From Bacteriovoracaceae bacterium (lineage in GTDB: Bacteria > Bdellovibrionota > Bacteriovoracia > Bacteriovoracales > Bacteriovoracaceae): a stretch of DNA of 32,791 bases. Shown here piece after piece: positions 1-32,791 of the stretch. The notes beneath the pieces were generated by a model, which searched no databases, was not told where the DNA came from, and saw only the letters and a program-made list of their open reading frames with translations. Positions within the stretch are counted from its first letter, which is position 1. Each line of letters starts with the position of its first letter. Made by a program: the position numbers and the translations under genes. The stretch spans positions 1-32,791 of the forward strand of contig JABIHA010000082.1 in NCBI GenBank assembly GCA_018649885.1, given 5' to 3'.

Positions 1-1
1 A

Positions 2-1948
2 GCTAACAATCTCTATGCAGAGCTAGTTGAAAGCTCGGCAGCAGTGGATCTAGTTGATGTGGTCAATGTTGCAGCTGGAGCCGACTTTACCTGTGTTGCA
101 AAAACAGATAATACTGCTCTTTGCTGGGGAGAAAATGGACAAGGACAACTTGGAAATGATGGTGGTCTGGTTGATACATCCTATGCTGATGCAGTTGTAA
201 AAGAAACTGCCACAACACTTACTCTTCCAGATGTACAAAAAGTTTTTGCTGAACAAGATGCATCTACTGCTTGTGCCATATTAACTGATGGAACAGGAAG
301 ATGTTGGGGGGATAATTTTCACGGGAAGATTGGTCACGATATTGGTACTTATTTACCAGATGAGCCTATGGCCCAACCTGTGACAACAGATGAAGTGGCA
401 CACTTACAAAATCTAAAATCTATTTCAATTAGTAATTATAGCTCTCATGGCATCACTGGATCTAGCGGGGAAATTGCAGTATGGGGAGTGGATAGAACAA
501 ATTACGAAAATAAGGGTTGCGGAACTGGACTTTGTGGAAGTGGCGGAATTGCCAATGCCTATGTAGCAGATGCCGATGGCACTACAAAACAAAAAGGTGC
601 TGAGCAAATTGTCAGTGGAGCTTATTTTAGTTGTATTCGATATAAGGCCTCAGGTCACATTGAATGCTTTGGCTATAGTGGCCAGGGAATTCATGGAAAT
701 ATAATTCCGGCTGGGGAATATGATCGGGCCAAATATGATGTCTTACATACTTATTCGCCTGGTTATAATGAGATTACAAATGCAGCAAGTGTTTCAGTAG
801 GCGATAAGGCCATTTGCGTAACGTTAACTACAGGAAAGGTTAAGTGTACTGGAACTGGGGATTACTATGAAACGGGTGGCGGTGGCCATGCAGCTTGGAC
901 AAGGGCCCAGGTGGTGCAAATTGATGGAGGTGGAGATCTCGATAATGTTGCTGAAGTAGATTCTGGTACTAGAGGAAGTTGTGTTCGAAGAAATGATGGA
1001 ACAATTTGGTGTTGGGGTCATTCAAATTATTTACCAACTCAAGGAAATTCTGGCTATGCCAAGCAAGCTTACGAAGACTCAGGTTACACAACCGTTATTA
1101 CGGGAGCGACTTCCCTAGCTTACGGAGCACAGGCAGGTTGTGCAACGATAAATGATGGAAAGCTCAGGTGTTGGGGAAATGATAAACAAGTTATTGGCCA
1201 AGGTGCAGGCGGACCAACATTTCAAAGATATGGGGACGCGGTTGAAACTTCTGCAGCAGTTGATCTTACTGGGGTAGGGATTGGTGTTTCAGTAGGTGCA
1301 AACAACACCTGTGTAGTCATGGCCGATACAACTGCAAAGTGCTACGGAGAGGGAAGCCTTGAGGCCAATGGTGATAATACATCAACCGATACCTACTACG
1401 CTGCAACCTCAGTTCTTGATAGCGGATTAATAGCTGATACAAATATTACAAAAGTCTCTCAACATAATGCTGTCAGCTGCTTTATGTTCAGTGATGGTAC
1501 TGCAGCCTGTACAGGAACTAGAGCTAATGGCGCTGTTGGAGATGGCAACGGCGCAGGCTCTGCACAATTTGTAGATGTTAAAGTTCAAAATGGAGCAGCC
1601 GCAGACTTAACGGGTATCATAGATATCGCAGTAGGTGAGAATGGTGGATGTGCCATTGTAGATTTAGGGGCCGGAGATCAAAGAGTCAAGTGTTGGGGCG
1701 CAGGTAACTATGGGGCCAATGGAGACAATTCGATATTTGGCCAAATGGAAGCGGATTCATATGTTCTTAACGATGATCTCACCACCTTGACTGATGCTGC
1801 TCAGATTGATGCCTACGGGTATACATTTTGTGTAACCACGACTGCCAGTAAGGTTAAATGCTGGGGGAAAAACGCATACGGGCAAATGGGAGAAGGTGGC
1901 ACTACATTTAGCTTGCACAATACAGCAGTCATCATGAAAGAGAATTAA
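2..1948 (+). CDS. RCC1/BLIP-II-type beta-propeller repeat protein, 5'-truncated by the window edge
   Basis: The frame is open from position 2 (ANNLYAELVESSAAVDLV...). Many repeats of the type (V/I)xxGxxxxCxxxxxGxxxCWGxNxxGQ(L/M)G, e.g. VAAGADFTCVAKTDNTALCWGENGQGQLG and VKCWGKNAYGQMG. Confidence 0.85.
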   Translation, partial: ANNLYAELVESSAAVDLVDVVNVAAGADFTCVAKTDNTALCWGENGQGQLGNDGGLVDTSYADAVVKETATTLTLPDVQKVFAEQDASTACAILTDGTGRCWGDNFHGKIGHDIGTYLPDEPMAQPVTTDEVAHLQNLKSISISNYSSHGITGSSGEIAVWGVDRTNYENKGCGTGLCGSGGIANAYVADADGTTKQKGAEQIVSGAYFSCIRYKASGHIECFGYSGQGIHGNIIPAGEYDRAKYDVLHTYSPGYNEITNAASVSVGDKAICVTLTTGKVKCTGTGDYYETGGGGHAAWTRAQVVQIDGGGDLDNVAEVDSGTRGSCVRRNDGTIWCWGHSNYLPTQGNSGYAKQAYEDSGYTTVITGATSLAYGAQAGCATINDGKLRCWGNDKQVIGQGAGGPTFQRYGDAVETSAAVDLTGVGIGVSVGANNTCVVMADTTAKCYGEGSLEANGDNTSTDTYYAATSVLDSGLIADTNITKVSQHNAVSCFMFSDGTAACTGTRANGAVGDGNGAGSAQFVDVKVQNGAAADLTGIIDIAVGENGGCAIVDLGAGDQRVKCWGAGNYGANGDNSIFGQMEADSYVLNDDLTTLTDAAQIDAYGYTFCVTTTASKVKCWGKNAYGQMGEGGTTFSLHNTAVIMKEN

Positions 1949-2120
1949 TAAGACCTAAGATTTCCGAGTAAAATAATCCAGTAATAATGTGATGCCTCAT
2001 CATCTAATTAAATATTACATCTCTCAATTCTAAGTGCAATTGCACAGGCTCACTGCTACGATTTTTGAAAAGAAATTTCCGAGTATTTTGATAACGGATT
2101 ATCACTAAAATCAAGGAGGA

Positions 2121-3377
2121 ATGATGAATTTGATATCTAATTTGGTAGGGGTATTACTGACCCTTGGAGCCTCTTCAGCATTTGCTGACAGCTGGATTCT
2201 TGAAAACCCAAACCCAGAACTTTTAAAAGAAGTGGAAAGCATCCACGGCAAGGCAACAGAAAAAATTGTGTTAGGCGACAATGTTTTCTATACCATTTCT
2301 GGAAATAATCTTCCCGAGGCTCAATTTGCTTCTGCCGAAGTTGGTGAGTATCTACAAAGGATAACTGATGCCAGTAGTGCTCAACCCAACTACAATATTG
2401 GATTGGTAAAATCTGTTGATGCAACCAGTGGAAAAAAAGTAAGAGCTCCAGAGGGTTGGCATGTTAATAACCAAAATTATAAAAAACTCCATACTGTGGC
2501 CACGGGGAAAGATATTATAGTCGCAGTTTTAGACACAGGTGTTGACTACAAACATAACTCATTAAAAAACCATATCTGGAGTAATAAGAATGAGGTTCCA
2601 GGCAATGGTATTGATGATGATAAAAATGGTTATATTGACGATGTTGTAGGCTGGGACTTCATGGACAATGATAATGACCCCTCTGACGTCCAAGGACACG
2701 GTACACATTGTGCTGGGATTATCGGTGCAGATGCTATGAAAGGTGGGCTTTCTATGGGAATTGCTCCTGCTGCTAAGATTATGCCTATTAGGCTTCTTGC
2801 CAACAAGACTTTGCTCGCTGACGCGGCCCTCGCCATTAAGTATGCAGTTGATAATGGCGCAAAGGTATTAAGCAACTCATGGAGAATTTATTCTCAGTGG
2901 ACTCAATACGATCCCTCTCCAAAAAATCTTGCCATTTTTAAGGCCGCTATCGAGTACGCTCAGTCAAAAGATGTCATCTTTGTAGCTGCCACAGGAAATG
3001 AGAGAAAGGATATTAATAAACTATCCAACAAAATTTGGCCTGTAGGCTACCCAGGACTTACCCACCTTTTTGGCGTGGCTTCATCTGATCCTGATGGTAA
3101 GGCCTCTTCATTTACAAACTATGGTGATAAGTTCACTCATGTTGCTGCTCCTGGTAGAGATATCTACTCTACGATACCAGGAAATAGATGGGGCTTTAAA
3201 AGCGGAACATCAATGGCGACTCCACTAGTTGCTGGTGCTATTGCCTTGGCCTTAAGTACTGGAATGAGTGCTCATGCAGTCCTGGAAGATCTAGTCAAAA
3301 CCGCTGTCCCAAATAGACAGTGGGATCACTATGCAAAATCAGGTGGCGTGATCAACATCTACCAACTCTTAAAGTAA
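2121..3377 (+). CDS. Secreted S8 (subtilisin-like) serine peptidase
   Basis: Signal peptide ending SSAFA. Catalytic triad motifs VAVLDTG, HGTHCAG and SGTSMATP, plus the NGIDDDKNGYIDD insert. RBS AAGGAGGA at 2113-2120, so the start may be 2124 or 2130. Confidence 0.95.
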   Translation: MMNLISNLVGVLLTLGASSAFADSWILENPNPELLKEVESIHGKATEKIVLGDNVFYTISGNNLPEAQFASAEVGEYLQRITDASSAQPNYNIGLVKSVDATSGKKVRAPEGWHVNNQNYKKLHTVATGKDIIVAVLDTGVDYKHNSLKNHIWSNKNEVPGNGIDDDKNGYIDDVVGWDFMDNDNDPSDVQGHGTHCAGIIGADAMKGGLSMGIAPAAKIMPIRLLANKTLLADAALAIKYAVDNGAKVLSNSWRIYSQWTQYDPSPKNLAIFKAAIEYAQSKDVIFVAATGNERKDINKLSNKIWPVGYPGLTHLFGVASSDPDGKASSFTNYGDKFTHVAAPGRDIYSTIPGNRWGFKSGTSMATPLVAGAIALALSTGMSAHAVLEDLVKTAVPNRQWDHYAKSGGVINIYQLLK

Positions 3378-3388
3378 AAAAATTCCTT

Positions 3389-3419
3389 GAGCGCAGACCC
3401 TAGGGTCTGCGCTCTTTTT
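3389..3419 (+). terminator. Intrinsic terminator between the convergent S8 peptidase and nnrS
   Basis: Perfect 26-bp palindrome GAGCGCAGACCCTAGGGTCTGCGCTC (3389-3414) followed by TTTTT, just after the peptidase stop. Confidence 0.85.
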
Positions 3420-3429
3420 ACCCTACATT

Positions 3430-4587
3430 TTATTTTCCGTCTGGTCGTGGGCCAGTGAGTACTCCCCAAAATCTAATGATAAAAATCAAAAACCCTAGGG
3501 CCCAAATAGAGCTTGAGAAGTATAAACTTTCGATATAAGAATCGGGAAAAAATAGTGGTGTTACCACCCTCAATAGGGCTCCGAAAATAACACAAAAATA
3601 AGCTAGTACTACTGTCTTATCAGCCTCAATCACCCTGCCAGTATGTCCCAAAGAAACCCGACTCATAATACCCATTGCAACAGTTCCTAGACCCCCGGTC
3701 ATTAGCATATGCAAATTTGCTTTGGCAAAATACATATTTTCATTAAATAGTCCTACAAACTCTTGAATTAAACTCAAATTAATCAGTGCTATACCAATAT
3801 GCAAGATGAAGAGAATGGGAACTTTGATCGTTTTATGAGGTTTCCACATTAGCTGTCTAGTTATGTTACCAAGAATTGCTACAAGGTATACGAGGGCCAA
3901 AAAAGTCCTTGGTGTAGATTCTGGCCAGGGTACCACAAGAAGGGCAATGGGTATTAAGCTAACTGGGTTTATCCAGGCTGGTAGTGTGATTTCTACCCCT
4001 TCTATTTTTTTGCGAGTAAAAAATGGTGTTACTCGTCCTGCAATTAATAAAACAATCAAACGAATGATACTGGTTGCAGTATGTCTTCCTGAAACTTCAA
4101 TTAGGTCATGAGAAAATAGATTTCCCCAACTATGTGAGAATTTAGCTATGGTTAGAATCATCAAAATGGGGATAAATACATACTTTTGCTTTGGGAAATT
4201 CAAAAGTTTAATTAGTAGCATAATAGTCAAAGTGGGAAAGAAAAGATTCATCGTAAAAAATAACATACTTTCATTTAGAGGAAGAAAATAGGAAATCCTC
4301 TCCAGTAGCCAAAGCGATATTAAAAATAAAAGTGGGCCCCCGCTATATGGGGAAGAGCTTGTCCAGTTTGCACTTGCAGTTAAGATGAAGCCTGCTATAA
4401 GTGCGCCTGAAAATCCAAAAATCATTTCATGCCCATGCCAAAACATGGGGGAGACATTGGTCAAAGGGAGTGAGAGGTGCCCTTGATAATTGAGAATCCA
4501 GGCGACTGGATTTACCACTGCTATTAAAGCAGCAAGTATAAAAAATGGTCTAAAACTAATCGATAGAATTGGAAGAGTTTTTTTCAT
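3430..4587 (-). CDS. nnrS: NnrS family membrane protein (NO stress)
   Basis: Motifs FRPFF, WHGHEMIFGF, GFILTA..NWT, GRVTPFFT, MSRVSLGHTGR and C-terminal PRPDGK. Multiple TM segments. Downstream of qNor. Confidence 0.93.
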   Translation of the reverse strand: MKKTLPILSISFRPFFILAALIAVVNPVAWILNYQGHLSLPLTNVSPMFWHGHEMIFGFSGALIAGFILTASANWTSSSPYSGGPLLFLISLWLLERISYFLPLNESMLFFTMNLFFPTLTIMLLIKLLNFPKQKYVFIPILMILTIAKFSHSWGNLFSHDLIEVSGRHTATSIIRLIVLLIAGRVTPFFTRKKIEGVEITLPAWINPVSLIPIALLVVPWPESTPRTFLALVYLVAILGNITRQLMWKPHKTIKVPILFILHIGIALINLSLIQEFVGLFNENMYFAKANLHMLMTGGLGTVAMGIMSRVSLGHTGRVIEADKTVVLAYFCVIFGALLRVVTPLFFPDSYIESLYFSSSIWALGFLIFIIRFWGVLTGPRPDGK

Positions 4588-4617
4588 ATATTCTCTTTTT
4601 CAAAACATCATGAAGTA

Positions 4618-4767
4618 CTAGCTGCAGCTACCACAGCATCCATCATTGGATTCCTCTGAGTTTTCCTTACTATCTTTTACATCATTTTCAGTAGTCTGTG
4701 CTTCTTTTTCTTTAGTTTCTTTAGTTTCTTTAGTTTCTTTAGTTTCTTTAGTTTCATCTTCGTTCAT
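4618..4767 (-). CDS. 49-aa acidic microprotein with C-terminal CCGSCS motif (absent from the ORF track)
   Basis: Manual translation from ATG 4767 to TAG 4618: MNEDETKETKETKETKETKEKEAQTTENDVKDSKENSEESNDGCCGSCS*. A purine-rich AAAGAG precedes the ATG. It fills the gap between qNor and nnrS on the same strand. Confidence 0.8.
   Translation of the reverse strand: MNEDETKETKETKETKETKEKEAQTTENDVKDSKENSEESNDGCCGSCS
4711..4755. repeat. 9-bp tandem repeat (TTTAGTTTC)x5 encoding (ETK)x5
   Basis: Five exact copies read directly. Frame-preserving within the microprotein. Confidence 0.95.
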
Positions 4768-4799
4768 AGTTTTTCTCTTTGTAGTGAGTTTTATTATTT

Positions 4800-7073
4800 C
4801 TAACTTCCTAAAATCAAATCATCTTTGGCTATTTTATTTGGAGTTTTAATTTTAACTAAACTAGTTTTATCTAAGACTGCAATTGCAAAGCACATGGCCC
4901 CTGATGCAAAAACTACATCTCCAATGATTCTAAGCCACCTTAAGTTTTGTATCAAAGGGGACTGCATAACCTCACTCCCTCTTGCATACCAAAGACCTGT
5001 TTCAAGGGAAGCAGAAAATTGAATGAGTCCAATTGGAAGTAGACTTAATATAATCATTAACCCAAGACCTAGGTTGAGTCCCCAAAAAGCAAAACCCATA
5101 AATTTCTCATTCCACTGACGCTCGTTAAAAGCAGTTTGCACAATGAATAAAACCAACCCTAGAGATAAAGAGCCATAGACGCCAAAAGTAGCACCGTGTG
5201 CGTGAACAGCAGTGGTATTAAGGCCTTGTAAGAAATAAAGTGCAATTGGTGGATTGATTAAAAAACCAAATAATCCCGCTCCCACAAGATTCCAAAATGC
5301 AACTCCCACAAAAAATGTAATTGGCCATTTGTAGTTACCTGCCCAACTTGTGAGTTTTTGAATTCGGTAAGTATGGAATGCCTCAAACCCAATGAGCACT
5401 AAAGGGACAACTTCTAGAGCAGAAAAACAAGCGCCGATGGCACTTATTGAGGTTGGGGTACCACTAAAGTAAAGGTGATGAAAAGTCCCCGGGATTCCCC
5501 CTAAGAGAAATATAGAAGTTGAAAGTAGTGAGGCCTTTGTTGCCGATTTTGGTTTTATCAAACCTAGAGTCACAAAAATAAAAGCAAGTGAAACAGTGGC
5601 AAATACTTCAAAGAATCCCTCAACCCATAGGTGAACAACCCACCATCTCCAAAACTCCATTATACTAATATGAGTTCTCGCACCATAGAAAAGTCCACCG
5701 CCGTAAAATAAACCTATTGCGATGGTTGAGGCTGTAAAAAGTAGAAGAAGTTGTTTTGTATCCTTGGCTATTTTTAAGGCCGGCGCAATACATCTGAGCA
5801 TAAGTAGCAGCCAAACGCCGAGACCTACTAACAGGAGAATTTGCCAGACACGACCTAGATCGACGTACTCATAGCCTTGATGGCCAAACCAAAAGCTTAA
5901 ATCAATATCTAAAAGCTGATGAATCGCTAAAAATTCTCCAGTAAGGGATCCGAAAACAACAACTAATAGTGCTCCAAATAGAAAGTTCACTCCAAATACC
6001 TGGTACTTTGGATCTTTCCCCCCATTTATGACGGGAGCAAGAAAAAGGCCCGCAGCTAAAAAGGAAGTTGCTATCCAAAAAAGGGCAATTTGAATATGCC
6101 ATGTTCTGGCCAGAGTATAGGGAAGAAATCTTGACAGTGGAAAACCATAAAAATCTTGTCCTTCAACTGCGTAATGGGCGAGTATTCCCCCAAGACCAAT
6201 TTGTAAAATAAAGAGCAAAATGACTGTCGCCCAGTACTTCCAAAGTGTTTTCATCGACGGTGTTAATTTAAAGTTTTTTAGTGGATCAGATTTTGGAGGC
6301 GTTGTGCCCGTATCTTCATCTTTGCCATTAAAAGCATAAAACCAAACAAGAATGCCTATACTGGCCAGAAGTAAAATTACTGAAATAATAGACCAGTAAA
6401 TATTCTCACTTGTGGGTGTATTTCCTACCAGTGGTTCATGGGGCCAGTTATTGGTATAAGTATATTTTTGCCCTGGGCGATTTGCAGAAGCCGCCCAAGT
6501 AGACCAATGAAAGAATGCCATCATTTTTTCGCGCTTTTCTACGGATGGAAGAACTTCTTCGTGAATAGCATAGGCCTTTCTTGTTTCACGAAGCTCACTA
6601 GTGTTACTAAATAAACTGAGATAATACTTCTTGGTTTTGTTAAAGGCCTTAGTTCGAATATCAGAAATGACAACCTTGTTATCCACAACGGCCGAGTTTC
6701 GATAATCTTCCTCTATGGCACTTTTTATCTGTAATTTTTGAAATTGATCGAGATCACCATAACTTTTTTGGAAATTGGCAAGGCCATAAAATTCACCATA
6801 ATTGACAAGTTCTCGGTGTAACCAATCCGCTGTCCAATCTGGTGCTTGGTAGGCACCATGCCCCCAAATAGATCCAATTTGTTGTCCACCAATTGACTGC
6901 CAGACTACCTGCCCATCCAGAATATCTTCTTTGGTATAAAGTGTTGTGCCAGATTGTGAGCTAATAGTTTCATAAATTGGAGGGGCCTGCTTATAGACCT
7001 CTTTTCCAAAAAAACCCAAAATTGTGAATGTCCCCGTTAAAACACAGACAAGTAGCCACCAATACTTACGCAT
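4800..7073 (-). CDS. norB: Quinol-dependent nitric oxide reductase (qNor, single-subunit NorB/NorZ)
   Basis: GSIWGHGAYQAPDWTADWLHRE, YTNNWP, WWVVHLWVEGFFEVF, GTFHHLYF, ALEVVPL and HAHGA heme/FeB ligand motifs. Start preferred at ATG 7073 (MRKYW, preceded by GGGG); the ORF track start is 7106. Confidence 0.96.
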   Translation of the reverse strand: MRKYWWLLVCVLTGTFTILGFFGKEVYKQAPPIYETISSQSGTTLYTKEDILDGQVVWQSIGGQQIGSIWGHGAYQAPDWTADWLHRELVNYGEFYGLANFQKSYGDLDQFQKLQIKSAIEEDYRNSAVVDNKVVISDIRTKAFNKTKKYYLSLFSNTSELRETRKAYAIHEEVLPSVEKREKMMAFFHWSTWAASANRPGQKYTYTNNWPHEPLVGNTPTSENIYWSIISVILLLASIGILVWFYAFNGKDEDTGTTPPKSDPLKNFKLTPSMKTLWKYWATVILLFILQIGLGGILAHYAVEGQDFYGFPLSRFLPYTLARTWHIQIALFWIATSFLAAGLFLAPVINGGKDPKYQVFGVNFLFGALLVVVFGSLTGEFLAIHQLLDIDLSFWFGHQGYEYVDLGRVWQILLLVGLGVWLLLMLRCIAPALKIAKDTKQLLLLFTASTIAIGLFYGGGLFYGARTHISIMEFWRWWVVHLWVEGFFEVFATVSLAFIFVTLGLIKPKSATKASLLSTSIFLLGGIPGTFHHLYFSGTPTSISAIGACFSALEVVPLVLIGFEAFHTYRIQKLTSWAGNYKWPITFFVGVAFWNLVGAGLFGFLINPPIALYFLQGLNTTAVHAHGATFGVYGSLSLGLVLFIVQTAFNERQWNEKFMGFAFWGLNLGLGLMIILSLLPIGLIQFSASLETGLWYARGSEVMQSPLIQNLRWLRIIGDVVFASGAMCFAIAVLDKTSLVKIKTPNKIAKDDLILGS

Positions 7074-7105
7074 TATTACCCCATAGTTGATATTTTTTAT
7101 ATTCA

Positions 7106-7126
7106 TTGATATATATTAAATATATC
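7106..7126. promoter_or_regulatory. Putative NsrR operator (7-5-7 inverted repeat), overlapping an FNR/DNR-like box
   Basis: GATATAT-ATTAA-ATATATC (7108-7126) resembles the NsrR consensus GATGYAT-N5-ATRCATC. TTGAT-ATAT-ATTAA (7106-7119) is one mismatch from TTGAT-N4-ATCAA. It lies between the divergent norB and nsrR. The AT-rich context weakens the match. Confidence 0.6.
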
Positions 7127-7160
7127 TTTGTAAAGCATAAATATCAATGTAAAAATAGCT

Positions 7161-7559
7161 ATGCGACTAAAAACAAAAACAGACTATTGCATTAGAGTTC
7201 TTATTTATTTGCAGAGCAATATTGGCAGAGCAAAAATTCAAGACATCGCCGATAGCTACGGTATTTCAAAAAACCACCTAAGCGTTGCCGTGAACAAGCT
7301 CTCTGAGCTTGATTATATTATTTCGACTCAAGGTCCCAAAGGGGGGATCGAGTTTAATAAAGATGCAGAAAATAGAACCATTGGGGAGCTCATTTCCCAA
7401 TTAGAGGTTTTTGAAGTTGCTGAGTGTTTTGATAATGAAAGTAATACTTGTACCCTCAATCCCCATTGCAAATTAAAAGGAATGCTCAAAAAGGCAACAG
7501 CGTCTTTTATCAACGAGCTCAAAAACCATAAAATTAAAGATTTAATTGCGAAGTCCTAA
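7161..7559 (+). CDS. nsrR: Rrf2-family NO-sensing repressor NsrR
   Basis: MRLxxxTDY N-terminus (Asp8), HTH ISKNHL, GPKGG wing and three Fe-S Cys (ECFDNESNTCTLNPHCKLK). Divergent from qNor. Confidence 0.9.
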   Translation: MRLKTKTDYCIRVLIYLQSNIGRAKIQDIADSYGISKNHLSVAVNKLSELDYIISTQGPKGGIEFNKDAENRTIGELISQLEVFEVAECFDNESNTCTLNPHCKLKGMLKKATASFINELKNHKIKDLIAKS

Positions 7560-7591
7560 TATCATTTTAAATTTGTGACCAGGAGTCCAAC

Positions 7592-8008
7592 TTGCCGAGT
7601 GTAATAATTTTATTGATGTCTATTGTATTTACTAATCCTTTACTAGGATCTGAAACTGAGCCGCCAACACTAAGAGAAGTTATGCGAGGCCTTGAAAAAT
7701 CACTCAAGAAACTTGATCACGGAATTTTCTTCGAAGATTTTAAATTGATTAAAAAGTCTGCTATGGAGATAGCCATTCATCCAAAGCCTCTAGGAGAGCT
7801 TCCAAAAATCTTGAAAAAATTGGGAAAAAGGGCTCCAAGCTTTAAGGGCTTTGATCTAAAAGTGCATAATGCTGCTAAAGAGATGGCCGAGCTTGCATCG
7901 AAAAAAGATATGTTTGGTATACTCAACAAGCACTCCATCATGTTGAAAAACTGTGTAGGCTGTCATTTGCAATACAGAATTGAAATTGCCTCGCTTTTAA
8001 ATAATTAA
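7592..8008 (+). CDS. Periplasmic class II (c'-like, helical bundle) cytochrome c
   Basis: TTG start after AGGAG. Signal peptide, amphipathic helices and a single CxxCH (CVGCH) near the C-terminus. Confidence 0.8.
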   Translation: MPSVIILLMSIVFTNPLLGSETEPPTLREVMRGLEKSLKKLDHGIFFEDFKLIKKSAMEIAIHPKPLGELPKILKKLGKRAPSFKGFDLKVHNAAKEMAELASKKDMFGILNKHSIMLKNCVGCHLQYRIEIASLLNN

Positions 8009-8106
8009 TCTCTTGAATTTCGATTTCAATATGGTTCCGGGGAAATATGAAAGAATTGTACTACCCCTTTAAGGAATAATATCGGACTCAATTTGGATCT
8101 TTATAT

Positions 8107-8715
8107 ATGGTAAGAAAAAAGATAGTGCTTTTACTTTTGAATCTATTGGTAGCTACATCTATATGCAAAGCAGAGAGTAGAGATAAGTGGCAAAAACCTG
8201 AATTGCTTTTTAAATCTTTAGAATTTAATTCTAAAGAAGATGTTTTTTGCGAAATTGGATCAGGGGATGGTTACTTTAGCATCAAAGCTCTGGCCCATGC
8301 TAAAAAGGTAATTGCCTCAGATGTTGACCTAAAAGTTCTTGAAAAATTAAAAGAAAAGATTAAAACAAAGAACTTTCGTAATATTGAAGTCGTAAAGTCT
8401 ACTTACACTGATCCATTATTCAACTCTACAAAATGTGACATTATATTTATGGGGATGGTCTATCATCACATAGAGAATCGCGTAAGCTATTTAAAAAACC
8501 TTAAAAAGTACTTAAAGAAAAATGGTCGAATAGTAAATCTGGATAACGTTATTGATGTAAAAAAATATGAAGGAACTGGAAAAAGGATACCAGCAAAAGA
8601 GTGTAGATTTTCCAAAGAAAAGTTTCTTGAAGAAGCTACTCAAGCAGGGTACCGAGTCTACAAAAAACATGATCTGTTGCGAATGCAGTATTTTGTTGAG
8701 TTAAAGTCTATATGA
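8107..8715 (+). CDS. Class I SAM-dependent methyltransferase with N-terminal signal-like peptide
   Basis: Motif I CEIGSGDGYFS, VIASDVD, CDIIFM..VYHH, LKKNGRIV. RDKWQKP motif follows a hydrophobic leader. Confidence 0.85.
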   Translation: MVRKKIVLLLLNLLVATSICKAESRDKWQKPELLFKSLEFNSKEDVFCEIGSGDGYFSIKALAHAKKVIASDVDLKVLEKLKEKIKTKNFRNIEVVKSTYTDPLFNSTKCDIIFMGMVYHHIENRVSYLKNLKKYLKKNGRIVNLDNVIDVKKYEGTGKRIPAKECRFSKEKFLEEATQAGYRVYKKHDLLRMQYFVELKSI

Positions 8716-9019
8716 AGATACTACTTTCAAATAATCTCTAGAACTAAAGTTCACCTAAATAAGTTTTAGCATAGCTTGGCGATTATAAGAAATAAGTTTT
8801 TAAAATCTCGACAGAACTACAACTTTTGAAATAATTCCAAAAAAATAAAAAAATTAGATTTTTTCTGAAAAAGCGGCTACTTTCATACCGTGATTTGTCT
8901 TTTTTGATAAAAAATGTGTAGACTTGGATTTTCTACCCCTAAACGGGTAGAGGACATTTTCCATACTCGCATAATTATGGCAATGTTTAGATCTTACATA
9001 GTGTGATAGGGCTTTTTAT

Positions 9020-9907
9020 TTGCAAACAATTCTAACAAAACCAAGTATTGATTTAATCAATGATAGCGTCAAGGAGAAAGCCGAGAGCTATCTTGGAAAA
9101 ATCTATGGAGAAGAGCTTCTCTCTGGAATGGGAGCTGGTAGGGCATTCAAGGTTAACATTGGAGAGAAGCCAATTGTCATAAAGCATTCTCCTGATAAGA
9201 CTGAGAGACTTTTTTATGAAAATTTATCTCAAACTGTAAATGCTGCAGGCATTAAAACTCCTAAACTCATAGGCTCTGGAAATGCTGATAAACTTAGTTG
9301 GATTGCGATAGAATACATACCTCAAATGCTTCAGCCTGCAAGATGGAGAGATGATGAGGAAGTAATTAAAAAATTAGCGAGACTACATACGATAAAAATA
9401 GATGAATCATTTCTCTCAGCAAATTCAGGCAAACATAACTGGAGTGAGTCTAGGAATGATATTGCAATTCAATTATGGCCTGACAAAGACAGATCTTGGA
9501 TATTAAAACTTCTAGAAAACATTCGAGACGAGTATTTGCAAAATTTCGAAAAAAATCATTTTGTTTCTGGCGATCCTAATGGAAAAAACTGGGGATTAGA
9601 TAAGAGTGGAGAGCTTGTTCTTTTCGATTGGGAGAGAGTTGGATATAGTGACCCCGCAACAGACTTAATGGCCGTGGCATTCGGACAGCCTGATCAGAAA
9701 ATTTTTGATAATATAGCAAAATTATATTTAAAGCATTCGAGCTGTCTACTTTCTATCAAGGAACTTTCCAGAAAAATCCAAGTTGGTAGAGCACACATTA
9801 TTATCTCGATAGTTAAAGACTATTTTCAAAATGAAAATTATCTTGATAAAGATGTCGTTAAATATCTTCAAAAAGAGTTTCCAAAGTGGCTTAAAGAAAC
9901 ATTTTAA
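9020..9907 (+). CDS. APH/choline-kinase-like phosphotransferase
   Basis: IVIK, E in the helix C region, IAIEYIP hinge, LARLH, Brenner-type SGDPNGKN and LFDWE, followed by DPATDL. The TTG start is uncertain. Confidence 0.8.
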   Translation: MQTILTKPSIDLINDSVKEKAESYLGKIYGEELLSGMGAGRAFKVNIGEKPIVIKHSPDKTERLFYENLSQTVNAAGIKTPKLIGSGNADKLSWIAIEYIPQMLQPARWRDDEEVIKKLARLHTIKIDESFLSANSGKHNWSESRNDIAIQLWPDKDRSWILKLLENIRDEYLQNFEKNHFVSGDPNGKNWGLDKSGELVLFDWERVGYSDPATDLMAVAFGQPDQKIFDNIAKLYLKHSSCLLSIKELSRKIQVGRAHIIISIVKDYFQNENYLDKDVVKYLQKEFPKWLKETF

Positions 9908-9976
9908 TTCTTTTAAAAGAACTAGCTTTAAGTAACTGATCAAATTAAAACCTCAGTATGTAGGTATTAGCATTTT

Positions 9977-11341
9977 TTAATAGGTAATATTTTCGTCTGG
10001 GAATTTTTTCTTGGCATCGTCGAGGACTCTTTGAATTTGGTTTTCTCCGAGCTTCATTTTTCCTGCAACCTCTAGAAAAATGCGATGGCAGCGGCTACCA
10101 TTGGTTTGCGCATTAATAATATTTTGCCCAATTTTCAAAATATTATCATAGTCTTCGCTATGATAATAAATCTCCATTTGAATTTGTAAGAAAACTGATT
10201 TTGGCATTTTTATTCCAGAGTTTTTTTCCAAAATGGTGATGGCCTTTTTTTGATGGCCATTGGACGCTAAAACAATACATCCCTCTTCGAGAATCTGAGG
10301 TCTATCTGGAGCCAAAGCAAAGCAATTTCTGATAGATTTTAATGCTGGTTTTTCACAACCCCCTTCAAATAAGTACTTCGCACATATGATAAGTCCAGCT
10401 GCTAAGATATTGTTATTTTCTTGAGAGACGGATCTAAGGGTTGGTATTATTTCAGTTAGTTCTTCGATGTCATCTTGTTTATGGTTGGCCAGTGCAAGCA
10501 AGATTGTCTGCCTTACAAATTTAGGTCTTATGGGAAAAGTATCAATAAACTTTTTGTTGATTTCATAGGATTCTTTGAACTTCTTTTGATCCATCAAAAG
10601 TTTTGAATACGCTGCTAAACACATGTAATTTTCATCAGAGTGTTTGTAAGAGTCAGCGAAGTATTCTAGTGCTTTGTCGACATCACCTTTTTTTAGCGAG
10701 ATTTTTCCAAGAAAATATAATGCCATGGATTGGAGCTCGTCCATTTGGCATGCGCTTTCAAAAAGATTGTAGGCTTCAATATAATCTTCCAAGATAAATT
10801 TTTCTCTGGCTGCATTAAAAATTCGGTCTGGCTTTGAAGGTGAAGACTTTGCTTCTAATCTTTCAATAATTGTATTATTCAATGTTTGAGAGGTGAACGG
10901 TATGACGATGAATCCATCAATGAAATAATCTAGTTGCACAAGAGCTGCAGATAAACTTCCATCTTCCGATAAGAGAAAAAATGAAGCTTCAAGTCGATCA
11001 GATTTTAGCTTTTCATGAATTGTTAAAATTTCTTCAAAAGTTTGTCCATCGATATCATTACTGACAATCAAAATATCCGGAGCCTCTTTTTCTAACTCTT
11101 CTTTTAAATCTTGGTAGGACCCCGAACAAATTGATGTCATTTGAGTTGGTATCCCTAGCTCACTTAATGCTCTTGCTGCTGCTACTCTTACAGTACTATT
11201 TTTATGATAGACTAGAGCTCTTTTTGCCTTCATTTTCTCTAGCATTTTTTTTGATGGTGTTAATATTTTAAATATATTTTCATCAGTACCTTCACTTTGG
11301 GTTTTACTTTCAATTTGTTGAAGTTTTTTATTTTTACTCAT
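9977..11341 (-). CDS. Receiver-like domain plus TPR-repeat protein
   Basis: N-terminal alpha/beta pattern like CheY (ALVYH..., PDILIVS, FFLLS, GFIVIPFT..L), followed by TPR-like helices (ALYFLGKISLKKGDVDKALEYF). Confidence 0.65.
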   Translation of the reverse strand: MSKNKKLQQIESKTQSEGTDENIFKILTPSKKMLEKMKAKRALVYHKNSTVRVAAARALSELGIPTQMTSICSGSYQDLKEELEKEAPDILIVSNDIDGQTFEEILTIHEKLKSDRLEASFFLLSEDGSLSAALVQLDYFIDGFIVIPFTSQTLNNTIIERLEAKSSPSKPDRIFNAAREKFILEDYIEAYNLFESACQMDELQSMALYFLGKISLKKGDVDKALEYFADSYKHSDENYMCLAAYSKLLMDQKKFKESYEINKKFIDTFPIRPKFVRQTILLALANHKQDDIEELTEIIPTLRSVSQENNNILAAGLIICAKYLFEGGCEKPALKSIRNCFALAPDRPQILEEGCIVLASNGHQKKAITILEKNSGIKMPKSVFLQIQMEIYYHSEDYDNILKIGQNIINAQTNGSRCHRIFLEVAGKMKLGENQIQRVLDDAKKKFPDENITY

Positions 11342-11760
11342 AATTTCACTTTCAATTTGTTGAAGTTTGTTTGTTTTGAAATATAAGATTCAACAAGAGT
11401 CTCCCAATTTTGGACATCGTATTGGGTGTAATCTATTTCGACTGTAATCGTTTCTGCCGCGTCTTCATTGGGGGTGATGATTTTTATTCTACCCATGATC
11501 TCAAGGCCACCCTTGATTTTGCCAGGTAATGGAAATTGCTTAATCGCTTCTTTAAAAGGTAGCTTTATAAAACATAGAGTTACATTATGACTGACAACGC
11601 ATGAGTTCTTGGGGACGATAATTACAACGCCCTCTTTTTTTAATTCTACAAGTTGAACATCCTGTCTGCTTATCAGAAAGGTTCCCGATGAGTCGTTTCG
11701 TAATAACACAAAATGTCTGAGGTCACTCATTTTTTCGAATTTCATTCTCGGCCTTGGCAA
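11338..11760 (-). CDS. Hypothetical protein, possibly degenerate PilZ-like
   Basis: 140-aa ORF overlapping the downstream gene by 4 nt (ATGA). Beta-rich with a C-terminal helix. The start may be ATG 11745. Confidence 0.55.
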   Translation of the reverse strand: MPRPRMKFEKMSDLRHFVLLRNDSSGTFLISRQDVQLVELKKEGVVIIVPKNSCVVSHNVTLCFIKLPFKEAIKQFPLPGKIKGGLEIMGRIKIITPNEDAAETITVEIDYTQYDVQNWETLVESYISKQTNFNKLKVKL

Positions 11761-12070
11761 ATATTTAAAAAAATTTATGCAAGTGGATGTGATGTCTCTG
11801 TGCGTTGTAAAACTTTATGTGTGTGAATCTATAAATATACCGGAGTATGGGGTTTGAAGCTAATTTTTGAGATAGGGAAAATTGTTATTTTTTCTTGTTT
11901 TGGGGAAGCTCCCTGCGTTAAGGCTCTCTGCGTTAAGATATACTGTTGGGCTTGGGGCTTGGTTTTTGGCACTAAGGGGTACTAATGTGGTCGGTCGAAC
12001 ATCTGGGTGGGTTTAGGGTTTTTTCGGATTCTGGGTTTAGAGTAGTTAATTGTTTTACAGCTTGTTTCAC

Positions 12071-12136
12071 GGTGGACTGGGGAGTCCACCTCAGTCACAT
12101 ACCTCTATGCTTCAAAAATGCTCATCCGCATTTTTG
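12071..12136. other. Two stem-loops downstream of the tRNA repeat array
   Basis: GGTGGACT-GGGG-AGTCCACC (12071-12090) and CAAAAATGC-TCATCC-GCATTTTTG (12113-12136). Confidence 0.7.
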
Positions 12137-12153
12137 CCGCAAAAGGTGATCTC

Positions 12154-12348
12154 GCAGCAAGCGAAATACAGTTATGGAGCGGGCCAATGGAGCCGGAGGC
12201 GACCAATAAAACAACCTTCGCCAGCCATTGATTGAGCAGCAAGCGAAATACAGTTATGGAGCGGGCCAATGGAGCCGGAGGCGACCAATAAAACAACCTT
12301 CGCCAGCCATTGATTGAGCAGCAAGCGAAATACAGTTATGGAGCGGGC
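12154..12348 (-). repeat. tRNA-linked tandem repeat, 82-bp period, about 2.4 identical copies, duplicating the tRNA-Gly 3' end
   Basis: The 31-mer GCAGCAAGCGAAATACAGTTATGGAGCGGGC starts at 12154, 12236 and 12318. The two 51-bp intervening segments are identical. The last 10 nt of the third copy are the tRNA 3' end (GCCCGCTCCA on minus). Confidence 0.95.
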
Positions 12349-12413
12349 GAAGAGACTCGAACTCTCAACATCCACCATGGCAAGGTGGCACTCTACCATT
12401 GAGCTACGCCCGC
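12339..12413 (-). tRNA. tRNA-Gly (GCC)
   Basis: Minus strand GCGGGCGTAGCTCAATGGTAGAGTGCCACCTTGCCATGGTGGATGTTGAGAGTTCGAGTCTCTTCGCCCGCTCCA. Acceptor stem GCGGGCG/CGCCCGC, anticodon arm CCACC-TTGCCAT-GGTGG, T-loop TTCGAGT, U73 and encoded CCA. Confidence 0.98.
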
Positions 12414-12430
12414 GTTTTCATAGGTTTTGG

Positions 12431-12460
12431 AGAATAAAACCTTGGCCTACACTCTGTCAA
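12431..12460 (-). promoter_or_regulatory. Sigma70-like promoter of tRNA-Gly
   Basis: Minus strand TTGACA (12460-12455), 18-nt spacer, TATTCT (12436-12431), ending 17 nt before the tRNA. Confidence 0.7.
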
Positions 12461-12511
12461 CGTGTCATCTTCATAATAAATGAAAGAAGTTTTTTAATGG
12501 GTATTATCTCA

Positions 12512-13381
12512 ATGCGAAAGAGTATAGCATTATCTGCGCTTTTAATTTTGGTGGCTGCATGTTCCACCACTAAAGATGACTCAAGGCCTGTGGTTAAATA
12601 CACCAGCAGCTCAAAAGAGTTTTCTAAAGCTCAGACGCCAGCCGAGTTGTATCCCCTATATCATCAGGCCATGAAAAGGCTTGCTAGAAGAAAACTATCA
12701 AAAGATAAAAAAGCATACTTTTCACTTCGAGAGATTGTTAGTTTCTATTTAAAGTCTACTATTTGGGGAAGTGTGGAAGAGGATAGGTATATATCTCTTC
12801 AAAAAGTTGATTACCGTCCCATCTTTTTGATTATTTTCCCGACTGAGCATCCCTATGTGGCCTCACCTGCTCCATTTATTACAACTGATTACTCTTCTGG
12901 ACAGCCAATCATTCACCTTAAGCCCTTTTCTGTTACTCCCAATTGGGGAGCACTTTTTTTGATTCATGAGCTCTCTCATTTGATGGATAATTTTTTTGAA
13001 AAAGATGGTGGAGAGTTATGGCATCTGGCTGAAATTAGGGCCTACGACTTGTCTATGGAAGTGGCCGAAAAATTTACTAAAGGGGAGTATCGCATACAAC
13101 TTGATGCTTTTTTAAAAAGAGATAAAAGCCTTAGTGCTGAGCAATTTTTTACTCTGATTTTTGAGCGCTTCCCAGACCTAGAAAGAGAGCTTGAGGGAAT
13201 TATTTCTCACCATCACCCCGCAAGTAGGCAAGAGAAGTTTCAGAGGAGGACCTTTTATTTGGCCAGCTATGGTCTTCGTTTTTTAGAAAAAAGTGAGCTT
13301 AAAGGTGAAGAGCTTGGGAAGTGGAAACAAGTATTAATTGAGCTTATTCACGGCGCTGATGAGGCAAAGAGAGTGCACTAG
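12512..13381 (+). CDS. Putative lipoprotein with HExxH zincin motif
   Basis: MRKSIALSALLILVAAC lipobox. FLIHELSHLMD and a downstream LAEIRAY glutamate. The longer track ORF (12314) overlaps the tRNA, so the start was moved. Confidence 0.7.
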   Translation: MRKSIALSALLILVAACSTTKDDSRPVVKYTSSSKEFSKAQTPAELYPLYHQAMKRLARRKLSKDKKAYFSLREIVSFYLKSTIWGSVEEDRYISLQKVDYRPIFLIIFPTEHPYVASPAPFITTDYSSGQPIIHLKPFSVTPNWGALFLIHELSHLMDNFFEKDGGELWHLAEIRAYDLSMEVAEKFTKGEYRIQLDAFLKRDKSLSAEQFFTLIFERFPDLERELEGIISHHHPASRQEKFQRRTFYLASYGLRFLEKSELKGEELGKWKQVLIELIHGADEAKRVH

Positions 13382-14424
13382 GATTCGGTGTGTGACTCTT
13401 TTGTGCCACTTAGACCCAGCAGCTTTCCACTAAATTCAAAATTCTCTGCATTAAAAATAGGTAGTTTTCCTCTGCCTGAAGGCTGGTCAATAACGTACTG
13501 AGGGATCATCCATCCGCTTAACATACTTCTCAGTTTTAAATAAATTTTTCTTCCCTGTTCAATGGGAAGATAGAAGTGAAGGCCACCGCTTACACGGTCG
13601 GGGTGATGAAGATAATAAGGTTTAATGCGATTCATTGATAATGTTTTAAAAAGAAGTGCAAGATCCTCGGGGTAAGTATTTACTCCATTTAATAGGACTG
13701 TTTGGGAGAGTAGTTCTACCCCCTGCCTATTAAAAGCTCTTAAATTTTCTAAAAGAGTCTGATCAATTTCACTGGCATGATTAATATGGAGAACCAAATT
13801 AATGTGGAAGCGTCCCTGAAATTTTTCTAATACGCTTGCTAGTGAGAGATTTAGTCTCGATGGCAAAATGACCGGTGTTCTGGTGTGAAAGCGAATAAAT
13901 TTAATATTGGGTAGGGTTGCGAACTGTTCTAGATAAAACTGGATTTTGCTGTCTGAAAGAACGAGTGGGTCTCCTCCTGAGAATATAATTTCTTCAACTT
14001 CAACATGCTCTTTTAAGTATTCCAGACATAGCTCAAACTCACTTTTGCTTAAGGACTTTGGTGTATCGATTACATTTCTTCTAAAGCAGTAGCGACAGTG
14101 CACGGGACAGCTGTGTGTTGGTAAAAATAAAACCCTATTGTGATAGCGGTGGATTAAACAATTTGTCTTCTTAAAATCACTATCCCCAATGGGATCCAAA
14201 CTGCCACTTTCTTGAAAGTGCTCACTTTCAATGTCTTGCGGGATGAATTGTTTCCAAAGGGCACTACTTGGGCCCAGGTCTTGTATTTTTTTTGCTAGTG
14301 GTAATGGTATTAGTGCTGAGAAAGAGTTGGGTGCTTTAATCGTGAGATTTGTGCCGAAAAATAGATTGATGTCTGCAATGGATCTAAGAGAATTTCCCAA
14401 TTCTTTTTGCCAACTATGATCCAC
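13378..14424 (-). CDS. KamA-family radical SAM aminomutase (lysine 2,3-aminomutase/EpmB-like)
   Basis: LIHRYHNRVL, CPVHCRYCFRR, IFSGGDPL, IRFHTR, HINH, QTVLLNGVN, PYYLH and the PSGRGK PLP-lysine motif. Confidence 0.92.
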   Translation of the reverse strand: MDHSWQKELGNSLRSIADINLFFGTNLTIKAPNSFSALIPLPLAKKIQDLGPSSALWKQFIPQDIESEHFQESGSLDPIGDSDFKKTNCLIHRYHNRVLFLPTHSCPVHCRYCFRRNVIDTPKSLSKSEFELCLEYLKEHVEVEEIIFSGGDPLVLSDSKIQFYLEQFATLPNIKFIRFHTRTPVILPSRLNLSLASVLEKFQGRFHINLVLHINHASEIDQTLLENLRAFNRQGVELLSQTVLLNGVNTYPEDLALLFKTLSMNRIKPYYLHHPDRVSGGLHFYLPIEQGRKIYLKLRSMLSGWMIPQYVIDQPSGRGKLPIFNAENFEFSGKLLGLSGTKESHTES

Positions 14425-14650
14425 TTAAGCCTTGCTCTTTAATGTGCCTATTTTTAACAATAGTGCTAGTTCCAGCGATCAAAAGACCACCAGTTACACC
14501 AACTCCTACAAAATGAAGTAACAAGCTTTGAGTTTGGAGAGTTCCACCTTCTTGCAGTATAAATAAAAGCCATCTCAGATGGAGAAGGTGAAGAAGTACG
14601 ATAATGAGTTTTTCAATTCTTTTAAACCAAACTGAATGGTAAAAACTCAT
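14414..14650 (-). CDS. Small two-TM membrane protein
   Basis: ATG 14650 overlaps the exonuclease stop (ATGA). Two hydrophobic stretches. Its end overlaps the kamA start. Confidence 0.65.
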   Translation of the reverse strand: MSFYHSVWFKRIEKLIIVLLHLLHLRWLLFILQEGGTLQTQSLLLHFVGVGVTGGLLIAGTSTIVKNRHIKEQGLSGS

Positions 14651-15585
14651 GTTAATCCCTTTTTCAATTGATGAGCTGACAGCTTTGCTAGCCAAATATC
14701 AATTTGTTCTTCACTAGGCTCTTTAAAATGCCTTATTTTTTTTAATGAGAAGTTTTTATAATGAAAACTTAGAAGGCACAAGGCATTGAGTACAGGGCCT
14801 CCTGGCAGGGGCATGAAGCTTAGTGGGCGAATCGGTCTGTACTGATTTCGAATTGTTCCACCCAAGTATTCAATTTCAACAACTTGCTGAGTTTCAACTT
14901 TTGGTTTGAGGCCTAGTAGTGACTTCGGTATCTCAAATGAGGCATTTTTATGAAAAGATTTAAGATTAAAAATTAAGGCCTTATTTTTCAAAACTTTTTG
15001 TGCAGAGGATCTATCTTGAACATGCAACAGGGATTTTGCAAAAACTCTCATACAGGCCACTGCATCATCCAAGGCCCGGTGATGGGAAAGCAGTGGGATA
15101 TTAAAATGCTTAACTAGAGTTGAGAGCTTATTATTTTCTGGTTTTCCGGCACCTGATAATCCGTGACGCGAGAAGGCAAGAGAGTCTAAAATATTGACCT
15201 TGGGAACGTTGAAATTATTTTTGAGTGCGAAATAGACAATAAAGCCTAAATCAAACTTTGCATTGTGGGCCACCATGTCTGTATCTCCCCAAAATTTTAA
15301 AAACTCAGGAAAAATCTCTTTCAATTTTGGTGCTCCACTAACCATGGAATCTTCTATGCCATGGATTTTAGTGGTGAGTTCTGGAATTGGGATTTCTGGG
15401 TCCACAAGGGATGAATAGCTCGTCAATTTTCCATCTGGACTGAGCTTTACAGCGGCTATTTCGATGATTTTGTCTATCAGCGGGGAAAGTCCTGTCGTCT
15501 CTAAGTCGACGGCAACAAGCCCCTGAGGGAAAAACTGGAGCAGCGTATTAATTTCGCTCTTCTCCATAACTAGCATTTTATCCAT
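14647..15585 (-). CDS. DEDDh 3'-5' exonuclease (DnaQ/PolC-like) fused to a C-terminal WYL-like domain
   Basis: ExoI VDLETTG, ExoII VAHNAKFD and ExoIII HRALDDA. The C-terminal VEIEY...RPIRPL...LNALC...NFSLKKI follows the WYL pattern. Confidence 0.88.
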   Translation of the reverse strand: MDKMLVMEKSEINTLLQFFPQGLVAVDLETTGLSPLIDKIIEIAAVKLSPDGKLTSYSSLVDPEIPIPELTTKIHGIEDSMVSGAPKLKEIFPEFLKFWGDTDMVAHNAKFDLGFIVYFALKNNFNVPKVNILDSLAFSRHGLSGAGKPENNKLSTLVKHFNIPLLSHHRALDDAVACMRVFAKSLLHVQDRSSAQKVLKNKALIFNLKSFHKNASFEIPKSLLGLKPKVETQQVVEIEYLGGTIRNQYRPIRPLSFMPLPGGPVLNALCLLSFHYKNFSLKKIRHFKEPSEEQIDIWLAKLSAHQLKKGLT

Positions 15586-15674
15586 GGTGGATACCTATCA
15601 CTAACACCTTAACAAAGGAAGGTTTTTAGCATAAGGTACTGAATCTTCTAAGGTGGATATTTCAAGGTGACTTC

Positions 15675-17060
15675 ATGAAAAAATTTGATTTAGTTGTTCT
15701 CGGTGCTGGTCCTGGAGGCTACATTGCCGCTATTAGAGCTGCTCAGCTGAAAAAGAAAGTAGCAATTGTCGAGGAAGATAAGTTGGGGGGGGTTTGCCTC
15801 AACAGGGGGTGCATTCCCACAAAAGCCGTTTTGAAATCGGCCCACAGTGTCCATGAGATAGCTCAATTTAAATCCTTGGGAATAGATGTGGAGCTTAAGG
15901 GACTTGATGGAGCTAAGGCCGTGAAAAGGGCGGGCGCGATCAGTGAGAGAATTTCAAAAGGTGTCGGTTTTTTAATGAAAAAAAACAACATCACCGTCAT
16001 AAAAGGGACTGCAAAATTAGTCTCTAACACTAAAATTGAAGTGGTAGATGGGGCCAAGACAGAAACCGTTGAAGCGACAAATTTTATTCTAGCAACAGGT
16101 GCAGGCTATAAAAGTTTTCCAGGTCTTGAGCACGACGGAAAAAGACTCATTGGAGCTTGGGAAGCAATCAAGCTTGAACAGCTTCCTAAATCTATTGGGA
16201 TTGTTGGAGCCGGGGCCATCGGTGTGGAGTTTGCCTATTTTTGGAATGCTTTTGGCGTTGATGTCCATATCTTTGAATTACAAAATCACCTGCTGCCAAT
16301 TGAAGACGAAGACTCTTCAATTGAGGTTGAAAAGGCCTATAAAAAATACGGAATTAGAACAAGCCTCGGCATTGAAAGAATTGGTGCAAAAAATAACGGA
16401 AAAGATGTCAGCTTCTTTGTGACTGATGCTGGCTCTAAAAAAGAATATAAATTTGATATGGGCCTGATTGCTGTGGGCATGACAGGAAATATTTCTAATA
16501 TTGGTCTCGAAAAACTGGGCATAAAAACTGATAGAGGTTTTATCAGTGTTGATCAGTATCAAAGAACCAATATTCCCAATATTTATGCTATCGGTGATGT
16601 GTCTGGACCTCCTCTTCTTGCTCATGTGGCATCCCATGAGGGAGTAGTGGCGGCTGAGCATTTATCTGGTGCTCCTACTCATCCCCTTGACCACAACAAT
16701 ATTCCTGGTTGTACCTACTGCCAGCCCCAAGTGGCTTCAGTTGGCATGACTGAGAGGGCATTAAAAGAAAAAGGGATCAAGTACCGAGTGGGAAAACTTC
16801 CCTTCATTGCCAACGGAAAAGCAGTGGCCTCAAATGAAAAAGAAGGCTTTGTAAAAGTTTTGATGGGAGAGCATGGTGAGATGCTCGGGGCTCATATTGT
16901 TGGCGCACAGGCCACTGAGCTAATTCACGAATACACACTTTTTAGACAAATGGAGGGGATAGATGAAGAAATTTTTCAAACCGTTCATCCTCATCCTACT
17001 CTTGGAGAGTGGCTTGCTGAAGCAGTGCTAGCTGCAAATGATAGATCATTAAATTTTTGA
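15675..17060 (+). CDS. lpdA: Dihydrolipoyl dehydrogenase (E3)
   Basis: GAGPGG FAD motif, GGVCLNRGCIP redox disulfide, GAGAIG NAD motif and HPHPTLGE. Confidence 0.97.
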   Translation: MKKFDLVVLGAGPGGYIAAIRAAQLKKKVAIVEEDKLGGVCLNRGCIPTKAVLKSAHSVHEIAQFKSLGIDVELKGLDGAKAVKRAGAISERISKGVGFLMKKNNITVIKGTAKLVSNTKIEVVDGAKTETVEATNFILATGAGYKSFPGLEHDGKRLIGAWEAIKLEQLPKSIGIVGAGAIGVEFAYFWNAFGVDVHIFELQNHLLPIEDEDSSIEVEKAYKKYGIRTSLGIERIGAKNNGKDVSFFVTDAGSKKEYKFDMGLIAVGMTGNISNIGLEKLGIKTDRGFISVDQYQRTNIPNIYAIGDVSGPPLLAHVASHEGVVAAEHLSGAPTHPLDHNNIPGCTYCQPQVASVGMTERALKEKGIKYRVGKLPFIANGKAVASNEKEGFVKVLMGEHGEMLGAHIVGAQATELIHEYTLFRQMEGIDEEIFQTVHPHPTLGEWLAEAVLAANDRSLNF

Positions 17061-17100
17061 GTTTAAATATAAAATAGAGTTTTAATAAGAGAGAATAAAT

Positions 17101-18393
17101 ATGGCAAAACAACAAGTCGTAATGCCTCAAATGGGCGAATCAATTACAACTGGCACTATCACCAAGTGGCACAAAGCTGAAGGTGACATTGTCGAGCTAG
17201 ACGAGATCTTACTAGAGATTTCTACCGATAAGGTAGAGTCAGAAATCCCGGCCCCTGCAAAAGGTAGAATCTGGAAGCTTTTCAATGAGGAAGGAGACAC
17301 AGTAGATGTCGGTGTCCAAATTGCAGAAATAGAAACAGACTTATCACTACCTTTCGAAAAGGGAGCTGCTACTCCAGCTTCAGCCTCGGCTCCGGCTTCA
17401 GCTTCGGCTTCAGCTTCGGCTCCGGCTCCGGCTCCGGCTTCAGCCTCAGCTCCGATCCAAGAAGTCGCACTAGCAGGCAGAAGATTCTACACCCCACTAG
17501 TCAAGGCCCTAGCAGCCGACCATGGTGTCCCACTCTCAGAGCTGTCACAAATTTCAGGCACTGGTGCCGGCGCAAGAGTAAATAAGAGTGACTTCATGAA
17601 TTACCTAAGCTCTCGTACAAGTGCTTCGGCCCCCGCGATATCAACATCTGTAGCGACTGTGCCTGACACAACTTTTACCTTCGCTCCCGGAGAGCGCATT
17701 GAGTATGTTCCACTCGATAATATGAGAAAAACCATAGCCAAAAATATGGTTGCCTCCAAACAAACCTCAGCTCACGTCAACTCAATGGGCGAAGTTGACC
17801 TATCTCATTTAGTAAAATTTAGAGAGGGCTTTAAGTCTGAGTTTGCAAAACAAGAAGGTTTTAAACTTACTTATACACCCTTTATTTTACTGGCCATTAC
17901 TCAGGCCCTCAAAGACCATCCTCTAGTTAATGCCTCAGTTGATGGTGATAATTTAATTGTAAAAAAAGATATCAACCTAGGCTTTGCTGTGGCCGTACCA
18001 GGCAATGGTCTGACAGTTCCTATTATTCATGGAATCGATAATCTTGGACTTCTTGGTATTTGTAGAAAGCTCAATGAGCTAGCAGAAAAAGCAAGAGCCA
18101 GAAGATTAACAATGGATGACCTTACAGGTGGAACTTATACTTTCACTAATGTGGGATCTTTTGGGACACTGATGGCCACTCCAATTATTTTACAACCCCA
18201 AATCGGAATTTACGCAGCTGGAGTCATTCAAAAAAGAGTGGTTGTGACTGAAGGTGATGCTATTGCCATTAGGTCTATGATGTATGGAACTCATGCCTAT
18301 GATCACAGAGTTATTGACGGACAACTTGGCGGACAGTTTCTAAACTCAGTTCATAAGCATTTGAGTGAAATGGACCCATCAGAGCTTTTTTAA
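17101..18393 (+). CDS. 2-oxoacid dehydrogenase E2 (dihydrolipoamide acyltransferase, SucB-like)
   Basis: One lipoyl domain (MPQMGES, EISTDKV), Ala/Pro/Ser linker, E3-binding domain (GTGAGARV) and catalytic YDHRVIDG. Confidence 0.93.
   Translation: MAKQQVVMPQMGESITTGTITKWHKAEGDIVELDEILLEISTDKVESEIPAPAKGRIWKLFNEEGDTVDVGVQIAEIETDLSLPFEKGAATPASASAPASASASASAPAPAPASASAPIQEVALAGRRFYTPLVKALAADHGVPLSELSQISGTGAGARVNKSDFMNYLSSRTSASAPAISTSVATVPDTTFTFAPGERIEYVPLDNMRKTIAKNMVASKQTSAHVNSMGEVDLSHLVKFREGFKSEFAKQEGFKLTYTPFILLAITQALKDHPLVNASVDGDNLIVKKDINLGFAVAVPGNGLTVPIIHGIDNLGLLGICRKLNELAEKARARRLTMDDLTGGTYTFTNVGSFGTLMATPIILQPQIGIYAAGVIQKRVVVTEGDAIAIRSMMYGTHAYDHRVIDGQLGGQFLNSVHKHLSEMDPSELF
17374..17454 (+). repeat. 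Low-complexity (PA/SA)n linker repeats in E2
   Basis: Degenerate 6-bp repeats (CCGGCT/TCAGCT/TCGGCT) encoding PASASAPASASASASAPAPAP. Confidence 0.8.
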
Positions 18394-19253
18394 ATACTCT
18401 GAGGTGGTGGCAGCTGCTTTAGCTTTATTTGTAATTGGGTAAATAGGCCGTAATGGTCAGACAGCTGAGCAGCCGTTTTTTCGTTAATTAATCCCATTTC
18501 TTGAAACATGATTTGATAATCAACTGATGAAAAGTGATTGGTGTGAAAAATATGATCCAGCTGACATGGATCTACCCATGATCTGTTATAGAAGTTCTTC
18601 TTACAGTAAGTGACTACTTTGGGATCAACGGGAACTCTTCTTAAATCGGGATAGAGACCAGGAAGCTGTGTCCAAATCTCATCCATAGAGAATTTTCCAG
18701 GACCCATATTAATATCACCACCGATGATCAGGGGGTCCCCTCCAGCCTTTTTGAGAGTTTCTTCAAAGAGTTGTTTGACTTGGGACTTTCTATAATCTTC
18801 AAAGGAATGAGAAAAAGGAGCGTAATTTGCAGTGAGATGGGTATTAGATATCCAAACTTTTTTTAGAGTAGGGTGATCAATTTGCGCTAGATAAAACCCT
18901 TTTTTCACAAGCCACTCACCGTCAGCATTACTTTTTGGAAATTTTGGACTCTCATCAAAGGGAATGTACTCACATTCTGTAATGGGAAATCGACTTAAAA
19001 TCATCAGTCCACTTCCTAGAGTGAATTCATTACCTCCCACTGCAAATGGAAAGCATGCTCTGAGGAGATTTTTTTTAAAATATCTTGCCCATGCCTCTTG
19101 GATTAAAACCACATCGACTTTTCCCCACTGATAGAGTTCGGCCAATTTTTTTCTAAGAAGGGGGGCCCTTTCTTTAACAAAGGGGGTACCAACTGAAAGG
19201 GGCAGCCCCGCTACGTTAAAACTTAAGACATTGAGAGTTTGGGGATTGTACAT
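18390..19253 (-). CDS. EEP superfamily hydrolase (neutral sphingomyelinase-like)
   Basis: LSFNV, IQE, GSGLMILSRFPI, NTHL, GGDIN, LDHIF and SDHYG motifs. Confidence 0.88.
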   Translation of the reverse strand: MYNPQTLNVLSFNVAGLPLSVGTPFVKERAPLLRKKLAELYQWGKVDVVLIQEAWARYFKKNLLRACFPFAVGGNEFTLGSGLMILSRFPITECEYIPFDESPKFPKSNADGEWLVKKGFYLAQIDHPTLKKVWISNTHLTANYAPFSHSFEDYRKSQVKQLFEETLKKAGGDPLIIGGDINMGPGKFSMDEIWTQLPGLYPDLRRVPVDPKVVTYCKKNFYNRSWVDPCQLDHIFHTNHFSSVDYQIMFQEMGLINEKTAAQLSDHYGLFTQLQIKLKQLPPPQSI

Positions 19254-20059
19254 TAATTCCTTATTTTCATTTTGATATAAGGTGGGGAAACCTCTATTTG
19301 TGGGTTCTTCATATCTTTAATCGAATCAAAAACAAAACCTTTGATACTAATAAATCCCGCTTTGGCCTTATCGAGGCGAATGACTAGTTTTTTCTCCAGT
19401 CCATTATAACTCACTTGTCCCTCAAATTTTAACCCTATCGTAAGAGAACCTGATGCCTTACCCGTGAATTTTAACATATTATTTGACAGCTCTAGTTTAG
19501 CTTTTTTAATTTGGTTAATTTCAATCGCTTTACCGCTTCTATCATTTCCAATTTTCACATTTTTATTAAATTTGATTAGTGGAGTGCTTCCAACAAGGTT
19601 TCTAGTAAAGGCATCGAGGAGATTTTCCCACGCGTTGGGATATTTGCCAGCGATATTGTCTACACCAGAAAGATTGAGTGTGTTGATAAAGCCAGAGCCA
19701 CTGGGGGACTTCCAATTGAGATTATCTAATACCGCACTAAATTTATTTAACTCCATCAGAATATCGAGACCGCTAGCTTCCAATTTTGTCATTGTTTTGA
19801 ACTCTTTTCCCAGCTCAAATTCAAGTTCAAGATCAGAGTTCTTATAACCAAGTACTGCTCCAGTTCTTGTGAGATTAATAGTCTGAGGATTCACTAAAAA
19901 TTTAAGCCCTGCAGATTCATAAGAGAGCTTTTCAAAGGAGAGTTGACTGCCACCGGTGTCCAAATTAAAGTCAAAACCTTTTACTTCCAGGGGAAGATAG
20001 ACAGCGTGGGATTTAAGCGTAAAAAATAGGGCGATAAGACAGAGCAGTAGTGATCTCAT
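19253..20059 (-). CDS. Hypothetical secreted beta-rich protein
   Basis: RBS AAGGAG, signal peptide ending KSHA. TAATG coupling to the EEP gene. Confidence 0.75.
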   Translation of the reverse strand: MRSLLLCLIALFFTLKSHAVYLPLEVKGFDFNLDTGGSQLSFEKLSYESAGLKFLVNPQTINLTRTGAVLGYKNSDLELEFELGKEFKTMTKLEASGLDILMELNKFSAVLDNLNWKSPSGSGFINTLNLSGVDNIAGKYPNAWENLLDAFTRNLVGSTPLIKFNKNVKIGNDRSGKAIEINQIKKAKLELSNNMLKFTGKASGSLTIGLKFEGQVSYNGLEKKLVIRLDKAKAGFISIKGFVFDSIKDMKNPQIEVSPPYIKMKIRN

Positions 20060-20183
20060 ATGATCTCCTTTTACATAAAACTTTGCGTTGCGTTATCTTT
20101 TTATTCTAACCATTCGCAGGCCCTCTGGCAGGGGGAAGAAAGATCGAGTCCCCGTTATTAGTGTTTGATGGGAATTCTCGGCC

Positions 20184-21485
20184 TTAGAGTTTACTCTTTA
20201 ATTCTCTGAGTCTTAGGAGCCTGTTCTTCAAATTTTTCTCAATACCCTGATCTCCAGGAGTATAGAATGTGGGGCATTTAATAGAGGTCATTTTTTGGGC
20301 ACTAATTCCCTCAGGTAAATCGTGTGGGTAAATATAAGGTGTCTTTAAGTTTTGTGGTGGAGTTGATCTTAAATAGGGAGGAACTTCAATGGTCTCCCTC
20401 TCCCTTACAAATTCTAAGGCCGAATCGATTGCCTTGTAGCTGGCATTACTTTTAACTGTGCAGGCCATGTAAATGGTGGTTTGTGACAAACAAATTCTTG
20501 CCTCAGGCATTCCAATATTTTGAACCGCCTGCATGGTGGACACTGCCAAACTGAGCGCCTTAGGATCGGCATTGCCTACATCTTCACTGGCAAAAATGAC
20601 AAGCCTTCTGGCAATGAACACTGGGTCTTCTCCGCCGTCGATCATGATCGCCAAGTACAGCAGTGCTGCATCTGGGTCACTTCCTCTCATACTCTTGATA
20701 AAGGCACTGATTATATCGTAATGCCTATCAGAGGCCTTATCGTAAAACCTGCTCGACTCGCTAATGAGCTTCCGAGTTAGGTCCATTTGCTTTTGGACAT
20801 CAGTTTCACCGTGAGAGGCCACTCCCTCTAGAAGGTTTAGGGCCACTCTTGCATCCCCTGAGCTATTATTTGAGATGGTGCTCAGGCACTCACTTGATAT
20901 ATTCAATTTAAACTTGTTGTTGCAATTTGTGAGGATGTCACCAAGGCCTTCTGCTGTTAGTTTACCAAGCTCAACGGTGTGTAGCCTAGATAGTAGTGCT
21001 CTATTAACACTTACCCTTGGAGCTTCAGTTGTGGCCCCTATAAGGATGAAGTCTCCATTTTCCACATAGGGAAGTAGGGCATCTTGCTGGGATTTATTGA
21101 AGCGGTGAATTTCATCAATAAAGATAATAGTTCTTTGACCTGATTTTGAGCTTAATTCAAGTGCACGAGAGATCAATTTTCTGAGCTCAGGAAGGCCTGA
21201 TAACACAGCGTTAAACGCGAAGAGCTCAAGCTTAAATGTACTGGCCAAAATGTGGGCCAAGGTGGTTTTCCCTGAACCTGGTGGCCCCCATAGAATAAGG
21301 CTTTTAAGGGTCGAATCTTTTCCACAAATCTGCTGAATTTTTAAAAGTGCACTGTCTTGTCCCACCAGTTGCTCTTTTATAAGAGGTCTTGCACGGTGGG
21401 CCAAAGGCCTTGTGTTCATGGGGTTTTGACTAGAGGCAGAGGCCTTCGGTTTGTCTTCATTGAATAGGCCCATTTGTTGATTCAT
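20184..21485 (-). CDS. rarA: Replication-associated recombination protein A (MgsA/RarA AAA+ ATPase)
   Basis: PLAHRARP, Walker A GPPGSGKTT, IDEIHRFNKSQQD, ALLSR, SAFIKSMRGSDPDA and ASEDVGNAD. Start likely 21485 or 21473. Confidence 0.96.
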   Translation of the reverse strand: MNQQMGLFNEDKPKASASSQNPMNTRPLAHRARPLIKEQLVGQDSALLKIQQICGKDSTLKSLILWGPPGSGKTTLAHILASTFKLELFAFNAVLSGLPELRKLISRALELSSKSGQRTIIFIDEIHRFNKSQQDALLPYVENGDFILIGATTEAPRVSVNRALLSRLHTVELGKLTAEGLGDILTNCNNKFKLNISSECLSTISNNSSGDARVALNLLEGVASHGETDVQKQMDLTRKLISESSRFYDKASDRHYDIISAFIKSMRGSDPDAALLYLAIMIDGGEDPVFIARRLVIFASEDVGNADPKALSLAVSTMQAVQNIGMPEARICLSQTTIYMACTVKSNASYKAIDSALEFVRERETIEVPPYLRSTPPQNLKTPYIYPHDLPEGISAQKMTSIKCPTFYTPGDQGIEKNLKNRLLRLRELKSKL

Positions 21486-21529
21486 ACTGAATAATTCACA
21501 TATTGAGACCTGTGTGTAAACCAAATAAG

Positions 21530-21558
21530 TTGACTATGCAGGTCGTGCTGGATAGAGT
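21530..21558 (+). promoter_or_regulatory. Sigma70-like promoter of rpsU
   Basis: TTGACT-17 nt-TAGAGT upstream of the AAGGAGGTGA RBS. Confidence 0.55.
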
Positions 21559-21621
21559 CTGCGCTCTAAAATAGCTTGGGTTTTACCTGAGAAAATGTTG
21601 CTGTGAAGGAGGTGATTACTC

Positions 21622-21846
21622 GTGGCACAATTAACACCTATCAAACTAAGAATTGACGAGAGATTTCCCGTTGATAAGGCCCTTAGAAAATTTAAAAGAT
21701 TGTGTGAATCCTACGGTGTCGTAAAAGAGTATAAGAGAAGACAAGAACATAAAAAGCCCTCTCTTAAGACCCGTGAAAAAGAAGAAGCAGCACTAAAAAG
21801 ACGCAGAAAAGCCATTATGAAAGTAAGCAAATCTTCAAGAATCTAA
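21622..21846 (+). CDS. rpsU: 30S ribosomal protein S21
   Basis: DKALRKFKR, EYKRRQEHKKPS and basic C-terminus. Strong RBS AAGGAGGTGA before GTG. Confidence 0.95.
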   Translation: MAQLTPIKLRIDERFPVDKALRKFKRLCESYGVVKEYKRRQEHKKPSLKTREKEEAALKRRRKAIMKVSKSSRI

Positions 21847-21874
21847 ATACTTATTAGGTAAGCATTTTTGGTGC

Positions 21875-22741
21875 TTACCTAATTCTTTTTAACAAAACTT
21901 TTAAAATCATATTCCATCTTGTGTGAATTGTACCAATCACACCCGTTAATTTGTTGGGCGTGAGGTATTTTTCTTTAGCTATTGTCCGGTGAAAATTATT
22001 CCATGAGAAATTGAGATTTTCCAATTGGGCCCCAAAATATTTCAAGTCATTCTTTGTTAAAATGATCCTAGATATTTCTCGAAAAAAATTAGAGTAGACT
22101 CCTTGAACCCCTTCCCTTAAATGATCAGGCGTAAAGTCTACAAGCATGATTTCCCATTGAATTAAAACTTTGCCCATTGTTTGCTGGAGTTGCAAATTGG
22201 AGTCAACATTGGGTACGTGGTAGGAGATGTACTCACTCATTATCAGCTCAACTTGGTGGTTGGCCAAATAAACAAGATTTCCCAGTTGATCAAGAGACTT
22301 AACTAGTGACAAATTTCTGGTCATTTGTTCAAGGCTATGTGAATTCCCCGAATTTGTTGCAAGAGAATATTTTCTTTGCCCAGTCAGTATACTTTTTTCT
22401 AGACGACCAAGTTCCAAATGAATAAATTTGAGCTTCTCAAGGCAATCATCACTAAATTCATTCAAACAAGACTTGTTCCATAGTCCAATATTGCGATTAG
22501 TATCAACAATTTTAGTTTTCAAAGTGAGTATATGTTTAAAGTGTGGATCAATAAGGCTGAGAAATTGATTAAACTCCCTGAGTATATTTAATAGTTGAGG
22601 TCTTACATATTTTCGGTACTCATATGGATTAATTTTAAAACGACCCTTTACCTGTTTGTACCGAAAGGGGTGTTCTACGGATGCGTAGCAATTTATGCTA
22701 ATCCAGGAAAAAATTGCCGCTAAAATTATTGAAGTTTTCAT
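21875..22741 (-). CDS. Hypothetical secreted helical protein
   Basis: 288-aa ORF with a signal peptide (NCYA). No recognised motif. Confidence 0.7.
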   Translation of the reverse strand: MKTSIILAAIFSWISINCYASVEHPFRYKQVKGRFKINPYEYRKYVRPQLLNILREFNQFLSLIDPHFKHILTLKTKIVDTNRNIGLWNKSCLNEFSDDCLEKLKFIHLELGRLEKSILTGQRKYSLATNSGNSHSLEQMTRNLSLVKSLDQLGNLVYLANHQVELIMSEYISYHVPNVDSNLQLQQTMGKVLIQWEIMLVDFTPDHLREGVQGVYSNFFREISRIILTKNDLKYFGAQLENLNFSWNNFHRTIAKEKYLTPNKLTGVIGTIHTRWNMILKVLLKRIR

Positions 22742-22864
22742 CCCTTATAGGATGTTCCCAGGGTGATGACTTTGCAAGTAAATCATTGTTTGTGGTGCCG
22801 GCAAAGGATACCGCGGCTAAGCTAATGGCTTCATTTTGTCAGGGAAACCCCCGAAACTTGGAAT

Positions 22865-24265
22865 ATGGAAAAAGTTATTTGCAGCGTTTTTATATTACTA
22901 CTTGGGGTTTTTGCCAGCTTTTCAGCAAATGCTGAGGAAGTGGAGCCGCTGCTTAACTGGAAGGCCACGGCCAAAGAGAATCTCAGCCTTAAAGATTGGA
23001 TTTTGACAAATGATAAAGAGAGCATAAGAAGAGAGAAAATCAATTACTATCTCAATGGAGGAGAAATTGTTGGCAGAGTTATCTCTTGTATTGGGGATTG
23101 CAGGATATACAGAGGGGAGGGCTTTGCCAGAGCATCTTACAGATCGACTATTAAAGAAGGTGATGATCTATTTACATTAAATGATAGTTTTATGTGGGTG
23201 TACCTTCTAAATGGAACCATGGTGAGGATGGCGCCATACACATCTGTTTCACTAAAAGAAATCAACCTGTCCCTTACTGAGACTTTTGTTCATGTAAGAA
23301 TAAATCAAGGAGCTGTTCACTGGATTGCCAGACAGCCAGACCCTTATCAAATTAATAATTTGCATGAAACCGATCGAGTATTTCTTCCACTTAGACCTCT
23401 CGAAGCAAACCCTTATGAGAGCAAGTATGATATCAGCGAGGATAATCTTGCAGGGTTAATAAATGAAGACCAGCGTATTTCAAATCACATAGAAAATCTC
23501 AATAAAAAGATTGCTAAAAATGACAAAGGCATTCCCAAGAGAAGGCACTTTAGCTTTATCGTTTTTGCAGGGGGAACTGTCTTTGGCGAAAATGTTACAG
23601 GCCAATTCTATTCTCTTTTGGGAGAAAAAACGTTTTTAAAACTAAGTGAGCCTAAAAAGGCATACCACCTTGAAACTGTCACTAGGGACAAAGATTATAT
23701 TGATAGTTTGTACTTTTACAGAGGCTATCAAAATCGAGATACCTTTGATCTGGATGAAGGGGTTTGGTATGAAGTCTCTGAAGATGGGAGAACAATTTCT
23801 GAAAATCCTAAAGTGGCCCAGATCATGAACTTCAGCGATTTTGTTGTAAGTCGAATTCCATCAATTATGACTGCCAGAGAGATATTCTATGAAAAATATA
23901 GTCGTCCAATCTTAGTTCATAATGATCCAGAGACTTTCCCAGAGGAGACTGATTATTTTCTGTGGGGAGGAATAAAAGATGATGATATCGAAGTTTCCCT
24001 AGCTAATCGTTTGAAATTTCTCTTTGAACATACAAGAAGAACTGAGACCAATAATTTATCTAAACTCAGATCTATAAAACACTTGTATAGAAATACAAAT
24101 GCTAGAATTCTAAAAAATGTTTCACAATTTTTTCACGGAAAAGTTATTGAAGATTATGTTCGGCACCTCAATTACTATTCAGATAGCTCTAGTAAAGACT
24201 ACTGGGTAAGAGGCAATAAACTGAAAAAGAAGTGGCTACTTCAACGCTACTTAAAGGGAAGATAG
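22865..24265 (+). CDS. Secreted protein with FecR-like domain
   Basis: Signal peptide (SANA). GRV..IGDC.....IKEGDDLFTLNDSFMWVYLLNGTMVRMAPYTSV..INQGAV matches the FecR-domain pattern. Confidence 0.7.
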   Translation: MEKVICSVFILLLGVFASFSANAEEVEPLLNWKATAKENLSLKDWILTNDKESIRREKINYYLNGGEIVGRVISCIGDCRIYRGEGFARASYRSTIKEGDDLFTLNDSFMWVYLLNGTMVRMAPYTSVSLKEINLSLTETFVHVRINQGAVHWIARQPDPYQINNLHETDRVFLPLRPLEANPYESKYDISEDNLAGLINEDQRISNHIENLNKKIAKNDKGIPKRRHFSFIVFAGGTVFGENVTGQFYSLLGEKTFLKLSEPKKAYHLETVTRDKDYIDSLYFYRGYQNRDTFDLDEGVWYEVSEDGRTISENPKVAQIMNFSDFVVSRIPSIMTAREIFYEKYSRPILVHNDPETFPEETDYFLWGGIKDDDIEVSLANRLKFLFEHTRRTETNNLSKLRSIKHLYRNTNARILKNVSQFFHGKVIEDYVRHLNYYSDSSSKDYWVRGNKLKKKWLLQRYLKGR

Positions 24266-24874
24266 TTGAAAAACCTTCAACTGGTTCTCGCTAGTAAAAG
24301 TCCTAGAAGATTTGAGCTTTTATCACATCTAGGCCTTAAATTCGTGGTGCGCACAACAGAAGTAGTTGAAGAAAGTGCTTGTAGTTCTCCTGAAGAAGTA
24401 GTTGTTGATTTGGCCATTTTAAAAGGTAAGTCGACACTAGAACACTTGATGAGTGTGGACCAAACATCATCTCCGCTAGTCATTGCTGCAGATACTATTG
24501 TTTGTCTTGAAAATGAAATCCTTGGCAAGCCTGTGGACACAAATGATGCAAGATCAATATTAAAAAAATTATCTGGAAGAAAGCACGATGTTCTTACAGG
24601 AGTCTATTTGGGAACTAAGGAAAAAAGGTTTCATTTTTTTTGCAAGTCTTCAGTATGGTTTGATCCAATTGAAGATGTTATTTTGGAGCAATACTTATCA
24701 ACTGGGGACTCTCTTGATAAGGCAGGTGCCTATGGAATACAAGGAGCGGGACTCTTATTTATTTCCAAATTAGAGGGATCGTATTCAAATGTTGTAGGCC
24801 TTCCTCTTTCAGATCTTATTTTGCAGTTAGGAAAATTTCTTGGAACTAAGGACTGGAGAAAGCTCATTGAATGA
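24266..24874 (+). CDS. maf: Maf family nucleoside triphosphate pyrophosphatase (YhdE-type)
   Basis: LASKSPRR, AADT, LGKP, LSGRKH, DKAGAYGIQ and NVVGLP. Confidence 0.95.
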   Translation: MKNLQLVLASKSPRRFELLSHLGLKFVVRTTEVVEESACSSPEEVVVDLAILKGKSTLEHLMSVDQTSSPLVIAADTIVCLENEILGKPVDTNDARSILKKLSGRKHDVLTGVYLGTKEKRFHFFCKSSVWFDPIEDVILEQYLSTGDSLDKAGAYGIQGAGLLFISKLEGSYSNVVGLPLSDLILQLGKFLGTKDWRKLIE

Positions 24875-25232
24875 GTATTGTGACCTGGCAAAGACATTTC
24901 ACCGCTTTGGTGTGGCATTAAATAAATACGAAAAATCAGTAGATTCAATCTATTTTGAGATCTCATTTGAAATTAGGCCAGGAGCAAAAATTGAAAAAAT
25001 ACAAGTCACTGATGGTGGCAGCATTAAGATCCACACGATGGAAAAACCAGTAGAGGGTGCGGCTAACAAATCCGTGATAAAAAAATTATCTAAATCTCTA
25101 GGCATTCCAAAGTCTAATATCGAAATAATTTCAGGAGTAAATTCAAGATCAAAAAATGTGGCACTAGTTTTTCAAATTAGTAAAAATAAAACTATTGAAA
25201 ACTATATCGAAAAAATATCAAAAATTTTCTGA
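24867..25232 (+). CDS. DUF167 (YggU/UPF0235) family protein
   Basis: IRPGAK, PVEGAAN, LSKSLGIPKSNIEIISGVNSRSK. TTG start at 24867 after GGAG. Confidence 0.88.
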   Translation: MNEYCDLAKTFHRFGVALNKYEKSVDSIYFEISFEIRPGAKIEKIQVTDGGSIKIHTMEKPVEGAANKSVIKKLSKSLGIPKSNIEIISGVNSRSKNVALVFQISKNKTIENYIEKISKIF

Positions 25233-25246
25233 GAAAAAATCGACCA

Positions 25247-25996
25247 TTAGAAATTCCAACTCAACTTAGTTGATAAACGTCTAATTCTAATGTGGACATC
25301 TCTAACAAGGTCAATATCTATATTGGTATGGGAATATTCCACTTTGAAAGCAAAATCACTTTGAAATAAATTATAGGGGAAGGCCACAACTGTATTTTTA
25401 GGGACCCTAAATTGAAGACCTGCCTCCAACTCTTTTCTCTCACCTTGGAATGTGTAGGCCGTGTACTGGATATGCATTAAAAATTCGAGACCTCCTCCTT
25501 CGCCTAAGGAGAATTCAAGTCTTGGGTACCAACTGGTTGAGTAAAGATCATTTAGTCCAAAGGTAGAATTGTTGGTATGCATCTTCATTTGATATTGTTC
25601 GACAACTAAAGAAAGATCCATTGGTCTTGAATAGGGGACTCTTAGCGCCAGTTGTGCTGCCATTTCGATAACTCTTGTTGTATTGCCACCTTTTTTAGAG
25701 ATTGGATTGTAATATCTCCCATAGGCATGAAAGTCCATCCAGTTGGGAAGAAACATGAATCCAATTGTTGCTTTTGTATCGATGCCAGCGAGGTCAGCTT
25801 CCTCATCGAGAAAAACTTGATTGTCCCTCGACTCTTCATACCTGTAGGTTCCATAGCCTGTTTCGAATTCGAGTCTTGCATCTGTCCTTTTGGATTCTGC
25901 ATAGAGGGGTCTCGAAAAGACAAAAGAAAGCACACACACGCTGAGGGCGAGACTGGCCAGAAACTTTGATGATGGGATGCTAATAGAAACACTCAA
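25247..25996 (-). CDS. Putative outer-membrane beta-barrel protein
   Basis: Signal peptide (PLYA), alternating beta-strand pattern and C-terminal KLSWNF beta-signal. Start uncertain. Confidence 0.65.
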   Translation of the reverse strand: MSVSISIPSSKFLASLALSVCVLSFVFSRPLYAESKRTDARLEFETGYGTYRYEESRDNQVFLDEEADLAGIDTKATIGFMFLPNWMDFHAYGRYYNPISKKGGNTTRVIEMAAQLALRVPYSRPMDLSLVVEQYQMKMHTNNSTFGLNDLYSTSWYPRLEFSLGEGGGLEFLMHIQYTAYTFQGERKELEAGLQFRVPKNTVVAFPYNLFQSDFAFKVEYSHTNIDIDLVRDVHIRIRRLSTKLSWNF

Positions 25997-26105
25997 GTAT
26001 TTCGCTCCTTATATCTTTTTTAATTCTATCGAAAATGCCCCTTTGCAGCAATCCAGGGTAAGGTTTTCACTTCTCAGATTGAGGTGATCTCCTTAGAATT
26101 ATGGT

Positions 26106-26630
26106 GTGAATAAATATCTGATAGTTTTACTTTATACTCTCTTGTGTAACCAGCTGGTTTTGGCCCAGCAAGGTTTGGCCCAGCCAGGTTTGGCCAAGGA
26201 GCAACTGAGCTCTTATGTCGCCGACTCTGGTCAATTTGATGAAATTACCCAAAAAGTAAAGCTGTTGCCCAGTCTTTCAGCGGATGAGTTTCCGAGGAAA
26301 GTTCAAGGCTTGCGAGTAGAGATTGAAAAGTTTATTTCTCGCCAAGACCTAATTTGCAATGGCCAATTTTATACCTTCGAAATGGAAGAAGGTGATGGGA
26401 AGAAGAGAAAGAAAAAGAGATTGAGCTATAAAGAGAGGGTTTTATGTTTTAAATCCCTCAAGGATTTTCAAAAAGTTTTTATTGAAAATATGCATTTGGC
26501 ACAGAAAAAATACTTGAGTTATTTACATACAAAGCGGCTGGGGGAGCTCGACGACTACCGCGAAAAACTATTAGCAGAGTTGGATTCTTACGGAAAAACT
26601 CGTTCTAGAAAAAGAAAATCAAAAAAATGA
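26106..26630 (+). CDS. Hypothetical secreted helical protein
   Basis: GTG start, signal-like N-terminus with short LAQ repeats, two Cys and Lys/Arg-rich segments. Confidence 0.65.
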   Translation: MNKYLIVLLYTLLCNQLVLAQQGLAQPGLAKEQLSSYVADSGQFDEITQKVKLLPSLSADEFPRKVQGLRVEIEKFISRQDLICNGQFYTFEMEEGDGKKRKKKRLSYKERVLCFKSLKDFQKVFIENMHLAQKKYLSYLHTKRLGELDDYREKLLAELDSYGKTRSRKRKSKK

Positions 26631-26637
26631 ACTGTCT

Positions 26638-26859
26638 CTAAGAGTCGAGTTCAAAACTATCGTTTTCAAAATCAATTTCTGGCTTCTTTGGTTGTACCAA
26701 GCTTGGTTTTGGTCGAATACTTGTGACCCCAGTGTAGCGCTTTCTTTTTACAGAGCGGTTAGGGTGAATTCCACCAATTGATGATAGTTGACCAAGTTTG
26801 TGCGAAGGCCCGAGTTTTAGGGTCAGCGGAGATTTGGAAATTTTTTTTTCTTTAGTCAT
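26638..26859 (-). CDS. Small basic hypothetical protein
   Basis: ATG preceded by a GAGGT RBS. 73 aa, basic with an acidic tail. Confidence 0.6.
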   Translation of the reverse strand: MTKEKKISKSPLTLKLGPSHKLGQLSSIGGIHPNRSVKRKRYTGVTSIRPKPSLVQPKKPEIDFENDSFELDS

Positions 26860-27264
26860 GATAATTACCTCTAAATTTTAAAACACGTTATTTATTAGCT
26901 CGCAGGCCTTGTTTAAATCCTGTGTTCTAAGAGGCAACAGTAGGTGCTAACTTAGCTTCTGGGATCTAGGGCCATATGTGATAAGGCCTATAAAAACTCC
27001 AATTGTTGGGGAAAAATATTATATCTTTCCACTGTTTTAGCGTTATGACTCACTTTACATCGGTTAAAGTAGATAAAAAATAAGTCCAGTACAATTATAG
27101 TGAATTTTAGCATAAAATGGCGCCCTTTGCCATGGTACAGCGTCCACCTGGGCAAATTAGGCCGTGGGTCTCATGAGTCTTGTAAATACTTAAACATTGG
27201 TGCATCCTAGGTGGATAAAACCTTCAAATCTACCATTATGAACGGAAAAACAAGGGTTTGCCCA

Positions 27265-28236
27265 ATGCGTAAAAACGGGTTGTATTTTGCACATATTTTC
27301 TTACTTTTCTCCTTTTTTGGCTGCGGGAGCATTCAAAAAATGGCCGTTGGGACTACTGCCTCCATATTAAGAGAAGGATCTAAGGAAATTGAAACCGAAA
27401 GAGACTGGGATGTTTTCAAACAGGCCCTCCCGGCTAGCATCAAAACCATGGAGGCCCTCTTATATGTTTCTCCAGACAACGAGGACCTGCTTAGCTCACT
27501 AGTAAAGGGCTATACGGCCTTTGCCTACGGAATCAATGAGACGCTTTATTTAAATGATTACTACGCTGAAAATGATAGCACCTACTACAAATCTAAGGCC
27601 GAGTCCCAGTACTCAAGGGCCGTTTCTTATGGCCTACGCTTTCTAAAAAATGAAGGGGTTTCTTATGATGATCTAAGTAACGCTCTTTCAAACGGTGGCG
27701 AGAAGTCCATTGCAAAACTCTTAGGCGACGAGCTTAGTGATGATCAAAAAACATTAGAAATGGTCTTATTTACTGCTCAGGCTTGGGGTGGGTTAATCAA
27801 CTTAAAAAAGAGTATACCACTAATGGCCCAAGCACCCATAATCAAGGGAATGTTTGATTGGGTTTGCTCAGAAGATCCCAAAATTTTATTTGGTATTTGT
27901 GATGTTTTACTTGCTGTTTATGATCTTGGAAGACCTAAGACATTTGGTGGAAACCCACAAAGAGGACGTAAGTCGCTACTTAAATTTATTGATCAAAACC
28001 CAGAAAATTATATGGCCAGGGTCACTCTCATGCAGTTTTGGTCAATCCCATCAAGCGATAAAAAAAGCTTTGATTCACATTCTCGTTTTTTGACTACAGC
28101 TGGTAGAGAATTTGGAAAGAAAAAGCATTGGGAGCCTAGTAATCAACCACCAAAGATGTCTAGGCAAAACCTATTTAATGCCATAGCACTTAAAAGATTT
28201 AAAATTATGAGAAAATACGAAAAAGAATTTTTTTAG
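27265..28236 (+). CDS. TRAP transporter TatT component (TPAT lipoprotein)
   Basis: Lipobox FFGC after MRKNGLY. ERDWDVFKQALPASIKTMEALL..PDN and RPKTFGGNP motifs. Directly upstream of dctPQM. Confidence 0.85.
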   Translation: MRKNGLYFAHIFLLFSFFGCGSIQKMAVGTTASILREGSKEIETERDWDVFKQALPASIKTMEALLYVSPDNEDLLSSLVKGYTAFAYGINETLYLNDYYAENDSTYYKSKAESQYSRAVSYGLRFLKNEGVSYDDLSNALSNGGEKSIAKLLGDELSDDQKTLEMVLFTAQAWGGLINLKKSIPLMAQAPIIKGMFDWVCSEDPKILFGICDVLLAVYDLGRPKTFGGNPQRGRKSLLKFIDQNPENYMARVTLMQFWSIPSSDKKSFDSHSRFLTTAGREFGKKKHWEPSNQPPKMSRQNLFNAIALKRFKIMRKYEKEFF

Positions 28237-28267
28237 AAATTTGAGTTAGAGAGTTTGGAGATATTTA

Positions 28268-29260
28268 ATGAAAAAGTTTGCACTCGTTTTATTTTTTATA
28301 TCACTTAATGTTCTTGTAGGGACTGATAGTGCTATGGCAGTCAGGATAAAATTAGGAATATTAGCTCCAGAGGGAACTTCGTGGGCCAATAATGTTAAGG
28401 CCATGGCGAGTGAGGTAAAAAAAGAAACTGGCGGAAAAGTTAAGTTCAAAGTCTACTACGGTGGAGTTCAAGGGGATGAACCTGACGTTCTAAGAAAAAT
28501 TAGAATTGGTCAAATGCACGGTGGAATGTTTACTGGAAGAACTCTTGGAGAAATTAGCGGAGATGTTAGGGTGATGGAAATTCCATTTAGCTTTCATCAC
28601 AAAAGAGAAAATGCAATTAAAATATTAAATAAAATGACTCCTTATTTTAATACCCAATTTGAAAAAAAGGGTTTTAAAAACTTGGGATTCTTTGAAATTG
28701 GAAATGTCTATATTGTTACCACCAAAGAGGTAAAAAATCTCAAGGCCTTGAAAGGATTAAAAATCTGGAACTGGGAAGGAGATAAGGTTGCACAGAGTAT
28801 GGTCGAGAGCATGAAGCTTGTTTCTGTACCTCTTGCTCTGCCAGATGTACTCTCTTCGCTTTCAACAGGTATTATAGATGCAGCCTATTCCTCTCCTCTT
28901 GGGATTATTGCTCTTCAATGGCAAACAAAAGTTAAGTATGTCATCGACTATCCAGTTACATTTTCAATTGGAGCTTTTCTTATCGATATGAAGCAATGGA
29001 AAAAATTAAAGCCAGCTTACCAAAAGATCATTACAAAAGTATCCAACAAGTATATGGAAAAAGCTTCAGTCGATATTGTGAAAGAAAATAACGAAGCGAT
29101 GGTATCTCTTAAAAAATTGGGAATAAAGTTCATTGAATTTTCTGATGAAGATAAGAAAGACCAAACAACTATAAGAGCAGATGTTGTGAAAAGATTGAGA
29201 GATAAAGTGATATCCAAGAAAACATTTACTAAGTTTAATTCTCATTACAAGAAGTTGTAG
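28268..29260 (+). CDS. dctP: TRAP substrate-binding protein DctP (TatP-type)
   Basis: IKLGILAPEGTSW, TGGKVKFKVYYGGVQGDEPDVLRKIRIGQ, LKGLKIW, DVLSSLSTGIIDA. Confidence 0.93.
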   Translation: MKKFALVLFFISLNVLVGTDSAMAVRIKLGILAPEGTSWANNVKAMASEVKKETGGKVKFKVYYGGVQGDEPDVLRKIRIGQMHGGMFTGRTLGEISGDVRVMEIPFSFHHKRENAIKILNKMTPYFNTQFEKKGFKNLGFFEIGNVYIVTTKEVKNLKALKGLKIWNWEGDKVAQSMVESMKLVSVPLALPDVLSSLSTGIIDAAYSSPLGIIALQWQTKVKYVIDYPVTFSIGAFLIDMKQWKKLKPAYQKIITKVSNKYMEKASVDIVKENNEAMVSLKKLGIKFIEFSDEDKKDQTTIRADVVKRLRDKVISKKTFTKFNSHYKKL

Positions 29261-29262
29261 AA

Positions 29263-29769
29263 ATGTCATTTTTTAAGGCCATAGATAATGCACTTGAGAG
29301 GTTTGCCTATTACACTCTGGTAATTTGCATTACTTTGATGGTTTTATTAACTCTCTTAGGTATTGGATCGCGCCAATTTAGTACGACTTTTCTTTGGCTT
29401 GATCCACTTGTGAGACACCTTGTATTTTTAAGTGCTTTTATGGGGGGGGTCCTTGCAACTGGGAAAAGAGGCCACATTGGCATTGATATTATAGGGAAGT
29501 TCCTTGAGAGCAAGGGCCTTTGCTATTTCAGAGACTCAATCCTAAGAGTTGTCGACTTGGCAGCTTTTATCACCGTTATGTGGTTGTCTTACTGGGCCAT
29601 TCAATTGTCGAAAATAGAATTTCAATATGGAAGAGAAATTTTTCTAGGTGTTCATAGCGGTTATCTTGTTTCCATTATTCCATTTGGTTTAATTTTAATT
29701 GGGTATAGGTTTTTCTTTCTATTCATTAGTTCAATTAAAAAAAATGTTGATAGAGAAGGGGAAAATTAA
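29263..29769 (+). CDS. dctQ: TRAP small permease DctQ
   Basis: Four TM segments, WLDPLVRHLV and HIGID motifs. Confidence 0.9.
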   Translation: MSFFKAIDNALERFAYYTLVICITLMVLLTLLGIGSRQFSTTFLWLDPLVRHLVFLSAFMGGVLATGKRGHIGIDIIGKFLESKGLCYFRDSILRVVDLAAFITVMWLSYWAIQLSKIEFQYGREIFLGVHSGYLVSIIPFGLILIGYRFFFLFISSIKKNVDREGEN

Positions 29770-29772
29770 AAA

Positions 29773-31038
29773 GTGGAAGTAGCTTCGTATTTAGGCATTA
29801 TTGGCCTCGCAATTGTAGGAACTCCTATTTTTGTCATTATGTCTCTTTTTGCACTTGTTGCCTTTTTCTTTGCAGGGATTGATGGCTCAGCAGTGGCCGT
29901 AGAAATTTATAAAATTGCTAGTGCTCCAACGCTACTGACGATCCCATTATTTACCTTCGCCGGATATATGATGGCCGAAAGTAAATCTCCCCAAAGACTA
30001 TTAAGGCTGGCCCAGGCTGCCCTTGGATGGCTCCCTGGTGGTGTGGCCATTGTAAGTCTTGTCATTTGCGCTTTTTTTACAGCATTCACCGGTGCTTCAG
30101 GTGTTACTATCATTGCCTTAGGTGGGCTTTTGTACCCCATTTTAACTAAAGAAGGGTTTGGAGAAAAATTCACTCTTGGTCTTATTACTACTTCTGGCTC
30201 TCTTGGACTTTTATTTCCTCCAAGTCTTCCAATCATTTTATATGGCCTAGTTGCCAAGGTAGATATTGATAAATTATTTTTAGCGGGAATTTTACCGGGA
30301 ATTTTACTGATCTTTGTATTGGGGGCTTGGTCCATTAAAAATGGAAAAAAGGCCGAAAAATGTGTTGATCACAAATTTTGTTTTAGCGAACTTACCCAGG
30401 CAATGAAGGGTGCAAGGTATGAGCTACCACTCCCATTTTTTGTACTGGGAGGAATTTATGGAGGAATTACGACAACCTCCGAAGCGGCATGTCTTACTGC
30501 TGCTTATGTTTTTGTCATTGAATGTTTACTCTACAGAGATTTGAGCATTTTTTCTGATGTACCCAAAATAATTAAAGAGAGTATGACCCTTGTGGGAGCA
30601 ATTTTATTGATTCTATGCTGTGCTCTTGGAATGACTTCTTATTTGATTGATGAAGAAATCCCCATGAAAATTTTGGCCTTCATGAAAGTGTATATTACAA
30701 ATAAATATATCTTCTTAGTATTTTTGAATATTTTCCTTCTGATTGTCGGAAGTTTGATGGATATTTTCAGCGCAATTATAGTGGTGGTGCCATTAATCGT
30801 TCCCATTGCTACTGAGTTTGATGTTAATCCCATCCACTTGGCGATCATTTTCTTAACCAATCTTGAAATCGGATATATAACCCCGCCGGTAGGAATAAAT
30901 TTATTTATTAGTAGTTTTAGATTTGGAAAACCTGTAACTGAGCTCTATAAGGCTTCTTTTCCATTCCTGATACTAATGGTATTTGCTCTTATTATAATTA
31001 CGTATGTACCGGCACTAAGTTTAGTTTGGTTTGACTAG
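29773..31038 (+). CDS. dctM: TRAP large permease DctM
   Basis: LLTIPLF, FTGASG, GSLGLLFPPS, GITTTSEAA and IGYITPPVGINLF. Confidence 0.95.
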   Translation: MEVASYLGIIGLAIVGTPIFVIMSLFALVAFFFAGIDGSAVAVEIYKIASAPTLLTIPLFTFAGYMMAESKSPQRLLRLAQAALGWLPGGVAIVSLVICAFFTAFTGASGVTIIALGGLLYPILTKEGFGEKFTLGLITTSGSLGLLFPPSLPIILYGLVAKVDIDKLFLAGILPGILLIFVLGAWSIKNGKKAEKCVDHKFCFSELTQAMKGARYELPLPFFVLGGIYGGITTTSEAACLTAAYVFVIECLLYRDLSIFSDVPKIIKESMTLVGAILLILCCALGMTSYLIDEEIPMKILAFMKVYITNKYIFLVFLNIFLLIVGSLMDIFSAIIVVVPLIVPIATEFDVNPIHLAIIFLTNLEIGYITPPVGINLFISSFRFGKPVTELYKASFPFLILMVFALIIITYVPALSLVWFD

Positions 31039-32536
31039 GATAAGAATTTTCATATTCACCAACTTGTTAATATTTTTCTCTTTTTCGAGTACTAAAGCGA
31101 CTGAGCCAGTTGGAGAAAAATATGAGTATGATCCATCAAATATTGGTCTTCCTAAAAAGCCCTACTCACAAAGAAAAATGTTTTTTCAGTATTTAAACCC
31201 AGAGTTAGTTGTTATTGAAGATTTTTTGACCACAGAGTTAATCCATAGCTCTCTTTGCCCTGTGGAAACCTATATTAAGTATGGAGACTATTTTCGCTAT
31301 ATGTATAGGTTGATCTCACTCAGCTATCTTTTTGATAACATAATTGATCTCTCAGAGGCAAATCAGAAGCTATCACTTGGTGTTAAGAGCTGTAATATTA
31401 ACTTTAAGGCCCTGAACCAAAGCTGCACACCAAAGAGCTTTGATATGAAGCTTTTTAAGAATAGGTCAATAAAGATTTTTCTTGAAGAAGACGCTAAAAA
31501 CTTCAGACCTATTTCAAAAAATGCAAAAAGACAGTTACTAAAAAAAATAAATTCTAAAAACCATGCTACTAGTATTTCCAAACTGTACTCTTATCAGTTT
31601 GCCAATTATTGCAAATCAAATAGTTGTCCCAAACAGCTAAGTCGAAAATTCTTTGCGGGGTTTTTGGGCCAAACTTGTAAAAACCTTGTTCAAGACTTTA
31701 GATTAATTTGCTCTGAAAGAGATCATATTTTTGGAGTCACCGCTTTTCCTGAACTCACCAATGTACTGCTCAGGTCAAATATTATGAAAGCACTTCAAAT
31801 TGATGGAGTGGAGCCAAGTTGTTTATCACATTTCGGAAATTCTAATTTTCATAGAGAATACCTATCTCGCAGTACACTTGACTCACTAATGGGAGCCTAT
31901 AAAAAACTTAGTTCTCAAAGAACTAGGTATCAAGAGGGGATTTTATTTGTTCCAGGAGCATTAAAAGAATTTGATGATAAAGGACTGAGTGACTTTCTAT
32001 TTAAGAGACGGCCTGCGCCGACTCCTACTCCAGTACCTACTGCTGTGCCGACACCGAGCCCTACTCCTACGCCAGTTCCAACTCCGACTCCGATGAAGGC
32101 ACCGACTCCAAGGCCTACTCCAACACCTGTGCCTGTACCTAAGAGTCAGTTTGAAATTGCACAGTTAAAATTTGAAAGCTTGGGTGGCGTGAAAGATGTG
32201 GCCGTTAATATGCAAAAATTCAAAGAAGATTACAAATTTAAAAAAGATGTGATCTCCAGGCTTTCTAAGTCTCTTTCTCTATATCAAACGAGAAAGGCCT
32301 TAGAGCATATGAGAAAATCAGAAAAACTAGGCAGCAAGATTAGACCTTTAAGTTTATTATTTCTAAAATTTCTTATTGATACCGATAATCATCAAGGGAT
32401 GTACAATATAAAAGCTGTAATTGGTGATGAGTTCTATTTAATGAATGATATTGATCGAGATAAAACTCCTGTCAAAGTCAGGGTTGATATTGGTCCTGAA
32501 ACTGGGAATGTTTGGACTATCACTATAGTAAAATAA
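31031..32536 (+). CDS. Hypothetical secreted Cys-containing protein with Pro/Thr linker
   Basis: TTG start overlapping the dctM end. Signal peptide, several Cys in the N-terminal domain, a PT-repeat linker and a C-terminal domain. Confidence 0.75.
32012..32140 (+). repeat. Pro/Thr-rich (PT)n linker
   Basis: Encodes [43 protein letters not shown]. Confidence 0.85.
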
Positions 32537-32627
32537 TCTTTAGCTCGCTCAAGCGACCTTAACTTTGCCTTTCCCCTTACCGTTACCATTATACCTCGCC
32601 GTCGCCGTCGCCAACCAAACCGGTCCA

Positions 32628-32698
32628 TTCTCGACACATACTTTACATTTTTCTCGACACATACTTTACATTTTATTCTCGATACATGGTTTACACTT
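32628..32698 (+). repeat. Three ~23-bp direct repeats (putative transposase-binding sites)
   Basis: TTCTCGACACATACTTTACATTT x2 exact, plus TTCTCGATACATGGTTTACACTT. Confidence 0.9.
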
Positions 32699-32727
32699 TT
32701 TAAGGTACTGCAAACAAAGGGGGTTGC

Positions 32728-32791
32728 ATGCCTTGGAAGGAATCTTCGGTTATGAATGAAAGAATGAAATTCGTTATGAGAGCATTAGATG
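32728..32791 (+). CDS. IS481-family transposase, N-terminal fragment (absent from the ORF track)
   Basis: AAAGGGGG RBS, then MPWKESSVMNERMKFVMRALD, matching the MPWKExSVMxERxxFV start typical of IS481-family transposases. Confidence 0.85.
   Translation, partial: MPWKESSVMNERMKFVMRALD

Follow-up and report, generated by a model that had tools for sequence, protein, structure and literature searches.

The closest described counterparts of the locus reported here are the NsrR regulon, the RIC proteins, the HMA metallochaperones, and a family of small proteins known by its CCGSCS motif. The NsrR regulon, as set out in the accessible text of PMC1274295, includes hmp, hcp-hcr, dnrN/ytfE, nnrS, and norB; the same text gives the operator consensus gATGyAT-(N5)-ATrCATc and describes NnrS as a heme-copper protein. 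NnrS guards the iron pool against dinitrosyl-iron complex (DNIC) formation, as the available part of PMC9246220 states from earlier work, and DNICs form on cysteine pairs (accessible part of PMC11013114). In RIC (also YtfE, DnrN, or ScdA; TIGR03652, NF008221), electrons reach the di-iron site from the vicinal pair Cys30/Cys31, and one RIC has a ferredoxin-like module at its C-terminus, according to the available sections of PMC9052748. The CCGSCS motif protein (TIGR04101) is an NCBIfam equivalog of 59 positions with a cut-off of 28 bits and unknown function. The papers searched contain nothing on it or on the microprotein described below, although other supplements and subscription papers may mention it, and the string CCGSCS does not occur in the accessible parts of the supplements of PMC6768983, PMC8175989, and PMC11526790. 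Supplementary table 1 of PMC8175989 ranks VVMO6_RS23435, a 'hypothetical protein', third among the genes derepressed in an nsrR deletion (log2 3.02).

The DNA analysed, a stretch of 32,791 nucleotides from a Bacteriovoracaceae bacterium, is referred to as the window. On the same strand as norB and nnrS, between the two, it contains a 49-codon ORF with the translation MNEDETKETKETKETKETKEKEAQTTENDVKDSKENSEESNDGCCGSCS, separated by 32 nt from the norB stop (4800) and by 30 nt from the nnrS ATG (4587). A previous sequence-only reading had placed the ORF there with gaps of about 30 nt, had taken the flanking genes for those of the quinol-dependent NO reductase (qNor) and NnrS, and had described an acidic product ending in GCCGSCS-stop; all three descriptions proved accurate (Table 1), the product containing 16 D/E, 8 K/R, and 2 hydrophobic residues. 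Elsewhere in the window are an open-ended RCC1-like repeat protein (2-1948, recognized by eye) with a subtilase gene behind it (2121-3377), a perfect 82-bp tandem repeat of 2.4 copies (12154-12348), and a 23-bp repeat of 3.1 copies (32628-32701).

Table 1. Features of the NO-defence operon in the window and metagenome loci encoding HMA-domain proteins with a CCGGC tail
Feature	Position	Strand	Remarks
Hairpin terminator	3389..3414	.	separates nnrS from the convergent subtilase gene; + strand scored
nnrS	3430..4587	-	PF05940, 283 bits
Microprotein gene, 49 aa	4618..4767	-	acidic low-complexity linker and C-terminal DGCCGSCS; ATG start, TAG stop
D-G-C-C-G-S-C-S-stop motif	4618..4644	-	sole conserved part of the microprotein
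9-bp tandem repeat, 5.4 copies	4707..4755	-	encodes KET linker repeats; length-variable, unconserved
Weak Shine-Dalgarno-like AAAGAGA	4774..4780	-	before the microprotein ATG; read from sequence
norB, quinol-dependent NO reductase (qNor)	4800..7073	-	PF22085 and PF00115
Predicted NsrR operator	7108..7126	.	perfect palindrome GATATAT-N5-ATATATC between norB and nsrR
Divergent Rrf2 regulator, NsrR-like	7161..7559	+	best NCBIfam NF008240, 101 bits, below its cut-off of 182
Cytochrome c'-like gene behind nsrR	7592..8008	+	PF01322, 18.4 bits, below cut-off
HMA-tail proteins	L165:3758-4036, L187:2098-2376, L194:544-822		homologues P0005-P0038

The microprotein is the only one among 15,038 ATG-started ORFs of 30-70 aa in the genome that ends in CCGxCx, and because 11 other genomes carry the motif in their NO-defence loci, this ending is more than chance; by its conservation, the ORF is a real gene. 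Its Shine-Dalgarno-like element is weak, and orthologues have stronger ones (AGGAG, GGAG, or GGGG). The ORF has no match in Pfam or in NCBIfam (E ≤ 1), a phmmer search of 5.8 billion proteins yielded none among 5142 candidates, the ESM Atlas gave no usable match, the tail profile found nothing among PDB sequences, and the exact sequence is absent from the cluster collection searched. Three tiny, identical contigs from one RNA library, with a depth of 2-4, cover 151 nt of nnrS, 39 nt of the ORF's repeat, and 151 nt of norB, and do not show transcription.

The start of norB is likely to be at 7073 rather than 7106, since its relatives (757 aa) begin at the equivalent Met, a GGGG site precedes it, and the longer start would abut the predicted operator. 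The closest named relatives of nnrS are from Halobacteriovorax and Oligoflexia (53-62% identity), which points to a Bacteriovoracaceae-like host. The operator palindrome agrees with the published consensus at 12 of 14 positions and overlaps the predicted -10 element of a norB promoter, in a window in which the promoter scan performs at chance level (13 found versus 13.0 expected). Palindromes at the same place score 10-12 of 14 in 15 related intergenic regions (12 + 3). The score alone is weak evidence because 35 sites in this genome reach 12/14, and the uniqueness of the site as a perfect relaxed palindrome concerns a pattern picked after the site had been seen; the prediction of an NsrR operator is therefore carried by the position and conservation of the palindrome. 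The divergent regulator retains the N-terminal Asp and three Cys residues. The sequence-only reading had considered NsrR control probable, and the operon does lie behind a predicted NsrR box, next to an nsrR homologue. We infer that the microprotein is co-transcribed with norB and nnrS, the hairpin behind nnrS being the likely end of the operon, and repression by NsrR with induction by NO is the likely, predicted mode of control. The cytochrome c'-like gene, possibly an NO-binding accessory, also adjoins the module in three other genomes (G054, G021, and G684).

A survey of 237 genomes of the family identified nnrS at E ≤ 1e-20 in 42 genomes (44 loci), and 46 nnrS loci, including two weaker ones, were examined. 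In nine of these, CCG[SGT]CS-stop lies up to about 35 nt upstream of nnrS; this count leaves out two loose regex matches, one in G015 and one in G718. When all 237 genomes were scanned with two DNA patterns independently of nnrS, 14 matches were obtained, 12 of which are genuine (the nine nnrS-linked loci and three more) and two due to chance; the reversed patterns gave one and no matches, and other motif variants could be missed because the patterns cover just two spellings. All 12 genuine copies are in NO-defence loci, seven as free acidic ORFs of 35-49 aa and five as C-terminal tails of RIC/YtfE, so that the window ORF has equivalents, free or RIC-fused, in 11 other genomes. Eleven of the 12 loci face a divergent nsrR homologue with 62-100% identity to that of the window and lie behind a conserved NsrR-type palindrome; a close nsrR was not found in G648, an 80% complete genome. 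The adjoining genes include nnrS in nine, ric in eight, and norB in seven loci, and nnrS is present somewhere in all 12 genomes. The free ORF lies between norB and nnrS in G000, directly before nnrS in G054, G651, and G648, behind ric and a PAS/hemerythrin gene with nnrS following (G634) or without it (G007), and behind norB and ric in G032. The tailed ric follows norB and precedes nnrS in G051, G021, G684, and G646, and follows norB in G015.

Among orthologues, the motif shows synonymous changes in its Cys, Gly, and Ser codons, the five free forms that were aligned share only M1, one K, and CCGxCS, and no RNA structure at the junction is common to the orthologues (z -2.05 to +1.15). Given the synonymous changes, the variable linker, and the missing common fold, selection acts at the protein level. 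In the NnrS tree, the nine nnrS-linked cases are all found in one clade of 16 rows (support 100/99), which also contains five truncated-globin operons and two orphan nnrS genes, and the four nnrS-linked RIC fusions form one group and represent one event. The motif cases are consequently not independent, and the family loci reflect one origin and many rearrangements rather than 12 separate cases.

Two generalizations failed: the motif is not always upstream of nnrS, as the family-wide patterns revealed in G015, G032, and G007, and it is not mutually exclusive with truncated globin, as G015 has both operon types. The second NsrR operon type of the family (L047:7394-9432, L057:6386-8437, L088, L089, L091, and L230) consists of truncated globin and nnrS or, in G605, of globin and a ferredoxin-reductase-like gene, the latter pair being a likely split flavohaemoglobin; the motif is absent from five NsrR-linked nnrS operons with truncated globin. 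In one operon of the kind studied here (L002:6148-7030), nnrS is followed by small membrane genes resembling COX3 and COX4. Across 301 genomes from the order of G104, the family pattern gave five matches and its reversed control also five, and the former were judged to be chance from the matched letters alone. Two plasmid matches by tblastn were both chance, and viral patterns (37 + 1 matches) included no genuine small gene.

The CCGSCS family named in the sequence-only reading does exist, but the window ORF is not a member by score: TIGR04101 gave no match at E ≤ 1, and the ORF remained unmatched in a genome search at E ≤ 10. The best-scoring orthologue, that of G054, reaches 15.5-16.5 of the required 28 bits, whereas a true member scores 51.4. 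True members combine an N-terminal FKxIF-like segment with KHGxxGxCCG[SG]CS; the window ORF has the C-terminal CCG[SG]CS, and neither KHGxxG nor the FKxIF-like segment is present in any of the seven free forms. Copies with shuffled linkers score like the real ones on a 20-sequence profile (mean 10.7 versus -0.4 to 20.8 bits), so the tail and composition account for the likeness to TIGR04101, and the case for homology comprises 6-8 residues. Judged from this tail, the ORF is an unannotated variant of the CCGSCS microprotein type, in a form that standard HMMs miss. TIGR04101 itself exceeded its cut-off in none of 101 relatives, 5 handles, and 300 genomes of one class, in one of 201 genomes of one order, and in two of 121 relatives of that match.

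A pattern scan of metagenomes produced 88 matches, of which 61 were family-like after filtering and 47 were distinct full-length genes with enough upstream DNA. An NsrR box scoring at least 11/14 was identified within 110 nt upstream of 29 of these 47 TIGR04101-type genes (10 of 16 sequence clusters at 60%), compared with 0.7 expected by shuffling and with 0 of 46 downstream, and the site logo agrees with the 11-1-11 consensus given in the accessible text of PMC8175989. The box scores below 11/14 in the other 18 genes, and whole lineages (Marinicella/Psychrobacter-type and Alcanivoracaceae-type) are box-less; two Marinicella-type genomes lack a close nsrR and possess nnrS. Source names include Photobacterium, Marinobacter, Halomonas/Billgrantia, and Thalassotalea. 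Eight NO-operon queries, including nnrS, had no blastp match in the fetched flanks of the 61 loci, and no NO-related Pfam domain was found among 43 selected neighbours. The predicted link to NO and NsrR would thus extend to the TIGR04101 family at the level of the operator. In 14 Marinobacter-type loci of one lineage (L151:3402-3908 and 13 others), a PCu(A)C-like copper chaperone gene, an assignment checked by Pfam in one member, is convergent with the CCGSCS gene. In two Marinicella-type loci (L060:1810-3171 and L083:1816-3165), a cystathionine lyase/synthase-like gene (weak matches) precedes the CCGSCS gene, which lacks an NsrR box.

A profile search of 1.84 billion representatives yielded 38 matches at E ≤ 0.001, all of 95 aa or less, mostly free members with a few HMA-like fusions. 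Three metagenome HMA-domain proteins (PF00403, 36-41 bits; Table 1) end in HGEDGNCCGGCT, a longer tail of the form HGxxGxCCGxC, and their genes are preceded by NsrR boxes of 12, 11, and 10 of 14. Among 34 homologues, CCGGC is retained in 33, a proportion biased by the use of a tail-bearing query for retrieval, and the canonical CxxC loop is whole in one, reduced to one Cys in 21, without Cys in 10, and unparsed in two. An AlphaFold2 model of an HMA-tail protein adopts the CopZ fold (rmsd 0.9 Å to 2qif), with a low-confidence tail predicted to be disordered. This family in Castellaniella, Pusillimonas, and Paenalcaligenes has a conserved HGEDGNCCGGC tail and is annotated merely as HMA proteins. 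Since the shared homology is just 6-8 residues, the HMA clue may not transfer to the window ORF.

In the one RIC fusion protein scanned, from G051, the RIC part exceeds the cut-offs of the YtfE model (257 versus 254 bits) and TIGR03652 (224 versus 204.7), runs about 10 residues beyond the end of the models, and terminates in DGCCGSCS. The fusions keep the tail while identity over their final 170 aa falls to 77-81%, and all eight RIC-like matches outside the motif operon type lack it (135 of 236 genomes sampled). In L044, L045, L084, and L085, the nsrR-norB-ric::tail-nnrS block (RIC C-terminal part) is 92-99% identical across four genera, which suggests recent horizontal transfer.

The reading that we favour, at about an even level of belief, is that the ORF encodes a predicted disordered, cytoplasmic microprotein, likely induced through NsrR, that acts as a metal-thiolate sink or shuttle for iron (as dinitrosyl-iron) or for Cu/Zn freed by NO. 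NO would destroy the NsrR cluster, the operon would then be expressed and the microprotein made, and the CCGxC thiolate tail would bind metal set loose by NO, most simply iron as DNICs, and hand it to RIC, NnrS, or Fe-S repair. In support of this reading, the tail is kept in 12 NO-defence loci and is portable onto RIC and, in a longer form, onto the HMA fold, NsrR-type boxes lie upstream, and the published accounts of NnrS guarding the iron pool (PMC9246220) and of DNICs on cysteine pairs (PMC11013114) fit it. The putative metal differs with the partner, RIC pointing to Fe and HMA to Cu/Zn. The thiol or metal role put forward in the sequence-only reading gains backing from the same fusions. 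A 49-residue peptide and natural RIC and HMA fusions make such a function directly testable, in the context of the handling of NO-freed iron and of metal or electron supply to NnrS and RIC; an orphan family would gain a testable role and NO-defence operons a missed gene.

The main competitor, which we regard as possible though on the doubtful side, is a metal-free thiol device, in which the tail, as a vicinal dithiol/disulfide, would relay electrons for RIC or NnrS or would be a sacrificial S-nitrosothiol sink. The electron-passing Cys pair of RIC itself (PMC9052748, available sections) offers a precedent, the tail resembles the DFCCGG of RIC, to which it is fused in five genomes, and in G634 and G007 a free microprotein accompanies a RIC without the N-terminal Cys domain. 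Against such a relay, RIC was not found in four of the five free-ORF genomes tested, the window's own included, the one full fusion read and the fusion of G015 retain a CC pair of their own, the invariant third Cys exceeds the need of a dithiol, and the HMA fusions point to metal. A wider form of the metal-thiolate reading is doubtful to a slightly greater degree: CCGxC would be a portable three-thiol NO-response module, free, attached to RIC, or replacing the HMA CxxC loop, that traps iron released from Fe-S clusters as DNICs and returns it to repair. If true, it would constitute a dedicated, genetically encoded DNIC scavenger, the missing soluble partner of iron protection by NnrS and RIC.

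A dedicated factor assembling the copper (or heme) site of NnrS in trans is unlikely. The motif is directly upstream of nnrS in nine of 12 loci, nnrS occurs in all 12 genomes and in both Marinicella-type genomes, and the heme-copper nature of NnrS (PMC1274295, accessible text), the HMA fusions, and the convergent PCu(A)C-like neighbour in 14 loci would fit; however, 37 of the 46 family nnrS loci lack such an ORF, including seven of 16 in the same clade, nnrS does not adjoin the motif in three loci, and TIGR04101-type genes have none in the fetched flanks. The NnrS-specific role suggested by the sequence-only reading therefore keeps its genome-wide association and loses its constant adjacency. 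A complex prediction for NnrS, heme, and the last 32 residues of the microprotein scored 0.02 (mark 0.32) and speaks neither for nor against such a factor.

Still less probably, the ORF specifies the precursor of a modified peptide (RiPP) or is a remnant without function. The linker is of low complexity, and one metagenome match joins a PF02979 leader to a similar core, but no modifying enzymes or exporters were found among the ORFs read in the motif loci, and protein-level selection on the motif spans several genera. The match itself (L189:1593-1829), with a nitrile-hydratase-like leader and a core ending in CCGSCT, adjoins a glutamate-cysteine ligase family gene and is possibly a RiPP precursor.

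The absence of a constant structural neighbour makes the two remaining explanations very improbable. Mycobacterial polycysteine ORFs provide the analogy for a cis-acting cysteine-sensing leader, which would tie nnrS translation to thiol status. The Cys codons do lie just before the stop, within about 35 nt of the nnrS start, in nine loci, and the RIC fusion has the same spacing; yet in G015, G032, and G007 the operon ends with the motif, which makes a leader highly unlikely, the junction has no common RNA fold, and convergent genes often follow TIGR04101-type genes. A chaperone for the non-heme FeB site of qNor, which the sequence-only reading had also considered, would suit the position directly downstream of norB in the window and the presence of norB in seven of 12 loci, but can hardly be upheld, as norB is missing from five loci and the four norB-less genomes tested (G054, G651, G648, and G634) yielded no qNor, just heme-copper oxidase matches of 28-29%.

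Compared with the described systems, the locus shares operator geometry, the divergent nsrR, and core genes with the NsrR regulon of PMC1274295, and differs in its microprotein, since in the accessible text of that paper no Cys-tailed microprotein appears and 'Bdellovibrio' has no occurrence. Like RIC, the microprotein belongs to a predicted NsrR regulon, and its tail is found on RIC in five relatives; unlike RIC, it lacks the ScdA_N and di-iron hemerythrin domains by Pfam, both of which the G051 fusion has, and the search of the window's genome yielded no RIC. With the CopZ/Atx1/MerP HMA metallochaperones (PF00403), which are small, soluble, Cys-based metal carriers, it is connected by those that end in a TIGR04101-type tail, whereas it has no folded domain, the ferredoxin-like fold with the MxCxxC loop being absent from the window ORF (no Pfam match) and present in the distant fusions alone, in which the canonical CxxC has mostly decayed. 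The resemblance to TIGR04101 proteins consists in a charged low-complexity protein of about 50 aa, a CCG[SG]CS end, and predicted NsrR control; TIGR04101 members stand apart from NO genes, whereas the window ORF is located inside an NO operon.
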